Assembly (NCBI GenBank): GCA_963765765.1
Contig: CAVXYC010000018.1
Location: 64,001 to 128,000 of the forward strand
Length of the DNA: 64,000 nucleotides
Source: an uncultured Chloroflexia bacterium
Lineage (GTDB): Bacteria; Chloroflexota; UBA6077; JACCZL01
Reading direction: 5' to 3'
Both the position numbers and the translations under genes were made by a program. Below, piece by piece: positions 1 through 64,000 of this stretch; positions within the stretch are counted from its first letter, which is position 1, and every line of letters begins with the position of its first letter. The notes under the pieces are model-generated. The model had not been told where the DNA came from and ran no database searches. It saw only the letters and a program-made list of their open reading frames with translations.

Positions 1-493
1 CCACCAAATCGCGGGCGTTCTGTTCAGGATCACTCTGGCCCAACGCGGCGATGGCGTCGTTCGTATCGGCGAAGGCACCGGTGCCACCCTGTCGTGAAAG
101 CAGATCTGGAGCAAGGACGATGTAGCCTTCTGAAGCAAGGCGTCGAGCACAATCCTTGGTGTGCTCCACGAGCCCGCGGTTCTCGTGAATCGCGACAATG
201 GCGGGAAAGCTGCCGTATTCCGTCGGTCGAGCGAGATATCCCTGCAACTCGCCCTGCCCCAGGGCAATCTGCACGTCCATGCTCTCCAGCTCCGCACCGC
301 CGATGATGGGCCGGATGGCGGCCACACGGGGACGAGTGGAGCCGCCGCGTTCTGCGACCGAGCTAAGTACAAGCGCGGCCTGAGCCTCACCAACCATGCC
401 CCGTACGCGATGCTCGAGGTCCGCTCGACTGAGAGCGCCGTCCTCGTACTCCTCGATAAATTCATCGATGAGATAGGCCTGGAGATCGTTCAT
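1..493 (-). CDS. Dienelactone hydrolase family protein (YghX-like), 3' end outside window
   Basis: Manual translation from ATG at 493 with GGAGG upstream: MNDLQAYLIDEFIEEY...GYLARP...AIVAIHENRGLVEHTKDCARRLASEGYIVLAPDLLSRQGG. HENRGL and APDLLS are typical DLH motifs. Not in ORF track because it runs off the edge. Confidence 0.85.
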   Translation of the reverse strand, partial: MNDLQAYLIDEFIEEYEDGALSRADLEHRVRGMVGEAQAALVLSSVAERGGSTRPRVAAIRPIIGGAELESMDVQIALGQGELQGYLARPTEYGSFPAIVAIHENRGLVEHTKDCARRLASEGYIVLAPDLLSRQGGTGAFADTNDAIAALGQSDPEQNARDLV

Positions 494-695
494 TCCTTGC
501 CTCCTTCGTTGCAAAGGCCCATTATATTGCAGGGTTTGACGTTCCCGCGCTGGCAGCAGGACACGATATGATGCACCATGAGCCCCTCAAGCGGACTATT
601 CGCCTGCTGGGTGCCCTGTATTGACAGCGCTGCGAGCGACGTTGAATCTCGAGCGCTGAACGCGATGGCAGCGCTGCCAATGAGGAGGCGTTTGA

Positions 696-1676
696 ATGGC
701 TGAGATCGTCCTGGGTCTTGGGACCTCACATAGTCCACAACTGAGCACCCCGCCAGAGCAATGGAACCTGCGGGCCGACGTGGACCGGCGGAACCCGCGC
801 CTTCTCTGGGAGGACGGCGAGTACTACAACTTCGAGCAGCTCCTGGAGAAGGTGGACCGACAGGCCATCGCCAAGGAGATCGACACGGAGACCTTCAAGA
901 AGCGCTGGCAGGAATGCCAGGACGGCATCGCCAAAGTGGGTGAGGTGTTGACCGAGGTTAATCCGGACGTTGTGCTCCTCTTCGGTGACGATCAGGAAGA
1001 GGTCTATAAAAACGACAACATGCCGGCCATTAATGTGTACTGGGGCGAGACCGCACTCCAGAAGCCGCGCGCATATAGCAACAACCAGGCAATGAACGTG
1101 GCCGCCTGGGCCTATGGCGACAAGCTGCGTGACGCGCCGATAGCATCAAACCTGGGCCTGCACATCATCGAGTCACTCATCGACCAGGAGTATGACGTCG
1201 CTCACTCGCGTGAGCTCCCGCCGGATAAGGGCATCGGGCACGCCTGGACGTTCGTCTTTCACCGGGTGATGCACGACAAGGGTATTCCGGTCGTGCCGAT
1301 CCACATCAACACGTACTATCCGCCGAACCAGCCGCGTGTAAACCGGTGTTACGAACTGGGTCAGGCGGTCAAGCGCGCGGTGGACGACTGGAAAGGCAAC
1401 GAGCGCGTTGCCGTGATGTCCTCGGGCGGCCTGAGCCACTTCGTCGTGCTCGAGGAGTTCGACCGCAAAGTCATCCACGCCATGCAGGAGCGGGACGGCG
1501 ACGCGTTACGCAGCCTTCCAGAAAACCTGTTCAAATCAGGCACATCCGAGACCAAGAGCTGGATCGCCATGTCGGCGGCGACGGAGCATCTAGACACGAA
1601 GTGGCTGAACTACGTGCCCTGCTACCGTTCTGAGGCTGGCACCGGCTGTGGGATGGCCTTCGGCCACTGGGCCTGA
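696..1676 (+). CDS. Class III (LigB-family) extradiol ring-cleavage dioxygenase, DesZ (3-O-methylgallate 3,4-dioxygenase)-like
   Basis: MAEIVLGLGTSH start, GDDQ, NTYYPPNQP, SGGLSHF, GTSE and YVPCYRSEAGTG motifs. GAGGAGG RBS. Confidence 0.88.
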   Translation: MAEIVLGLGTSHSPQLSTPPEQWNLRADVDRRNPRLLWEDGEYYNFEQLLEKVDRQAIAKEIDTETFKKRWQECQDGIAKVGEVLTEVNPDVVLLFGDDQEEVYKNDNMPAINVYWGETALQKPRAYSNNQAMNVAAWAYGDKLRDAPIASNLGLHIIESLIDQEYDVAHSRELPPDKGIGHAWTFVFHRVMHDKGIPVVPIHINTYYPPNQPRVNRCYELGQAVKRAVDDWKGNERVAVMSSGGLSHFVVLEEFDRKVIHAMQERDGDALRSLPENLFKSGTSETKSWIAMSAATEHLDTKWLNYVPCYRSEAGTGCGMAFGHWA

Positions 1677-1699
1677 TTCGCCAGCAATCAAGAGACTGT

Positions 1700-1738
1700 A
1701 AATTGGCTCGGGCGGGAATCCTCGCCCGAGCCAATTTT
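1700..1738. terminator. Probable bidirectional intrinsic terminator
   Basis: AAATTGGCTCGGGCG...CGCCCGAGCCAATTT inverted repeat just after the dioxygenase stop. Confidence 0.7.
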
Positions 1739-1752
1739 CTATGCTCGGTGTT

Positions 1753-2222
1753 CTACTCCAGCTGGTCGCACTCACGACACGTGCCGCGTGGATGAATGAC
1801 CACCAGATTAAGACCGTTGGGCTCCCCATAGCGTTGTGCCACGCGAAAAACGTCTCCCCCGTGACGTCGCGAACTGAATCGAGATATTGGGCAGTTCGGG
1901 CCGTCGGGCGAATGTGAGCGATCGGCAAGGACCTGCGCCTGGGCAACACTGCTTTGCAATGCAAGCGCCTGCTTCCTTCAATGGATCGGTGTGCAGACGA
2001 GACTTCATCTGACAACGGTGGTGCGCTCCTCAAAACCCTGAGCTCCGATAGCAAAGCCTCAATGGGCCTCATCGAGCCGATCTGGTCGCACACCCATCGT
2101 GATTTCGACGAGTCCGATGTCGCTTGGATAACGAGAGCTGACATTACGTCCGTTACCACACGCGAATCCTCGCGCAGCGTGGTCTCGAGGCGACGTCCAG
2201 AGGTGCCGAGGACGCTCGCCAT
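1753..2222 (-). CDS. Possible hypothetical protein, perhaps frameshifted
   Basis: Two overlapping minus-strand ORFs (1590..2222, 1753..1959) point toward the terminator at 1700. No recognisable motif. Confidence 0.2.
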
Positions 2223-2521
2223 TCACATCCAAAGCGGCGCTCCGGGGACGTAATCCTTGACGCTTCGCGCACGCTACTCACCATGACTCCAACTTGATGG
2301 ATGTGTGAACACTGACGCTGGTCGAGCGAAGAATCGGGATTACTAACCTAAACGCTTGCGCGTCTGAAGGGCTCCGAATTGATCCTCAATTGCATGGCCA
2401 CCATGGAGGTGTGACTTGCAATGCATCGAATCATCCTCAACACAAGAAAACACCGGACGGGTACTAGACCCAGCGGTGCAAACCTGGCACACTGAGTCGG
2501 AGTTGCGCAACGGAGCTTCAA

Positions 2522-3214
2522 GTGCCCGGTAATGTCGATCTTGACGCCCTCGCTCAATCGGTGGTGCTTCGCGGCCTACCGCGCACCGAGCTCGAGCGGC
2601 TTGCCGCGGTGATGCGCCGCCGTACCTATCGGCGGGCCGAAGTCATCTTCCATCAAGGCGATCCCGGCGAATCGCTTCACGTCGTCTGCCAGGGAAAGTT
2701 GAAGGTCGTCATCACCGGCGACAACGGCGAAGAGGCGGTGCTGGCGATTCTCGGTCCGAGCGACGTCTTTGGAGAAATGGCGATTCTTGACGGCGGTCCC
2801 CGCTCCGCGACAGTGACGGCATTGGAGCAAGTGGAGACCGCGGTTCTGAACCGATCGGATTTCATTCAGCTCCTACGGAGCGCTCCAGCCATGGTGGATG
2901 GACTGCTTGCATCGCTAGCACGAACCATACGACGGGCAGACGAGGATATCGAGGGTCTGATGTTCCTTGACCTCCATGGTCGACTTGCGAGGAAGCTTCT
3001 CGAGCTCGCCAAGACGCACGGGGTGAACGCGGATGGTCGAGTCCTGATTCGTGTTCAGCTCACGCAAGAGGAGCTCGCAGGAATGATTGGGGCCTCACGC
3101 GCAAGCGTGAACAAGATCCTCGGCTACTTCGAGGATCGCGGCGCAATCGAGCGGCAGGGACGCCAGATTCTTGTCTGCAAACCTGACGTTTTGGAACGCC
3201 GCGCGGCTGTTTGA
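2522..3214 (+). CDS. Crp/Fnr family transcriptional regulator
   Basis: cNMP-binding motif FGEMAILDGGPRSATV and HTH LTQEELAGMIGASRASVNKIL. Confidence 0.95.
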   Translation: MPGNVDLDALAQSVVLRGLPRTELERLAAVMRRRTYRRAEVIFHQGDPGESLHVVCQGKLKVVITGDNGEEAVLAILGPSDVFGEMAILDGGPRSATVTALEQVETAVLNRSDFIQLLRSAPAMVDGLLASLARTIRRADEDIEGLMFLDLHGRLARKLLELAKTHGVNADGRVLIRVQLTQEELAGMIGASRASVNKILGYFEDRGAIERQGRQILVCKPDVLERRAAV

Positions 3215-3416
3215 GTCGTTTCCGTTGGGATCCATCGCCACGGTCGGCTTCACATCCTGCTTCAGACTGTCACCATCTCCACAAAGCAGCATGCTGGTGC
3301 ACGGGGCCCGGCTCAGCCTGCGCCACGGGTGATCGAGTGAGTACCATGCTACATCCTGGAGAGTCCGCTTCTGGGATCGACCCGATGGCGGGCGTCGCGC
3401 GGCTGTTCTGGCGGCG

Positions 3417-4691
3417 CTAATTGTCCTGCTGGTCCGCCGGTGAAGCCAACGGCACTTCAGTCATCTGCCAGACGCCCAGGAGCGCAGATACGCTGTGCTG
3501 CACAAAGTCCATCCGCACATACGGCTTCACAACGTCTTGACTCCAAGCCCCGATAAGGCGGTCCGGCCGACGGAATGGAGCCGAATTCTCGTCTGTGTAC
3601 TGAACGCGCATCAGGAACTGGACCGTGCGGCGAGCACCGTTTGCGAGTCGCGACTCGAGCTCGGCGTCACCACGGAGACGCGCTAGCTGCCACGCCGCGA
3701 TGAGCGCTTCCGCCTTGGTAGCCGTTGACGTGTAGTTGACCGGATTTCGCAGTCGAGACGCACCCACCGCCCAGGCATTGCCGTCTCCCTGCGTGTACTG
3801 GTGTCCGAGCATGCTTTCTGCCTGCAGGGAAACAACCTGCACATACGCGGGGTCAGGGACAATCGGGTAAAGCTCAGCCAGCGCCATGGTGAGCCAGTGA
3901 TCCTCGCGTGGGACGCTCATGAGGGAAGGTAGATCGCCATCGCGCACGTGGACGAGATAGTGGGCGGCGCGCTGGGCGTACTTCAGGTAAGGTCCGTCTG
4001 GAAACTGCTGGTCCAGACGAACGAGCGCAAGAAGGGCTTCACCGGGGTAGTAGTCGGAGAACGGTGTGTAGAGACGCCCTCCCTGCGTGGTGCTGTATGA
4101 CTGAAAGTACCTGCCCGGCTCTTCCGGAATTTCCATGGAGAGGAGAAACTCGGCCATCTCTCGAATCTCGCCATCGTAGAGGCTATCTCCTACAACACGG
4201 CGCCGCTCGAGTAGCGCAACCAGCGCAAGGGCCTGAGCACCGAGCTTGCTTCGGTTCGCAAAGACAAACGCGCGACGCCCGTCTTCAACGAGGGGCGATG
4301 AATCGATCATGAAGCGCGTGGCCTTTTCGGCCGCGATTCGTAACGAATCATCACCGAATGCCTCCGTGGCCTGGAACAGCGAATAGGTGACACCGGCATG
4401 CCGGACAGGGTTGTACTTCCCGTTCTCGTATCGATTCGCCTCCGGGTCATAGACATACTGGTACTTGCCGCTGGGCCGAACATTTCTCGCCAGCCACCGC
4501 GCACCGAGCCGCGCGCGCTCGTAGGAGAGGTCCGCGAGCGCCCGGGCGTCGAGCGCCGCCGTGCCGTCGAGGATGGCCTCATCTGCCGGCCCCGCGAGGA
4601 TCGGCGGTGTGACGGCCGAGACGCTGCCCAGCGCCAGAAGTAGTGCGAGCGCCGCGAGGATCAAGCGCCGCATGGGCCCAGCCGTGGTCAT
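3417..4691 (-). CDS. Secreted alpha/alpha-barrel (six-hairpin-like) protein of unknown function
   Basis: ATG at 4691 overlaps the upstream TGA (ATGA). Signal peptide MRRLILAALALLLALG. Helical repeats with motifs G.YQYVYD, YNPVRHAG, KLGAQALAL, YYPGEALLAL, DHWL, RMDFVQH. Confidence 0.7.
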   Translation of the reverse strand: MTTAGPMRRLILAALALLLALGSVSAVTPPILAGPADEAILDGTAALDARALADLSYERARLGARWLARNVRPSGKYQYVYDPEANRYENGKYNPVRHAGVTYSLFQATEAFGDDSLRIAAEKATRFMIDSSPLVEDGRRAFVFANRSKLGAQALALVALLERRRVVGDSLYDGEIREMAEFLLSMEIPEEPGRYFQSYSTTQGGRLYTPFSDYYPGEALLALVRLDQQFPDGPYLKYAQRAAHYLVHVRDGDLPSLMSVPREDHWLTMALAELYPIVPDPAYVQVVSLQAESMLGHQYTQGDGNAWAVGASRLRNPVNYTSTATKAEALIAAWQLARLRGDAELESRLANGARRTVQFLMRVQYTDENSAPFRRPDRLIGAWSQDVVKPYVRMDFVQHSVSALLGVWQMTEVPLASPADQQDN

Positions 4692-6907
4692 GAAGAGGGT
4701 ACCAGTCCTCGGCCGGCTTCCCAGGTCAGCCGTGGCCCAAGAATAGTACTGACCCGTTGAGCCTCGGCATCCTTGCACGGGCGAGGCTGGAAGCCCACCA
4801 CGCCAGGAGCCGTCACGATGCAGGCTAGCTCAATCGGCTCCAGTCCGTTGGGCCCGAACGCGGTCCGAGCGACCACGCCGTAGCCCGGAAACTCCTCGGT
4901 GAAACGTCCCCTCGAGCCGAAGGTGAAATTGCCGAGCGAGTAAACGACAGGCATGCCGTTCACGACTTCGACCGGCTGCAAACTGTGGGAGCCGTGTCCG
5001 ATGACGAGGTCATAACCGGCCTGCGCCATCTCCTCGGCCAGGCGGCGCTGCTTTGCCGTCACCGGCTCGTAGTTATCTCCCCAATGCAGGTAGCCTACTA
5101 CCCAGCGCGCTCCGGCCGCCTTGGCCAACTCTCGGCCTCGGACCACCGATTCGCTGTCGGCGCTCCTGACGCCGGGTTTCCCAGGGCCGGCAGTCGGGCT
5201 ATTTGGACCGGTCGGACCGAGGGCGACCACGGCGATCCAGCCGTGCGGCGTATCGATGAGGAGTGGCCTGGCTGCCTCGTCGTCGTCCAGGCCGGCGCCG
5301 ACTGCCTGGATGCCGACCTCGCGAAGGTACCGGGTGGTATCCGAGAGGCCCTCCGAGCCTCGATCCAGTGCGTGGTTATTGGCCAGGGTAACGGCCCGGA
5401 ACCCCACTTCGCGCAGCGCGACGGCCGCCCGCGGGTCGATGTTGTAACTGTACCGCGCCTCCGGGACCCGCGGGGTCTGGAGGGTCGTGATCGGCCCTTC
5501 GGCGTTGCCAATGGCGAAGTCGCCGGCCAGCAGTCCGCGGACACGCTCGAAGGGCCAGGTGTAGCCGTGCTCATCGAGGGAGCGCTGCGCGTCATCCCCG
5601 AGCAGGATGTCACCCACCCAGACGACGCGGAAGGGCTCGGCCGCAGGCTGGGCTGAGCCGGCAGTCACGGCGGCGGGCTGACTCTGAGCCGTGGCCGACC
5701 TGGACGCTGAACGACTCTGTGGCTTGGGCACACCGCTGGCTGAACCATTCTGCACATTAGCCGCCGCCGAGCTCGACCGGCTCTCCGCGTTGGCAACCCG
5801 CGGGGCCGGCTGGACGGGTACGCCGGCCCCGCGGGTTGCCCCGTAGTGCGATCCGGCCGCGAATGAGCCGGCGCACAGCAGCGTCACCAGGCCCAACAGG
5901 GCCGCCCGCCGGCCCATGGCTGACGTCCACGCCGGTGAGAGCCGAGGCGGTCGGATGCGGCCAAGCCACTCCCTGACAGAGGCCGGGCGCATCAAGGCCC
6001 CCACGCCCTCTAAGGAGAAGAAGGAGGCATAGGCTATCCCCCACAAGTAGTACTTGAAGGAGATGCCCATGATGAAGTAGATGCCCCAGTGCATTGGAAA
6101 CGCGGCGAGGACCCACAAGTACCCGAGGCGCCGGTTCAGGAGCGCGAGCGGTGCGCCCAGCTCCACGATCAGCGACCCGACGGCGAGGACGGTGAAGAGC
6201 CAGACGTGCTGGTAGAGGACCGCCGCCTGGGCCGGCGGGGGCTGGGCGAGCAGCTCTTTGCGCAGGCCATCCCAGGCCACCTGAAGCAGCAGGGCCTCGC
6301 CGGTTGCCCACCCCCAGCCGTGGGAGCTCGACACCTTGGCGATGCCCGCCAGGAGGTACGATGTGGCTGTCACGGCACAGATCAGCTTGATGGCAAACCC
6401 ATACTGCCACGCACCGGCTGGGTCGGGAAGCGTGGCCGAGGTCGGCCGGCCGCCCCGGCGGCACCAGGCTCTAATCAGGGCATCCAATGAGACCGCGTCG
6501 GCCGCGCGTGTGAGCCCCAGGACTAGAACGTGCGCGGTGACCAGAGCGTCGGGGTGGTTCACGCTGCCCCACGAGGCGAAATACGTCAGCACCGCTAGAA
6601 GCAGTACGGCGAAGAGCGGTCCGGTCACGCGGTACGCAAAGCCGAGAACAAATAGTACGCTGACGATCATCGCCAGCGTGAGCAGGCCAGAGATGGCCTG
6701 TGACGGAAGGGGCGCGGTCAGGAACGAGGTCACTCCGACCGGCTGAAACTGGCTCGCCGGGAGGCGGGCCAGCTCAAGGATCTCGTCGGATCGCCAGTGC
6801 AGCAGCCATACCGCGTACGAGCCGACCAGAATCCGAAGCGCGGCCAGGCGCGCCGCCGGCGCCTCCGCGAACCAGAACCGGTCCAGCCGCCCGATGATAC
6901 TGCCCAC
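4688..6907 (-). CDS. Fusion of HTTM / vitamin K-dependent carboxylase-like membrane domain and CapA (PGA_cap) metallophosphoesterase domain
   Basis: N-half: ARLAALRIL, GSVNH, YLLAGIAKV...W..GEAL, IVELGAPL, PMHWGI and several TM segments. C-half: WVGDILLG, GNAEGP, LANNHALD, HWG, IGHGSH, YSLGNFTF. Confidence 0.88.
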   Translation of the reverse strand: MGSIIGRLDRFWFAEAPAARLAALRILVGSYAVWLLHWRSDEILELARLPASQFQPVGVTSFLTAPLPSQAISGLLTLAMIVSVLFVLGFAYRVTGPLFAVLLLAVLTYFASWGSVNHPDALVTAHVLVLGLTRAADAVSLDALIRAWCRRGGRPTSATLPDPAGAWQYGFAIKLICAVTATSYLLAGIAKVSSSHGWGWATGEALLLQVAWDGLRKELLAQPPPAQAAVLYQHVWLFTVLAVGSLIVELGAPLALLNRRLGYLWVLAAFPMHWGIYFIMGISFKYYLWGIAYASFFSLEGVGALMRPASVREWLGRIRPPRLSPAWTSAMGRRAALLGLVTLLCAGSFAAGSHYGATRGAGVPVQPAPRVANAESRSSSAAANVQNGSASGVPKPQSRSASRSATAQSQPAAVTAGSAQPAAEPFRVVWVGDILLGDDAQRSLDEHGYTWPFERVRGLLAGDFAIGNAEGPITTLQTPRVPEARYSYNIDPRAAVALREVGFRAVTLANNHALDRGSEGLSDTTRYLREVGIQAVGAGLDDDEAARPLLIDTPHGWIAVVALGPTGPNSPTAGPGKPGVRSADSESVVRGRELAKAAGARWVVGYLHWGDNYEPVTAKQRRLAEEMAQAGYDLVIGHGSHSLQPVEVVNGMPVVYSLGNFTFGSRGRFTEEFPGYGVVARTAFGPNGLEPIELACIVTAPGVVGFQPRPCKDAEAQRVSTILGPRLTWEAGRGLVPSS

Positions 6908-6915
6908 CTTAGCTC

Positions 6916-7476
6916 CTACCGCACCACCGCGCAGGATGCCCGAACCGTCTCCGACCTGGGCAGCTTATTGCCCTTGAGATATTCCGACAGGCTAAAGGTG
7001 CCGGTCATGATCTCTATGCTGACAACCGATCGCAGGGACCGCGGATTCCTCTCGGCTATCCGGGCGCTGACGTTTTGACACAACTGCGCCGACTGTCCCT
7101 GCCTGACCATTTCCCGGACGGTCTCTCGACGGACGCGTGGCAAGCTCCCGCCTGGAGCGATATTGTTGTAATGGATGGCGTACCGCTGGCCCCGCGCGTC
7201 CCGTCCCACGACAAAGTGCTCCGTGTGCCGATCATCGATCTTAGCGGTGAACATCGGGAAATACGAGAGCGGGAAGCTGTCCCGAGGCCGAGCTTGCCAG
7301 TTCTGCACCACGGCCGACAGCATGGCACCGATCAACGCGATGCTGAAAGCGGCCGCTGGCAATTTGCCCATTTCGGCACGCCGCACTGGCCGCGCGGCTA
7401 CATCAGCGGTGACAACGCCTTGCGATGGCTGGACTACCGCGATATCGCTCATAGCGAATTCCGAGCTTGGGGCCAC
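6916..7476 (-). CDS. Small membrane-anchored protein, probable HTTM partner (SdpA-like or split carboxylase luminal domain)
   Basis: One N-terminal TM helix, then DSFPLSYFPMF. Two Cys (QLCQ, ASCAV). Stop lies 8 bp before the HTTM gene start. Confidence 0.7.
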   Translation of the reverse strand: MAPSSEFAMSDIAVVQPSQGVVTADVAARPVRRAEMGKLPAAAFSIALIGAMLSAVVQNWQARPRDSFPLSYFPMFTAKIDDRHTEHFVVGRDARGQRYAIHYNNIAPGGSLPRVRRETVREMVRQGQSAQLCQNVSARIAERNPRSLRSVVSIEIMTGTFSLSEYLKGNKLPRSETVRASCAVVR

Positions 7477-7681
7477 GATAGCGCAGTATATCGTCCCTTC
7501 CCCGAGTCATGCTGCCGCATACGGAACGCTGCTCTGCTCCCTCTAGTTGTCGTCATCATAGTCACCTGATGGCCATCCAGTGAAGCGCGTAGCCGTCGAC
7601 GATGACTCGAAGAAGCGCCAGCCTGGCCGGGCGCGCATCCCTAATCCAAGAGCGACCCGGCGGTTCGAGTCCAGTCCCACA

Positions 7682-8230
7682 TTAACGTCGCCGCGCAACC
7701 TGACACGTCTCGCGGACGAGCTCGGTTTGAGGATCCTTACTGGCAGTGAAAAACTCATGAAGGTCAAACGTACCGGTGAGAATCTGCACGCTCTGAATTC
7801 TCGAGAGAGCGCCGGTTTGGCGCTGGGCAACCCTCGCGCTTACCAGATACCAGAGCTCTGCAGCTCGACCGGCGCGCACGAATGAATTGATCTGCCGACG
7901 TACCTGGTTCATGACACCGGGCCAGGCCAGCGTGTACGGAATGAGGCTGCGATTGCCCCGTGCATCAACGCCCATAAAGTAGCTGAGCTGCTGCGCATCC
8001 GATCACCCATACGAGAACATCGGATAGTGCGAAAGCGGGAAGTTATCCGCCGGTTCCGGTCGCCAATTCTGAACGACTGGCGACATCACGACGAGAACCG
8101 CCAACAGGCTGAACAACCCGGCGCGCGCCTTCTCTGGATTGACTCGGCTAGCGCCCTCAGCCTCGGCGGCCAGGCCCTCGGTAGCAACCGTAAACTGGCC
8201 GATCACTGAACCACTCATTTTCCGCACCAT
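7682..8230 (-). pseudogene. Paralogue of 6916..7476 interrupted by an in-frame TGA at 8003-8005
   Basis: ORFs 8003..8230 and 7682..7975 share one frame: DNFPLSHYPMFSYG*SDAQQLSYFMGVDARG aligns without gaps to DSFPLSYFPMFTAKIDDRHTEHFVVGRDARG. Confidence 0.75.
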
Positions 8231-8234
8231 AACA

Positions 8235-8266
8235 GAAGCGACGTGTCAATCCCGACACGTCGCTTC
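8235..8266 (-). terminator. Stem-loop between the poly-Asp gene and downstream genes
   Basis: Perfect 13-bp inverted repeat GAAGCGACGTGTC-N6-GACACGTCGCTTC, followed by TGTTAT on the minus strand. Confidence 0.55.
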
Positions 8267-8355
8267 CTTGTATCTGGGGACTCATCAACCTAGGCTGACG
8301 GTCCCAACACAACAGCGCTAGCCTGCTCTCAACGAGAACTGCCGACTAGAGATGA

Positions 8356-9048
8356 TTAGTCGTCGTCGTCATCGTCGTCATCGTCGTCATCATCGTCATC
8401 GTCGTCATCATCGTCATCATCGTCATCATCGTCATCATCGTCATCGTCATCGTCGTCATCGTCGTCATCATCGTCGTCATCATCGTCATCATCGTCATCG
8501 TCGTCATCATCGTCATCATCGTCATCATCATCGTCGTCATCATCGTCATCGTCATCATCGTCATCATCGTCATCATCGTCATCATCGTCGTCATCATCGT
8601 CATCGTCATCGTCGTCATCATCGTCGTCATCATCGTCGTCATCATCGTCGTCATCATCACCCGCAGGAGCCGGGACGACGCTGCCGGTCTTGCTCACCAG
8701 GCTCGCTATGAACACTTTCCTGCCTACGTCGTATTGGCCCGTGACTGTGACGACATCGTATAGCGCGGGAGCGAACGGGGGCGCGTTCTGGATAGTGACC
8801 TGCTCAAGCTCGGCCGGATTGGTCAGCGCCGGACGTTCAAGGTTGAAGGTACCCGGCCCCCCTAGACCCAGTGAGACGATTGTCCCCCCGGTGGTCTCCA
8901 CCGGGCCCAGCTGCGCCGCCGGTGCGGCATGGACGTGCTTGATTGCCGGCGCCATGCCAAACGACACGGCGAGAACAACACCAAATATTGCCAGCGCGCG
9001 GCTTCCCGCGAGGGGCAACAGACGGAAAGCGGGGATGAACTTCCGCAT
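8356..9048 (-). CDS. Secreted protein with small beta-rich (OB-fold/DUF5666-like) domain and C-terminal poly-Asp(100) tail
   Basis: GGAGGT RBS before ATG 9048. Signal-peptide-like N-terminus ending VHA-A. Clear paralogue at 10185..10697. 100 Asp codons then TAA. Confidence 0.85.
   Translation of the reverse strand: MRKFIPAFRLLPLAGSRALAIFGVVLAVSFGMAPAIKHVHAAPAAQLGPVETTGGTIVSLGLGGPGTFNLERPALTNPAELEQVTIQNAPPFAPALYDVVTVTGQYDVGRKVFIASLVSKTGSVVPAPAGDDDDDDDDDDDDDDDDDDDDDDDDDDDDDDDDDDDDDDDDDDDDDDDDDDDDDDDDDDDDDDDDDDDDDDDDDDDDDDDDDDDDDDDDDDDDDDDDDDDD
8359..8658 (-). repeat. (GAY)100 trinucleotide tract encoding poly-aspartate
   Basis: 300 nt. Manual count gives 53 GAT and 47 GAC, interleaved, longest single-codon run 4, no non-Asp codon. 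Confidence 0.95.
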
Positions 9049-9378
9049 GCGATAAACCTCCACGTCCCAAAAGCTTGGGCGTACATAATGTGCTGGGGAC
9101 GGGACAGCTAGGTCGTCCGACTTCCCCGCTTCTACCATATTAGCTGAACGTCCATGGCTTTACTGCATCCGCTAGTATCAATTTCGTTGCTAAAGGAGCC
9201 ATTTCACCTCGAGCTCGGTATCAACATCATGGGTGAATTCCACCGCTCTCATCGTCATGCGAGAAGACTCCGACCCGCGCACATAGCCCCTTCCAGTCGC
9301 TTCGGTGGCGGTAGCCAGAGAGCCCTTCTGCTTCGATTACGCAGGGATCGCTTACGCGTTCTGGTACCATCGGCGCGT

Positions 9379-9778
9379 ATGAGTCCGCCTAGCCTGATCC
9401 TGCTCTTCGACGGCACCTGAGGGTTCTGCACTCGCACCGTGCGCTGGGTTCGGGCGCACGATGCCGCCGGCCGTGTGCTGGCCCTCCCGAATCAGACCCC
9501 CGGTATCCTCGAGCGCTACAGGATCACCCGCGAGGATGCAGACCGTGAGGTTTGGGCCGTGGACATCACCGGCCGGCACGTTCGGCGGCGCCGCGGCAAT
9601 CAACAGGGTGCTCGTGGATCTCGCCGGCCCATGGGCAATGCTCGGCGCCGCGTATCGGCTGCCGCCCGTCCGCTGGGCCGAGAACCTCGGGTATGCGTGG
9701 GTTGCCCGGAATCGGCACCGGTTTAGCCGCTGGGGCGTGACGCCGGAGTGCCAGGAGCCTGGCGTCTCCTGCGGTTGA
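9379..9778 (+). CDS. DCC-family (DUF393) thiol-disulfide oxidoreductase, probable selenoprotein (UxxC); one frameshift near 9575
   Basis: MSPPSLILLFDGT-TGA-GFCTRTVRWV matches the DCC DGxCxxC motif. After the frameshift: GAAAINRVL...GYAWVARNRHRF, the typical DCC C-terminal Y..VA.NR motif. Confidence 0.82.
9434..9464 (+). promoter_or_regulatory. Candidate bacterial SECIS element
   Basis: GCAC-CGTGCGC-TGGGTTCGG-GCGCACG-ATGC hairpin immediately 3' of the TGA at 9418-9420. The GGTT-containing loop is about 26 nt after the TGA. Confidence 0.65.
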
Positions 9779-10118
9779 ATCTCCCGGGCGTTGGCTCTCG
9801 GCTCGTGCCGCATCCCCATCCTTCTGTGCATGCGCTTGCTTGTGTCCGCCAGCACCCATGCGATGAGCGCCGCGCCTATAGCCCGCTAGCCGACCTGGAG
9901 ATGATCCACGCCCCGGCCAGCACCCACATTTGCCCGGGACATGCTCACCGGTACCCCGCTCGTTGTCTTGATGTTATTTACAGTCGGCTCGCGGGCTAGC
10001 TCCCTGGCTGACTCAAGAGTCGCTCGTGCCAACGCATGGGATCCCACTTCCTGGCTAGTGGACGAGTGCCGGTGAAAGCACCGGATCCGCAAACAACGAG
10101 GATAGGGCTGGGTCTCTC

Positions 10119-10158
10119 AAACAACAACAGGGGTCGGCGTGTGCACACGCCGACCCCT
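10119..10158 (-). terminator. Intrinsic terminator of 10185..10697
   Basis: AGGGGTCGGCGTG-TGCA-CACGCCGACCCCT hairpin followed by GTTGTTGTTT on the minus strand. Confidence 0.75.
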
Positions 10159-10184
10159 TGAAGTATCCCGCGAACGTTTGCTCG

Positions 10185-10697
10185 TTAGTCGTTATCGTTG
10201 CCGTCGTCGTTATCGTTTCCGCCATCGTCGTTGTCATCGCCGCCGTCGTTGTCGTTGTTGTCCCCGCCTCCGCTACTCCGTACCGGGGCGGGGGCGGCGT
10301 TGCCCGACGAGGTCATGGACGTCGCCCGGAAGATCTTGGTGTCCGTATCATAATTGCCCGTGATGGAGAGAATTTCTGAGGGAATAACCAACGACGCCTG
10401 CGCCGTCTCGACGACCAGCTCCTCGAGCTGCGCCGGGTTGGTGATCGCCGGCCGCTCGGCATTGAAGCGAACCACACCTCCCGCCGCAATGATTGTCCCA
10501 GGAACCACCGTTGCGGTGAACGTCTCCACCGGGCCGATAATGGCTGACGGGGCCGCGTCGGCGCGCGTAGCCACCGATGCGGCTACGCCACCAATTGCCA
10601 TGGCAAAAATGCCTGCCACGGCGATTGCGGCACGCAATCCACTCATCATCTTATCCACTCCAGCGATACGCATCACTACCTCATAAGCTCCGCGCAT
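10185..10697 (-). CDS. Secreted paralogue of the poly-Asp protein with Asp/Asn/Gly-rich tail (true start may be 10673 or 10649)
   Basis: Shares AAP.A..GPVET, FN.ERPA.TNPA.LE, TG.YD...K.F.A and PAP with 8356..9048. Tail GGGDNNDNDGGDDNDDGGNDNDDGNDND. Confidence 0.85.
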   Translation of the reverse strand: MRGAYEVVMRIAGVDKMMSGLRAAIAVAGIFAMAIGGVAASVATRADAAPSAIIGPVETFTATVVPGTIIAAGGVVRFNAERPAITNPAQLEELVVETAQASLVIPSEILSITGNYDTDTKIFRATSMTSSGNAAPAPVRSSGGGDNNDNDGGDDNDDGGNDNDDGNDND

Positions 10698-10832
10698 GTG
10701 GACCCTCTCGGTCCAGACATATACACCCTTGAGCCATCTTACCGGGATGACGGTGCCCGGCCAGACTAACTCGAGCTGGGATTGACTCTCCTGCAGGAAA
10801 CGCTCAGGATCCGGGCGCCACGGCAGTGGAGC

Positions 10833-12278
10833 CTAGCGGGCGCCGCCTGCGGCCATGGCAACGCCTGACGTTCGGCGAGAGGGGGCGCTTACGCCCAGCA
10901 GCCCCAGCCCTAGGAGTATGCCCATCGCGGTGGCCGCCTGGGAGAAGCCCATGAGATACCCCGGCACCCCTGGCATCGCGGCGATGGCGGCACCGAGGAA
11001 CGCACTGGATAAGGAGACGCCTATCGCGTGTCCGAACTGGCGCGTGAGCTCCGTGAGTCCGCCAACGAACCCGCGCTGATCAACCGTGCGCAAGGCCGAT
11101 CACGTAGGTGTTGTTGATCGACGTAAATGCGCCCAGCCCGGCGCCCAGCATGGCGCTAATCGGGAACAGCATTGGATAGGGCAGCCACGCGCCGAGCTGT
11201 CCCAGGAGAATCAGGCCAGTCGCCATCATTCCCATTGTGATGAGCGCCAGGACGAAGGTTGGTCTGCGGGAGTAGATCCAACCACCGAGCACTGCCGAAA
11301 CGAGCATGAACATCTGCTGTACCAGCACGAGATGCCCCGTATCAGTGGGCGTCATGCCTCGTCCCCGCTCGAGAAGAAATGGCAGTAGAACGCCAGTAGC
11401 CAACATGCTCATGTGAGCAAGACCGTTGGCGATAACTCCACCCGTCAGTTTCCAATCACCGAGCAATGAGAAGCGCACTAGCGGAACTTTCATGTGGAGC
11501 TGGCGATACACAAACGCGGTGAACAACGCCAGACTCGCGAGGTGCATAGAGATGTGGTAGGGAGCGCCAGCTTCGAACGTCTCCGGACCGTCATGCAAAT
11601 GATTCATGCCCGTAAGAAGCAATCCGACCGCGCCAAAAAGCGTAAGAGCACTCAACCAGTCCACTCGCACCTTGTCAGCGCGACGCGGCACCAGATCGTA
11701 GCGAGAGCAAATGTACGCGGCGGCGATACCAACGGGGACTGGAATGAGAAAGGAGAGGCGCCAGCCAGCGCCCTCTGCGAGCAGCGTGCTCAACCACACG
11801 CCCGTCAGAGACGCAAGCCCGGAAGTCATGGTCAGTAGGCCCACCGCCGTGGCTCGGCTACTCCCCGGGAACGTCTGCGCAATAATGGCCAGCGTACTGC
11901 CCAGAATCATTGCCGAGCCCACGCCCTGAATAGCGCGGGCCGTGAGAAGCATGACGAAATCCGGCAACAATGCCGCGATGACACTCCCTACCGCGAAGAC
12001 GAGTGCGCCACTTCCGAAAACACGACCGTGCCCCACGCCATCGCCCAGCCGGCCGGTCAGCACCGAACCCACGAGAAACAGGAAATAGGCGTTCATTACC
12101 CATGCGCCGCCCTCAACGGGCACGTTCAGATCATGTGTGATGGTGGGCAAAATGGCAGAAACCGGTGCCATGGCCCAACCGGCAATGAAGTAGCCGGCGC
12201 ATACAGTGGCCAGGACGGCTCTGGGAGAGGAGGGAGGGAGACGGATCTGGGAGCGAGAGAGAGGTTCACAAAAGTCAT
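10833..12278 (-). CDS. MFS transporter (DHA2-like), two frameshifts
   Basis: GRLGDGVG motif A, ARAIQGVGSA and many TM helices. Pieces 11080..12171 and 10833..11093 plus an N-terminal piece from ATG 12278. Confidence 0.8.
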
Positions 12279-12391
12279 TGTGGCACAGGTATGGGCGACC
12301 GGTCTATGACCAGATCCCAGCGATCAGTGCCGAGTCATGAGCGATGAGCACTCCGAGTGCTACCATCGGCAGCGCGAGGAGAGCAGCTCTG

Positions 12392-13463
12392 ATGACACGT
12401 TCGCATCGTATTGTGGTGATTCCGGGCGACAGCATTGGCCCGGAAATCGTCGAGTCCGGATTACGCATTGTGGAAGCCGCCCGCGAGCACGTGGGCGGTT
12501 TCGACCTGCAGATCGATCAGCACTCCGCTGGCGCGGGCCACTATCGCCAGTACGGTCGGAATATCGATCCGGAGACGCTCGAGGCCTGCCGAACCGCGGA
12601 TGCGGTGATCAAGGGCCCGGTAGGGCATCCTGACGTTCGCAACCCGGACGGCACCGAGGCAGGTCTGTTGGGCGGCGTACTACGACTGGGCCTGGATCTC
12701 TTTGCCAACATCCGCCGGTTAAGCTCTGGCCGGGCGTGAAGGCGCCGGTCACCTGGCAGCCGGGCGAGATCGACTACGTAATTGTCCGTGAGAACACCGA
12801 GGGTCTGTACGCCTCACGAGGCCTGGGCGTCTCCAATAACTGGGCCGCATCAGACATTCTGTTCATGACTCGGCCTGGCGTGGAGCGCGTCTCCCGAGCG
12901 GCGTTCGAGCTGGCGCGCAAGCGCCAGGGGGCACCCTCGGACGGTGCGCATCGCGTCACATGTGTGGAGAAGAGTAACGTGCTCAAGAGCATGGCGTTCT
13001 TCAAGGCCATATTTCTCGAGATCGCTGAGGAGTATCCGGATATCGAGCATGAGACCCTCTACTCCGACGCGGCTGCGCAAGCACTGGTACTCAACCCCAG
13101 CCACTTTGACGTGCTGGTGATGGAGAACTTTCTCGGCGATTTACTGAGCGACCTGGGCGGCGGCACCGTTGGGCGGGATCGGCATGTGCCCGTCCGGTAA
13201 TATCGGCGCCGACGCCGCGGTATTCGAGCCAATCCACGGGAGCGCGCCCTCGCTGGGCGGCGTTAAACCGAGCGAACCCTGTGGCTCAGGTACTGTCGTT
13301 TTCGATGCTGCTCACGCATATCGGAGAGGGCGATGCCGCAGCTGCGGTTGAACACGGCGTGGGAGCCGCGCTGGCTGACGGCTCACTCACCATCGCGCCC
13401 GACGGCTGTCCCGTGGGCGGAACGCGCGCGGCCGCAGACGCCATCATCGAGCGCATCGCCTGA
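12392..13463 (+). CDS. Isocitrate/isopropylmalate/tartrate dehydrogenase family protein, about 3 frameshifts
   Basis: [57 protein letters not shown] and ANP motifs spread over consecutive ORFs. Confidence 0.85.
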
Positions 13464-13476
13464 CAGAGGCGCATCC

Positions 13477-13509
13477 CGTAGGGTGCGGTGCCTCCGCGAA
13501 CGCCCTACG
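13477..13509. repeat. GTAG-type REP-like palindrome between convergent genes
   Basis: CGTAGGGTG...CGCCCTACG. Confidence 0.5.
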
Positions 13510-13568
13510 AGAGTGCCATCATCAACCACGGGATCTAGTGCGGTCGCGAACGAAGAGGCGTTGGGGAC

Positions 13569-13903
13569 CTAGAACACCCGCCCGCCCAGCGGCGCATCGC
13601 GCTCAGGCTCCAGCAAGATGACGTTGCCTTCGGCATCTGAACGCCCAGCACGAGCACCTCTGACTTGAATCCAGCGATGCGTCGCGGGGGCAGACTCACG
13701 ACCGCTATGACGAGGCGACCAACCAGCTCGTCCTTGGCGTAGTAGACAGTGATCTGCGCACTGGATCGGCGTATCCCCAGTTCGCCAAAGTCGATTGTCA
13801 GCTTGAACGCTGGCTTCCGAGCTTCGGGAAAGTCATCGACCGCCACAATGCGTCCCAGCCGCATGTCGACTTGCTGGAAATGCTGGAGTCCGTCTTCACT
13901 CAT
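13569..13903 (-). CDS. csaA: CsaA / tRNA-binding (Trbp111-like) protein, frameshift near 3' end
   Basis: DMRLGRIVAVDDFPEARKPAFKLTIDFG..G.RRSSAQIT, IAGFKSEVLVLG. The alternative frame ends ILLEPERDAPLGGRVF-TAG at 13569. Confidence 0.85.
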
Positions 13904-13987
13904 TCATTTGCCGCATCAGTCCTGCGATCCCCGAATCTCCAGTGCGCACTTGATACACTCAAACTACGGGATGAACAGGATACTGCC

Positions 13988-14425
13988 ATGATGCTGCACA
14001 ACAATGAGAGCCACCAGCTCGCTGTCCAGTCTGGAGAGATCCAGGGCGACGCGCTCTACGAGGGAGAGGGGTTCGACATCGATCTGCTCCATCTGCCGGA
14101 CGGTGCACATTATTTCGCCTTGCGGTCGCACGATCGTCTTGTCAGCATCTGGCTGGAACCGGGCCTACTGCGGGAGCTCGATTACAGCATCGAGATGGCA
14201 TTGGGCGGGTCGGCGGAGGCTGGCGACGAGCGCGTTGGCGTGCAATTCGTCCCCGGTGATCCGCCGTTCTGGGACATCGAGATCAACCTGGGCGATGGCG
14301 CGGTGCCCTTCATTACCATGGCTCTGGATGCGGATGAGATGGAGGAGCTCCACGGGGCGTGCAAGGCATCGCGCCCGGTCATGATCGATCTTCCCGTGGA
14401 GCTAGACGAAGAGGAAAGCAAATAG
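13988..14425 (+). CDS. Hypothetical acidic protein
   Basis: Protein-like ORF divergent from csaA. No recognised motif. Confidence 0.65.
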   Translation: MMLHNNESHQLAVQSGEIQGDALYEGEGFDIDLLHLPDGAHYFALRSHDRLVSIWLEPGLLRELDYSIEMALGGSAEAGDERVGVQFVPGDPPFWDIEINLGDGAVPFITMALDADEMEELHGACKASRPVMIDLPVELDEEESK

Positions 14426-14428
14426 CGG

Positions 14429-15280
14429 CTAACGGGCTCGACGTAGGTCAGGAAGCGCCTGCTGAGCGATCTTCGTAAGCGCGTCCCAGTGTCCGCCTTC
14501 GATAAGGAATTCACTGGCACCGACTCGCGCGTAGCTGTCAACAGCTCGCTTGAACTGATCCGATGACTCCACGGCATCACCACTGAGGGTCACCGACCAG
14601 CGAATCTCCGTCGGGTCGCGACCGATCTCATCGCAATATCTACGCAACAGTGCGCCCCGATCAGCAATGCGCTGCGGCGTCCCGAACGTGTGCCATGCGT
14701 CCGCCCACTTCGCCACTAATCGCAGCATCCGCGTGCCCGAGCTACCTACGAGGATCGGAATCCGCGGCTTCTGAACAGGTTTTGGAGAGAATGGCGCTTT
14801 GCTTACGGTGTAGTACGCGCCCATGACGGTCGGATGATCCTCTCGCATGAGTGCATCCAGGATCGATATCGCGTCCTGAAAACGATCGACACGCTCCCTG
14901 GCCGAGGGGAAAGGGATTCCGAAGTAACGGTGCTCCTGCTGATGCCAACCAGCACCCAGACCAAGCTCCAGACGGCCGTCGCTGATGTGGTCAACTGTGA
15001 CAGCCTGCTTGGCCAGTACCCCGGGGTTGCGATAGGTAGTACTGGTTACCAGGGATCCGATTCGGATGCGACTGGTGTGCGCGGCGAGACCGGCCAGGAG
15101 TGTCCAGGCCTCAAGTGAATCGCCATCCGTGTCGCCCGAGAGCGGAACGAAATGATCCCAATTCCAGGCGCTGTCAAACCCGAGGTCCTCGGCGCGCCTC
15201 CACTCATCAAGAATGATCTGCCACGTACGGTGGTGCTGCGGAAGCTGCACTCCAAATCGAAACGGCTGTGAGTCGGTCAT
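14429..15280 (-). CDS. LLM class (probably F420-dependent) oxidoreductase
   Basis: AEDLGFDSAWNWDHF, EAWTLLAGLAAHT, YRNPGVLAKQAVTVDHISDGRLELGLGAGW, PKPVQ. Confidence 0.92.
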   Translation of the reverse strand: MTDSQPFRFGVQLPQHHRTWQIILDEWRRAEDLGFDSAWNWDHFVPLSGDTDGDSLEAWTLLAGLAAHTSRIRIGSLVTSTTYRNPGVLAKQAVTVDHISDGRLELGLGAGWHQQEHRYFGIPFPSARERVDRFQDAISILDALMREDHPTVMGAYYTVSKAPFSPKPVQKPRIPILVGSSGTRMLRLVAKWADAWHTFGTPQRIADRGALLRRYCDEIGRDPTEIRWSVTLSGDAVESSDQFKRAVDSYARVGASEFLIEGGHWDALTKIAQQALPDLRRAR

Positions 15281-15314
15281 TCGGCCTCCCTACCATCATT
15301 CTAGACAGGCCCAA

Positions 15315-15436
15315 CCTGGGAGCGCGGGCGGGACGCCCTACCCCTCGGCCGTAGAGGCCGCATTTCAGCCGCGCGAATGGCTGGATGGGGAACTGGGCGC
15401 GGCCTCGACGGCCGACAGGACGCCCGCGCTCCCGGG
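15315..15436. repeat. REP/BIME-like long inverted repeat related to the RAYT-flanking REPs
   Basis: CCTGGGAGCGCGGGCG...CGCCCGCGCTCCCGGG with inner CGGCCGTAGAGGCCGC / GCGGCCTCGACGGCCG. Contains GGCCGACAGGA as at 50064. Confidence 0.6.
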
Positions 15437-15438
15437 CT

Positions 15439-17742
15439 CTACGCTCGCTGGAGCGGAGCAAAGGCCATGGAGAGCTTCTTGGAGATATTGCCCTTGAAGA
15501 GCACCTCCACCTGCTCGTCATCGCCGGTCATGCGACTGGCAACGACGACGCCCTCGCCGAACGAAGGATGGGTGACGCGGTCACCCGCCTTGAACTGCTG
15601 TTCAGAGACAACTTTTCGGACTGGAGTCGGCTCAACGTCGTCTATCTCGTCCATCTCATCCAGCTCGCGATGGCGCGCGGCAGGGCGAGCCGCCACCCTG
15701 GTCTGCGACCAACCTTCGTCGGCTCGCCGCGTCACGACCGGGCCGGGTCGCTGCGACGATGGGATGAATGAGCCCATGGAGGATGATCCACCGGAAGTGA
15801 TCTTGAGCAGGTTGGGGGGGATGTCTGCCAGGAACCGCGATGGGTCACTTGGACGGCTGGCGCCCCAGAATCCGCGACGGAATGCGTGAACCAGATACAA
15901 CCGCTCCATGGCCCGCGTGATCCCGACGTAGAAGAGCCGCCGCTCCTCTTCCATCTGATTGAAGTCTTCCAGGGAGCGCGAGTGAGGGAAGACTCCGTCT
16001 TCCAATCCCGTTATGAACACGATCGGATACTCGAGTCCCTTTGCCTGGTGCAGCGTGATCAGCGTGACAACACTGGCGCCTGACTCCATCGTGTCAACGT
16101 CCTGGACCAGCGAGACTTCCTCCAGCAAAATCGGAAGTGACTCTTCGGCTAGCATGCCTTCATAGTCCTCGGCCTTTGTCCGCAGCTCGCCGACGTTGCT
16201 CCAGCGATCCTCACCTTCGTCCGATCCGTCACGCAAAAACCGCTCGTATCCGGTGCGATCGAGGATCTGATCCAGCAAGTCGACCAGCGTCATCTTTCCG
16301 AGCTCAGCGCGCAAACCCGCGATGAGGTCATGAAAGGCGACCAGTCCCTTCTCGGCGCGTGCAGCAAACGGGGCGTTGCGCATCCGCTCATCCAGCGGAG
16401 CATCTGGACTGGCCATGATCTCCAGGGTTTGAAATGCTGGCATGCCCAGTTGTCGCGACCAGTTGGCCAGATCAGTGACGGTTTTCGCGCCGAGTCCTCG
16501 AGGCGGCACATTGATCATCCGCTCAAAGCTCACGATGTCATGTGGATTCTGAACGAGCCTCAAATAGGACAAGACATCTTTGATCTCTTTGCGCTCGTAG
16601 AACCGCGTGCCGCCAACCAATCGGTATGGCACTCCCGCCCGCACGAGGCCATCTTCCAGAGCTCTGGATTGAGCGTTCGTGCGATACATAATGGCGACAT
16701 CCGCCAACGACGCCTCACCCTGATGGATCAAGCGTGAGATCTCGCGAATCACGTACGCCGCCTCATCGCGCTCGTCAAAGGCATCGTGGAGAACGATGGG
16801 CGCACCGGACGGGTTCTCCGTCCAGAGATTCTTCGGCTTGCGTAGAGTGTTGGCCGAGATGATGGATTGAGCCGCGTCCAGAATCTTCTGCGTGGACCGG
16901 TAGTTCTGCTCCAGCGTGACCACGTTGAGGCCCGGGAAGTCGTCCTCGAAGTTGAGAATGTTGCGAATGTCGGCGCGGCGCCAGCCATAAATCGATTGGT
17001 CGGGATCGCCCACGACAGCGATGTTTTTATCCCGTGAGGCCAGAATCTTGACGAGCTGGTACTGGGCTACGTTGGTGTCCTGAAACTCGTCCACCATGAC
17101 GTATCGATAGCGATCCTGGTAGCGAGCGAGCGTCTCTGCTGACTCCCGGAAGAGGCGAACGGCCATTCCAATGAGATCGTCGAAGTCCAAGGCGACGCTC
17201 TCATGGAGGAGCTGCTGATAGCGCCGATAGATCGTGGCCGTCTGCTCTTCGAACGGACCCTTGGCATGCTCGGCATACGAGTGAACGCCCAGGAGCTCGC
17301 TCTTTGCCGATGAGATGCCGCTCAGAAACGCGCGTGGGTTAAACCGCTTCTCGTCAATGCTCAGCTCACGCATGATTCGCTTGACCAGATCCATCTGATC
17401 GTGATCGTCAAAGATAACGAAGTTACGATCGAGTCCTATCTCCTCGCCGTCCCGACGCAACCAGCGGGCGCACGTTGAGTGGAACGTGCCCATCGTCAAA
17501 TAGCGCGCTCGGGCCTCGCCGACCAAACTGTTGATGCGCTCGCGCATCTCACGCGCGGCCTTGTTCGTGAAGGTGACGGACAGAATGTTGGCGGGGTGAA
17601 TCTCCCCATCCATCATGTACGCGATGCGGTGAACGATGACCCGCGTCTTCCCCGATCCCGGCCCCGCCAGGATCAAGAGCGGCCCATCAATTGACCGCAC
17701 CGCCTCCTGCTGCGCCGGGTTCAAACCTTCAATTGAGAGCAC
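15439..17742 (-). CDS. pcrA: ATP-dependent DNA helicase PcrA/UvrD
   Basis: AGPGSGKT, TFTNKAA, VDEFQDTN, VGDPDQSIY, YRTNAQSR, TLHQAKGLE, EERRLFYVGITRA and C-terminal GDRVTHPSFGEG Tudor-like domain. Confidence 0.96.
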   Translation of the reverse strand: MLSIEGLNPAQQEAVRSIDGPLLILAGPGSGKTRVIVHRIAYMMDGEIHPANILSVTFTNKAAREMRERINSLVGEARARYLTMGTFHSTCARWLRRDGEEIGLDRNFVIFDDHDQMDLVKRIMRELSIDEKRFNPRAFLSGISSAKSELLGVHSYAEHAKGPFEEQTATIYRRYQQLLHESVALDFDDLIGMAVRLFRESAETLARYQDRYRYVMVDEFQDTNVAQYQLVKILASRDKNIAVVGDPDQSIYGWRRADIRNILNFEDDFPGLNVVTLEQNYRSTQKILDAAQSIISANTLRKPKNLWTENPSGAPIVLHDAFDERDEAAYVIREISRLIHQGEASLADVAIMYRTNAQSRALEDGLVRAGVPYRLVGGTRFYERKEIKDVLSYLRLVQNPHDIVSFERMINVPPRGLGAKTVTDLANWSRQLGMPAFQTLEIMASPDAPLDERMRNAPFAARAEKGLVAFHDLIAGLRAELGKMTLVDLLDQILDRTGYERFLRDGSDEGEDRWSNVGELRTKAEDYEGMLAEESLPILLEEVSLVQDVDTMESGASVVTLITLHQAKGLEYPIVFITGLEDGVFPHSRSLEDFNQMEEERRLFYVGITRAMERLYLVHAFRRGFWGASRPSDPSRFLADIPPNLLKITSGGSSSMGSFIPSSQRPGPVVTRRADEGWSQTRVAARPAARHRELDEMDEIDDVEPTPVRKVVSEQQFKAGDRVTHPSFGEGVVVASRMTGDDEQVEVLFKGNISKKLSMAFAPLQRA

Positions 17743-17891
17743 GCGGGGAGGAGCCTCCTGTTTGGGGTGGGACGAGAGAGTATAGCAACCAATCCGGCAG
17801 GGTCGTGCCTCATAGGATCAAGGACACAAGAGACGTCAGGGACCTAGAGCACCGTCCCTGTGTCGCTGTTGTCTCTTTGGCCCCTTCCGCG

Positions 17892-18788
17892 CTAATCCAC
17901 TCTGACCTTTGTCTGCGCACGCTCTTCCTGGAGCATCCAGATCGCCGAAGAATCCTTGGAGTCCCACCCTCTTGAGAGCCCCTCGATCAGAGCTTGCTCT
18001 GCGAGGTTGGACACGTTCATTGGCACGTTGTACTCGCGTCCCAGCTCCGTAGCGAGGCCCACGTCTTTGCGGGCCAGAGCAAGGTAGAAGTCGGCCTGAT
18101 CAAACCGGTCCTTGAAGATGATGTTCGGCAGGCGATGCTTGAGCAGGTTCCCCTGACCGAATGCGCCACCCTGAATCGCTTCCAGAAGCTTCTCCGGTTT
18201 CACACCCGCCTTCACACCGAGAGTGAATACTTCCGCCATGGCCACGGCGGTCGCGTAGCTCAGCGTGTTGTGGCACAGCTTGGCGATCTCGCCAGCGCCG
18301 ATCTCGCCGATGTAGCTGACCTTGTCGCCAATCCCAAGGAGCGCCGGGCGGATTCGCTCGTAGATCTCTTCATCGCCACCAACCATGACCTGCAGCGTGC
18401 CGCGCTCCGCGCCGCCCGGACCACCACTCACCGGCGCATCGAGCACGTGGATGCCTTGAGTGCCAAGCTCTTTGTAGATGCGGCGAATGAGCGTGGGCGA
18501 GCTGGTAGAAAGGTCTGCGTATACCGCTCCGGAAGCAGCGCCCTGAAGGATGCCTCCTTCGCCCAGCGCGACTTCCTCAACCTGCTTCGGCCCGGGTAGC
18601 GACGTGAGAATGAGCTCGGCGCCCTGAGCCGCCTCGGCTGCGCTCTCGGCAAATCGAGCGCCGCTTCTCACGTGCGAATCGGCGGCGGCTCGATTCACGT
18701 CGTGTACCACCACGTCGTGCCCGGCCTTCTGCAGGTTGGCGGCCATGTGCCGCCCCATGTTCCCCAATCCGATAAATGCAATGCGCAT
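17892..18788 (-). CDS. Beta-hydroxyacid dehydrogenase (3-hydroxyisobutyrate/tartronate semialdehyde reductase family)
   Basis: FIGLGNMG, DAPVSGG, KLCHN, KDVGLA. Confidence 0.93.
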   Translation of the reverse strand: MRIAFIGLGNMGRHMAANLQKAGHDVVVHDVNRAAADSHVRSGARFAESAAEAAQGAELILTSLPGPKQVEEVALGEGGILQGAASGAVYADLSTSSPTLIRRIYKELGTQGIHVLDAPVSGGPGGAERGTLQVMVGGDEEIYERIRPALLGIGDKVSYIGEIGAGEIAKLCHNTLSYATAVAMAEVFTLGVKAGVKPEKLLEAIQGGAFGQGNLLKHRLPNIIFKDRFDQADFYLALARKDVGLATELGREYNVPMNVSNLAEQALIEGLSRGWDSKDSSAIWMLQEERAQTKVRVD

Positions 18789-18917
18789 GGTTCAGGTCCT
18801 CCGGAAGCGTGTCCGAACCAGTGTAATCCCGACTGGTAACCCGCGCTCGGCGGTTCATTGCGAGCCACGGATGCGCTCCCTAGACTGTCTGTCACTATCG
18901 ACACGAGGAGAGAGCAC

Positions 18918-19451
18918 ATGCCTGGGAAAGCCCGACGCATCGTCACAGCGGTCAATGAGCAGGGCCGTTCGTACATCCTGTCCGACATGGAGTTTCCAGC
19001 AGGTGACATCGACCCGGCGCATGGGGTGCGTGCGGGGCTGTGGCTGACAGACCGCGCCAGGCCCTCGAACGCGGGAGCGCACGATCCCGCACCAGACGGC
19101 GTCATCACCCAGACCCCGCCAGAGCATCGTGGCGGCACGGTGATTCGTATCTCTGACGTGTTGCCCGATGGAGTTCGCAAAGTAGATGCAGCCGAGATGC
19201 AGCGTCGCGGAGCTCAGACGACCCCGGACCGCTCAGCGATTCATCCCAACTTCCACAAGACCAACACCATCGACTACGCGATCTGCCTGGAAGGCGAGGT
19301 CTACGCCGTGATGGATGAAGGCGAGACGCTGATGAAAGCCGGCGACGTCCTGATCCAGCGAGGCACCTTCCACGCCTGGTCAAACCGCAGCGACACGATC
19401 GCAAGGATGTGCTACGTGCTCATCGACGCGGAGCCGTTAGAAGGCCACTAG
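18918..19451 (+). CDS. Cupin domain protein
   Basis: RRIVTA N-terminus, HKTNTIDY, GDVLIQRGTFHAWSN. GAGGAG RBS. Confidence 0.88.
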   Translation: MPGKARRIVTAVNEQGRSYILSDMEFPAGDIDPAHGVRAGLWLTDRARPSNAGAHDPAPDGVITQTPPEHRGGTVIRISDVLPDGVRKVDAAEMQRRGAQTTPDRSAIHPNFHKTNTIDYAICLEGEVYAVMDEGETLMKAGDVLIQRGTFHAWSNRSDTIARMCYVLIDAEPLEGH

Positions 19452-19475
19452 AGTCGAGTCAACAGGTTGGGCGTA

Positions 19476-19591
19476 GGAAGGACCCCACCCCAGCCCTCCC
19501 CGCTGCGGCAGGGAGGAGCCGGTGACCAAGAAAGCTGGAGAATCCGGCTCCCTCCCTGCCGCAGCGGGGAGGGCTGGGGTGGGGTTCTTCC
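19476..19591. repeat. REP-like inverted pair (about 47-bp arms) between convergent genes
   Basis: CCCCACCCCAGCCCTCCCCGCTGCGGCAGGGAGG and its reverse complement. Confidence 0.75.
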
Positions 19592-19615
19592 GCGAAAAGC
19601 TGGGGCCCTGCAAAA

Positions 19616-20776
19616 CTACTTCCCAAACGCCGGCAGCACGTGCTTCCCGAATAGCTCGAGCTGCTCCAGGATGTACTTCTGCGGAGTCCCGACGGCGTGG
19701 CCGATGTTGATCTCCTCACAGCCGGGGAAACGGTCCTGAACTTCCTGGAGCTTCTCGATAATGCGCTCCGGCCGACCCACCAGCCACGAGCCATTCTTCA
19801 CGGCTAGCTCCGGTGTGGGAAGGCCGGCTGCGCGGGCACGCTTCGGATCGGCGGCAGCGTCTACCTGCTCCGGCGTGAGGCCCTTCACGAAGCCGAGCGG
19901 CGCGAACATCTTGACGTTCTCTTCGAAGAACGGTGTGACCTCGCGGATGGCATCCTCCTCGGAGTCAGCGATCCAGACGCTGTAGGTGATGACCAGGTCG
20001 CCACCAAGCTCGGTCTCTCGGCCGTGCTGCGCAAGCGTCTCCTGCCAGGCCTGAACGACCCTGGGGTCCGCTCCGCCGGCCGCGGCGCCACCGCCGATAA
20101 TGCCCTTCATCCCGTGCTTCGCCATGAATGACATGCCCCTCGGGCTGGCGCTCACGATGGGCTGGTAGCAGTCCACTGGCCGTGTGCGCGGACGGGGCAC
20201 CAACGAGAGGTTCTCCAGCTCATAACCGCGATACGGCACACGCGGCGGAAGGGTGTAGTGCTTGCCCTGGTGCGAGAAGGAGCGCTCGTTGAACGCCTTG
20301 AAGATGATCTCGGCTTGCTCCTCAAAGAGCTCGCGATTGAAGTCGGCGTCCAGCATCGGGGCGCCAAATGTCTCCACCTCGCGCGTATGGTAGCCCCGGC
20401 CGATGCCGAACGTAACGCGGCCGCCGGTCAGGATGTCCGCCACCGCGTAATCCTCGGCTAAGCGTAACGGGTGCCACATGGGGTTAATGTTGAAGCCGCA
20501 GCCAAATTTGAGTCGTTCCGTCTGATTGGCCAGGTGCAAGGCCAGCATCAGAATGTTGGGGATGACCTCGTAGCCCTCGCGCTGGAAATGATGCTCGGCC
20601 ATCCAGAGTGTGTAGAAGCCGAGGCGATCCATGGCCTTCGCCATGGCGGTGGTCTTGTCGAAGACTGTGTTGAGGTGCTCGTCAGAGAGCCAGCGATCGT
20701 TGACCGGCGTAGCCTCATAGCCGAGATCTTCGAAGTCCACGTGTCCGGCAAAGAGGCTATCGAATCGCTTGATCAT
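19616..20776 (-). CDS. LLM class flavin-dependent oxidoreductase
   Basis: WMAEHHF, HPLRLAEDYAVADILTGGRVTFGIGRGY, FGKHVLP. Confidence 0.92.
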   Translation of the reverse strand: MIKRFDSLFAGHVDFEDLGYEATPVNDRWLSDEHLNTVFDKTTAMAKAMDRLGFYTLWMAEHHFQREGYEVIPNILMLALHLANQTERLKFGCGFNINPMWHPLRLAEDYAVADILTGGRVTFGIGRGYHTREVETFGAPMLDADFNRELFEEQAEIIFKAFNERSFSHQGKHYTLPPRVPYRGYELENLSLVPRPRTRPVDCYQPIVSASPRGMSFMAKHGMKGIIGGGAAAGGADPRVVQAWQETLAQHGRETELGGDLVITYSVWIADSEEDAIREVTPFFEENVKMFAPLGFVKGLTPEQVDAAADPKRARAAGLPTPELAVKNGSWLVGRPERIIEKLQEVQDRFPGCEEINIGHAVGTPQKYILEQLELFGKHVLPAFGK

Positions 20777-20793
20777 ATTGGGAGCCTCCAGCT

Positions 20794-20880
20794 CAGTGAA
20801 GAGTTAAGAGTGCAGCGTGAAAATGCATACCTAGAACATTCGATCAACACTCTTCACTCTGCACTCTTAACTCTTCACTG
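20794..20880. repeat. Inverted heptamer-repeat hairpin
   Basis: CAGTGAAGAGTTAAGAGTGCAG / CTGCACTCTTAACTCTTCACTG, 22-bp perfect arms built from 7-nt units. Confidence 0.7.
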
Positions 20881-20896
20881 CCCCTACGGGCCATAA

Positions 20897-22128
20897 TTGC
20901 CCCTGTCAATGTTCGCCGTTCCCTGGACCCGGTACCTCTTCGTGGTGCTGCTCACGTCAAGCGAGAGCATCGCATACATACTTATCCCGCCGTATTTGCA
21001 GGAGCAGGGCTTTGACTATTCGCTCATTGGCCTACTGGTGGGCATCACCGGCGTGGCATCGCTCGGCTCCAGGTTTCCATCTGGCATGATCTATCGGCGT
21101 CACCGCGCCCAGCTTTTCACCAGCCTGGCATTGGCGCTGGTGGGCGTGTCGTATCTCTGCTACCCGCTAGCGGACAATGTCGGCTGGATCGCGCTCGCCT
21201 TGGGCGCCATTGGCTTTGGCTCGGGAGTGGCCACAACGCTCAACATGGCGATGTTCATGGACGCCATGCCGGCCGGCGCGGACAAGCACAACGCGATGTC
21301 CTTTTATGCAGCCACGATCTCTTTCGGACACTTGCTGGGCGGTCTCATCGGCGGGAATGCGGCGGATGCGTTCGGCTTCATTCCCTCGTTTCAGCTCGCC
21401 GCGGGATCCACCCTCGCAGCCATCGGCATTCTCTGGCTGGATCGCCTTCCCGCCGTATCCATCACCCGGCGGCGCATCACGCCCGCGGTTCCCAGCACGC
21501 GAGTCGACGCGATCGCTTCGTCGCGCTCATGCGCGTCTTTGCCGAACCGAAGATGGTGGTCATCTCCACCGTTGCGTTCTTGCTGAACTTCCTGCACGGC
21601 ATCGTCACCACGTTCTTCCCACTGTACGGCCTCGCGGCCGGCATGTCGCTCTCTGAGATAGCCTGGCTCAAGAGCGCACATTCACTCACCAACACATTTG
21701 CCCGGCCCGTAGCGGGAACGCCTATCCGATGGTTGGGAGCGGATCGCGCTTCCTACATCAGTCTGGCGCTGCTTGCGGGACTCATCACGTTGCTGCCCGG
21801 CCAGAATCAGTTCTGGATATTCGCCGCGCTGCTGGCGGGCATTGGTTTGATGCGCGCAATTGTCATGGTGGCTAATACCGTATCCATGGCAGACATGGAC
21901 GAATCGCGGATCAGTCGCGGCACAGCATCAGGCTTCTATCACTCCAGTAAGGACATGGGCAGCTTGAGCAGCCCTGCTATATGCGGCGCGCTGGCCTCCG
22001 CGGTTGGGTTGGGAACGATGCTAGTTGCGGCTCCAGTGGCCGCCACGGGTATCTTCTTCGGGATGGTAGGGCTGATGAGTCGCCGCAGGCTGGCGCGGCT
22101 GGAGAAGCCGGAGCCATTAACGACGTAG
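20897..22128 (+). CDS. MFS transporter, frameshift near 21500
   Basis: Two consecutive hydrophobic ORFs (20897..21586, 21529..22128), about 6 TM each. Confidence 0.8.
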
Positions 22129-22204
22129 AGGTCCTCGGGCACATTGGGACACCTTATGCGGGTACGTCGCAGATACTATGAATGCGTTCGAGCGAGGAGG
22201 GAAC

Positions 22205-23350
22205 ATGGTTGACACGGCCGGTGAGAAGAAGGTGAAAGCTCCGCTGCAGCAACGCGATCTCCAGCCGCGCTACCTCTATGACGAGTGGATGGAGTCGCAG
22301 GGCGTCCCAGTAGTCAAGGGCTACTACGTGGAGGACTTGCGCAACGTGGAGGTGGGCTGGTGGGAAGCGCGCCAGTGTAACGCCGCCTTCATCCAACTCA
22401 TGGGCTCAGAGGGCGTCAATGAGGTCCGCATCACCGAGATTGGCCCGGGAAAAAGCTTGCCTTCCTTCCAGTTTGCGCTGGACGAGATCTGCTACGTAGC
22501 CGCCGGCAATGGTGTGACCACCGTCTGGGAGAGTGACGGCGCCAAGCCACAGACCTTTGAGTGGCAGCCGCATTCCATGTTCATGATCCCGCGTAATTGG
22601 AAGCACCAGCACGTCAATATGCGCGGCGATCAGTCCGCCCGGATCATGCACTACAACTACCTTCCCATGGCGCTCTGCCTGGTCCGCGACCCGGAGTTCT
22701 TCTTCAACAATCCTTACCAGGAGAGCGCGGCCGTAGCTGCCCAGCGCGAGTTCTACTCTGAAGCCAAGATGGAGGCGGACTGGGAAAAGAGCTGGAGGGC
22801 GCGCGGCGCCTACTGGTACGGCAACTTCTTCCCGGACATGCGCGCCTGGGACCAGCTTGTGCCGCACAAAGGCCGTGGCGCGGGCGGTCATCGGTTGGAC
22901 CTGCAATTCCCCAGCTCAGACATGTCCGGCCATATGTCCGTGTTTCCCCCGCTTACCTATAAGAAGGGTCACCGTCACGGACCAGGCCGAGCCATAATCA
23001 TCCCCAAAGGCGAGGGCTACTCGGTCATGTGGCCTGAGGGCTCGGAGAAGATCGTCATCCCGTGGCATGAGCTGAGCATGTTCACTCCGCCCGACCGCTG
23101 GTTCCATCAGCACTTCAACACCGGTGCGGAGCCGGCGCGCTACCTGGCGCTGCATCCACTGCCGCAGTTCTCCGGTCACGCCGAAAAGGTCGAAGACCGG
23201 GCGAAGGACATGTTCGAGTACCCGGATGAAGATCCCTGGATTCGTCAGAAGTTCGAAGAGGAGCTCGGCAAGAAGGGCCTGAAATCGCTCATGCCCGAAG
23301 AGGCGTACCAGAATCGCGACTACGTGTGGGCTTATAAGGAAGACGAATAA
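22205..23350 (+). CDS. Bicupin protein (gentisate 1,2-dioxygenase-like fold), substrate unknown
   Basis: HQHVN, KKGHRHGPG, WFHQHFNTG motifs. GAGGAGG RBS before ATG 22205. Confidence 0.8.
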   Translation: MVDTAGEKKVKAPLQQRDLQPRYLYDEWMESQGVPVVKGYYVEDLRNVEVGWWEARQCNAAFIQLMGSEGVNEVRITEIGPGKSLPSFQFALDEICYVAAGNGVTTVWESDGAKPQTFEWQPHSMFMIPRNWKHQHVNMRGDQSARIMHYNYLPMALCLVRDPEFFFNNPYQESAAVAAQREFYSEAKMEADWEKSWRARGAYWYGNFFPDMRAWDQLVPHKGRGAGGHRLDLQFPSSDMSGHMSVFPPLTYKKGHRHGPGRAIIIPKGEGYSVMWPEGSEKIVIPWHELSMFTPPDRWFHQHFNTGAEPARYLALHPLPQFSGHAEKVEDRAKDMFEYPDEDPWIRQKFEEELGKKGLKSLMPEEAYQNRDYVWAYKEDE

Positions 23351-23605
23351 CCGCCGCCCGGTGGGAAGGACATCAGTGCGCCGTGTGGCCGCGGGCAGCC
23401 TACCCCTTCCGAAACTGGGGATCGGGCGGACGAGATCCAACTGCGCTCGCATGAACACAGGCAACCAACCTGCCTAACGCATCGGTTCACCGCCTCAGTT
23501 CAGCGCCACCGTTCACGGTGGCGCCCCGCATGGGACAATAATCACGCGGGCCAATCGGCGAGACCGCTGCCAACAGCTGCTCGACACCGATATAAGCCAG
23601 CCGAT

Positions 23606-24712
23606 CTAATGGATGATCGGCTGGCTAGTGATCCAAGCGTCGCGCCACATGTGGCGAGCGTTACTTGCGAGCTCCTCGAAGAGGTAAATTCCGCCGTCGA
23701 CATTTGCGAAGAAGAGAAGACCTCGGCTCGTGTGCTGCACTGCGACGCCAGAAATGGGGCTGAGCTCATCCTCTAGCGGGTCGCCTAGCAGGTCCGGTTC
23801 CAGGCGCGCCCACCGCTCGAAGCCGAACTGGAACCGGGGCTCCGTCGGCTCAGTCCCGGGTAGCGTCTGCGGTCCGCCACACCGGCGCTGGAACTCCCGG
23901 CAGGCATCCCGCCAATGGCCGTTCTCCTCGACGAGACCGAAGGCTCCCTCGCCCGGGATCCCAATGCGGTCCTTCCAGGCGAAGTAGCAGAAAAACTCCA
24001 CTACATCCTGGGGCAGGCGGGCCATGAGCCCGAATAGCCGCCGTACGTACTCAGCCTGGCCGCTTTGACCTCCGGCTTCTCCAACTTTTACTCCGAGCTC
24101 CGTGAGGACCAGCGGCCGGCCGGCCAGCCCCCGCGCCCGGGCAACCGCTTCGGCAAGCTCTCCCCAGTCCTCATGCGCGGGGTGGCCGTCGATCTTCTGT
24201 CCGTATGGGTGAAATGCCTGAAAATCGGCTGCGTCACCCATCGCGCCAGTCATGGCTTCCAGGTACTCCTGCCAGCGCCCACTGGCGACCGATGGCGCGA
24301 TCACTCGCATGTTCGCATCGCGAAGGTGAGGTGCGGCGTCGAGAACCAGCTGGGCGGCGAATTCCGGGGTCAGCAACGGATTGGGCTCGTGGCCTTCAGG
24401 CGGCTGCCAGTGCCAGATGTCAAGCTCGTTCGCGCACTCTACGGCGTGGACCCGTCCGGAGAACCGTTGGGCGAAGTCCGCAATGGTCGCTTGCCAGCCA
24501 CTGAAGTCGCCTCCAATTCCTATCGTTTGGCCCTCCAGGAGGACGCACAGCTTCACCGATGACGGCCATGGAGACGCGCCGAGCTCCCGATCGAACTGGT
24601 CGATGTCCTTGACAAGGCAGCGGATCCAGCCGTTGAGCAATCCGAGGTTCGCCAGATCCTCCGCGGTTGGCAGGGTCGTTTGGTTGATGACCAGGCCTGC
24701 CCTCAAATGCAT
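23606..24712 (-). CDS. Clan GH-A-like TIM-barrel glycoside hydrolase with C-terminal LGFP-like domain
   Basis: VECANE (acid/base), FHPYG, LVLTELG (nucleophile), FAW, FGLV. C-terminal FQFGF...LLGDPLEDE...QHTSRGLL. Confidence 0.75.
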   Translation of the reverse strand: MHLRAGLVINQTTLPTAEDLANLGLLNGWIRCLVKDIDQFDRELGASPWPSSVKLCVLLEGQTIGIGGDFSGWQATIADFAQRFSGRVHAVECANELDIWHWQPPEGHEPNPLLTPEFAAQLVLDAAPHLRDANMRVIAPSVASGRWQEYLEAMTGAMGDAADFQAFHPYGQKIDGHPAHEDWGELAEAVARARGLAGRPLVLTELGVKVGEAGGQSGQAEYVRRLFGLMARLPQDVVEFFCYFAWKDRIGIPGEGAFGLVEENGHWRDACREFQRRCGGPQTLPGTEPTEPRFQFGFERWARLEPDLLGDPLEDELSPISGVAVQHTSRGLLFFANVDGGIYLFEELASNARHMWRDAWITSQPIIH

Positions 24713-24749
24713 GCGGACTTCTCCTTCCAGAGCTCTGCTCGGCCCGCCG

Positions 24750-25823
24750 TCAGCCGCCCCACACCCACGGCTCTATCCACACGTTCCCACTACCGCCGCG
24801 ATGGCCCCGGTTGATATTGCCATCGGTGGCAATGGCCAGATGGAGGTGCGGCTCGGTACCTCCGCCCGACGCATAGCCGCCGGGCCCGGTCCCGGTACTA
24901 CCGACGCGTCCGATGAGCTGACCTCGCTCCACGCGCCCCGCCGTGAAGGGCACCGAGCCGTGCGCCAGGTAGTACGTCCGGCCGTCGTCGCCCTGGATCG
25001 TCGTCGCATAGCCACCGAATCGGAAGAGGGCGGAATTTGAATGCCCACTGCATGGTGCGTAGATGGGCGTACCCTCCGGGGCAAAGATATCAGCGGCCGG
25101 GGAACCGCCGTGGGTACCCTGATCGGTGCAGTACGCCGAGATGGCGTGCTCAATGACTTGACCGTGGCGCATGGCGGGTGCCCCAGCCGCATCTCGCACC
25201 GCTCCTCGCACCGCTCCCAGTGCCTCGAATCGCCGCACCATGCAAATAAATCGATCCCACCCATTCATTCCGCCGTTGACCAAGGTGCGGACGCGTACCC
25301 AGTCGCCCTGTGCCGCCGCGCGGGGAATGTTGCGGTCGCGGAAGTAATCAAGCAGCACAGGGACGGCAACCTCGGGCAGCATGGCCAAATCAGGCGATTC
25401 TTCGAGTGGTAGGCCGAGTTTCCCGCCATAGCTTCGATAATTTGCTCGCCCCGTCAGTTGGATAAACCCGCGGCCACAGAACTTTGCCCCATCACCCGGC
25501 CGCGTATTCCCCAGGTCCGCGCGGTTCTCGTAGTGTTGGGTGAAATAGCCGATATCGCCGATCTCCCGGATCGGGCGGAACGAGGAAGTCTCGACGCCAA
25601 TCGTCGCGAGCACGGCGATCACGCAGCTCAGGTCGTCAATGCCTCGGGTCCGTAATTCAGCCTCGATCGACGGCCAATACAGCGCGACATCAGTCGGCGA
25701 GCACGCGTTTCCGCCCCACGCTTCGTTAATGACTTGAGCGATCTCGCCGGGTGAAAACCATGTGGCCGCCACTTGCGGGGCGGTCCGTCGGCGCTGCTGT
25801 TGAGCAATGACCGCGGCGCTCAT
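24750..25823 (-). CDS. GH19 chitinase/lysozyme-like domain fused to M23 metallopeptidase
   Basis: LATIGVET, DLGN...GDG..FCGRGFIQLTGRANY, VNGGMNG. M23 H....ADI, YYLAH, GQLIGRVGSTG, PHLH. ATG overlaps the upstream TGA. Confidence 0.9.
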   Translation of the reverse strand: MSAAVIAQQQRRRTAPQVAATWFSPGEIAQVINEAWGGNACSPTDVALYWPSIEAELRTRGIDDLSCVIAVLATIGVETSSFRPIREIGDIGYFTQHYENRADLGNTRPGDGAKFCGRGFIQLTGRANYRSYGGKLGLPLEESPDLAMLPEVAVPVLLDYFRDRNIPRAAAQGDWVRVRTLVNGGMNGWDRFICMVRRFEALGAVRGAVRDAAGAPAMRHGQVIEHAISAYCTDQGTHGGSPAADIFAPEGTPIYAPCSGHSNSALFRFGGYATTIQGDDGRTYYLAHGSVPFTAGRVERGQLIGRVGSTGTGPGGYASGGGTEPHLHLAIATDGNINRGHRGGSGNVWIEPWVWGG

Positions 25824-26047
25824 AGAGCTTCCGGGCCATTCGGTGTCCACTTCACTATCCCATTTGCGAACGCCTGGTAAACGAGCTCACCATCGACGTG
25901 CTCCTGGCCGACCGGAGACCCAAGCTCCTTCCAGTGCTCCAGCCAGTACTTGTAAATCCCGGCTTCGGGATTGAGAACAAGCTGCTGTTCCGTCCGCACT
26001 GCGAACCATACGTCCCGAAGCGCTTGCTCAAGTCCGGCTTCCATCAT
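25820..26047 (-). CDS. Small LGFP-repeat-like protein
   Basis: GGGAGG RBS. IYKYW...LGSPVGQE......QAFANGIVKW. Confidence 0.7.
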   Translation of the reverse strand: MMEAGLEQALRDVWFAVRTEQQLVLNPEAGIYKYWLEHWKELGSPVGQEHVDGELVYQAFANGIVKWTPNGPEAL

Positions 26048-26315
26048 CGTCCTCCCTGACAATCCCGCAACGCGACTCCGCTCAGGCCCTGACGCAGCCC
26101 CTCGCCGTATCCGCTATGAGCGGCGCTCGAGCTCGGACCGTCCAAAACTTTCACCCAAATTGCCAAAAGTGGCTCAGTCTAGCACCAAAAAATCGCCGCA
26201 ACAATAGGTCAATTGGCCGAGTGCGAAACCAAATCGTTGTCGACAATTGCAGGGTGGCCGACCAGGGCGCTACCCGGGAGATCGCTCGCCGTTGGGAGAT
26301 TCGCCGTACGGTCGA

Positions 26316-26612
26316 CTACGGCCGCGGCACAGGCACATGATCCAGCGGCGGGTTGACGAAACCGGCGCCATCGGCTCCTTCGCAGGCAATCCCGTTGCGG
26401 CTGCGATCGATGTTCAGCGGATCGGCCGGATTTGCGCGTAGGTACGCTTGCGCGGCAGCATGGTTCGGGAACCTTGAGCAGGCAGCGCCGGGAGCTGCTC
26501 CTGCTGGAGCTTCCGCGCTGGCGGCAGACCTCTGGATAGTCGCGCTCGATCCAGCAGGGGGAAGCGTCCAGACACTGACGCATATGTCTATCGTTGGCGT
26601 GTTCGCAACGAC
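26316..26612 (-). pseudogene. Excalibur calcium-binding-domain reading frame lacking a start codon
   Basis: Manual translation ...ACSRFPNHAAAQAYLRANPADPLNIDRSRNGIACE...PVPRP-TAG. No ATG between the upstream TAG (26613-26615) and the domain. Confidence 0.65.
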
Positions 26613-26678
26613 CTACCCGGGGCCAGGGATCAATCGTTCGACTAGTGATGGTTCGACTAGTCGGTGAGTGCGAACGAC

Positions 26679-27635
26679 TCAGCGAGATCCAACAGGCGAA
26701 CCTTCCGAAACCTCAGTCACCGTAAAGCTGCTCCACTGCCACTGCAGGAAAAAGCTCTTCACGCTGTTCACTTTGTCTGGCAGCCTGCGATTGGTGTGAA
26801 CAAGGTGCCAGACCTGCCGAGCAGGGAATCCCTCGACGCGCAGCAGCGAGAGCTGTTCCGCGGCGATGCGGCGAACCGCGGTGGGATAAGCGATCGCGGT
26901 GATGCCGTATCCGTGCAGCACGGCCTGCATGACCGAATCAGCGTCATCGAGCTCGAGGACATCCTGGATCTGTATCCCGTTCTGCCCCGCCAGGTCATCC
27001 AGGACACGGCGTCCCGCGTTTGGCGCAACCGGCAGCACAAATCGTTCACCTCGCAACGAGCTGAATGCATGCACCGGCCCGCTGGACAATGGGTGTCCAG
27101 GTGGCCCCACAAGGACAAGATCGAACCATACAAATGGCACCGCCTGAATGCCTGGATCTTCGGGCGCCCACGAGACCACGCCAAGATCCAGGCTCCCGTT
27201 GCGCACGCCCTCGAGAATTGCCGGCCGAAGGGCAACGGAAACCTGCAGGTCAATGTCAGGATAGGCTCGCTGAAACGCCATGTGGGACGGCGCCAGGAAA
27301 TAGCCGAAGAATGACGATCCTGTCCCTAAGCGGATGGCTTGCCGCCCACCTTGCCTCAGTGTCTCGAGCTGGGACAGCCCAACGTCAAAAGCGCCAAAGA
27401 CTTCGTCGCAGGTTCTGACGAGAATCTTCCCACCCTCAGTCAGCTCAACACCGCGGCGGCCGCTGCTGCGCTCGAAAAGCCGCAGCCGCAGTGTTTGTTC
27501 GAGATTCTTGATGTGCCCCGAGACTGATGGGGCCGCGATGGAGAGCGCCTCTGCAGCGCGCTGGAAGCTGCCGTGTCGCGCCGCGGCCGCGAACACTTTG
27601 AGCTGGTACAGAGTGATCGAGGACAGATAGTCCAC
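26679..27635 (-). CDS. LysR family transcriptional regulator
   Basis: TLYQLKVF..AARHGSFQRAAEALSIAAPSVSGHIKNLE...LFER. Confidence 0.93.
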   Translation of the reverse strand: MDYLSSITLYQLKVFAAAARHGSFQRAAEALSIAAPSVSGHIKNLEQTLRLRLFERSSGRRGVELTEGGKILVRTCDEVFGAFDVGLSQLETLRQGGRQAIRLGTGSSFFGYFLAPSHMAFQRAYPDIDLQVSVALRPAILEGVRNGSLDLGVVSWAPEDPGIQAVPFVWFDLVLVGPPGHPLSSGPVHAFSSLRGERFVLPVAPNAGRRVLDDLAGQNGIQIQDVLELDDADSVMQAVLHGYGITAIAYPTAVRRIAAEQLSLLRVEGFPARQVWHLVHTNRRLPDKVNSVKSFFLQWQWSSFTVTEVSEGSPVGSR

Positions 27636-28004
27636 TGCGGATCCTCACACGGGTCAGGCTCGAGCAGAAGCTTCCTGTCTCATTCTTGAGCGCCGCGGAC
27701 GTGTTGAGCAATGACTTCCGCATCGAATGACCTCTCAGACCCCCCAAAATGGCCCGCTCGGATCCCGCGCATTGGCTCTGGATTACTTCGGAGAAAGTCG
27801 ATGTTTTTGTTCGGCAGATTGCGAGCGCACGCTGGCCCGACCACCGGTAGCCTATCGAGGGATCTGGGCCGAGGGCGAAGCGCCAGCTTCGATGTGCACA
27901 CGGCGATACGAGAGATTGGCGGATCAGAAGATTGCCCGAGCGAGATCTTCGGGCCGCTGGCGAATAGCGGTTGCCTCCAGCAACGGACTGGATAGGAGGA
28001 CCAT

Positions 28005-29201
28005 GTGACCAACACGGAGCTCAGCCGTCGCGCCTTTTTGCGATCAGCTAGCCTGGCCGGCGCCGCTGCACTTGCATCGGCCTGCGCGCCTGCGGCGACG
28101 GCGCCATCGCCTACCGCGAAGGCGCCCGCGACGGCAGCAAGCGCCCCAGCCACGACCGCGGCGGCTCCAGCGGCCCCCACCGTGGTGAGCTCGCAACCGC
28201 CAGCCTGGCAAAAGGAATGGGATGACCTGGTAACGGCCGCCCGCAAGGAAGGCCAGGTGGTTTACGACATTACGCGGTCAAACCAGGGTGCTAAGGAAGC
28301 AATCGCCGACTTCAAGAAATCCTTCCCGGGCATCGAGGTGGAGCAGACTACATCCGCGTCAGCCTCCCCCTTCGCGGAGCAGGTGAGACGTGAGCAGCAA
28401 GCCGGCATCTACAACTGGGACGCGTACATCGGAGGCAGTCTGACTACCGTCTACGCCGATGGCTCCGTTGCGCCCATCAAACCAGTGTTTACGCGGCCCG
28501 ACGTTCTGGACAACTCGCTCTGGCGCGATGGTTTCGATGCCGGTTGGGTGGACCCAGAGAAGCAGTGGGGATACCTTTTCCAGCTCCACATCGAGCCGGG
28601 GTTCTGGATTGACAAGAACCAGGTCAACCCGGACGAGATCAAGAGTCCCACCGATCTGCTCAGCCCGAAATGGAAGGGCAAGATTCTGATGGCTGACCCG
28701 CGAATCAACGGGTACGGATCAGTGCCAACAACGGCGTTTCGATTGAAATACGGTGAGGATGCCTTTGTGAAGCTCCTGAAGGAGCAGGATGTGGCGCTAA
28801 ATCGCGACACGCGTCAGATCACCGAGTGGATGATTCGCGGTCAATATGCCATTGGCTTCGGGGTGGTCCAGACCATCCTGGACGAATTCAAGCTGGAGAA
28901 TCTGGGCAACAACCTACAGCCAATGCCGATGCTAGGCATCGATCTGGCCAAGCCGATCTGGCTTCCCAAGCAAGTGCCACACCCCAATGCCGCCAAGGTC
29001 TTCATCAATTGGTTGATGACCAAGGATGGACAAGAGGCCTGGTGCAAGGCGGTTGGCACTAACAGTCGTCGGACGGACGTGCCGGTGATTGCCCCGGCCT
29101 TCTATCCGAAAGATGGAATGGAGTTTCACTCCAGCAACGATGAAAAGGGAGCCGCCGAAACCCAAAAAACGCAGGATATCGCGAAAGAGATCATTGTCTA
29201 G
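28005..29201 (+). CDS. ABC transporter substrate-binding lipoprotein (Fe/thiamine-like cluster), Tat signal
   Basis: SRRAFL Tat motif, lipobox ASAC, Ala/Pro linker, DLLSPKWKGKI, PHPNAAKVFINWLMTKDGQ. Confidence 0.9.
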   Translation: MTNTELSRRAFLRSASLAGAAALASACAPAATAPSPTAKAPATAASAPATTAAAPAAPTVVSSQPPAWQKEWDDLVTAARKEGQVVYDITRSNQGAKEAIADFKKSFPGIEVEQTTSASASPFAEQVRREQQAGIYNWDAYIGGSLTTVYADGSVAPIKPVFTRPDVLDNSLWRDGFDAGWVDPEKQWGYLFQLHIEPGFWIDKNQVNPDEIKSPTDLLSPKWKGKILMADPRINGYGSVPTTAFRLKYGEDAFVKLLKEQDVALNRDTRQITEWMIRGQYAIGFGVVQTILDEFKLENLGNNLQPMPMLGIDLAKPIWLPKQVPHPNAAKVFINWLMTKDGQEAWCKAVGTNSRRTDVPVIAPAFYPKDGMEFHSSNDEKGAAETQKTQDIAKEIIV

Positions 29202-29227
29202 GACCAACTCTCTAAGGGGATGACACC

Positions 29228-29707
29228 ATGGCCATTGAAACCGAGCCCAAGGCTCAGACATTCACGCTCAAGACGCCGCTGCTGTCCAAGGGAGCGAGCA
29301 ACAACGTGGTCGTCGACTCTGATCTGCTCTGGATCTGGGTCAAAGTCTATGCAGAGGGTGGCGAGAACTTTCTTCACAAGCATGTGACCGAGGATCACGC
29401 CTTTGTGGTCCTGGACGGTCAGGCGACGTTCCACGATAAGGATGAGAACCTCACAGTGCTCAACAAGTACGACGGCATATTCATGCCACGCGGGACGTTC
29501 TACTCATTCACCAGCACCGGCGATGGTCCGTTGGTCCTGCTGCGCGCGGGCGCGGGCAAGGACGGAACCGGCTACTCAGAGAATCGCGAGTGGTTCCCGG
29601 GTGTGGTCGATACACGCATTGCCGCTGGTGAGCGACCCATTCAGATCCCGGGCAAGTTCTTCGGAGTCAACACCGATGCCAGGCTGATACCACCGCGTAC
29701 CCACTGA
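29228..29707 (+). CDS. Cupin domain protein (3' end probably 29687)
   Basis: GGENFLHKH..EDHAFVVLDG, PRGTFYSF. Removing one C near 29679 restores a stop and the next gene start. Confidence 0.8.
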   Translation: MAIETEPKAQTFTLKTPLLSKGASNNVVVDSDLLWIWVKVYAEGGENFLHKHVTEDHAFVVLDGQATFHDKDENLTVLNKYDGIFMPRGTFYSFTSTGDGPLVLLRAGAGKDGTGYSENREWFPGVVDTRIAAGERPIQIPGKFFGVNTDARLIPPRTH

Positions 29708-30744
29708 TCTCATCTGACTCCCATGTGATCGAGCCGCCGGGGCTGTGGGAAGAGCGCTTGCCGGCCGCCATTCGGGAGAGGGCGCCGAAGTATCCGGGCC
29801 TCGAAGTAGGCAGCCCGTTTCAAGCGCACGATGGCGGCTGGGATCCGGTAGCGCGAGTCAAGGAGATGGCCGTGGATGGGGTGAGCGGTGAGGTGCTTTA
29901 CCGAAGCCTCGCGATGGACCAGTATGGCATCGAGGACGCGGCGATCCAGGAAGCGTCCTTCCGCGTTTACAACGATTGGCTCATAGAGTACTGCGCTTAT
30001 GCGCCCGATCGTCTCTTCGGTGTGGGGATGATTGCCACATATGACATGCAGGCCGCTGTCGCGGAGCTTCAGCGTTGCAAGCACGCTGGCCTTCGAGGCG
30101 CCATGATCTGGCAGGTTCCTCCGGACGAGCTATCGTTCGCCTCGGATCACTACGATCCGTTCTGGGAAGCGTGCCAGTCGCTGGGGATGCCTGTGAGCCT
30201 GCATATCCTGACCGGCAAGCCCTACCCACCCGGAGCCGTAGGCGGCGGCGGACGTCGTACCGCAGTACAGGGATTGCGCATGGCCGTGAATACCAAGGTT
30301 TTCTACGCCATGAACGCGCTCAGCGACATCATCTGTTCCGGAGTCCTCGAGCGATTCCCGCGACTGCGGGTGGTCCTGGTCGAGAACGAGGTGAGCTGGC
30401 TGCCGTTCGTCTTGACGCAATGGGACAAGTACTGGAAGCGGGGCATTATGGATAGCCCGCTCACCGCTCCGCCAGGCGAGTATTTCCAGCGCCAGGTCCA
30501 GGCCACATTCTTCAACGACCCGCCCACACACATGCTGTTTCCGGATTGGGGAGTTGACAACTGCATGTGGTCCAATGACTTCCCCCACCCGAACTCCACC
30601 TGGCCGCATTCGCGCGACGTGATCGATCGCGACCTCGGTCACCTTGGCGCGGAGACCCGCAAACGCCTGTGCCATGACAATGTGGTGGAGCTATACAAGC
30701 TGCCCGGCTATTGCTCCTCTTGCGGAGATTGTTGGCGTGGGTAG
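29676..30744 (+). CDS. Amidohydrolase_2 family protein, frameshift just after start
   Basis: ISSDSHVIEP metal motif upstream of the ORF-track start, YNDWL, SLHI, GVLERFPRL, VENE, WSNDFPHPNSTWP. Confidence 0.88.
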
Positions 30745-30865
30745 AGAGCTTCAGAGGCTAAGCGTTGAAGGCTGGCGTGATCTGCTTCTCCGAACCTAAA
30801 TCCCTCACGCCCCTTCCCAGGCTTCTGTTGTATGGTGGCCTCAGTCGTTTGGGAGGACGCATTCA

Positions 30866-31888
30866 ATGAGGAAGATCGACGTATTCCCCCATATCTTCCC
30901 CAAGCCGCTCCTTGATAAGGCCTCGGAAGTGGCCGTGGAGCCCGCGCTGGGGCAGTTCAAGCGCAACAACGGCATCCCGGTGCTCTATGACCTGGATGCC
31001 CGATTCAGGGCCATGGACAACTTTGGCGATTATGTCCAGATCCTGACGATCTCAAATCCGCCTATTGAGTCCATCGGCGCGCCGCCGCTCTCAACGGAGC
31101 TGGCCAAGCTGGGCAACGACATCCTGGCAGATCTATGCGTCAAGCACCCGGACCGCTTCGTCGGATTCTCGGCATCCATGCCGATGAACGATCCGGAAGG
31201 CACGCTCAACGAAATCGATCGCGCCATCAATCAGCTCGGCGCGCTGGGCGTTCAGATCTACACCCACGTGAACGGACGCCCGCTGGACGATCCGATGTTT
31301 GAGCCGTTCTGGCAGAAAATGTCCCAGATCGACAAGCCGATCTGGGTGCACCCCGCACGTGGCCCGGGCATGCCCGACTACCCTACGGAAGACCACTCGA
31401 AGTATGAGATCTGGTGGACCTTTGGCTGGCCGTATGAGACCGCCACGTTTATGGCGCGCGTGGTCTTCTCCGGCATCCTGGATCGCTACCCGAATCTCAA
31501 GATTCTGACGCACCACGGCGGCAGCATCGTCCCGCATCTCTCCGGGCGCATAGGCCCTGGCATGGAGAACCTGGGCAACCGCACGCCCGGTGAGGAAGGT
31601 GACCAGCTCGTCCACCTTCGTCAAACGATGGCGAAGAAGCCTACCGACTACTTCAAGATGTTCTACGGCGACACGGCACTCTTCGGCGCGGGCCATGCCA
31701 TGCGCTGCGCCATGGAGTTTCTGGGCCTCGATCGCATGATGTTCGGCAGCGACATGCCGTTTGATCCTGAGCGAGGCACGGCGTTTATCCGCTGGACCAT
31801 GGAGAACATCGACGAGCTCGGTCTCACCCAGGCGCAGCTCGCCGATCTCTATGAGAACAACGCGAAGCGGATTCTGGGGCTCAAGTAG
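30866..31888 (+). CDS. Amidohydrolase_2 family protein (ACMSD / aromatic acid decarboxylase-like)
   Basis: IDVFPH, WVHP, FGWPYET, HHGG, YGDTA, FGSDMPF. Confidence 0.9.
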   Translation: MRKIDVFPHIFPKPLLDKASEVAVEPALGQFKRNNGIPVLYDLDARFRAMDNFGDYVQILTISNPPIESIGAPPLSTELAKLGNDILADLCVKHPDRFVGFSASMPMNDPEGTLNEIDRAINQLGALGVQIYTHVNGRPLDDPMFEPFWQKMSQIDKPIWVHPARGPGMPDYPTEDHSKYEIWWTFGWPYETATFMARVVFSGILDRYPNLKILTHHGGSIVPHLSGRIGPGMENLGNRTPGEEGDQLVHLRQTMAKKPTDYFKMFYGDTALFGAGHAMRCAMEFLGLDRMMFGSDMPFDPERGTAFIRWTMENIDELGLTQAQLADLYENNAKRILGLK

Positions 31889-31901
31889 TTAGGGAGATAA
31901 T

Positions 31902-31955
31902 GGACTACAGGGCCATCGAGGACGACAGCGAACGTCCTTGATGGCCCTGTAGTCC
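31902..31955. terminator. Hairpin between convergent genes
   Basis: GGACTACAGGGCCATCGAGGACG...CGTCCTTGATGGCCCTGTAGTCC. Confidence 0.7.
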
Positions 31956-31956
31956 C

Positions 31957-32430
31957 TTACGTCACTTCTGACGTCCTCGCCAGAATGGCGGCCAGGTTCC
32001 TACCCCCCTGGGTCATGACACGATCATGACTTTGCTCCAGGCGGTGGCGTGTTCCCGGAATAAAGCGCACCCAGGGCGACCATGACTTCTGAACCGCCAC
32101 ATTCCAAACATACGTGACCGCGCATCCCTCGCCTTCGGGGCGCAGCTTCCACTCGCCGGTGCCGATGAAGTCACCACTGGCTTCCAGCTTCATTTGAGTG
32201 GGCGGATTGTGCTCAATGACTTTGAGCTCGAAATCGAAGAGCGTGTTGAAGTCACCACGCACCCGGTATCGCGTGACGGATCCAACTCCGGTCGGACCAA
32301 CGGTCAACACTTCGGCGTATTCAAATCCCGGCCACCAGTTTGGAAACTGGTCGGGTCGGTTGAGCTCTTCCCAGACGCGCTCCATGGGCGCATCAAAGTG
32401 CCAGAGCGTAAGGAAGTGAAACGGCTCCAT
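31957..32430 (-). CDS. SRPBCC/START-fold protein
   Basis: DAPMERVW...FPNWWPG, GVGS, ASGDFIGTGEW. Confidence 0.85.
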   Translation of the reverse strand: MEPFHFLTLWHFDAPMERVWEELNRPDQFPNWWPGFEYAEVLTVGPTGVGSVTRYRVRGDFNTLFDFELKVIEHNPPTQMKLEASGDFIGTGEWKLRPEGEGCAVTYVWNVAVQKSWSPWVRFIPGTRHRLEQSHDRVMTQGGRNLAAILARTSEVT

Positions 32431-32913
32431 TCAGCGAGTCTCCATGGAAACAGAGGAATTCGCGCCGAGCTCCTCCAGCCGCTCACGCAGTCGCGCCATC
32501 GCCTCCGCGGATTCCCTGGCAATTCGAGTGCGGATGAACAGACGATCCGCGAGACGCTGCACTCGGTTTCGGGGCTCGTAAAAACACTCACGCTCAAACA
32601 GCGTGGCACCTTGCCCGTGCGGATGGAACGAGAACACCACGCGACCGCCGTTCCGGTTACCGACAACTTCCCCGTCGATAACCCAGCGTATCGGTTCAAC
32701 ACGCTCCACAACAGTCCACACGGCGCGTCCCAAACGGCCCGCGACGATGAACTCCTCGATTACCTGTTCACCGACCCGCGGAGAGTGATTGGTGGCGCCC
32801 GTCACGGCAAGGGATGACAAGAGCCAACGCGGCCAATTACCCGGTGTCGTCACGTAGTTGAATACCAGCTCCACGGGCTGGCGTATCAGGGCAGAGGAAT
32901 ATATGCGGGACAT
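32431..32913 (-). CDS. SRPBCC/START-fold protein
   Basis: PVELVFNYVTTPGNWPRW and C-terminal helix LRERLE. Confidence 0.85.
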   Translation of the reverse strand: MSRIYSSALIRQPVELVFNYVTTPGNWPRWLLSSLAVTGATNHSPRVGEQVIEEFIVAGRLGRAVWTVVERVEPIRWVIDGEVVGNRNGGRVVFSFHPHGQGATLFERECFYEPRNRVQRLADRLFIRTRIARESAEAMARLRERLEELGANSSVSMETR

Positions 32914-33214
32914 GCTTGTTACTTTTCTATAACCGCTCTGCGTGAGATCGGCAAGCCTCCATGTCAGTATTTTCCAGATCGCAAGCTCAGAACGTGAGTC
33001 AACCGGAGCTCAATAGTCATTGGTCCATCGGGCGCGATATCGTCTGATACAGTCACTCTGCGCAGGGCCCCATGCACGCATTCGATCGGTCGCGCCCAAT
33101 GTCATTCAGATTGCAACGCACGCCCATGGCGGATTCATCATCGAGCCGATTTAGGCGTGACCTGGCCCAGGTCCTGGCGCTTATCGTCACCTGCCATAGT
33201 CGGACTTCATTACC

Positions 33215-33349
33215 ATGACCGCCGCACGGGATAAGCGCATTCGCCTGCTGCTCCAGGCGGGGTATTACCTGCTCATCATCGCGGCGCTGATTCTGATGTA
33301 CGGCAAGGGCGATTTCTCCACGCCGCCATTCATCTATCAAAATTTCTAA
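33215..33349 (+). CDS. DltX-like 44-aa single-TM peptide
   Basis: MTAARDKRIRLLLQAGYYLLIIAALILMYGKGDFSTPPFIYQNF. The C-terminal FIYxxF motif is characteristic of DltX. Below the ORF-track cutoff. Confidence 0.75.
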   Translation: MTAARDKRIRLLLQAGYYLLIIAALILMYGKGDFSTPPFIYQNF

Positions 33350-33500
33350 AGGTTCCTCCTCGAGTCAGAATCGAGGCGCAATTCCGATGCGGTAGCCGCG
33401 GGTCCGTGGCTGGAATTCCTGGCTCCTGGCGTCAGCCCCGTCGCGCGCTCCTCGGGGAATGCCGCACAATGGAACTCGTGCACTGACGCACAGTATCGGC

Positions 33501-34704
33501 ATGAAGCTCGACGAGAACACCAAGACCCTCATCACCCTCTACATCCCCTCATCAATTGTGAGCATCTCACAGGGGATGGTGGTACCGACGACGCCGGCGC
33601 TGGCCGCGTCATTCGATGTTCAGCCGGCGCTGGCGGCTCAAGTGGTGACCGCAAACCTCCTTGGGCGAATGCTCGTCACGCTGCCGTCCGGCATTCTCAT
33701 CGACCGCCTGGGCCGTAAGCCGGCGATGATCGGCGGGCCGATTCTTATCGTTCTCGGTTCAATCTTAACGGTGGTCACTCCATCGTTCGCCTTGCTGGTG
33801 GCTGCGCAGCTCTTATCCGGCGCGGGTGCAGCCATCTGGGCGCTGGGTCGCGAGATCGCCGCGATCGATCTGATTCGACCGAATCAACGCGGGCGAGTGC
33901 TGGCCCTGTTCTTTGGAATCAATTCGGCGGGACAGGCACTGGGCCCAGTCATCGGCGGAGTTGTCACCGATTGGTACGGGTACCGGGCGGTCTTCCTGAT
34001 CGCCATGCTGTTCTCATTCGGAGTTATTGCCCTCTCCGCGGCAATTCCAAGAGACCGGGAAAAAGCATGCTCCGCACACTCAAACCCATATGTTCGACTT
34101 CGGGAAGCTGAGCGACATCAACCCAATGTATCGAGTGACGTTCCTGGTCGTTGTCCTGGCAACGTTCGCGCAGATGATCCGCATGACCGTGGTCAGCGCC
34201 ATGCTGCCGCTACGCGTGGAGACTGAGTTGGGATTCTCCACCACGGAGGTCGGTGCGCTCTTTGGCATCATTGGCGTGGTCAACCTCATCGTGATGGGTC
34301 CGGCCGGTTGGATTAGCGATAAGTTCGGCCGCAAGGCTGCTACCGTTCCAGCGGCCGTGCTCACCGCGATTGCTTTTCTCACATACCCACTGGCCACCGA
34401 TATGTGGGCACTCTCGGCGATCTCCGTTCTAGTAGGGATCGCCAGCGGTTTCGCCCTGGGTGCTATGACCGTCTACACGTATGACATCGTGCCCGATCAT
34501 GCCCGCGGTCGTCTGCAAGCATTGCGACGCACGCTGGGCGAAATCGGCGGACTGGGCGGTCCGGTGGTCGCCGGCGCGGTTGCAACCGTCACCGGCCCTG
34601 GAGCGACGTTCCTGGTGTTCGCTCCGTTGCATCTCTTATCAGCGCTTCTGCTGGCGTTCGTCGCGGTGGAGACAGCGGGTCGGAAGAGGGCGCACGCGGT
34701 CTAA
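33501..34704 (+). CDS. MFS transporter, frameshift near 34050
   Basis: GILIDRLGRK and GWISDKFGRK motif-A repeats in two consecutive ORFs. Confidence 0.87.
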
Positions 34705-34966
34705 TACTTGTCCGGGCTAGGCCAGGAATCGTTAACTTTCCGCACTTTCAAAGGGGCTTAGGCCGAGGATCTCGCAGAAGGCGGTCACCTTCAGCGGCTC
34801 GCTCGTAAGCGTGCGCCGCGTGTTTGATCTGCGACCGCGGGGGATCTGGGCAGCCAGTCGAGCTCGGATTTTCAAACGGCCCACCGTTGCGAACGCATAC
34901 GTGCGCGCTCCTAACTCTCCGCTACGAGTACCGACCAGTCCTGATCCTGAGATAAGGGCATTTGAG

Positions 34967-35311
34967 ATGCAGATAACGCTCGCTCTGGCGCTGGTGTTTG
35001 CCATTGCGGTGGCACTTTTCGCCGTACAGAACACCACGCCGGTCGCCGTTAGCTTTCTCTGGTTCCAGATCCCTGAGCTCGCGGTGTCAGTTCTGGTACT
35101 TCTGTGCACGTTCATGGGCGCACTACTCACGATCCTGGTAGGTACCGGACGGGAGTTTCGACGAGCATTGACCATGCGCTCACTCCGCGGTCAGATCGCC
35201 TCGCGAGACAAGCGAATCAAAGAGCTGGAAGATCAGATTGAGCAAGCCGGTCTGCAGCCCACCAAGCCCGAGCCGGAGCCGTTGGCGTTACCCCCTACCG
35301 TGGACACATAG
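34967..35311 (+). CDS. LapA/DUF1049 family membrane protein
   Basis: FAVQNTTPVAVSFL between two TM helices, then a coiled coil. Confidence 0.85.
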   Translation: MQITLALALVFAIAVALFAVQNTTPVAVSFLWFQIPELAVSVLVLLCTFMGALLTILVGTGREFRRALTMRSLRGQIASRDKRIKELEDQIEQAGLQPTKPEPEPLALPPTVDT

Positions 35312-35394
35312 CGCGGCCGAACGCGTGGCTAAATTGAGCCGCCGCTTCGGCTACGAGTATCATTGAGGTCCAGTAGGGCCACGGAGGGTTTGCA

Positions 35395-35775
35395 ATGGGT
35401 GCGTTCAAGCGCTGCGATTATTGCGGCAGAACTGTAAGCTGGAACGACATACAAGAGCGACGCACCTGGCTCGAGCTGCACTGGGACGTGCTTGACGATG
35501 GCCACCCCGAGCAGGTCTGGGACTTCTGCTCCTGGGACTGTGCCGTGAATTTCGGCCTCGCTCGACGTAAGGGCCCGGTCGGGGACATGGTTCGGGAGCT
35601 CGGTGATCGACTGATGGCGGCCGGGGCCCCTGAAGATGATTACATCAGCGCGCTGGACCAGGAGAAGTCTCGCCGCGTCCAGCGCCGGAGCGCCGCGCAA
35701 CGTGAAGTACACGCGCTCCTCGAGCAGCTCGAGCAGGGCGCCACAGGAGATAGCAAGAGCGATTCGCTCGGCTAA
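35395..35775 (+). CDS. Hypothetical protein with probable Zn-binding CxxC...FCSxxC motif
   Basis: GGAGG RBS. RCDYCG...DFCSWDCA. Confidence 0.7.
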   Translation: MGAFKRCDYCGRTVSWNDIQERRTWLELHWDVLDDGHPEQVWDFCSWDCAVNFGLARRKGPVGDMVRELGDRLMAAGAPEDDYISALDQEKSRRVQRRSAAQREVHALLEQLEQGATGDSKSDSLG

Positions 35776-35799
35776 CCGCCAGAAGAGCTGACCAAAAGA

Positions 35800-35831
35800 A
35801 GCCCGTGGCGAGTGAACACTCGCCACGGGCT
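35800..35831. terminator. Terminator hairpin between convergent genes
   Basis: AGCCCGTGGCGAGTG-AA-CACTCGCCACGGGCT with an A-tract on the left. Confidence 0.7.
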
Positions 35832-35870
35832 CTCCTTGCGTCTTCTCCTGCTGGGCAGCGCAGCATCGCT

Positions 35871-36659
35871 TCACTTTGGACCGCCGCGCGGTCCAAAGTC
35901 GTTGCTTACGACTGCGCCGGCTTTTCCTTTCCGGGATCTCGCCGAGTCTGACCGCTCATCATGTCGCTCGATAGCCTGCTGGTGGCGCGCGCGGATCTGT
36001 GCCGCCTGCTCGTCAGTCAGCGATCCCGCCTGAATCGCCGCGTTAAGGCGCTGCTCGAGCTGCTGACTCACCGTGCTGCGAAGCTGGTCCACGCTGAGGC
36101 CCTTTTCTTGCGCAAGCTGGGCCAGCGTCTTCCCGTTATTGAGCGCGTCGCGCAGGTCTTTGCCGTTCAGCCCGAGGGCCTGAGCAACAACTCCGCCAAT
36201 CGCCCTCACCTGGGGGCCGCCAATGCGAGCGTCCCTCTGGACGGGAGCCTTGGGTTTGCCGCCTTCAGTCCTGGCCGGCTTGGGCCCCTGGCCGATCCGG
36301 GCAATCCTCTTGTCCGCCTGCTCCTGGGTAATCTTCCCCTGCTGAACCATCTCAGTGATCAGGTCCTTGCGAGCCTGCGCGAAAGCCTCCGCCAGTCGCT
36401 CGGACGTGATGCCGAGGTTCGCCGCCACGCGCGCGCGCATCTCATCGTGCTGCTGCTTGTCCTGCCCTGGACTTGCCTGTCGCCGCCCTTCGCGGTTGGG
36501 AGGCGTGCCGACGGCGTCCGGCTGCGCCGATATTTGGCTGGGCGCGCTGAGAAACAGCGACGCCGAAATGCCGGCTACGGCAGCCGCCCCGGCAATCGCA
36601 ATCAATCGTGTACGTAGTGAGTGCACCAATGGCTCCTTGATCCTGTCCTCAGGTTTCAT
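35871..36659 (-). CDS. Secreted/membrane-anchored helical repeat protein (DUF2680/YckD-like)
   Basis: N-terminal TM. Repeated GKITQEQAD / GSLTDEQAA and GKTLAQLAQEKG. Confidence 0.75.
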   Translation of the reverse strand: MKPEDRIKEPLVHSLRTRLIAIAGAAAVAGISASLFLSAPSQISAQPDAVGTPPNREGRRQASPGQDKQQHDEMRARVAANLGITSERLAEAFAQARKDLITEMVQQGKITQEQADKRIARIGQGPKPARTEGGKPKAPVQRDARIGGPQVRAIGGVVAQALGLNGKDLRDALNNGKTLAQLAQEKGLSVDQLRSTVSQQLEQRLNAAIQAGSLTDEQAAQIRARHQQAIERHDERSDSARSRKGKAGAVVSNDFGPRGGPK

Positions 36660-36735
36660 GGAATGATCTACCGTGAAATGTACGGGGCAAGTATTAACGG
36701 GATGCTAACGGCTAGCTAATGTTTGGAAAGAGCCT

Positions 36736-37661
36736 GTGAGCGTCCGCTCCACAACAGCCCCAACGCTTGGCGCGACGGACTGGGGACGCCTCGTTATTCT
36801 CTCGGTTCTCTGGGGAGGGTCGTTCCTCTTCATCAAGATCGCCGTAACTGAGCTTCCGCCGCTGCTCGTGGTTCTCGCCCGGGTAGGCATAGGAGCCGCT
36901 GCACTGCACATGGCCATCCGTTGGACGCGAGCCCGGATCCCCTGGAATCGCCCCCTGGCCGTTCGATTGTTCATCCTGGGTCTCGTCAATAATGTGATCC
37001 CGTTCAGCTTGATCTTCTTCGGCCAACGGGAGATTCCAGACCGGATTGGGCGCGATCCTGAACTCCACAATGCCCATCTTCAGCGTAATCCTGGCGCACT
37101 ATCTCACGCGCGACGAGCCCATGACAGCGCGCCGCATTCTCGGTGTGTTGCTGGGTGTGCTGGGCGTGATAGTGCTCGTGGGCTTCGGAGCAATCACCGG
37201 ATCCGTGCGTGAGCTGATCGGCATGGCAGCAATTATCCTGGCGTGCCTGAGCTACTCCCTGGGCGCCATCTATGCGCGTCGATTCCCGAGCCTTTCATCC
37301 GCGGCGCTTGCGGAAGGGCAGCTCGTCTGCGCCGCGCTGTTCCTATTTCCAATCGTCATGGTCGTTGACCAACCATGGACCGCTGCCACCGCCAAGTCTG
37401 GCCGCGGGCCTGGCCGTTCTGGCGCTCGCGATACTCTGCACGTCAATCGCCTACCTGCTGTACTTCCACGTGATCAAGACCAGCGGCGCCAGCAACGCCA
37501 GTCTTGTAACGCTGCTCATACCCATCAGCGGAGTCATCCTGGGCGCATTTGTTCTCCACGAGCCGATCCACCTGGAGCAGATCGCCGGCATGGCGCTGAT
37601 CATCTGCGGCCTCCTGGTCATCGACGGCCGCCTTTTCCAACGACAGAGTCGCATTCCGTGA
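36736..37661 (+). CDS. DMT/EamA family transporter, two frameshifts
   Basis: LWGGSFLFIKIA, NNVIPF, LNSTMPIF, LCTSIAYLLYF, LHEPI across three frames. Confidence 0.85.
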
Positions 37662-39151
37662 GCGCGCGGTTCCTACCGCGAACGCATCGGCCACGGGTCG
37701 ACCCAATGAGTTTGATCCGGGGCGCGCACGTGAGTAGCGGTTCCGCTAGCGAAATCCACGCGACTCTGAGGACGTGGATGAATGTGGTCGGATCCGGAGA
37801 TGCCGCGGAAGGAACCGCGCCCTTACGGGATGCGGTTCCGCTGGCTCCAGCACCGTCCGCTCGCCGCTCATCCACTCCCGCGCACCTTCCTCGGATGGGC
37901 ACATTCTTCGGCAGCTCCAGGTCCACGGGGATCAACCGCCAGACGTCCCCATGCGAAGCGCCGTAGGGTTCCACGCCCTGGCTAAGCTCGCGCGCGGCCC
38001 GCAGAAGCCGTCGCCGAACAGCGATCACCGCGGCGTCGCTCGTGCCCAGATGCTCCTTGGTGCGATCGTAGATCGCGCCAATCGGCTCGTTCACCGCGCG
38101 ATCCTGCTGGACCTGCGATTTGATGCCCGAGGCGGATGAGCGCCGTTGCGCGTCACGATCGATCAGGTAATCGTTGTCCTTGTTCTCCTTGCAGCGAAAC
38201 GTGCCCGGGATTAGCTCCGGGAAGAGCACGCCAGCAGTCTTGTAATCCTGCAGCTCGCCGTCTGACAGCGGCTTGTACGGGTTCCAGCGAATGCGGAACT
38301 GCCAGCTATGCTCGTCGTCAATGGGGACACGCAATGCGCCGAGCTGACTCGTTCCCGGTGCGCCGCCCATGACCATGCCGTAGGGCATGAACCAATGGTT
38401 GACATGCCAGCTATAGACGCCCTCGCCGGTGTCACGCCGCCAGGCCATGGTGATACCGACATCCGTCTCCGTAAGCATCGCCTGCGGTCGAGTATCCTCG
38501 ACGTAGAACCGCTTGATGCCCTGCCCGGCCACCGAGATCACGCCGTTCCTGACCCGCTCCAGAAATGGCTTGCTGGTGTCCGGGTCCAGTCGACTATGCA
38601 GAAACGCGAAGTGGCTATCGTCGATGTCGCCTTCGAGCGCCTGCAGGTAATTGCACTCCACCTCGAACTTCAGGATGTATCGATGGCTCTCGGGCAGGAG
38701 CATCCAGGCCAGCTCCGGCATCACCGGCCGCTTGTCCGCTGGGCCCATGTACGTCCAAACGATCCCCGCTCGCTCCACGCACGGGTACGTGACCACCCTG
38801 ACCTTGTGCTTGAAGTTGATTCCGGCGGCTCATTGGGCATATCCACGCACGCTCCGGAAGCATCGAACTTCCAGCCGTGGTAGACGCAGCGCAGCCCGTT
38901 CTCCTCGTTGCGCCCGAAGAACAGCGACGCCCCCCGATGCGGGCAGTTCTCCGCGACCAGCGAGACCGTCCCGTCAGTATCCCGAAAAGCGACCAGATTC
39001 TCGCTCAGCAGCCGAATCCGCACTGGCGGACAATCCGGCTCCGGCAGCTCCCAGCTCATCAAGGCCGGCAGCCAGAACCGCCGCCACAGCTCGCCCATCG
39101 GCGTGCCGGGCCGGTGCGGGTGATCAGCTCGTTGTCAGCGTGGGAGAGCAC
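37618..39151 (-). CDS. Rieske aromatic oxygenase alpha subunit (phthalate 4,5-dioxygenase/LigXa-like), several frameshifts; 3' end uncertain
   Basis: GTG start VLSHADNELITR, CPHRGASL, CVYHGWKFD, EGDIDDSHFAFLH, QDRAV, EHLGTSD. Confidence 0.88.
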
Positions 39152-39168
39152 TGTCAGGCCCGCCCGCT

Positions 39169-39577
39169 CTACGAGGACGCATCGGACTCATACGGCTCCA
39201 CGTGCTCTTCCTCATTCGCATCATTCCGCGCTGCTAGCGCCCGCGCTTCTTCGGTCTGGCTGAGGTTAAACGGCTGGTGCGGGACACCCGCCGGGATGAA
39301 CAGGAAATCACCGGGCTCGGTAGATGATCGACTCCTGCAGTCCCTCGCCATATTTCGTCTCGACGCGGCCAGACAGCATGTAGATGGCGGTCTCGTACCC
39401 GACGTGGCGATGCGGAGCCGCCTTGCCACCCGGCGGGATGACGATGAGCTTGAGGGACAGCCCGTTGGCACCAACGGTATCCGCGGAGACACCGACGAAC
39501 CCAGGCAGGCCCTGCTTGGAGACCGTCTGCGTCGACGGTCGCACCCGTACGACGGTGGGCTCGGATGATGTCCGCAT
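39169..39577 (-). CDS. Cupin domain protein, frameshift near 39320
   Basis: PHRHVGYETAIY, then PGDFLFIPAGVPHQPFN. Confidence 0.83.
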
Positions 39578-39849
39578 GGTGGGCTCCTTCTAGCGCGAGG
39601 AACTGCTGGAATCATCGCACAAGTCAGCGTCGCGTCTCACCCGTGTTCGTAGTGAGTCGCTTTAGCGCTCCACCCATAGCGCCATTCAGGACTGGAGCGG
39701 CTAAAGCGACTCACTACGAACACATCAGCGCACAAAAACTGGTCCAATCTTTGTGCGCGGAAACCGGGAATGCTGCGTCCACCCCTTGGTTAGGCTTTGG
39801 TAGTCCGCACGGGACGACCCGTGTCAATCGCTGCAAAAGGGAGTACGCA

Positions 39850-40590
39850 GTGGATTTCAAGGCCAAGTGGGAAGAGTTCCTGACTGAGCGTGACATGGAG
39901 CATATGAAGTCCTGGGGCAAAAAGGACGACTGGGGTTTTGGCAATCGCCCCGCGCTGCTGGTTGTTGACGACTATTACAGCGTGCTCGGGACGGAGCGGG
40001 AGCCGATTCTGGAGTCCATCAAGAAGTGGCCGATGAGCTGCGGCCTGGAAGGCTGGGAAGCGATCGACAAGACAGTCGATCTCATTGCCGGCGCCCGCGA
40101 AGCGGACGTGCCGGTCATCTATCTGCATGGTACCGAGGGCAAGCCGCTGGGACACTGGGCGGGACGCATCACCAGCCAGAAGCGCGAGCGTCGAAGCCTG
40201 GACCACCTGCCACCGGAGATCCGAGCCAAGGCCAATGAGATCGTCGCGGAGATCGCGCCGCAGCCAGGCGATCTGGTCATCGAAAAGGCAGCTGCCAGCG
40301 GATTCCACGGCACGCCGCTGCTCTTCCAGCTCAACTATCTCGACATCGATACCGTCATCACGTGCGGCGAGACCACCAGCGGCTGCGTTCGCGCATCGGT
40401 CGTGGATGGCGCCACCTATCGCTTCAACATGGGCGTCGTCGCCGATTGCTGCTTCGATCGAACTGAAGCCTCCCACTGGATCAATCTCTTCGATATGCAC
40501 CAGAAGTACGCCGACGTCATCAACCTTGACCTGGCGCTCGAGTACTTCGCATCGGTCGGTTCGAAGAAAACGATGATGGCGACCGTTTAG
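39850..40590 (+). CDS. Isochorismatase-family cysteine hydrolase (maleamate / N-carbamoylsarcosine amidase-like)
   Basis: GFGNRPALLVVD, K..ASGFHGT, GETTSGCVRASVVD, KYADV. GTG start after GGGAG. Confidence 0.88.
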   Translation: MDFKAKWEEFLTERDMEHMKSWGKKDDWGFGNRPALLVVDDYYSVLGTEREPILESIKKWPMSCGLEGWEAIDKTVDLIAGAREADVPVIYLHGTEGKPLGHWAGRITSQKRERRSLDHLPPEIRAKANEIVAEIAPQPGDLVIEKAAASGFHGTPLLFQLNYLDIDTVITCGETTSGCVRASVVDGATYRFNMGVVADCCFDRTEASHWINLFDMHQKYADVINLDLALEYFASVGSKKTMMATV

Positions 40591-40660
40591 GTCGGTTCGT
40601 AGCTCCTTGAACAGCGCCGCGCCTCACAGCCGGCGCTGTTCACACATTAGGGATGTGTTG

Positions 40661-42310
40661 ATGTTTCAGCGTTCGTTTGTTAAGTCCATGGTTCTCATAG
40701 GCGCCACCGCCGCACTCTCATTGAGTCTGGCCTGTGGCAGCTCCAGGCCTGCCAGCTCGCCCACGGCCGAGCAGAAGGCGGCCACAGGGAGCAGCGCGGG
40801 GAGCGCGCCGGGATCCACCGCTCCAACGTCGGCGCCCGCCGATGCGAAGCTGGCAGCAAGCCAATCGCTGAAGGTGCGCTTCTACGACGATCCGTCCGGG
40901 TTCGATCCGGCCACGCTCTTCCGCATCGAGACAGAGAACATCGCGTTCAACATTTACAGCGGTCTGACCACGTACGACAGCAAGACCGCCAAGATCATCC
41001 CGGACCTCGCGGAGTCCTGGGAGACAACTCCGGACGGCAAGACCTGGACGTTCAAGCTTCGCAACGGTGTCCAGTGGCAGAAAGGCTTTGGCGAGCTCAC
41101 CTCGGCGGACGTGAAGTACTCATACGATCGGATGATGAGCGCCGAGACGGCCTCACCGTACCGAGCCGAGTTCAACAACGTCGAGGCGATCTCCACACCC
41201 GATCCGCTGACCGTAGTGATTGCCCTCAAGAATCCCGATGGCAACTTCCTCCATCAGGTAGCGAACTACCACCAGGGCCAGGTGGTGAAGAAGGAAGCGG
41301 TGGAGAAAGCGGGCGATCAGTACAAGTGGAACCCCGTCGGCACGGGACCGTTTGCGCTGGAGAGCTACACACCCGGCGCACAGATTGTCCTCACACGGCA
41401 TGATGGCTACTTCCGCGGCCCCGCGAAACTGGAGAAGATAACCTTCCCGATCATCAAGGACGACGAGACGGCGGCCATAGCTCTCCAGAACGGTGAGATT
41501 GACCTGGCCATGCGCGTCGCCGTGCAGGAGAGTCTGGCCCGCCTCGAGAAAGACGACCGATTTACGCTCAACAAGGCCGGCGGCGGAATCTCGCTCACGA
41601 TGTTCAACCCCGCGCATCCACCGTTTGCCGATGCACGCGTGCGCAAGGCGTGGGCACATGCGATCGATCGACCGGCGGTCATCAAGGCCACCACGCCGTA
41701 TACCAGCGCGCCGTTTGGCAACCTGGTGAATGACTGGATGGACATATACGCGAAGGACGCACCTCAGTATGAGTACAACCCCGACAAGGCCAAGCAGCTC
41801 CTGAGCGAAGCCGGATTCGCGGGTGGATTCACCGCTAAGAACCTGACCACTTCAGCCACTGGCGTGACGGAGGCACTGCAGCTCGACAAGTCGTACCTGG
41901 CCAAGGTAGGCATCAACCTGGACTTCGAGCTCGTGGATACGCCGACGTTCAATCAGCGCCGCAATCAGGCGGACTTCCAGGTGGCAACACGGCTGTTGCC
42001 GGCGATGAATCCAGACACCATCCTGTTCAGCTATCTGCACCCGGACAACTTTGCGCCCAAGGGGTTGAACTCAGCGAAATACAACAATCCTGAGCTGACC
42101 TCCAAGCTGGAAGCTGCACGGGCAGAGACGGATCCGGCTAAGCGCATCACCCTATACGCCGATGTGCAGAAGATCGCCCTGACAGATCTCCCGTACGCGC
42201 CCAACTCCGTCTCGATGGTGTACTGGCCCGGCTACAAGTGGGTGGACGGCGTAGCCATCAATCCGCTCAGCCAGGTCAACTTCTACGACGTGCGGATGCT
42301 GGCGCACTGA
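40661..42310 (+). CDS. Peptide/nickel-type ABC substrate-binding lipoprotein (family 5)
   Basis: Lipobox SLAC, PDLAESWE, TFKLR, ADVKYS, PVGTGPF, DARVRKA. Confidence 0.93.
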   Translation: MFQRSFVKSMVLIGATAALSLSLACGSSRPASSPTAEQKAATGSSAGSAPGSTAPTSAPADAKLAASQSLKVRFYDDPSGFDPATLFRIETENIAFNIYSGLTTYDSKTAKIIPDLAESWETTPDGKTWTFKLRNGVQWQKGFGELTSADVKYSYDRMMSAETASPYRAEFNNVEAISTPDPLTVVIALKNPDGNFLHQVANYHQGQVVKKEAVEKAGDQYKWNPVGTGPFALESYTPGAQIVLTRHDGYFRGPAKLEKITFPIIKDDETAAIALQNGEIDLAMRVAVQESLARLEKDDRFTLNKAGGGISLTMFNPAHPPFADARVRKAWAHAIDRPAVIKATTPYTSAPFGNLVNDWMDIYAKDAPQYEYNPDKAKQLLSEAGFAGGFTAKNLTTSATGVTEALQLDKSYLAKVGINLDFELVDTPTFNQRRNQADFQVATRLLPAMNPDTILFSYLHPDNFAPKGLNSAKYNNPELTSKLEAARAETDPAKRITLYADVQKIALTDLPYAPNSVSMVYWPGYKWVDGVAINPLSQVNFYDVRMLAH

Positions 42311-42313
42311 GCC

Positions 42314-42385
42314 GAAGTCATGAGTCATGAGTGATGAGTGGATCGTCCTCGGAACTCGCACTCATGACTCATCACTCATGACTTT
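42314..42385. repeat. Inverted heptamer (TCATGAG-like) repeat hairpin
   Basis: AGTCATGAGTCATGAGTGATGAGTG ... CACTCATGACTCATCACTCATGACT between the SBP and permease genes. Confidence 0.7.
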
Positions 42386-42428
42386 CGCTCGATCCGATCG
42401 CTCATCACATCTAGAGGATTTCTCGTAA

Positions 42429-43377
42429 ATGACCCTGTACATGACCCGACGCTTTGGTCAGCTCATACCGACGGTGCTCGGTATCGTGACCCTGGTGTTT
42501 CTCATGCTGCGGATGCTGCCGGGCGATCCGGCCGCGTTTATCGCGGGTGAAACCGCCGGTGAGGAAGCGCTTCAGGCCTTGCGCGAACAGCTCGGACTGA
42601 ACAAGCCGATGCTGCAGCAGTACACGGATTACGTATCCAACGTGCTCCAGCTCGACTTTGGTCGTTCAATCGTGAACGGTCTGCCGGTCCTGCAGCTCGT
42701 GGCGGGGGCCATGCCGGTCACACTCATCGTGGGGTTCATGAGCCTCATTGTGGGGTTTGTTCTGGCGGTTCCGCTGGGCACCGTGGCGGCATACCTGGCA
42801 TCGCGCGGGAAGACCGCGTTGGACCAGGGCCTAATCACCACCGCCATGTTCATCGACACCATGCCGTCGTTCTGGATTGGTCTCCTGCTGATGCTGCTGC
42901 TCACGCTGCAGCTTCGATGGCTGCCCGCCACAGGCACTCTGGACTACGGCGATCCCGATCGGAGTGATGAGGCGCCTGGCGCTGCCGGTCATCGTGCTGG
43001 CCATTGGACAGCTTGCCACCGTCGCGCGGATCACCCGAACCGCCGTGCTGGAGGTGATGAATGAGGACTACATACGGACGGCGCGCGCACTGGGCACCAG
43101 CGAGCTGACCATCCTGTTCAAGAACGCGCTGCCGAACGCTGCGCTTCCGGTAGTCACGGTGGCGGGACTCAGCTTCGGTCGCCTGCTGGGCGGCACCATC
43201 ATCGTCGAATCGATCTTTGCGCTACCGGGCATGGGCACGCTGTTGGTCAACGGCATCAACGGGCGCGACTATCCCGTGGTGCAGGGAGCCGTGCTGTTGT
43301 ACGCCTCGCTGTTCATCCTGGTGAACTTGATCACCGACCTTCTCTACACCCGCGTGGATCCGAGAGTGAGCTTATGA
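42429..43377 (+). CDS. ABC permease DppB/OppB-like, frameshift near 42960
   Basis: LPGDPA, LDFGRS, EDYIRTARALG, VESIFALPGMG, RDYPVVQG, DPRV. Confidence 0.9.
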
Positions 43378-44276
43378 GTCAAAGCGCCGCGACACTGAGC
43401 ATTCCCGCCCGTGCGGAGCGACGATCTGGACGATTCGGGTTTAAGCTGCCGTTACCTACGATCATCCGTGACAACCCTCTGATTGCCGCAGGGCTTGCGC
43501 TGCTGCTTCCGATCGTGATCCTTTCATTCATCGCCCCGGTGCTTCCCTTACCGGACTATCTGGAGACCAATCCGTCGCTCGCCATGAACCCACCGTCGGT
43601 TGAATCGCCGTTTGGGACGGACAAGCTCGGTCGAGACATTCTGAGCCGCACACTGGCGGGCGCTCGCATCTCGCTGACCGTCGGATTCTCGGTGGCCATT
43701 ATCGCCGTGGGTCTGGGTATTGTGATCGGCACGGTCTCGGTATTCGCGGGTCGCGTCGTTGACACGGCCATCATGACCGTGACGGACATTCTTCTTTCCT
43801 TCCCGGGCCTACTCCTGGCAATTGCCCTGGTGGCATTCTTCGGCGCGGGCGTTGTGCAGGTGATTGCCGCCATCGTCATTGCGGATCTTCCGCGAGCGGT
43901 CAGGTTGCAACGCTCGCTGGCGTTGGAGCTCAAGAGCCGATCGTTCATCGATGCAGCGCGGATGGTCTCCGCGCCAACCTGGTGGATTCTCATTCGTCAT
44001 GTGATTCCCAACGCCGTTGCCCCCATGCTGGTGGTGGCCAGTATCTACGCGGCAAACGCCATCGTCGTGGAAGCCAGCCTGAGCTTTCTGGGACTCGGGA
44101 TCATTCCGCCCCAGCCATCGTGGGGCAACCTGATCCGTGAGGGTCAGCGCTACCTGCTGGACGGCCCGTGGATCTCTACGTTCCCAGGTATCGTCTTGTT
44201 GGTCGTGGCTATTGGGCTGCACCTGATTTCTGACGGCATCCGTGCACGGCTCGATCCGAGTCTCAGGATCCGCTGA
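43374..44276 (+). CDS. ABC permease DppC/OppC-like
   Basis: FGTDKLGRDILSR, FIDAAR, HVIPN, EASLSFLGLG, PSWG. Confidence 0.93.
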   Translation: MSQSAATLSIPARAERRSGRFGFKLPLPTIIRDNPLIAAGLALLLPIVILSFIAPVLPLPDYLETNPSLAMNPPSVESPFGTDKLGRDILSRTLAGARISLTVGFSVAIIAVGLGIVIGTVSVFAGRVVDTAIMTVTDILLSFPGLLLAIALVAFFGAGVVQVIAAIVIADLPRAVRLQRSLALELKSRSFIDAARMVSAPTWWILIRHVIPNAVAPMLVVASIYAANAIVVEASLSFLGLGIIPPQPSWGNLIREGQRYLLDGPWISTFPGIVLLVVAIGLHLISDGIRARLDPSLRIR

Positions 44277-45292
44277 TGCAGACCAATCAGGATCCGGTCC
44301 TCTCCGTTCAAGGACTCACCACAAGTTTCGCGTCTCGTCGTGGCGAGGTTGAAGCCGTCAGCGAGGTCTCATTCTCCATTGCTCGCGGAGAGCGACTCGC
44401 CATCGTAGGAGAAAGTGGCTCGGGCAAGAGCACGCTGGCGCTCTCGTTACTCAAGCTTCTGCCGCGCGCGGGACGCATCTCCGCGGGCCGCGTGTTACTC
44501 AACGGCCATGACGTGATCGCGATGAAGGAAGACGAGCTGCGTCATATACGCGGGAAAGACGTCGGCGTCGTGTTCCAGGACCCCATGACTTCGCTCAATC
44601 CCGTGATCCGCGTACGCGACCAGTTGGTGCCACCGATCCGGCGGCACCTCGGTCTGTCAAGTGGCGCCGCCACCGAGCGCGCAATCGACCTGCTCGCGCA
44701 GGTCGGCATACCTGATCCAGCAACGCGAATCACTGCCTACCCACATGAGCTGAGCGGCGGCATGCGCCAGCGCGTGCTCATCGCGATGGCGCTCTCATGT
44801 GGTCCAGACCTGGTGATTGCAGACGAGCCCACGACGGCGTTGGACGTCACCATCCAGGCGCAGGTCGTCGCACTACTGAAGAACCTGGCCGAGCATTCCG
44901 GAACGTCGGTTCTTTTCGTCACGCACGACTTCGGCCTGGTCGCAAGATTCGCTCATACCATCGCCGTCATGTACGCGGGTCGCATCGTGGAATACGGACC
45001 CTCTGAGCGTGTCTTCCGTCGACCGGAGCACCCATACACCCGGGCACTGCTCGAATCGATTCCGGCCATCACTGGCGCGAAACCAGACCAGCTGACACAA
45101 ATCGAGGGGACCCCTCCCGATCTCGCTCGGCTCGGATCGGGCTGTTCGTTCGCACCGCGTTGCACAAGGACCACCGATCGGTGCCTGAACCAGCGCCCCG
45201 ACCTCACACTGCGTGAAGCCGAGCACGTTGCCGCGTGCTGGGTGACCGCCGCATCACCATCGAAGGAGCGTGCCGTTGTCGCCGTCGCTTGA
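44276..45292 (+). CDS. ABC ATPase DppD/OppD-like
   Basis: [38 protein letters not shown] and C-terminal Cys cluster. Confidence 0.95.
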
Positions 45293-46307
45293 AGCTCCCG
45301 TACGTCCGATCGCCGAGGCCAGCGTGGCCGCGGTGCCGTTCTCATCGCTCGAGGTGCGCGGGCTGAAGAAGCACTTCATCAAGAAGTCCATGATTCCCTG
45401 GGAGCCGACGGTTAACATCCGCGCCGTAGACGGCGTGGACTTCATCGTGTCGCCCGGCCAGGTCGTAGGCCTCGTGGGCGAAAGCGGCTGCGGCAAGACC
45501 ACGCTCGGCCGCATGCTGGTCCGGCTCGAGGATCCGACCGAGGGCGAGATTCTTTTTGATGGCGTCGACCTGGCGAAAATGCGCGGTCAGCCCCTGAAGG
45601 AGTTCCGCCGTCGAATTCAGATGATCTTCCAGGATCCGTACTCGTCGCTCGACCCGCGCATGAAGATCCATGAAAGCGTGGCGGAGCCGCTTACGGTTAA
45701 CGGCATAGGGTTGGCATCTGAACGAGTTGAGCGCTCAAAGATGCTGCTGGAGCAGGTCGGGTTGGATGCGACCTTTGCCGATCGCTACCCCAGCCAGCTC
45801 AGCGGCGGTCAGCGTCAGCGTGTGGTGATCGCACGCGCACTGGCACTGGGGCCGGCAGTCATCGTGGCAGACGAGCCCACCGCCTCCCTGGACGTATCAG
45901 TCCGCGCGCACGTCATCAATCTGCTGAGGGATCTTCAGAGAAGTAACGGGCTCAGCTTTGTTTACATCTCACACGATCTCTCGACTGTTCGGTACATCTG
46001 CGACACGATCAATGTCATGTACCTGGGGAAGATCGTGGAGCAGGGTCCATCGGAAGAGTTGTTCCAGCGGCCGCTTCATCCGTACACGCAGGCGCTACTC
46101 TCCGCCGTGCCTGTGCCGGACCCGGTTCTGGAGGCGCAGCGTGAACAAAAGCTCGTCGGAGGCGAGCTGCCCAGTCCAGCCAACCCGCCCCCCGGCTGCG
46201 CCTTCCACACCCGCTGCCCTATCGCCATATCCCGCTGCCGCGAAGAAGCCCCGGCTCTGAGGATGTATGGGCCCCGGAGGAGTGCGGCGTGTCATCTGGT
46301 GGAGTAG
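45270..46307 (+). CDS. ABC ATPase DppF/OppF-like
   Basis: [40 protein letters not shown]. Confidence 0.95.
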
Positions 46308-46814
46308 AGTCGGGAGTCAGCCGCTTGAAGCACTGCGAGTCCCTCACCTAACCCTCTCCCAGGAGTGTGACGCAGATACTCACACGAGGTCCTCCCTTTG
46401 GGCGTGGGTTAGGACGAGGGACTCGCTATGTCACTCGGAGGCCAACGAAACCCCCGCCTTTGAAATTTCGATGAGCACGCGCGCGGTATTGCCAGGCAGC
46501 GTGAGTCGGAGAAACGCTGAGAATCTGAATGCCGCGACTCGCTACGCAGGACGATCGATGCTGATAAGCGCTTTGCATTCCAGCCAACATGCTGTTCACG
46601 AAGCAGCACGAAGTCTGCAAGTGTCAGTGCAGCTGGCAGTAGAAATGCAGACCTGTAATGGACTTGCACGGAGTTCTTCCTGCGGAATTTCGAGATCGGC
46701 GAGTTGACCTGCGCGGCTAATTCTGCGGTCACAGGCATCCGTGGTACACAGCCTCCAAGACAGCGCGCTTCCGACGCTCGCGTATGCACTTCCATCGCAG
46801 CACCGATGACGGCG

Positions 46815-47708
46815 CTAAGGACTCAGGATCCCTCTCTTCTTATCTGTGTGAATCTGCGTCTGCAATCTGATCCGGATAAGCATCTCCGCGGTAGAGATCC
46901 GAGCGAGAACTACGACCAGCAGCGCCTTATACCTCTCCGGCAGCTCGATCTTGCCTTCGTCGATCTCGCGGAGGCGCTCGTCGCTGAGGACATGGCCGAA
47001 TTGGTCATTCCGCATGCGGACGCGTTGCTTGGAGATGGCTTCAACCATGTCCTTCGCGAGTGCCCACTGTTCGTCCGTCCAGTCGCCCCGCTCCAGGCCG
47101 CTGGCGCCCTGCTCGGCATGCTCGATCTCGTCCTCGTAGACGCCGCGGCAGGCCCTGGCAATGAGGTCGTGCAGCTCATCGCCGCCCACCTGCATCCCCT
47201 CATAGTAAAGGGACGCTCCGCCGCCCTCGCAGAAGGATGATGCAAAGCGAGCAAGCGCGCCGTGCTCCTCGGCCAAGGAGCTACGTAGCTCTCGTAATCG
47301 GCCCTCTTCGGGCACTTCGTACTGTGCCAGCTCCTCGGTCGTCATCTTCTCGCCCGTGAGGTAGTCGACCACGTCCGCGAAGAGCTGGTAGTGGCGGAAC
47401 TCTTCTTCCAGGAATTGGATCTTGTGGAGGAAATCGTGCCGATCAACGCCGTGCTCCAGCATGTCGTAATCATTCTTGAGCTCGTTGATCAGGCGAATGA
47501 TGATGCCGTTGGGGCGTGGCTGAAGCTCCTTGTACGCTTGCATGCGCAGCCACCGAAGATGCTCGTCCTTGCTGCGTGGCTGACTGAAGAACGTGCGAGT
47601 CACTTCCGCTTCCCCCGCCCACCAGCGAGATGCGAATTCGGTGAGCTCATTGCGGCGCTTTCGGGCTCGGATCTCATCCACTTTGATGCCTCCAGACGTC
47701 ATTGCCAA
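46815..47708 (-). CDS. Ferritin-like (di-iron carboxylate) protein of unknown function; 3' end uncertain
   Basis: All-helical, with EEEFRH and EDEIEH ExxH pairs plus candidate ligands YKE and FCEG. Confidence 0.72.
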   Translation of the reverse strand: MAMTSGGIKVDEIRARKRRNELTEFASRWWAGEAEVTRTFFSQPRSKDEHLRWLRMQAYKELQPRPNGIIIRLINELKNDYDMLEHGVDRHDFLHKIQFLEEEFRHYQLFADVVDYLTGEKMTTEELAQYEVPEEGRLRELRSSLAEEHGALARFASSFCEGGGASLYYEGMQVGGDELHDLIARACRGVYEDEIEHAEQGASGLERGDWTDEQWALAKDMVEAISKQRVRMRNDQFGHVLSDERLREIDEGKIELPERYKALLVVVLARISTAEMLIRIRLQTQIHTDKKRGILSP

Positions 47709-47848
47709 AGCTTCGGCAATTGATCAATTGCCATGTTGCATCCATAGTAAGCTGGCTCAGTTGTAAGGCGCCACGAGCAAATTCATCATCTATACTGGCC
47801 TCAATTCGTGATTCCACGCTGGACGGAACGCTCAACGGAGAACTTCCA

Positions 47849-49211
47849 ATGTTGACCCGCGACGACAACGAGATCTTGACTCGAGTAGGCCCCGGCACCC
47901 CGATGGGAGAGCTCATGCGCCAGCACTGGCAGCCAGTTCTCCTCTCCTCGGAGCTCCCACAACGGGACGGACCGCCATTGCGCGTGCGACATCTCAGCGA
48001 AGACCTGGTGGCGTTTCGCGATACTGACGGTCGCGTTGGCCTGGTTGCGGAAAACTGCCCGCATCGCGGCGCTTCGCTCTTTTTCGGTCGCAATGAAGAA
48101 GCAGGACTCCGCTGCGTCTACCACGGGTGGAAATTCGACGCTTCCGGCGCATGCGTCGACATGCCCAACGAGCCGTCCGGAGAGCAACTTCAAGCACAAA
48201 GTAAAGGTCACCGCCTATCCCTGCCAGGAGCGCGGCGGGGTTATCTGGGCATATATGGGCCGCGCGGCCGAGCTTCCGTCGCTGCCTGACCTGGAGTGGA
48301 ACATGGTTCCGGAAAGCCACGTATACCTCAGCAAGCGCGTGGCCCAGAACAACTTTATGCAGTCGTTGGAAGGCGAGATCGACTCCAGTCACTCGGGCTT
48401 CCTCCACTCACTTATTGAGGAGGAAGCAAACTACGACACGATGAGCCTGCATCGCCGGCCCAACGCCATGCCCGATAGCAAGGGCATGTACTACAAGATG
48501 AAGGATCGGCACCCTCACTTCGAATCGCTACACACCGATTACGGCGTGATGATCGGTGCGCGAAGGAAGGCCGAGGAAGATTCCTGGTACTGGCGTATCA
48601 CCCAGTTCCTGATGCCGTTCTATACGATCATCCCACCGTACGGTCAGGATCCGTCATTCAGCGGCCACGCCTGGATTCCGATGGACGACGAACACGTGGT
48701 GTGCCTGTGCTTCACCTACCACCCCACCAAGCCGCTGACCGAGAAGCATCTGGAGAATCTGCGAAACGGCCGACTCGGGCTCCAGGGCCTACACCCGACC
48801 GTGGATGCATTCCTGCCGACAACGAGCCGCCCCGCCGGGGCCTGGTGGCCGAAGATCAATCGCGACAATGACTTCATGCAGGACTGGGATCGCCAGAAGC
48901 ACGTCGCCTTCTCAGGCCTGCCCGGCACGTGGCCGCAAGATTCCGGCTGCCAGGAGACGATGGGACCGATCTACGACCGCACCAAAGAACGATTGGGCAC
49001 GAGCGACACCGGCATCATCCAGGTTCGCCGACGACTCATCCAGGCCGCCAAGGAGCTGCGCGATACGGGCGAGGAGTCGCGCGAAACTCGCAATCCTCAG
49101 TCCTACGCAATCCGCTCCGCGGCTGTAGTGCTGCCACGCAAGGAGCACTGGGTGGAAGCCGCTGCCGAGTATCTCAGGGTCACGCCTGGTGTGAATTTCG
49201 CGGCGGCGTGA
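47849..49211 (+). CDS. Rieske aromatic oxygenase alpha subunit (phthalate 4,5-dioxygenase/LigXa-like), frameshift near 48177
   Basis: MLTRDDNEILTRVGPGTPMGELMR, CPHRGASL, CVYHGW, EGEIDSSHSGFLH, QDSGCQE, LGTSD. Confidence 0.9.
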
Positions 49212-49229
49212 CTCGATGGCTGCCACTCT

Positions 49230-50090
49230 ACTGGGACCGCCGACATCCTGTCGGCCCGGCCCCTGAGGGCTGCCTTAGGTTGCCACTACCACGATTGACA
49301 GGCGTGTTCGCCGGCGGCCCTTGTGGGCCGGGCCCACAAGATGTCGGGGCCCCGGTGAGGCGATGACGATTCAATCAACGCCGCACCTGGGCTGGCACAG
49401 TCGAGGCTATCTCTCGCATCTCGACGAACCGGGACGCGTGCAAGTGATCATCTATCGTCTGGCCGATTCGCTGCCGCGGCGCTTGGTCCATTCTTGGGCA
49501 GAGGATCTTCAGAACCTGGCCCCCAGCATGGCGCGCACTGAATTATCAACGCGAGTCGCAGATGCGCTTGATCGAGGACTTGGTGCCTGCTGGCTGCGGC
49601 AATCAGAAATCGCGGAGATCGTCGAACAGTCCCTCCTGCACTTCGACGGCCAACGTTATCGGCTAGTAGCTTGGTGCATCATGCCGAACCATGTGCATGC
49701 AATGATCTGGCCAATAGATGGATTCTCCCTGGACAGAATTGTTCAGTCCTGGAAATCATTTTCAGCCGTGCAATGCAACAAATGATTGCGACGATCAGGC
49801 ACTTTCTGGGCACGTGACTATTACGACCGATTCATTCGGAATGACGTGCATCTCGAACGAGCCGTGGATTACATCGAAAACAACCCTGTGAAGGCAGGAC
49901 TAGTTGACTCGCCTGAAAATTGGCCATGGTCAAGCGCCCGTCGTCGACGGGCCCCGTAGGCCGGGACGGCCGACATCTTGGCCACCCAGCACCCGAAGAG
50001 CCGCCTCGCGAAATCATTCCCGCCGGTGGCCGTGGAGGCCGGGACGGCCCTGCGAAGGGCCGGGGCCGACAGGATGTCGGCGGTCCCAGT
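49230..50090. mobile_element. REP-flanked RAYT (REP-associated tyrosine transposase) locus
   Basis: Perfect 28-bp inverted repeats at 49230-49257 and 50063-50090 (ACTGGGACCGCCGACATCCTGTCGGCCC), with degenerate inner copies near 49331 and 49961. Confidence 0.75.
49363..49959 (+). pseudogene. RAYT / IS200-like HUH transposase with in-frame TGA at 49783-49785
   Basis: WHSRGYL.H, YRLADSLP, IMPNHVH (HUH), SWKSFSA. In frame after the stop: FWARDYYDRFIRN...YIENNPVKAGLV..PENWPWSS. Confidence 0.85.
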
Positions 50091-50095
50091 GCGGC

Positions 50096-50789
50096 TTAGC
50101 TTCGCTTCATCCGATACAGCTTGATCGTCTGCCCGTGCTGCTGTGTCGGTAGGAGCTCGGGCTCGGCAACGATCAGCTTGGCCTGGCGTGCGAGCAGCGG
50201 GAAGCGCTCCGCGGCGCCGCGGCCTGGGTCGGCGATCCAGGCTTCACCTTCTGGATTGAGGTGACGCGGGTAGGAATCTCGCGACGGCGGGGGCGTTGCG
50301 CCACTCGTAGAGCACGTCCGCCCCGAGAATAAGGTCGAAGCGACCGCAGGGTGGCGGCTTTCGCCAATCTCCTACGATCATCCCGGTGGGCTCAGGTAGC
50401 CAGTCGTTAGCCAATACGCTAAGCGCGACGATCTCTAGCGCCCGCGGCTCCCAGTCGAAAAACGTCACTCTGGCGCCGCGACGAGCAGCCGCGAAGCCGC
50501 ATGGACCCAGTCCACAGCCCAGGTCGAGAACGGTGAGATCGTCCAGTCGCGGTCCCGATAGTACGTGCGCAACGAGTGACTCCGCGGAAGCCCAGATCGT
50601 CCCGAAGTACGGCATGCGCTCATCGCCGTCGTCGAACTCCTGCTGCGTCATAGCGTCAAGCGGCGCATCGGGATCTTGAAGCACCCACATGCCGAATGAA
50701 CGATCCGGTTCGGTAGAGGTTGGGGCGCTGAATTCGCGCCAGATGAGCTGGAACCCGGCTGCTACGGGTCCAAGCTCACCCGCAAGCAT
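50096..50789 (-). CDS. Class I SAM-dependent methyltransferase (Methyltransf_16-like), frameshift near 50270
   Basis: PYFGTIWAS, VLDLGCGLG, FDLILGADVLYE. The alternative frame continues WIADPGR to TAA at 50096. Confidence 0.83.
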
Positions 50790-52454
50790 CTAAACCTGCG
50801 CGGAGACGGACTGTTCGTACTTGTGGCCGAGTGCCTCTTCCCATCGGAGGTACTGAACCATGTCGGCGTAGCTACGCTCGGTTCCGGCCGGCACCACGTC
50901 GTTTGGTGCTTCCATGATGCCGGTCAACCCTTGCTCAACAGCCAGTCCGGCGGCCCGCCATGCGCGAATTCCGCCAGCAAGCACACCAACCCGCCGATAG
51001 CCCGATACGGGCCATGGTGAGCGCGGCGAGGAGTGCATTCTGTCCATTGACATCGCTCACCAACACTGGGGCATCGAGATCCGGAGCCGACGTCGGCCAC
51101 GTTCAGCTCCAGCCAGCTACGCGACACCCATTGCGATCCGGGGATATGGCCGGCCGCGAAGTCCCGGCTCGTGTCCACAAAGATGATGCCGAGATCGGGG
51201 TTCGTTGCCAGCGCATTGCCGAGAGATATCGGGTCGATTGATGGCACCATCCGCTCAGCTTCGTCAAGACCGAACGGCCGCGGGTCTGCGCCGCCCGTCT
51301 CCAGATCTTGCCCCGCGGCTAGCCATGCCGTTGTACCACCGTCCACGGCGTAAACCCGACGGAAACCCATCTGTCGGTACCACGATGCGGTCACGAATGA
51401 GCGCGTGACGCCATCGTCGCAGAACACCACATGCGCGGAGCGCACGGCCACAGTATCATCGACACGTTGCACAGCCTGTCCACCCGGGACCCAGACGAAT
51501 CCGGGGATATGGCCGGCCTCGAACTCTTCACGCGATCGGACGTCGATGAAGTACATGACGCGGTCTGTCTTGGCCATCATGTCACGCAGAGCGTCGATCG
51601 AGAGCGCACGCACGCCATCTTCCCTGGCTACTCGACGCGCGAATTCCTCTGCCCTGGCCTGCCCTTCGGCGGAGACGTCTGGCTGGCTCACGCGGTCTGC
51701 GTCGCGCTCGAGCGCGAGGCCCGCCAGCGACCAGCCAGATGTGCCGTTTCGTAGTCCAACGACGTTCTGCAGCCCCATGCGCTGAAGCGTGCGCGTGCCA
51801 ATGATGCTCCGAGTCCGCCCCGCGCAGTTCACCACTACACGCGCATCTGGACGCTCGGCCACAATGTCGGCGATTCGGAAAGGGAAGCTCTGCTCCGGGC
51901 ACGCTTCTGCCACCGGGAATGCAGCCTCGCTGGAACTCCTCGGGCGTACGCGTATCCAGGATGACGACGTCATCACCCCGATCAAGCTGCTCCTTGAGCT
52001 CTGTCGCGCTGATCGAGGGCACATGGTGCTCCACCTCGATCTTCTCGCCGAAGTCCTTGCTGGGGACGTTCATGCCCCACTCCGTAGGAAACCCTTCGCT
52101 TGCCCAGCGATTGATCCCGCCGGTGAGGACGTCAAGAAACCCGTAGCCCATGGCGGAGACGGTCTCGGCTGCCAACATCGCACGGCGACCATCGTCGTCG
52201 TACAGCACCACGGGTATATGCGGAGTCGGAACGAGGCGGCTGAGCGTGTACTCGATCAATCTGCGAGGAACAGAGCTGGCGCCCGGAATGTGCGCCGCGT
52301 TGTACTCGCCCTGCTCTCGTACATCGATCAGCGCCATCGGGGTACCGGCCTCGATGCGCTTCTGAAGCTCAGCCGGTGTGAGCGTTGGCTCCGTAGGCGG
52401 ACCGTGCATGGAACATGCGTCGGCTCCGAATTCTTCCATGCCCTCGACCGTCAC
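50790..52454 (-). CDS. Multi-(four-)rhodanese-domain sulfurtransferase, two frameshifts
   Basis: Repeated DVR..EY.A.HIPG units, VPSKDFGE, active-site VNCAGRTRSIIG, C-terminal MVQYLRWEEAL. Confidence 0.85.
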
Positions 52455-52464
52455 GCTCGCCTCC

Positions 52465-53046
52465 TCAACAGTTGTCGAACTTGCCGCTTGCCCAGCGTTT
52501 CACGGCGCCGGTATTCAGATCATACGAGTAACGCGGCAGACCGACGAGATCATCGCCGTACACATGGATCTCCACGGTGAGCTGATCGCTCGGATTGCGC
52601 ATCTCGTGGATATCGTCCTCAACGGGGATCAGAAGTGAGATCTGACCCGGCTTCACGACGCTCGGGCCGATCTTCTCCAGCTGTGCGAAATCTTCTCGCG
52701 AGCGGTCATCCAGGCGTCGAAAGCGCGTCTCATGGATCTCATTGCTGATAACGCCGATCATGCCCCACGTCTGGTGATCGTGGGGCGCGGCGTAGTCACC
52801 GGGCCCCCACACGACGGAGCTGACGAAGAGACCCGGCGAGCGATGAAGGGCATAGCTGCCGTGATTCGGCCGATTGCCCTTCCCCGACGGTACACGGTAT
52901 TGCTCCGGTACCGCCGAGGGATCCTGGATCAGCCGCTCGAGCAGTGACGAGCCACGATCGTAGAGCACGTCGGGCGCGGGCTTCTCTCTCACCAATGCCG
53001 ACATATCGGCAACGAATTGGTCTAGCGAATACCGCGTCATGGTCAT
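52465..53046 (-). CDS. Cysteine dioxygenase-family thiol dioxygenase
   Basis: VWGPG..AAPHDHQTWG, DIHEMRN, IHVYG. Confidence 0.87.
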   Translation of the reverse strand: MTMTRYSLDQFVADMSALVREKPAPDVLYDRGSSLLERLIQDPSAVPEQYRVPSGKGNRPNHGSYALHRSPGLFVSSVVWGPGDYAAPHDHQTWGMIGVISNEIHETRFRRLDDRSREDFAQLEKIGPSVVKPGQISLLIPVEDDIHEMRNPSDQLTVEIHVYGDDLVGLPRYSYDLNTGAVKRWASGKFDNC

Positions 53047-53077
53047 GCTGTTACTCCGATGGTGCTGCGTCCACTCT

Positions 53078-54289
53078 TTATCCTACCGCCTTCTTGAGCG
53101 CCTCCTCGTACGTTCTCATGGCATCGTAAGACTTGAGCTTGAGGTCCTGGAACTCTTTGCCGGGCAGAGGCAGCAGATCCGCTTCAACACCGGCGCCCTT
53201 GGCCCAAGCAAGGAACTCAGGGTCATGGATCGCGTTCAGGACCGCCGACTCCAACACTGCCTGTCGATCGGCAGGAGTATTGGGCATAGTGGTGATGCCA
53301 TAGATGAACGTCGCGAGCGCTGACTCCATTTGAGCCGCGTTGGGCACGTTCATTTCACGTGCCGTGGGCGTATTCGGGATCAGCGGGTTTCGCTGATCTT
53401 CCAGAACGAAGATCGGCCGAAGATCGCCCGACTCAATGAACCGCAGCCACGATGTAATGGGCGAGGCAAACACGAGATCGGTGTCTCCGCGAATGACGGA
53501 CGGGGCAATGTCGGCGCTGCCCTGGAAACCGCCGACGTGAACCGCGTTCTTGAGTCCGAGCGCCTCAACCAGCACGACGTGCTGGAGCAGGTGCCCACCA
53601 ATACCCTCATTTCCGAATCGAAGACGTTGTCCGGCCGTGTCGGCGGCAATGATCTCATCCACCGTATTGAACGGCGAATCCTTCCGGGTGAGCAGCGCGA
53701 ACGGCGACTTGCGCACGCCCGCGACTGATGTCCAGGAACGGAGGTCAAATCCTTCGGCACTCTCCACAAACGTACTCACATAAAGTGGGGGCTCGCTGAA
53801 ATATCCGAGGGTATAGCCATCAGGTGGCAAACTCTGGAACTGCCGCGCGGCGAGCCGCTGTCCACCGCCCGGCACGTTCTTTACTACTACCGGCTGTCCA
53901 AGCAGCTTTTGCATAGGAATTGCAAGCTGCCGCGCCACAGTGTCGAAGCCACCGCCAGGCCCAAACGGCACGATGATCTCGAGCGGCTTTGTGGGGAAAT
54001 CAGCGAGCTTGGCCACCGGCTTGGGCGCGGGACCAAGCCCCGGGGGCGCGGATGCTTGCGCGGCTGGCGATGCCGCCGGTGAAGCCGCTGGCTTCGCTGC
54101 GGCGGGAGAGGCTGCAGGCGCGCCTGGCGATGCTGGGGCGCTCGTGGCCGCTGCCTTCGCGGGAGCCGAGGTGGGGCTGGAGGCTGCTGGCGCACATCCG
54201 CTTAGCAACAGCACGCCGGCAAGGATACTCATGAATCCCTGGCGGAGTCGACTCGAGCCAGGTTGAAATAGGGTCGGGGGGCACAGCAT
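53078..54289 (-). CDS. Tripartite tricarboxylate transporter substrate-binding lipoprotein (TctC/Bug)
   Basis: AGGAGG RBS before ATG 54289. Lipobox LSGC. FPTKPLEIIVPFGPGGGFD, NVPGGG, PDGYT. Confidence 0.88.
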   Translation of the reverse strand: MLCPPTLFQPGSSRLRQGFMSILAGVLLLSGCAPAASSPTSAPAKAAATSAPASPGAPAASPAAAKPAASPAASPAAQASAPPGLGPAPKPVAKLADFPTKPLEIIVPFGPGGGFDTVARQLAIPMQKLLGQPVVVKNVPGGGQRLAARQFQSLPPDGYTLGYFSEPPLYVSTFVESAEGFDLRSWTSVAGVRKSPFALLTRKDSPFNTVDEIIAADTAGQRLRFGNEGIGGHLLQHVVLVEALGLKNAVHVGGFQGSADIAPSVIRGDTDLVFASPITSWLRFIESGDLRPIFVLEDQRNPLIPNTPTAREMNVPNAAQMESALATFIYGITTMPNTPADRQAVLESAVLNAIHDPEFLAWAKGAGVEADLLPLPGKEFQDLKLKSYDAMRTYEEALKKAVG

Positions 54290-54370
54290 GCGACAGCCTC
54301 CTAGCAATGCGAGCCGAACGATAGCATCCGGACCTGGCGCGCTGCATAAGATTGAGATTGAGACACGGTT

Positions 54371-54561
54371 GTGATCTCCAACGACATTGCAGCGGAAGGC
54401 ATCGAGAAGCCCGGCCAGGTGGAGCGATTGCGCTCCATGGGGTGGGATAAGGGCCAGGCTACCTCTTCGGAAAGCCGCTCACCGCGGACGAGCTCACCAC
54501 CCGACTCACTAACCTCCCGCCCAGCCTGGCTCGCCGCGTTAGCTTCAGCAACGCGGCGTAA
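54371..54561 (+). pseudogene. C-terminal remnant of an EAL phosphodiesterase domain
   Basis: IAAEGIEKPGQVERLRSMGWDKGQ, then a shift to GYLFGKPL, matching the EAL consensus AEGVE...L..GCD..QGYLF.KP. The rest of the domain is absent. Confidence 0.7.
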
Positions 54562-54643
54562 ACCGCCCGGGGCTCGCCTGCGATCATCGTTGAGCGGGCT
54601 ATCGAGTTGCGGTTTCCGGTGGTTGGCCGAATAATCCCACTCC

Positions 54644-55873
54644 ATGCAGACGCGAACAAGACGCATGTCGCTCGGCGCCGCGGTAGGGCTGGACGGACTT
54701 AGCAAGGACACCCAGCGCGGTTTAGCCGTCGCATTTGCCACGAGCATCGCGGTGGTAATGGGTGTGCAGATGATCTACCCCGTCCTACCCGCGCTGATGT
54801 TTCAGCTCGGGGTGGACGACAAGGCGATTGGCCTGGTCGTGGCCGTGTACACGGCGCCGGCAATCTTTCTGGCGCCGGTCTTCGGCATTCTGACGGACCG
54901 CCATGGTCGCCGACCCATCCTGCTCGGCGGCCTGCTGCTCTTCGGATTGGCCGGTGGCGCCATTGCTCTGGCGCCCACATTCGAATGGGTCGTAGCGTTG
55001 CGCTTCATTCAAGGCGTAGGTGCCACGGCGTTGAGCCCCCTCACGATTGTCCTACTGAGCGACCTCCTCGAGGACGAGAGCCAGGAGAGCTCAGCACAAG
55101 GTTTCAAAGTTGTTCTCGATCGCGTGAGCACGATCTTCGTACCGGTGGTCGCGGGGCTGCTGGCCGCCATCACATGGTCGCTCCCCTTCTATATGTTCGC
55201 GCTCACAATCCCTCTGGCGTGGCTCGCCTGGCGCTGGCTTCCTGAGACGCAAACGCAATCGAAAGTCACGATGGGCGCGTACCTGCGTGGCTACGGGCAC
55301 ATAGCTCGGCATCCACTCCTACTCATGGCGTTCTTCGCGGGATTCCTGCGCTTCTTTCTGGATTACGCCTTCTTTACGTATCTGCCGATCTATCTCGCGC
55401 TGAATCGAGGCACATCAACCGCTGTCATTGGCCTCATCTTTGGCTGCTTCGCCGTGGGCGCGATTATCACCGCGAGTCAGGCCGGACGCATCATCCGCCT
55501 GGGCGACCTCACGAAGCTGGTTTTAGTGGGATTCGTGCTGGACGGCGTATCGCTGATTGCCGTGCCGTTTCTACCCTTTGAACCGCTGATCGGCCTGGCC
55601 ATGCTCGTCTACGGACTGGGCAACGGCATGATCTCACCGCTCCAAAAGAGCTTGCTGACCCGCAATGCTCCGGTGGATCTGCGCGTAGGCGTGGTGTCAC
55701 TGGACCGGTTGATTCAGCAGATCGGTAAAACCGCCGCTCCTGGCGTGGTCGGCATGGCCCTTGTGATCGGTGAGCTGGGAATGGTGTTCTGGATTCTAGG
55801 CGCACTCTCCATTATCAGCGTCGTGGCCGTAACACGAGTGATGAGTTCGTCGCGAGTAGCGAGTAGCGAGTAG
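54644..55873 (+). CDS. MFS transporter
   Basis: GILTDRHGRR, LRFIQGVG, about 12 TM. Confidence 0.92.
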   Translation: MQTRTRRMSLGAAVGLDGLSKDTQRGLAVAFATSIAVVMGVQMIYPVLPALMFQLGVDDKAIGLVVAVYTAPAIFLAPVFGILTDRHGRRPILLGGLLLFGLAGGAIALAPTFEWVVALRFIQGVGATALSPLTIVLLSDLLEDESQESSAQGFKVVLDRVSTIFVPVVAGLLAAITWSLPFYMFALTIPLAWLAWRWLPETQTQSKVTMGAYLRGYGHIARHPLLLMAFFAGFLRFFLDYAFFTYLPIYLALNRGTSTAVIGLIFGCFAVGAIITASQAGRIIRLGDLTKLVLVGFVLDGVSLIAVPFLPFEPLIGLAMLVYGLGNGMISPLQKSLLTRNAPVDLRVGVVSLDRLIQQIGKTAAPGVVGMALVIGELGMVFWILGALSIISVVAVTRVMSSSRVASSE

Positions 55874-55950
55874 CGAGTAGCGAGTACGGATCTTCCCGCT
55901 CGCGCTTCCCTGTTGTCACTGAGTACTCGCTACTGGTTACTCGCTACTCG
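55852..55950. repeat. Tandem heptamer (GCGAGTA)x5 with inverted partner
   Basis: Five copies at 55852-55886. TACTCGC-type copies at 55924-55950, between convergent genes. Confidence 0.8.
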
Positions 55951-55954
55951 TTGG

Positions 55955-56338
55955 TTAGTCGATGACTGCGATGCCTTCGATCTCGAGCATGTAGTCGGGG
56001 TTGGCAAGGCCCGCGGCCACGATGAATGTGCTGGCAGGCAGTGGAGCCTTGAGGTACTTGGCGCGCACGGCAGCCACCTGCTCGCGGTAACGTGCGTCGC
56101 ATACGAAGACGGTGATCTTCACCAGATTGCTGAAATCGCCACCAGCTGACGCCAACGCTTTGCCAAGATTGCTGAAAATCTGCTCAGTCTGCGCCGTCAC
56201 GTCGCCTTTACCGACAATCTCGCCCTGCTCGTTCTGGGACGTTTGACCGGCGATGTAAATGGTGTTACCCGCGCGCACCACGTGGCTGTACGTTGGCGGG
56301 GTGGGCAAACCCTCTGGCTGAATATGCTCAACTGGCAT
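55955..56338 (-). CDS. RidA/YjgF family protein
   Basis: YSHVVRAGNTIYIAGQ, LVKITVF, PASTFI, LEIEGIA. GGAGG RBS. Confidence 0.92.
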   Translation of the reverse strand: MPVEHIQPEGLPTPPTYSHVVRAGNTIYIAGQTSQNEQGEIVGKGDVTAQTEQIFSNLGKALASAGGDFSNLVKITVFVCDARYREQVAAVRAKYLKAPLPASTFIVAAGLANPDYMLEIEGIAVID

Positions 56339-56614
56339 GAGGAACCTCCGGTGCTGATCTAGATCGAGAGCATACCGGAGATGAACGGTAGTGAGACTTC
56401 TCCATGCGTGGCCGGCCAGTGAGACCATAGTTCGTCACTCGCCTAGCTCAGTATGTCTTCGCCTATGCAACATGGCGCCCTGGCGGGTCCTACAAAGGCT
56501 TGGACACCCTTCTGACGAATTTCTAACACTGTTCTGACGCGACTCCGACCATGTCATTTCTATCCTCGTACTGGAAGCTGTTGAGCTAGCGAGTAAGGGT
56601 CAGGAGGTCGCACC

Positions 56615-57115
56615 ATGCTTCGACCATGGGGTTACCCACTGTTGCCGGTAGCACGCCGCTTCGTTGCGCGGGCGGCCTACCGCGTTGTTCGTGACACCAC
56701 CACGGTGCTACTAGTCACTGTTCTGATGGCAGCCTGGATCCTAGGGGGACCGTTCGTAAGCTCCCTCGGCGGGACATCAGGAGCGGCGATAGCTGATCAA
56801 TCGGCAGACCAGTACATGCGCGCGCTACGAGACAGAGATAGCGCCGAGTTGTTTCGTAGTCTCTCTCCCGAGATGCGTGGACGGCTGGAGAGGCAAGCCG
56901 GGCTGGGAGGGCCAGCCGCGGCGACCTGGTTGTTCAATGAGGGTGAGCGGCGCGGGGAGCGAATCGTTGATTACCGAATGGTCGGGTCCGATCGGACAAT
57001 CCAGGGGGACAAACTGTATTTCTATGTCGTACGCGCGGAGCGAGGCAGTGACCGGCGCGACATCCCGTACACGCTGACCGTCTCGTCGGATGGCAAGGTA
57101 ACTGGCGTCGAGTAG
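56615..57115 (+). CDS. Hypothetical membrane-anchored protein (NTF2-like C-terminal domain possible)
   Basis: AGGAGG RBS, one TM, ADQYMRALRDRD...DGKVTGVE. Confidence 0.7.
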   Translation: MLRPWGYPLLPVARRFVARAAYRVVRDTTTVLLVTVLMAAWILGGPFVSSLGGTSGAAIADQSADQYMRALRDRDSAELFRSLSPEMRGRLERQAGLGGPAAATWLFNEGERRGERIVDYRMVGSDRTIQGDKLYFYVVRAERGSDRRDIPYTLTVSSDGKVTGVE

Positions 57116-57207
57116 GTCGTTTACGTCGGAAACACGAATTGGGGCACCGGAATCTGTCATGCTCCATCGCCAAGCCTGACGGACTCCGGTGCCCATCAAC
57201 CTTCGAG

Positions 57208-58836
57208 CTATGCGGTCAACGACCAAGCGCCTTCCATGCCAGGGATCTCGCGCGCCGCGGACAACACAGCCGGCGTAATGGGGTCGTCCACGACCATGAC
57301 CATCAGGGCATCGCCGCCCGGATGGAAGCGTCCAACCTGGAGGCCCGAGATGTTGACGTGGCTCCTTCCGAGAAGCGTCCCCACGGCACCCACAACGCCC
57401 GGCACGTCACTGTGATGTGTGAGCAAGAGGTGCCCGCCGTTGAGCGGCAGGTCCACGGGGAAGCCGAGAATTCGGCGGATCCTCAGCTCGTTGTCCTTGG
57501 CCTCGATCTCGACATCGGCCTCACCATGATCGGTACGAACCGACACGCGCACGCCGGCTTCGTCCGTTGGGGAACGGCGCTCCACTGGCCTCAGCCCGCG
57601 CTGCTCCGCAATCTCCTGCGCGTTGATCCAGGAGATTGGCTCGTCGCTGATTCGACTCAGCAGTCCTGCTAGCGCGGCAGCGCTGAAGGCATTGGTCGTG
57701 ACGTCGGCCGGCGAGCCATTAATGCTGATCTCTACCGACTTGAGCTGGCCTTCAGCAAGCTGGATGGCTAGGCCGCCAGCTTTGTCGGCCGCGTCAAGCC
57801 ATGGATGAAGCGACGGGTCCTCGGGCCAGCGTGGCCCATTGAGCGCCCCAATCGGTGGTCCTCCCGACAGCATGCTGAGCATCTGCTCCGCGATGCGCAC
57901 CGCCACCGACTCCAGCGCCTCGGTCGTCGACCCCGCGAGATGCGGTGTAGCCAGCACTTTGGGATGCATGGCCAGCGGATGCGCCGGAGCGGGCTCCTCG
58001 GGATACACATCGATTCCCGCGCCGGCGATGACGCCATTATCGAGTGCTTCGAGCAGCGCATCCGTATCGACGACTTCACCGCGCGCGCAGTTGATGATGT
58101 ACGCCGTGGGCTTCATCGCCGCGAGCGTCTCACGATTGATCATGTTTCGAGTTTCGGATGTGGCCGGCACGTGGAGACTGATGAAGTCGGCTTCTCGCAG
58201 AAGCTGATCCAGGCCAACGATCTGCACCCCAAGACGCTCAGCCCTCTCCGCGGGAATGTATGGGTCCACAGCAAGGACCGACATTCCTAGAGCCCGGGCA
58301 CGTGTTACGAGCTCACTGCCCACCGGGCCTAGTCCTACGGTTCCGAGGGTTCGGCCGGCCAGCTCGATGCCGGTGAACTTCGAGCGGTCCCATTTCCCTT
58401 CTCGTAGTGACTTGTTGGCCGGAACAAAGTGTCGGGCCAGTGCAATCATGAGCCCCAGCGCATGCTCAGCCACTGCTACGGAGTTGCCGCCGGCGGCGTT
58501 GATGACCGCCACACCGCGCGCGGTGCAAGCTTCCACGTCGATGTTGTCCACGCCCACCCCTGCACGGGCCACTACGCGGAGATTGGGGCCATGCTCTAGC
58601 AGCTCGCGGGTGACCTGCGTGCCGCTGCGGACAACCAATCCATCGCAGTCAGCCAGCATGGTGCGTAGCTCATCGGGCGAGGACGGTCGAAGGACCTGTG
58701 CACGCTCCTGGAGAAGCTGGAGTCCAGCGTCGCCAAACGGCTCCGCAACTAGGATGCGCGCGGACGACGCGCCAATCAAGCGAAGCTGACGCGTGGCGTC
58801 GTCGGAGGAACTATTGATCGTGTCTGGCTGAGTCAC
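57208..58836 (-). CDS. serA: D-3-phosphoglycerate dehydrogenase with ASB and ACT domains
   Basis: RAGVGVDNID, VAEH, GLGPVG, INCARG, DVYPEEP, TPHLAGST, ACT DVPGVVG..NIS. Probable GTG start at 58836. Confidence 0.92.
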   Translation of the reverse strand: MTQPDTINSSSDDATRQLRLIGASSARILVAEPFGDAGLQLLQERAQVLRPSSPDELRTMLADCDGLVVRSGTQVTRELLEHGPNLRVVARAGVGVDNIDVEACTARGVAVINAAGGNSVAVAEHALGLMIALARHFVPANKSLREGKWDRSKFTGIELAGRTLGTVGLGPVGSELVTRARALGMSVLAVDPYIPAERAERLGVQIVGLDQLLREADFISLHVPATSETRNMINRETLAAMKPTAYIINCARGEVVDTDALLEALDNGVIAGAGIDVYPEEPAPAHPLAMHPKVLATPHLAGSTTEALESVAVRIAEQMLSMLSGGPPIGALNGPRWPEDPSLHPWLDAADKAGGLAIQLAEGQLKSVEISINGSPADVTTNAFSAAALAGLLSRISDEPISWINAQEIAEQRGLRPVERRSPTDEAGVRVSVRTDHGEADVEIEAKDNELRIRRILGFPVDLPLNGGHLLLTHHSDVPGVVGAVGTLLGRSHVNISGLQVGRFHPGGDALMVMVVDDPITPAVLSAAREIPGMEGAWSLTA

Positions 58837-58971
58837 CGCAACTCCACGTATAAGGTAAGCGTAAGGGCCCTCTCCGTTCGGGAGGGTAACATACGGCCGG
58901 CGCATGGTGCCGGAAGGCTTCCGCCCCCCGGGCACGCAGTACAATTATCGAACGATTCCGTGGAGGACTCA

Positions 58972-59589
58972 ATGACGGTTGATCGTGAAAAGCTCGCAGC
59001 CGTATCAGACCCGCGCCGGTCCGCCCTGGTCGTGGTGGACATGCAGAATGATTTCTGCAATCCCGCGGACTATCCGGAGTCTGTGCCGATGCTGCCACGC
59101 CTCCAGCGACTCATCAATGAGTCGCGCCGCGCCGGCGTACAGGTGATCTTCACGCAGGTCAACCACGATGCGACGAACGACTCGACAGTCTGGTTGAGCC
59201 GCCGCGCCCCGGGACGTAAGGACATCGTCAAGGCCGGCACCTCTGGCGCTGAGTATCACCCCGATTTCCAGCCCCAGCCGGGCGATATCGACATTGTGAA
59301 ACACCGCTACAGCGCGTTCATCGGGACGCCGCTGGAGATGAATCTGCGTACGCTCGGTATCGAGACACTCTTCATGACCGGGATCTCCACGAACGTGTGC
59401 GTGGAGAGCACATTGCGGGACGCGTTTCAGCGAGATTTCCACGTCGTTCTGGTGGAGGACTGCTGCGCCTCGGGCACACGGGCGCTCCATGACGGCACGG
59501 TGGAGAACACCCGTCGTCACTTTGGGGGGCTCGTTGCTACGTCCGATGAAGTCGTGGAGGCCTGGAGCGAAGTCGCCGCGCGCGTGTAG
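58972..59589 (+). CDS. Isochorismatase-family cysteine hydrolase (RutB-like)
   Basis: ALVVVDMQNDF, KHRYSAF, GISTNVCVESTLRDA. Confidence 0.92.
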   Translation: MTVDREKLAAVSDPRRSALVVVDMQNDFCNPADYPESVPMLPRLQRLINESRRAGVQVIFTQVNHDATNDSTVWLSRRAPGRKDIVKAGTSGAEYHPDFQPQPGDIDIVKHRYSAFIGTPLEMNLRTLGIETLFMTGISTNVCVESTLRDAFQRDFHVVLVEDCCASGTRALHDGTVENTRRHFGGLVATSDEVVEAWSEVAARV

Positions 59590-59690
59590 CGCCAAATCCA
59601 TCACCGCGGGCCGCGCAGGCGCCAACCGTCCCGTGCTGCATTCAGTCGAGGCGTCACCTTCATCAGCATTCGAAACTCGAGGAGGAGTCC

Positions 59691-61010
59691 ATGCTTAGTA
59701 AGGAAGACAATGTCACGCTGACTCAGGTAGGCCCCGGAACGCCCGGCGGCAACCTGATGAGGATGTACTGGCAGCCCGTAGCGGCAGCCAAGGAGCTTGA
59801 CGATTCGCCGTTCCGCACCAAGGAAGTGCGTGTGCTCGGCGAAGATCTCGTGCTCTTCCGTGATCGGCAGGGAAAGCTCGGGCTGATCGAGCGTTTCTGC
59901 TCCCACCGTCGCGTCAACCTCGCCATCGGCGTCGTCGAAGACGACGGTCTGCGCTGTCAGTATCACGGCTGGAAGTTCAACGCCCAGGGCCAGTGCATCG
60001 AGCAGCCGTTCGAAGACACGATGCATCCTGAAGACAGCGTTCCGTTCGAAGTGCGGCATCACTGGGTATCCGGTACGCGAGATGGCCGGACTCGTGTTCG
60101 CCTACATGGGCCCGACCCCGGCTCCGGAGTTCCCTGTGTGGGAGCCATACGCCTGGAACAACGTGGTGCGCGACATCGCCATCATTGAGCTGCACTGCAA
60201 CTGGCTTCAGTGCCAGGAGAACTCGCTCGATCCGGTTCACAACGAGTGGCTGCACGGCTACTACGGAAACTACGTACACAGCCTGATGGAGCTCGACACC
60301 AATCGAGGTGTGGGCAATCGCTCACTAAGAAGCACCTGAAGATCGGCTTCGATGCGTTCGAATACGGCATCGTCAAGCGACGGGTGCAAGAAGGCGGGAC
60401 TGAGGAGGACGATGACTGGAAAGTCGGCCACCCGGTGATGTTCCCGAACATCCTCCTGGTCGGCAGCCAGTTCTCAGCCACGATGCAGTTCCGCGTGCCC
60501 GTGGACGACACCAAGACGCTGCACATCTCGCTCTACTCGTTCCGTGCGGCGCCAGGTGCCAAAGCTCCCCAGCAGGACTCGGTGCCCTACCGCTATGTGA
60601 ACCTTCACAAGGGCGATGGCAACTGGATCCTGAACTACATCTTCAACCAGGACTACAGCGCGTGGGTGACGCAGGGACCGGTAGCCAAGCGCCACCTGGA
60701 GAAGCTGGGCGAGTCTGACCGCGGCATCATCATGTTCCGCCAGCAGCTCAAAGACCAGATCGCCATCGTGGAAGCCGGCAACGATCCGATGTGCGTCTTC
60801 CGCGAGCCTGAGCAGGCCCAGTTCGTGGAGCTGCCACTGGAGAAGGACAAATTCGGCGCCAACCGACGGCCACCGAAATATGTGCCCGGCGAAGAAGGCT
60901 ACAGCGCCGACGCGAAGCTTATTGAGCAGACGCTGGCCACCTGGGACGCGCTGCCGGAGCACGCGGCGGTGCCGGTTCCGGCCAGCCCGAGTCCAGCACC
61001 AGTCCGTTAG
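59691..61010 (+). CDS. Rieske aromatic oxygenase alpha subunit, two frameshifts
   Basis: LTQVGPGTPGG, CSHR, CQYHGW, ENSLDPVHNEWLH, NQDY, EKLGESDRG. Confidence 0.88.
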
Positions 61011-61094
61011 TTCCTAGGGCATAAAGGGCGGCAAGGACATAAGAGACGGCCTTTGCCGTCCCTTATGTCCTTTTGTCGTTAAGAGAGGGAGTTT

Positions 61095-62309
61095 ATGACT
61101 GAGCCAACGCTTCGTATTGGCCTGGTGGGCCTTGGCCGGGCCGCCACCGGCACGTTGCCATCCATGCAGAGGCATCCGAATATCACGGTAACCGGCGCGG
61201 CCGATATACGGCCGGAGGTCATCGAGCAATTCCGCGCGGACGCGGGGGTGGACGGCTTCACCAGTGTCGAAGCGCTGTGCGACAGCGGCACCGTGGACGC
61301 GGTCTACATCGCGACACCCACGCACCTCCACACGGAGCACGTGATCGCGGTGGCGGAGCGCGGCAAGCATGTGATGGTGGAAAAACCGATGGCGATCACC
61401 CTGGATGACGCCGAGAAGATGATCGACGTCACCACGAAAAACGGCGTGCAATTTCAGGTGGGGCACTCACAGAGCTACGAGCCACCGGCCAGAAAGATCC
61501 GCGAGATCGTCCAGAGCGGCATCCTCGGCAACCTGACCATGATGCACAACTGGTACTACAACGACTGGCTGTATCGACCCCGCCTACCCGATGAGCTGAA
61601 TACCGCGCGTGGCGGAGGCATCGTCTTCCGCCAGGGCGCCCACCAGTTCGACATCATGCGTCTGATCGCCGGTGGATTTGTGAACACCGTGCGAGCGTAT
61701 ACAGGTCGATGGGATCCTGATCGGCCGACAGAGGGTGCTCAGACCGCTTATCTGGAATTCGACGGCGGGGTCGTGGCCACGGCGGTATACAGCGCCTACG
61801 ACCGCTTCTATACAACCGAATTCACCAAGATAAACGAAGGCGGCCAGGAAGCCAAGCCCGGAGAGTACGCACAGGCCCGAATGGCCATTCGTAACGCCGG
61901 GGCCGGTGGCGAGGAAGCGCTCAAGTCCCAAGGCCGCTACGGCGGCGCACGTCAGCAGGCGGGAGCATCTCCGCAGGCGCGACACCAGTCATTTTTTGGC
62001 CTGAGCATTATTAGCTGCGAGAAGGGCGATATCCGCCAATCGCCCGACGGCTTACTGATCTATGGCGAGGATCGCATGTGGGAAGAGCCGCTCACGCCGG
62101 GCATTGTGGGCCGCGACCTCATGGTGGACGAGTTCTACCGCGCCATTCGCTCGGGCACTCCCCCAAACAACGATGGACGCTGGGCCATGGGCACACTGGA
62201 AGTGACTCTAGCCGTCCTGGAATCGTCCCGCGAGCATCGGGAGGTGTCACTCTCGCACCAGGTTGCCACGCGCGATGAGGCTCTCTCACTGAAGCCGAGC
62301 TGGATGTAG
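61095..62309 (+). CDS. Gfo/Idh/MocA oxidoreductase, phthalate 4,5-cis-dihydrodiol dehydrogenase-like
   Basis: GLGRA, IATP..LH, VEKPMA, DWLYRPR.PDEL.T..GGG.VF.QGAHQ.D. Confidence 0.87.
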   Translation: MTEPTLRIGLVGLGRAATGTLPSMQRHPNITVTGAADIRPEVIEQFRADAGVDGFTSVEALCDSGTVDAVYIATPTHLHTEHVIAVAERGKHVMVEKPMAITLDDAEKMIDVTTKNGVQFQVGHSQSYEPPARKIREIVQSGILGNLTMMHNWYYNDWLYRPRLPDELNTARGGGIVFRQGAHQFDIMRLIAGGFVNTVRAYTGRWDPDRPTEGAQTAYLEFDGGVVATAVYSAYDRFYTTEFTKINEGGQEAKPGEYAQARMAIRNAGAGGEEALKSQGRYGGARQQAGASPQARHQSFFGLSIISCEKGDIRQSPDGLLIYGEDRMWEEPLTPGIVGRDLMVDEFYRAIRSGTPPNNDGRWAMGTLEVTLAVLESSREHREVSLSHQVATRDEALSLKPSWM

Positions 62310-62497
62310 GCGGGCGAATTAGACCGAACTGCCGGTACGATAAGAGCAGGTATCACCCGTAGTGGCGTCCTCTTTGCGGGCGCCACCTTGAACTCCCTGT
62401 AGCAATCGCGGGAATAGCGATTTAGGTGGCGCCCGCAAGAGGACGCCACTACGGGTTGTCATCTCGGGCCGGCCAATGGCTTACTGGAGAAGGAATC

Positions 62498-63244
62498 ATG
62501 GCACGATTAACTGACCGCGTAGCAGTCGTCTCCGGCGCGGCGATGGGCATGGGTCAAGCCGCGGCGATTCGACTGGCCACCGAGGGCGCCACAATCGCGA
62601 TCATCGACCGCGCTGATGCCAGCGAGACGATCGAACAGGTGAAGGAAGCGGGCTCCACTTCCGAAGGCTTCGTCTGCGATGTCACCGATGAGAATCAGGT
62701 CAACGACACCGCAAAGAAAATCAACGACCGGTTCGGTAGGATCGACATCCTGGTGAACAACGCGGGCAAGATCTCACCGCGGATTCCCTGGAACGAGCAC
62801 ACCAAGGCCCAGGTAGAAGAGTTCATCAACATCAACTACGTCGGCTATTTTCTGGTGACCAAAGCCGTCTATCCGTTCCTCAAGCAGAGCGCAACACCGC
62901 GCGTCATCAACGTGGCGTCGCGAACCTTCTTCCTGGCCGGTCCGGGGCAGATGGGGTACGTAGCCAGTAAAGGCGCCGTGGTCGGCATGACTCGCGTGCT
63001 GGCGCGAGAGATGGGCGAAGATGGGATCACGGTAAACGCCGTCATGCCGGGTCAGATCGCCACACCGGGCACGCGCCAGTACAACGAAGAAGAAGTCTTC
63101 AATCGCACCATGGCGAATCAGGCGATCAAGAAGCGCGGCATGCCGGAGCATCTGGCGGCGCTGATCGCGTTCCTCGCCTCCGATGACGCTGAGATCATTA
63201 CCGGCCAGACGATCATCTGCGACGGTGGCGGGTTCATGCACTAA
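62498..63244 (+). CDS. SDR family oxidoreductase
   Basis: SGAAMGMG, NNAG, YVASK, PG.I.T, DGG. Confidence 0.93.
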   Translation: MARLTDRVAVVSGAAMGMGQAAAIRLATEGATIAIIDRADASETIEQVKEAGSTSEGFVCDVTDENQVNDTAKKINDRFGRIDILVNNAGKISPRIPWNEHTKAQVEEFININYVGYFLVTKAVYPFLKQSATPRVINVASRTFFLAGPGQMGYVASKGAVVGMTRVLAREMGEDGITVNAVMPGQIATPGTRQYNEEEVFNRTMANQAIKKRGMPEHLAALIAFLASDDAEIITGQTIICDGGGFMH

Positions 63245-63262
63245 CCTCGAATGGACGACTAT

Positions 63263-63385
63263 GCCGACTCCGTAGCGCGGTGGTCTTGTGCCTCGCGCCT
63301 CGAGGAACCTCAGGCCGTGAAACGTGCATGGACGAGGTGATTTCTCGAGGCGCGGGGCACAAGACCACCGCGCTACGGAGTCGGC
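63263..63385. repeat. GTAG-type REP inverted pair
   Basis: GCCGACTCCGTAGCGCGGTGGTCTTGTGCC... and near-perfect reverse complement ...GGCACAAGACCACCGCGCTACGGAGTCGGC. Confidence 0.75.
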
Positions 63386-63450
63386 TCGCATTCGACTGGC
63401 GGCCGGTGTTTAATGCGCCCGACTCAGTAGGCTTCCTTAGAGCCCTCATC

Positions 63451-64000
63451 ATGTGCAGCGCGGCAATCATCTTGCGCGGTTTTCTGTTCTTCGCCGTGAG
63501 CTTAGTGCTCGTCTTCGGGCAAGCGGCGGTCGCGCGCGCCGTTGATGACAGCACACTCCAGGTGAAGATCCAGGCGATCAACGACCTTCATGGCGGGATC
63601 GACTCGAGCAGGCGCGTGGGAAATCGACCCACGGCTGGCGCCCAGTATCTGGCCGCGATCATGAATCAGAAAGCTGCCGGCCATCCTCACGTGCTGCGCG
63701 TGGGCGCCGGAGACATGGTGGGTGCGAGCCCGTCCGTCTCCGCCCTGCTCCAGGACGAGCCCACCATCCGCGTGCTCAATTCACTTGGGCTGATCGTCAA
63801 CACACCGGGCAATCACGAGTTCGATGAGGGCATTGGGGAGTTCTTCCGACTTTCGATCGGGGGCTGTCACCCGGCGACGGGTTGTTTCGAGGGCGCCAGT
63901 TTTCAGCAGATCTCAGCCAATATCGTCGTTGATGCCACCGGCGAGCCGCTTCTTGCGCCGTACCGCGTGGAAATCGTCGATGGCATACCGATCGGGTTCA
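63451..64000 (+). CDS. Secreted 5'-nucleotidase / metallophosphoesterase, 3' end outside window
   Basis: Manual translation: signal peptide, INDLHG, AGDMVGASP, QDEPT, GNHEFDEG, SANI. Confidence 0.9.
   Translation, partial: MCSAAIILRGFLFFAVSLVLVFGQAAVARAVDDSTLQVKIQAINDLHGGIDSSRRVGNRPTAGAQYLAAIMNQKAAGHPHVLRVGAGDMVGASPSVSALLQDEPTIRVLNSLGLIVNTPGNHEFDEGIGEFFRLSIGGCHPATGCFEGASFQQISANIVVDATGEPLLAPYRVEIVDGIPIGF

Follow-up and report, generated by a model that had tools for sequence, protein, structure and literature searches.

A predicted exported OB-fold protein with a tail of 100 consecutive aspartates, encoded by a conserved gene of an uncultured Chloroflexota bacterium from soil

The window, i.e. 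the whole analysed stretch of 64,000 nucleotides from the genome bin of an uncultured Chloroflexia bacterium, contains a gene whose product ends in an unbroken run of aspartates (Table 1). Re-reading the open reading frame bore out the description given in the first-pass annotation: the run consists of 53 GAT and 47 GAC codons without any other codon, leads straight into the TAA stop, and accounts for 100 of the 230 residues of the precursor (43.5%, annotated as 43%). The irregular 9- and 12-nt subunits that had been described likewise agree with the periods reported by Tandem Repeats Finder (period 9, 33.7 copies, 86% matches; period 12, 25.2 copies, 83% matches). The length of the tract is far above chance expectation; the pattern (GAY)10 gave 113 matches in the genome and its reversed control none. 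With 53% GAT, the tract does not differ significantly from the genome, whose GAT share is 44% (p=0.07). Translation is read from the ATG at 9048-9046, which we prefer over an alternative in-frame ATG at 9138 (260 residues) because of the spacing of the GGAGG motif and the orthologue alignment. That the frame is a coding gene, as had been claimed, is confirmed by its orthologues in two other assemblies and by a dN/dS of 0.25-0.42 in the N-terminal region, and the frame is thus a genuine conserved gene of this uncultured soil Chloroflexota bacterium.

Table 1. Location of the poly-aspartate gene, its parts and the neighbouring features (window positions; "." means no strand assigned)
Feature	Position	Strand	Remarks
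HTTM-like + PGA_cap fusion, 739 aa	4688..6907	-	Pfam
Small single-pass membrane protein, 186 aa, alpha/beta ectodomain	6916..7476	-	TM 39-57
Small membrane protein, second copy	7682..8230	-	one in-frame TGA (8003-8005); 40% identity, residues 28-186
Palindromic hairpin, 13-bp stem	8235..8266	.	between poly-Asp gene and next gene
Poly-Asp protein CDS, 230 aa	8356..9048	-	includes TAA stop at 8356-8358
Tract of 100 Asp codons (53 GAT + 47 GAC)	8359..8658	-	residues 131-230
OB-fold domain (~85 aa) + short linker, predicted	8659..8925	-	residues 42-130; AlphaFold2 + VIA-align
Predicted Sec signal peptide	8926..9048	-	residues 1-41; putative cleavage after VHA
Shine-Dalgarno-like GGAGG	9057..9061	-	8 nt upstream of ATG 9048; read from sequence
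DCC/DUF393-like thiol-disulfide oxidoreductase frame, divergent	9380..9800	+	TGA + later frameshift
Terminator-like hairpin, 13 pairs, T-rich tail	10129..10158	-	just after stop of the D/N/G paralogue
Paralogue with same signal peptide + OB domain, D/N/G-only tail, 170 aa	10185..10697	-	ATG 10697, start uncertain

The first-pass annotation had called the protein secreted. Its single hydrophobic segment (residues 18-36) and an A-x-A|AP junction that is conserved in all family members (alignments A1 and A3) support the call, which stands as a prediction from sequence features only: the protein is probably exported and cleaved after A-x-A. In the mature protein 102 of the 189 residues are Asp. 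The region preceding the tail was modelled with AlphaFold2 from a five-sequence alignment (A2), which yielded strands at residues 47-60, 67-73, 81-87, 98-107 and 112-123 and a mean pLDDT of 78-92 per 10-residue block over residues 51-130. The predicted model is a five-stranded closed beta-barrel in the size range (~70-90 residues) of the OB-fold class. In the structural comparison with VIA-align, OB folds made up almost all of the 26 chains that reached Z>=8; the list is headed by 3e0e_A (Z 9.4, rmsd 2.6 A, 73 residues) and has RPA, SSB, PriB and AspRS-N among the top matches. With SSB, RPA and PriB the protein has in common an OB fold followed by a disordered acidic tail (Z 8-9.4, rmsd 2.6-3.5 A, 71-75 residues), but it carries a signal peptide, its OB domain has only 4 Lys+Arg, and generic resemblance among OB folds can account for a Z of 8-9. 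Membership of the SSB/RPA families was rejected on the N-terminal hydrophobic signal segment and on the Pfam search, which gave no family even at E<=10; NCBIfam had no match either. In the case of the BOF (YgiW/YdeI) family, Pfam reported no match for the protein, and YgiW (1nnx_A; Z 7.9, rmsd 3.0 A, 69 residues) resembles the domain on a par with generic OB folds. Look-alikes of the OB domain in the protein atlas were set aside, the best score (0.85) being below the lead threshold of 0.9. We also rejected a RiPP precursor of the MslA type: the protein has 230 residues, a Sec-type signal and a predicted folded domain, and among its scanned neighbours lasso or other RiPP maturation families did not turn up. 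A terminal Gly-Cys-Gly-Cys after the Asp run is absent both here (...DDDD-TAA) and in the sister species G001 (Asp-TAG).

On sequence grounds, the protein stands at the extreme of a small paralogous family that is restricted to its lineage. Among 1,835,955,588 representatives, the family search gave 9 matches at E<=0.001 and 7 at E<=1e-10, and the family alignment found 2 loci only, each of ~1 kb, in the metagenomes. A comparison of tails, as had been suggested earlier, showed every full-length member to be D/N/G/S-rich at its C-terminus, including 5 of the 5 full-length metagenomic members (P0001-P0005), which end in D/N/G/S(/E)-rich tails. This genome encodes at least 4 members of the D-tailed family. 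The nearest paralogue, on the same strand, is 36% identical to the poly-Asp protein (E 2e-22); its tail uses only GAY, AAY and GGN codons, without Glu, His, Tyr, Ala or Val, which suggests a requirement for short side chains of the Asp/Asn type and not merely for negative charge, and the comparison with its orthologue in G001 gave a dN/dS of 0.054. Two more distant paralogues with D-rich tails (C14:375530-376249 and C26:32510-33214) were linked to the family by hhalign (prob 88.6%, E 2.6e-6). A further candidate with a D13 tail (C17:71594-72184) was rejected, hhalign giving a probability of only 0.2%.

The direct orthologues have shorter runs. In G001 the protein ends in 67 Asp (40 GAC, 27 GAT) followed directly by TAG, and on metagenome contig L053 a run of 39 Asp is followed by 16 non-Asp residues, so that a tail ending at the stop codon is not universal; this contig stops 8 nt past the stop codon and may be misassembled. 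The tract may be real and the figure of 100 nevertheless a product of the assembly, the length having been mis-estimated through collapse or expansion. None of the public sequencing runs checked yielded a contig that spans the tract, and none contained at least half of the query words. The sole public run with the tract flanks (X1, share 0.20) gave contigs at 8220-8348 and 8788-9057, which end at or before the tract, and the many matches in runs with a share of 0.14 are probably GAY repeats of other organisms, since X2 and X16 gave no coverage of the stretch. Several genes in the neighbourhood have frame breaks or in-frame stops, which could be consensus errors, so that the assembly could be error-prone or, alternatively, the locus could be decaying; moreover, the contamination of the genome bin is 6.85% and the contig of a G001 paralogue terminates within its own repeat tail. 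Against a mis-estimated length stand the 300 nt that remain in frame with zero indels, the unbroken runs of 67 and 39 Asp in independent assemblies, and the frameshift in the neighbouring MFS gene, which lies outside any homopolymer run and is therefore not a typical long-read error. On balance, we consider a wrong tract length rather unlikely.

The earlier annotation had held that variation confined to the synonymous position points to selection for pure Asp. This argument is weaker than first stated, because slippage alone can rebuild units of two, three and four codons; what stands is the purity itself, namely 0 interruptions in the 206 Asp codons of the three assemblies (100, 67 and 39), at a synonymous divergence of the flanking domain of 0.63-1.8 per site among the orthologues, at which a static neutral tract should have gained many interruptions. 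Taken together with the near-genomic GAT share, this points to retention of Asp rather than to a young neutral microsatellite, and selection may therefore act on the purity of the tail. A survey of the phylum bears on the same question. Of 401 Chloroflexota genomes, 10 (from 5 of 217 genera) have a run of at least 25 Asp, the run described here being the longest and the 67 of G001 the second longest; the description of such homopolymers as very rare in bacteria therefore requires qualification, in that runs of at least 25 are infrequent in the phylum but do recur. C-terminal runs of at least 12 Asp that reach the stop were found in 6 of the 401 genomes on unrelated proteins, most of which have an N-terminal hydrophobic segment (a PepSY protein with D28 is one example, and TM- or TP-rich proteins supply several others). 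Judged by this distribution, the Asp tail is modular.

The same survey lends something to the view that the tract has no function in itself, having grown as a codon-level microsatellite in a tolerant disordered C-terminus while the function resides in the OB-fold domain. In this phylum, runs of at least 25 GAY codons also lie within trigger factor, a subtilase and a TP-rich protein, which are unrelated to the protein described here, and suggest a mutational propensity; close relatives differ widely in tail length; units of 9 and 12 nt are typical of slippage, and those of two, three and four codons can generate the entire T/C pattern; and the poly-Asp clade evolves faster than the D/N/G paralogue (dN/dS 0.25-0.42 and 0.054, respectively). 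Yet the uninterrupted Asp codons just mentioned, the presence of an acidic or amide-rich tail in every family member, the distant ones included, and the occurrence of both GAT and GAC near genomic frequency rather than of one expanded unit all argue the other way, and we hold a functionless tract to be unlikely.

As to the genome context, a palindromic hairpin separates the gene from the genes downstream; it was listed on the plus strand and its minus-strand tail is not T-rich. For the equivalent intergenic region of G001 hairpin-forming inverted repeats were recognized by reading, and the terminator scan called none. The TGA in the interrupted copy of the small membrane protein aligns with Ile/Arg of its relatives, and recoding was therefore rejected in favour of a plain nonsense codon. 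The intact small membrane protein has 32 metagenomic homologues, in which C133 is invariant and C182 near-invariant, and is a conserved partner of the HTTM-like gene. Its AlphaFold2 model has a mean pLDDT of 78.9; the best VIA match reached Z 4.8, and Foldseek found no match at E<=0.001. On the other side, a TGA takes the place of the first Cys in a DGxCxxC motif of the divergent DCC-like frame; we take the motif to be that of the DCC/DUF393-like family. Selenocysteine was rejected at this position: the downstream RNA fold does not surpass shuffled sequences (z -0.16), and the frame is also frameshifted. The genome does contain a tRNA-SeC.

Farther downstream, the fusion protein combines a clear PGA_cap domain (PF09587, residues 428-664; 196 bits against a cut-off of 27, E 1e-57) with an HTTM-like part that falls short of the Pfam gathering cut-off (PF05090, 24.7 bits against 27.7; 20.1 bits in the G001 fusion). 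Among the homologues listed, precomputed matches assign PF05090 to 9 of 16 and PF04134 (DCC) to 8 of 16. A fusion of HTTM with PF04134 is typical of bacterial HTTM proteins. By the positive-inside rule, the PGA_cap domain would be extracytoplasmic, since a K/R-rich loop (258-334) precedes the last transmembrane segment (335-353). SdpA/SdpB, which serve the maturation of the Bacillus cannibalism toxin, are an HTTM-containing analogue; this candidate was dismissed as there was no NCBIfam match even at E<=1 and nothing relevant on HTTM/SdpB in the literature search.

In the sister species G001 the block of poly-Asp gene, small membrane protein gene and HTTM-like + PGA_cap gene is kept, the fusion included, in inverted orientation relative to a nearby Crp-family regulator gene, and the latter two genes are tightly spaced in both species (a gap of 8 nt here and an overlap of 4 nt in G001). 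On account of this conservation, the adjacent membrane enzyme may use the tail as its substrate: it could convert L-Asp to D-Asp for protease resistance, or trim or release the tail. Such a system would parallel the poly-gamma-glutamate pathway on a ribosomal basis, and it is the chief rival of the reading favoured below. By sequence, MslH (8GQ9, E 6.8e-13) is the one relative of the PGA_cap domain with a solved structure; it is an epimerase that acts on the C-terminal residue of a peptide made by the ribosome. PMC10406935 gives His88/Asp91 and His295/Asp11 as the catalytic dyads of MslH and Glu44, Asn87, His259 and His261 as its Ca2+ ligands, and PMC8179263 contains the proposal, made by the discoverers of MslH, that CapA epimerises an L-Glu homopolymer. 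The enzyme thus resembles MslH and CapA (PgsA) in its PGA_cap match and in five visible catalytic or metal-binding residues, the equivalents of Glu44, Asn87, His88, Asp91 and His295 being kept in the printed MslH alignment, and by the topology proposed above its PGA_cap domain would share the outer compartment with the exported tail. It differs in its fusion to the HTTM-like membrane domain and in scoring 69.5 bits against the cut-off of 700 of the MslH equivalog model (NF038314), i.e. it is not an MslH equivalog; Asp11, His259 and His261 fall outside the aligned stretches, and the family scan showed neither lasso-peptide nor PgsB/PgsC genes in the neighbourhood.

Further points tell against a substrate relationship. 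The synteny is that of two species of one genus, and between kin it is to be expected; moreover, hairpins stand between the poly-Asp gene and the genes downstream. The small-membrane-protein/HTTM-like pair, with its 32 metagenomic homologues against ~9 for the poly-Asp family, mostly exists without that family; none of the three other D-tailed paralogues in the genome lies next to an HTTM or PGA_cap gene; and 28 other Chloroflexota PGA_cap loci, searched with 1.5-kb flanks, contained no acidic-run ORF. We therefore regard the tail as a rather improbable substrate, and doubt still more the full scheme of a ribosomal route to extracellular polyaspartate, in which the OB-fold protein would deliver poly-L-Asp across the membrane and the enzyme and its small partner would epimerise it to mixed D/L-Asp, release it, or both. 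Were that scheme true, the product would be a polyanionic coat or chelator that resists proteases and has its analogue in the non-ribosomal poly-gamma-glutamate capsule. The CapA/MslH-type neighbour offers a lead on whether enzymes of this family epimerise acidic homopolymers, as has been proposed but not proved.

The position of the gene upstream of membrane genes, with hairpins intervening, could also be read as that of a translational sensor, in which Mg2+-sensitive destabilisation of the ribosome controls the downstream genes, just as a Mg2+-sensing leader peptide exploits the destabilisation of the ribosome by acidic runs. Since leader peptides do not encode a conserved, exported and predicted folded domain under purifying selection, and such genes do not follow the other family members, this reading is very improbable, even though, as PMC12340396 reports, consecutive acidic residues abort translation stochastically by intrinsic destabilisation of the ribosome.

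In terms of composition, the protein falls into the class of Asp-rich polyanionic secreted proteins, its 100 Asp following a predicted signal peptide and one domain, this being a compositional class and not a homologous family. Aspein, Asprich and aspolin are Asp-rich biomineralisation or polyanion proteins of animals. Like these, the protein is secreted (by prediction) and consists for over half of its mature form of Asp; unlike these, it is bacterial, the animal proteins belonging to mineralised tissue or muscle, and no homology to them was found. The likeness to shell-matrix proteins that was noted earlier holds with respect to the long uninterrupted Asp segment of a protein predicted to be secreted, and is an analogy by composition only. 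For eukaryotes, PMC5125637 lists Asp runs of 144 in zebrafish and 120 in a sponge, and C-terminal poly-Asp tails are linked to Ca2+ in PMC2115193, on a chicken muscle protein that terminates in 33 Asp, and in PMC4892889, on the poly-aspartate tail of EMRE in the mitochondrial Ca2+ uniporter. Calsequestrin-type proteins, 'aspartactin' and EMRE are alike in being targeted or signal-bearing proteins that end in an Asp run; they have no relation in sequence or fold to the present protein, which is bacterial, has an OB fold and carries a tail three times longer. The literature searched gave no example of a bacterial poly-Asp tail.

The reading that we favour, with somewhat less than even confidence, is that of a disordered polyanion which is exported, binds cations or minerals and is tethered to an OB-fold domain. 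The roles first suggested for the tail, namely Ca/metal chelation, control of mineral formation and service as a modification substrate, are still the foremost candidates, the adjacent HTTM-like + PGA_cap fusion being a candidate enzyme for the last. A Sec-type signal peptide would direct export and be cleaved after the conserved A-x-A, leaving a mature protein of ~189 residues in which a five-stranded OB-fold domain precedes an unstructured tail of ~100 Asp, with a net charge of ~-100. The tail would act physically, as an extracellular polyanion of high capacity and low affinity, and would bind Ca2+, Mg2+ or positively charged surfaces of minerals or of the cell envelope, whereas the OB-fold domain would provide the specific attachment or ligand site. 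In-frame codon slippage would shift the length of the tail (100, 67, 39), and selection would purge non-Asp interruptions. Among the neighbouring genes examined nothing was calcium- or mineral-related, and the OB domain, with its net charge of ~-2 and no family match, offered no clue to a ligand. An encoded polyaspartate of tunable length would be of interest for the control of biomineralisation, metal sequestration and scale inhibition, and, as poly-Asp tails recur on unrelated exported proteins, the protein, if made as encoded, would be a test case for the role of such tails.

If made as encoded, the tail would be by far the longest Asp homopolymer that we found in a prokaryote, and it would offer a test case of how a bacterial ribosome passes 100 acidic residues when clusters far shorter than this reportedly abort translation. 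Because of such stochastic abortion, the full-length product may be a minority species; none of the public RNA runs searched contained the gene. Only one gene for tRNA-Asp was identified in this bin. Translation of long poly-Asp does appear feasible in the phylum, as in 5 genomes of one genus the trigger factor contains stretches of 27-54 Asp in its interior.

All elements that the first-pass annotation had ascribed to the poly-Asp gene, i.e. the reading frame, its length, the terminal Asp run, the codon counts and the stop, were reproduced from the minus-strand translation (see the table), and the irregular short subunits of 9 and 12 nt were recovered by Tandem Repeats Finder as imperfect units of these lengths (83-86% matches). 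The T/C string formed by the third positions combines units of 2, 3 and 4 codons. GAT makes up 53% of the tract, a share near that of the genome (44%; p=0.07), and the tract is not one expanded codon. An in-frame ATG at 9138 was set aside for the ATG at 9048, since the latter has a GGAGG 8 nt upstream and the orthologs begin at the equivalent position. Assuming predicted signal-peptide cleavage, the mature protein contains 102 Asp among its 189 residues; the count of exactly 100 in the tail has no evident significance. A single tRNA-Asp gene (GTC) was found by Aragorn in the 92%-complete genome bin, which would leave one tRNA species to read every one of the 100 GAT/GAC codons. A role of the ORF as a translational sensor we consider extremely improbable.

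Features in the window and on other contigs (C14, C17, C26) of the genome bin
Feature	Location	Strand	Remarks
HTTM-like polytopic domain + PGA_cap domain	4688-6907	minus	739 aa; begins 8 nt past intact small TM gene
Intact small TM protein	6916-7476	minus	single-pass; downstream of poly-Asp gene
Second small TM protein copy	7682-8230	minus	downstream of poly-Asp gene; in-frame TGA (nonsense) 8003-8005
Poly-Asp ORF	8356..9048	minus	230 residues
Asp tract	8359-8658 (+ coordinates)	minus	last 100 residues; 53 GAT + 47 GAC, then TAA directly
DCC/DUF393-like frame	9380-9800	+	TGA, then frameshift near 9575-9585
D/N/G paralog	10185-10697		36% identity to poly-Asp protein; tail only Asp, Asn, Gly
MFS transporter frameshift	near 11081-11089		not at homopolymer
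Isocitrate/isopropylmalate dehydrogenase (Iso_dh family) gene split	12736-12739		
Distant paralogs	C14:375530-376249; C26:32510-33214		genome-wide scan; hhalign prob 88.6%
Membrane protein outside the family	C17:71594-72184		C-terminal 13 Asp

Residues 1-41 (basic N-terminus, hydrophobic segment 18-36, V-H-A/A-P junction) look like a Sec signal peptide, the A-x-A/AP pattern being kept across the OB-fold/acidic-tail family. The earlier designation as a secreted protein is thus backed by signal-peptide features, from which we infer export itself. Residues ~45-125 are predicted to form a five-stranded OB-fold barrel (mean pLDDT per 10-residue block 78-92 between residues 51 and 130, modeled on an alignment of five sequences). 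Structurally, the modeled domain came closest to the OB folds of RPA, SSB, PriB and the aaRS N-terminus (Z up to 9.4), with YgiW at Z 7.9; Foldseek returned no match at E<=0.001, and Pfam and NCBIfam no family match for the protein, permissive thresholds included. Nucleic-acid binding appears unlikely, as the folded part holds just 4 Lys+Arg versus 6 Asp+Glu.

The poly-Asp gene is real, conserved and lineage-restricted. A word-indexed search of 5.8 billion proteins yielded one homolog, and an exhaustive search with a profile against 1.84 billion representative sequences nine family matches at E<=0.001 (seven at E<=1e-10). Tabulation of the homolog tails, as suggested in the first-pass annotation, revealed the order signal peptide, OB domain, D/N/G/S(/E)-rich tail in 5/5 full-length metagenomic members (P0001-P0005). 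Among 61 related genomes, clear homologs (n=2) occur solely in the same-genus genome G001, where the ortholog ends in 67 uninterrupted Asp (40 GAC, 27 GAT) and TAG. The ortholog on the 1,050-nt metagenome contig L053 (66% identity) has 39 uninterrupted Asp, then 16 other residues and a stop 8 nt from the contig end. The two distant paralogs in the bin are 55% identical; in both, the domain is interrupted by an insert and the D-rich tail includes runs of 10-18 Asp.

The tail might be a functionless product of slippage, and the differing tract lengths of the orthologs (100, 67 and 39) indeed show that slippage is active. Nevertheless, not one interruption occurs among the 206 Asp codons of the three assemblies, while the flanking domain has a synonymous divergence of 0.63 (window versus L053) to about 1.8 (versus G001), at which a static neutral tract would hold many non-Asp codons. 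We therefore regard this explanation as rather unlikely. The proposed selection for pure Asp accordingly gains support from the missing interruptions but is not compelled by them, as slippage can homogenize a tract and remove interruptions without selection. The N-terminal region shows dN/dS ratios of 0.25-0.42 among the poly-Asp orthologs and of 0.054 for the D/N/G paralog pair. The tail of the D/N/G paralog, encoded exclusively by GAY, AAY and GGN and devoid of Glu, supports a possible specific need for Asp/Asn-type side chains. We tentatively read the tail as free in length and constrained in composition.

In an even sample of Chloroflexota, runs of at least 25 Asp codons were found in 10/401 genomes (5/217 genera), including the poly-Asp gene itself and its G001 ortholog; a reversed-pattern control gave 0 matches. 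Within one genus a poly-Asp insert of variable length (27-54 consecutive Asp) lies inside the cytoplasmic chaperone trigger factor, between Trigger_N and FKBP/Trigger_C, in 5/5 matching genomes (L057-L061, in G260, G230, G190, G115 and G150). Further Chloroflexota loci with long Asp runs, some of them shorter than 25 (L055 in G407, L056 in G393, L064 in G002, L065 in G267, L066 in G365 and L068 in G142), comprise a subtilase (internal, 31 Asp), a small PepSY protein (C-terminal, 28), a Thr/Pro-rich protein (internal, 28), other Thr/Pro-rich membrane or exported proteins (C-terminal, 12-22) and a very acidic 90-residue open frame (start not set) ending in 17 Asp. Runs of at least 12 Asp that end at the stop occur in 6/401 genomes, and most of the proteins concerned have a hydrophobic segment near the N-terminus. 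As the carriers are unrelated and include trigger factor, long poly-Asp is a recurrent, modular and evidently translatable feature of Chloroflexota. The initial view that such homopolymers are very rare in bacteria hence needs qualification: the 100-residue tail is the longest run in the sample, yet long runs recur. Among the literature matches listed, and as far as their accessible text goes, proteins with a poly-Asp C-terminus come from eukaryotes and are connected with Ca2+, with none bacterial; animal Asp runs of 120-144 are recorded in the accessible part of PMC5125637. The most likely mechanism, advanced here tentatively, is that the protein would be an exported polyanion, held on an OB-fold anchor, that binds cations or minerals.

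Alternatively, the tail might be the substrate of the neighboring enzyme. The HTTM-like fusion protein matches PGA_cap (E 1e-57) and, just below the cut-off, HTTM (24.7 bits), and the loop before its last TM helix is K/R-rich (10 versus 2), which would place the PGA_cap domain outside the cell. G001 keeps the block of poly-Asp, small TM and HTTM-like+PGA_cap genes, inverted relative to a Crp-family regulator gene. The kinship of the domain makes this rival concrete: its only solved sequence relative, MslH, epimerizes the last residue of a ribosomal peptide in a Ca2+-dependent manner. Five key residues of MslH, with roles as given in PMC10406935, are visible in the alignment, and its discoverers propose (PMC8179263) that the related CapA epimerizes an L-Glu homopolymer. 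However, the score lies far below the MslH equivalog cut-off, hairpins separate the poly-Asp gene from the downstream genes, and the small-TM/HTTM-like pair is far more widespread (32 metagenomic homologs of the small TM protein, none annotated, versus about 9 for the poly-Asp family). Moreover, among 16 listed metagenomic relatives (P0043-P0058) the HTTM-like module is fused to PGA_cap in 3 (the window's own protein included), to DCC thiol-disulfide oxidoreductase (PF04134) in 8 and to peptidase M48 (PF01435) in 1, the other D-tailed paralogs of the bin, like the C17 membrane protein outside the family, lack HTTM or PGA_cap neighbors, and no acidic ORF lies near 28 other Chloroflexota PGA_cap loci. 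A substrate role thus seems improbable.

A mis-estimated tract length, which concerns the number and not the gene, is likewise improbable. No read or contig in the public sequencing runs searched spans the tract, and several lesions lie within about 6 kb (7682-13200), which may reflect real local gene decay or assembly consensus errors; either cause calls for caution on the exact number of 100. The DCC/DUF393-like thiol-disulfide oxidoreductase frame reads ...LLFDGT-TGA-GFCTRTVRWV..., with the TGA at what we take to be the expected first Cys of the redox motif. A selenocysteine reading is conceivable because the bin carries tRNA-SeC (tca), and is disfavored by the downstream frameshift and by RNA 3' of the TGA whose folding does not surpass that of shuffled sequences (z -0.16). 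The bin itself measures 6.49 Mb in 33 contigs (91.8% complete, 6.85% contamination), and the window corresponds to C18:64001-128000. Two open frames of the bin, C13:13523-14929 and C17:1746-2963, are identical over the 260 C-terminal residues compared, including a His/Asp-rich stretch (DHDHDDDDQDHDHTHDHDHDH...); either the sequence is duplicated or the two contigs are partly redundant.

Follow-up and report, generated by a model that had tools for sequence, protein, structure and literature searches.

Organization of the DCC1-like gene

The window, by which we mean the whole 64-kb stretch of DNA analysed here, carries a DCC1-like (PF04134) gene at positions 9379-9778 of the forward strand. The gene is isolated on this strand, with a minus-strand gene on either side. 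Its features, in window coordinates, are as follows.

9379..9381, +, ATG start codon, placed by translation; homologues are equally short N-terminally of the LLFDG strand
9379..9576, +, N-terminal part of the gene in frame 1, residues 1-66 through ...VDITGR, from the PF04134 match
9418..9420, +, in-frame TGA at the first Cys of CxxC, read as selenocysteine (U14) from the alignment with relatives
9427..9429, +, TGC, second Cys of the motif (UGFC); TGA in UxxU and CxxU relatives
9434..9464, +, SECIS-like hairpin (predicted fold) with three outer base pairs, a 1x1 internal loop, an 8-bp core and an apical loop
9571..9576, +, frameshift site GGCCGG with one extra G (reported at 9575); relatives have GGC-CGC-ACG-TTC (G-R-T-F)
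9578..9775, +, C-terminal part of the gene in frame 2, TFGGAAAINRVL...ECQEPGVSCG, from the PF04134 match
9749..9772, +, C-terminal Cys pair C-x6-C, TGC at 9749-9751 and TGC at 9770-9772, kept in most of the subfamily
9776..9778, +, TGA as genuine stop codon, at the end of frame 2

Translated from the ATG at 9379, frame 1 reads MSPPSLILLFDGT-TGA-GFC-TRTVRWVRAHD..., and its motif D-G-T-U-G-F-C corresponds to the family signature D-x-x-C-x-x-C. The in-frame TGA stands for the first Cys codon, as the original prediction had it: in the PF04134 alignment, 9418-9420 falls on the first Cys column. For the second Cys the gene has TGC, which makes the window motif UxxC, not UxxU.

Profile matches on both halves of the gene agree with the further claim that the frame beyond the TGA continues as DCC sequence. 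Frame 1 aligns with PF04134 profile positions 1-57 at 35.3 bits, and frame 2, beyond approximately 9575, aligns with positions 64-113 at 32.8 bits (cut-off 27.8 for both). The window copy is not one continuous open frame of about 110-150 residues, since the frame changes at approximately 9575, and the three open reading frame pieces reported at this locus are indeed found, with the TGA and the frameshift as the two points of division. The two additional C-terminal Cys residues that had been noticed are likewise there, and relatives carry such a pair in sequences like ACDEPGIEC, YCEQHPEEC and WCLEHAGGC. No NCBIfam model matches the window protein, a sequence search of the PDB returned nothing relevant, and a search for related loci with the 74-aa N-terminal half returned a single relative.

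An AlphaFold2 model of the closest intact homologue, built on a 44-row alignment, reached a pLDDT of 96.2 and a pTM of 0.88. In the model, a strand (residues 3-7) is followed by the motif residues 11-14, which lead into a helix (12-24), and then by more strands and helices and a helical C-terminal half. Its fold matches were weak (best Foldseek E 0.033; best VIA-align Z 5.9) and uniformly of the thioredoxin, glutaredoxin-like, DsbD or GST type. The predicted structure of this homologue, weakly matched as it is, fits the family name, short of proof of the fold.

Frameshift near position 9575

At the shift, the window reads ACC GGC CGG CAC GTT, and frame 2 resumes with ACG TTC GGC. A soil-metagenome contig from run X3, which covers 9430-9620 with five other differences, has one base fewer at 9575, and a contig from another study (X4) has the same junction through its loose end; both encode G-R-T-F-G-G-A-A-A in one frame. 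The database protein P0020 (112 aa) likewise reads ...DITGRTFGGAAA... in one frame, with residues 1-46 being 96% identical to the N-terminal half of the window protein and residues 47-112 being 95% identical to its C-terminal half. The frameshift is absent from every class-level relative, and programmed +1 frameshifting at 9575 was rejected on the ground that no relative has the shift.

Split genes also occur elsewhere in the window, namely an Iso_dh gene in four pieces (12341-13460), an ABC permease (42429-43374) and a Rieske/LigXa_C gene (37621-39134), and there are half-length MFS matches as well. Because close relatives lack the shift and other window genes are split by frameshifts, the extra G at approximately 9575 is probably a consensus error of the assembly; a real and very recent lesion in the strain is the less likely origin, at something like one chance in four. 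As a consequence of the frameshift, the window copy as assembled cannot make the full protein, and given an assembly with frameshift errors, the assembled gene most likely differs from the gene of the organism. A search of sequencing runs gave a best run that holds 0.19 of the sampled words of the window, with no RNA run among the matches.

TGA codons recur at the motif cysteines of relatives

We searched 66 genomes of the class and obtained a DCC match in 29, including the window genome (G000). Ten of the other 28 carry TGA at one or both Cys codons of otherwise open frames. These comprise UGFU forms (G004, G011, G048 and G065), a UGLU form (G041), a UAFU form (G007), UGFC forms (G039 and G049), a UPFC form (G051) and a CGFU form with TGA at the second Cys only (G005). 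UxxU is thus the layout in six class-level relatives (G004, G007, G011, G041, G048 and G065), and the remaining 18 of the 28 are CxxC. The column of the window TGA holds Cys in 18 class-level relatives and TGA in nine. All 17 in-frame TGAs of the window gene and the 10 Sec-type class-level relatives sit on the two motif Cys columns. One form of each kind depends on an unpublished genome, the Sec form of G049 and the Cys form of G006. The same-genus genome G001 (92% complete) yielded no DCC gene with two queries.

A wider scan with the degenerate pattern F-D-G-x-U-G-F-(C/U), restricted to one genome per species, returned at least 119 loci. At least 37 of them encode DCC proteins according to an HMM of alignment A1, with 19 UGFU and 18 UGFC forms among the matches listed, and the frame of each of the 37 DCC genes listed runs on for over 105 residues beyond the TGA. 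Going by record labels, 20 of these 37 are Chloroflexota-type, 15 are Actinomycetota-type (Rubrobacter, Ilumatobacter and Acidimicrobiia) and one is Thermoanaerobaculia; the set may overlap the class-level set, and the two counts are not additive. The homologue comparison proposed with the original prediction, for TGA or Cys at this site, has accordingly produced TGA in 10 of 28 class genomes and in the pattern-scan genes.

In a large protein database, the closest intact homologue has 105 relatives at E 1e-10 or better. The 33 full-length entries are CxxC forms, and the other 72 were called from just past the motif (MRWVRAHD..., MLALPNQ...), which is expected if a gene caller restarts after the TGA. 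At source they go by 'DCC1-like thiol-disulfide oxidoreductase family protein' or 'YuxK', and no entry is labelled a selenoprotein. These 72 truncated entries substantiate the earlier suspicion that annotation pipelines would miss the gene.

The TGA is also present outside the window assembly. A related soil-metagenome contig (run X3; covers 9238-9438) shows no change at 9418-9420, nor at the TGC three codons on. TGC or TGT at 9418-9420, the outcome named beforehand as counting against selenocysteine, was therefore not what this contig contained: it has TGA.

A positioned hairpin 3' of the TGA

The hairpin predicted at 9434-9464 was recovered as a predicted fold with an 8-bp core and three further base pairs. 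The core pairs 9438-9445 with 9453-9460 (CGUGCGCU/GGCGCACG, the last pair being U-G), and the outer pairs join 9434-9436 with 9462-9464. The apical loop GGGUUCG (9446-9452) begins 25 nt past the TGA. Bacterial SECIS elements follow a spacing rule of ~16-37 nt to the loop (bSECISearch), and the window hairpin lies directly 3' of the UGA with a G at the start of its apical loop.

Plain folding of 9418-9480 was not more stable than that of dinucleotide shuffles (z +0.95), and the minimum free energy of the whole stretch did not stand out from that of synonymous-codon variants (window z -0.70), with Sec and Cys groups alike (p 0.29). We also applied a position-restricted measure, defined as the best uninterrupted hairpin with a loop midpoint 29-34 nt past the first Cys/Sec codon. 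By this measure, 10 of 11 Sec forms reach -10.4 kcal/mol or lower versus one of 17 Cys forms, with medians of -13.3 kcal/mol for Sec forms and -5.1 kcal/mol for Cys forms; the Mann-Whitney p of 1e-4 for this comparison is overstated, as related sequences do not count as independent. The Cys form L064 (G064; D-D-E-C-G-L-C), whose motif the regular expression missed, was left out of the hairpin tests.

Codon choice gave a similar separation. Nine of 11 Sec forms, and only two of 17 Cys forms, rank in the best 5% of 200 synonymous-codon variants under the position-restricted measure. For the window itself, the hairpin has -14.6 kcal/mol against a synonymous-codon null mean of -6.3 (z -2.35), and 1.5% of the 200 variants are as stable. 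What sets the hairpin apart is its position, not its plain folding energy, and this position separates Sec from Cys forms.

The stems vary by subclade while their place is constant (CGUGCGC/GCGCACG, GUCGUC/GGCGAC and GCGGUCCGG/CUGGACCGC). G051 (UPFC), a divergent sequence, has no hairpin at the expected place and was excluded from an RNAalifold analysis of the other 10 Sec sequences. This analysis gave a weak 4-bp consensus, in which two pairs swap GC and CG (6:4 and 6:3); the consensus is weak because codon-locked alignment leaves the hairpins of different subclades 1-2 nt out of register. For the wider scan (36 distinct sequences among the matches listed, one duplicate having been dropped), the strict uninterrupted-stem measure reached -10.4 kcal/mol in nine of 36 and -8 kcal/mol in 16 of 36. 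Judged by eye only, many hairpins of the wider set seem to be interrupted by bulges.

Selenocysteine machinery of the window genome

The window genome is an assembly of 33 contigs with a completeness of 91.84%. It encodes selA (472.7 bits), an adjoining selB (312-337 bits) and selD (381.6 bits), the last with a single TGA at the canonical GAG-U-ACK site. One in-frame TGA also lies in fdhA (983 bits), which encodes the alpha subunit of formate dehydrogenase. The presence of selA, selB, a Sec-type selD and a TGA-bearing fdhA indicates that the Sec trait is in use in this genome. Of the four genes for which a search had been proposed, selA, selB and selD were thus located, and selC was not found in the assembly.

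Several approaches to selC converged on this result. Rfam model RF01852 gave only tRNA-Ser or tRNA-Leu-type hits in the assembly, the sole match above the cut-off being tRNA-Ser(GCT). The tRNA-Sec genes of five relatives had no blastn counterpart there, the best match (C12) not being a tRNA, and a regular-expression scan for tRNA-Sec recovered only a tRNA-Leu-like UCA gene. No tRNA genes lie at the selA/selB and selD loci (~1.5 kb flanks), and synteny from the selC flank of G001 led to matches of 76% and 73% that are paralogue-like and have no adjacent tRNA.

ARAGORN reported one 'tRNA-SeC' at G000:C15:168062-168147 (-). This gene has a UCA anticodon but is 90% identical to the tRNA-Leu(UAA) of the same genome, with two acceptor-stem mismatches and a broken D-stem, and its best match in G001 is an ordinary tRNA-Leu(UAA). 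By identity and stem defects it is a degenerate tRNA-Leu(UAA) copy, and we rejected it as a real selC.

All six Sec-DCC relatives tested (G004, G005, G007, G011, G039 and G041) have a canonical 94-nt tRNA-Sec at 65-76 bits, as does the same-genus G001 (72.7 bits). A tRNA-Sec is present also in G002 and G008, and none was detected in G003 at E 1e-8. Since selA and selB are intact in the window genome and Sec is required for both selD and fdhA, the most economical explanation is a selC gene lost during assembly or binning.

Alternative explanations

It is conceivable that the family is truly one of selenoproteins and that the copy in this strain is a pseudogene, the extra G at 9575 being a true mutation that leaves the protein out of frame past residue 66. 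The frameshift is, after all, present in the assembly, G001 lacks a DCC gene by two queries, which suggests that the gene is dispensable in the genus, and canonical selC was not found. We nevertheless regard a pseudogene as improbable. Three independent, near-identical sequences (the X3 contig, the X4 contig and P0020) lack the extra base, the frame-2 protein past the shift remains 95% identical to P0020 and contains no stop, and selA, selB, selD and fdhA are intact; the four other places in the 64-kb window with split genes or half-length Pfam matches are also better suited to assembly indel errors.

Far smaller is the probability of a dead gene whose TGA arose by simple nonsense mutation or by a base-calling error, with the hairpin a by-product of GC-rich coding. 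Although the assembly is error-prone and the plain folding energy of the hairpin is no better than that of shuffles, this explanation is close to refuted by the persistence of the TGA in a related metagenome contig, by its recurrence on exactly two Cys columns in 10 class-level relatives and at least 37 open-frame pattern-scan genes, by the 72 of 105 database relatives that begin just past the motif, and by codon choice that maintains a fixed-place hairpin in Sec forms and not in Cys forms. Equally hard to sustain is a reading of UGA as a standard amino acid, whether by the UCA tRNA derived from tRNA-Leu or by a near-cognate tRNA-Cys or tRNA-Trp. The UCA-anticodon gene and its 90% identity to tRNA-Leu(UAA), together with the missing canonical selC, would lend it some substance, but that tRNA has the mismatched acceptor stem and broken D-stem described above, its best match in G001 is an ordinary tRNA-Leu(UAA), and Leu at the catalytic Cys position would be chemically senseless. 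TGA also terminates the window gene and the genes of its relatives, and the relatives that share the in-frame TGA have canonical tRNA-Sec.

Proposed function of the selenocysteine-type DCC protein

The Sec machinery genes, the TGA-bearing homologues and the TGA of the related metagenome contig together support the selenoprotein reading of this gene. We estimate a probability of roughly 0.8 that window 9379-9778 encodes a 132-residue DCC1-like thiol-disulfide oxidoreductase in which the first active-site Cys is Sec (U-G-F-C). From the genomic evidence we infer Sec insertion at the TGA, SelB binding and the redox chemistry outlined here, as well as a selC gene in the real genome.

In the mechanism that we propose, SelB with Sec-tRNA(Sec) would bind the hairpin at 9434-9464, with its apical loop 25 nt past the UGA, and would deliver Sec at the UGA of 9418-9420. 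The selenolate, in a thioredoxin-like redox motif where helix 1 begins, would then make the attack, to be resolved by Cys17. Among relatives of the UxxU and CxxU types, recoding of the second UGA would fall to this hairpin as well, at a distance shorter by 9 nt; for UxxU relatives, one hairpin appears to be the only candidate for both UGAs, which lie 9 nt apart.

More broadly, we think it likely that DCC1-like proteins constitute a widespread and uncatalogued selenoprotein family, represented here chiefly by genomes from soil and sediment metagenomes, in which Cys and Sec switch freely within one class and one fixed hairpin recodes two UGAs 9 nt apart.

Relation to known selenoproteins

The window gene resembles Cys-form DCC1-like/DUF393/YuxK proteins (PF04134) in its Pfam match, its size of ~130 aa and the N-terminal place of D-G-x-C-x-x-C. 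It differs from them by a TGA at the first Cys codon followed by a hairpin, and in its relatives the second Cys codon, or each of the two, is TGA.

UxxU selenoproteins of the SelL/Prx-like type, reportedly described by Shchedrina et al. in 2007, are said to carry two Sec residues three positions apart, for which a diselenide was proposed. Relatives of the window gene share this UxxU layout, whereas the window gene itself is UxxC and belongs to PF04134, not PF00578.

Thioredoxin-fold selenoproteins with UxxC, CxxU or UxxU include Sec-Trx, Sec-Grx, DsbA-like proteins and a Prx-like thiol:disulfide oxidoreductase (UxxC/UxxU) (Table 1, PMC13188914). The window gene is like them in having Sec in place of the redox Cys at a helix start, a thioredoxin-like domain, common Cys-form homologues and a hairpin directly 3' of the UGA. 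It belongs to another Pfam family, however, and DCC proteins show UxxC, CxxU and UxxU all within one class.

Table 1 of PMC13188914, a review of May 2026, gives domain accessions for 119 families and subfamilies of prokaryotic selenoproteins, and PF04134 (DCC, DUF393, YuxK) is absent from these 119. Term searches of the remainder of the review gave no mention of the family. Passage and term searches of three further papers, namely a review from 2022 and those on deep-Sep and BSepDB (PMC9312934, PMC12013277 and PMC13326102), gave no mention of it either; their supplements may include it. It was likewise not found in part of one supplement of the BSepDB paper (PMC13326102), the remainder of which may include it. 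In a literature search, no paper connected DCC, DUF393 or YuxK proteins to selenoproteins or selenocysteine. Most likely, the window gene is a Sec-type (UxxC) member of the DCC1-like family, which selenoprotein catalogues currently leave out.

If this selenoprotein reading holds, PF04134, a common and barely studied redox family, joins the selenoproteome. Current annotations give most Sec-type DCC members a truncated N-terminus and no active site, and this mis-annotation would make selenoproteome counts for soil Chloroflexota and Actinomycetota too low. What is particular to the window itself is its frameshift, probably an artefact of assembly, and the lack of a tRNA-Sec gene among the assembled contigs.

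The occurrence of UxxC, CxxU and UxxU among close relatives offers a compact system for Sec/Cys exchange, and the DCC forms permit testing whether one bacterial SECIS serves two UGAs at different spacings. Such forms, if truly Sec-containing, would provide a natural series on the advantage of a selenylsulfide or diselenide over a disulfide, and on the spacing tolerance of SelB and the SECIS.

Further selenoprotein genes and a tRNA-like gene with anticodon UCA

Beyond the DCC gene, our survey of the window's own genome (G000) revealed two genes with TGA codons and one candidate selenocysteine tRNA, at the following positions:

G000:C21:109702-110619 (+), selD, whose canonical Sec site (SHGAG-U-ACK) is encoded by TGA
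G000:C15:217264-220269 (-), formate dehydrogenase alpha subunit, with one in-frame TGA
G000:C15:168062-168147 (-), called 'tRNA-SeC' by ARAGORN (corresponding to L066 566-648 (-))

The genes for selD and formate dehydrogenase are two further selenoprotein genes of this genome. The tRNA-Sec identity of the third locus was rejected, as it represents a diverged copy of tRNA-Leu(UAA), sharing 90% identity with the gene at G000:C20:72131-72211. Its anticodon is UCA, its acceptor stem contains two mismatches and its D-stem is broken. This locus is probably a tRNA pseudogene, and alternatively it may act as a weak UGA suppressor.

Variation among DCC relatives

Two relatives depart from the hairpin pattern, in which the loop is centred 29-34 nt after the first Cys or Sec codon. 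The Cys form L038 (G033, CGVC) still has, in the position typical of Sec forms, a strong hairpin (6-bp GC, -11.9 kcal/mol), and may be a recent Sec-to-Cys convert. The UPFC form L061 (G051) has neither a hairpin in that position nor the D-R..G-R and P-x-Q residues conserved in the family; this copy may be in decay, or its recoding may depend on a different signal.

The C-x6-C pair at the C-terminus of the DCC protein (window 9749-9772) is retained in much of the Sec-type subfamily, with ECQEPGVSC, YCEQHPEEC and WCLEHAGGC as examples from the window and its relatives. A shorter clade without this pair (genomes G002, G004, G005, G006, G007 and G008) also includes Sec forms.

Genes flanking the DCC gene

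8356-9138 (-), flanking gene
10185-10697 (-), flanking gene

These genes are paralogues of each other, sharing motifs such as GPVET...NPA(E/Q)LE..., and neither product has a Pfam match. The former product ends in a C-terminal run of ~120 aspartates, the latter in an Asp/Asn/Gly-rich tail. Their hydrophobic stretches (approximately residues 30-65 and 18-43, respectively) may serve as a signal peptide or membrane anchor.

Split and half-length genes in the window

12341-13460 (+), isocitrate/isopropylmalate dehydrogenase (Pfam Iso_dh)
42429-43374 (+), ABC permease, N part in one frame and C part in another
37621-39134 (-), Rieske domain in one frame, LigXa_C catalytic domain in a second frame that overlaps it
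20897-21583 (+), 34000-34701 (+) and 59887-61007 (+), among them two MFS matches to the first half of the profile only and a partial LigXa_C

The frameshift-split appearance or half length of these further genes suggests residual assembly indel errors. The dehydrogenase gene comprises four overlapping pieces in three frames (Iso_dh profile ranges 2-102, 102-255, 250-292 and 278-329), thus implying at least three frameshifts within 1.1 kb.
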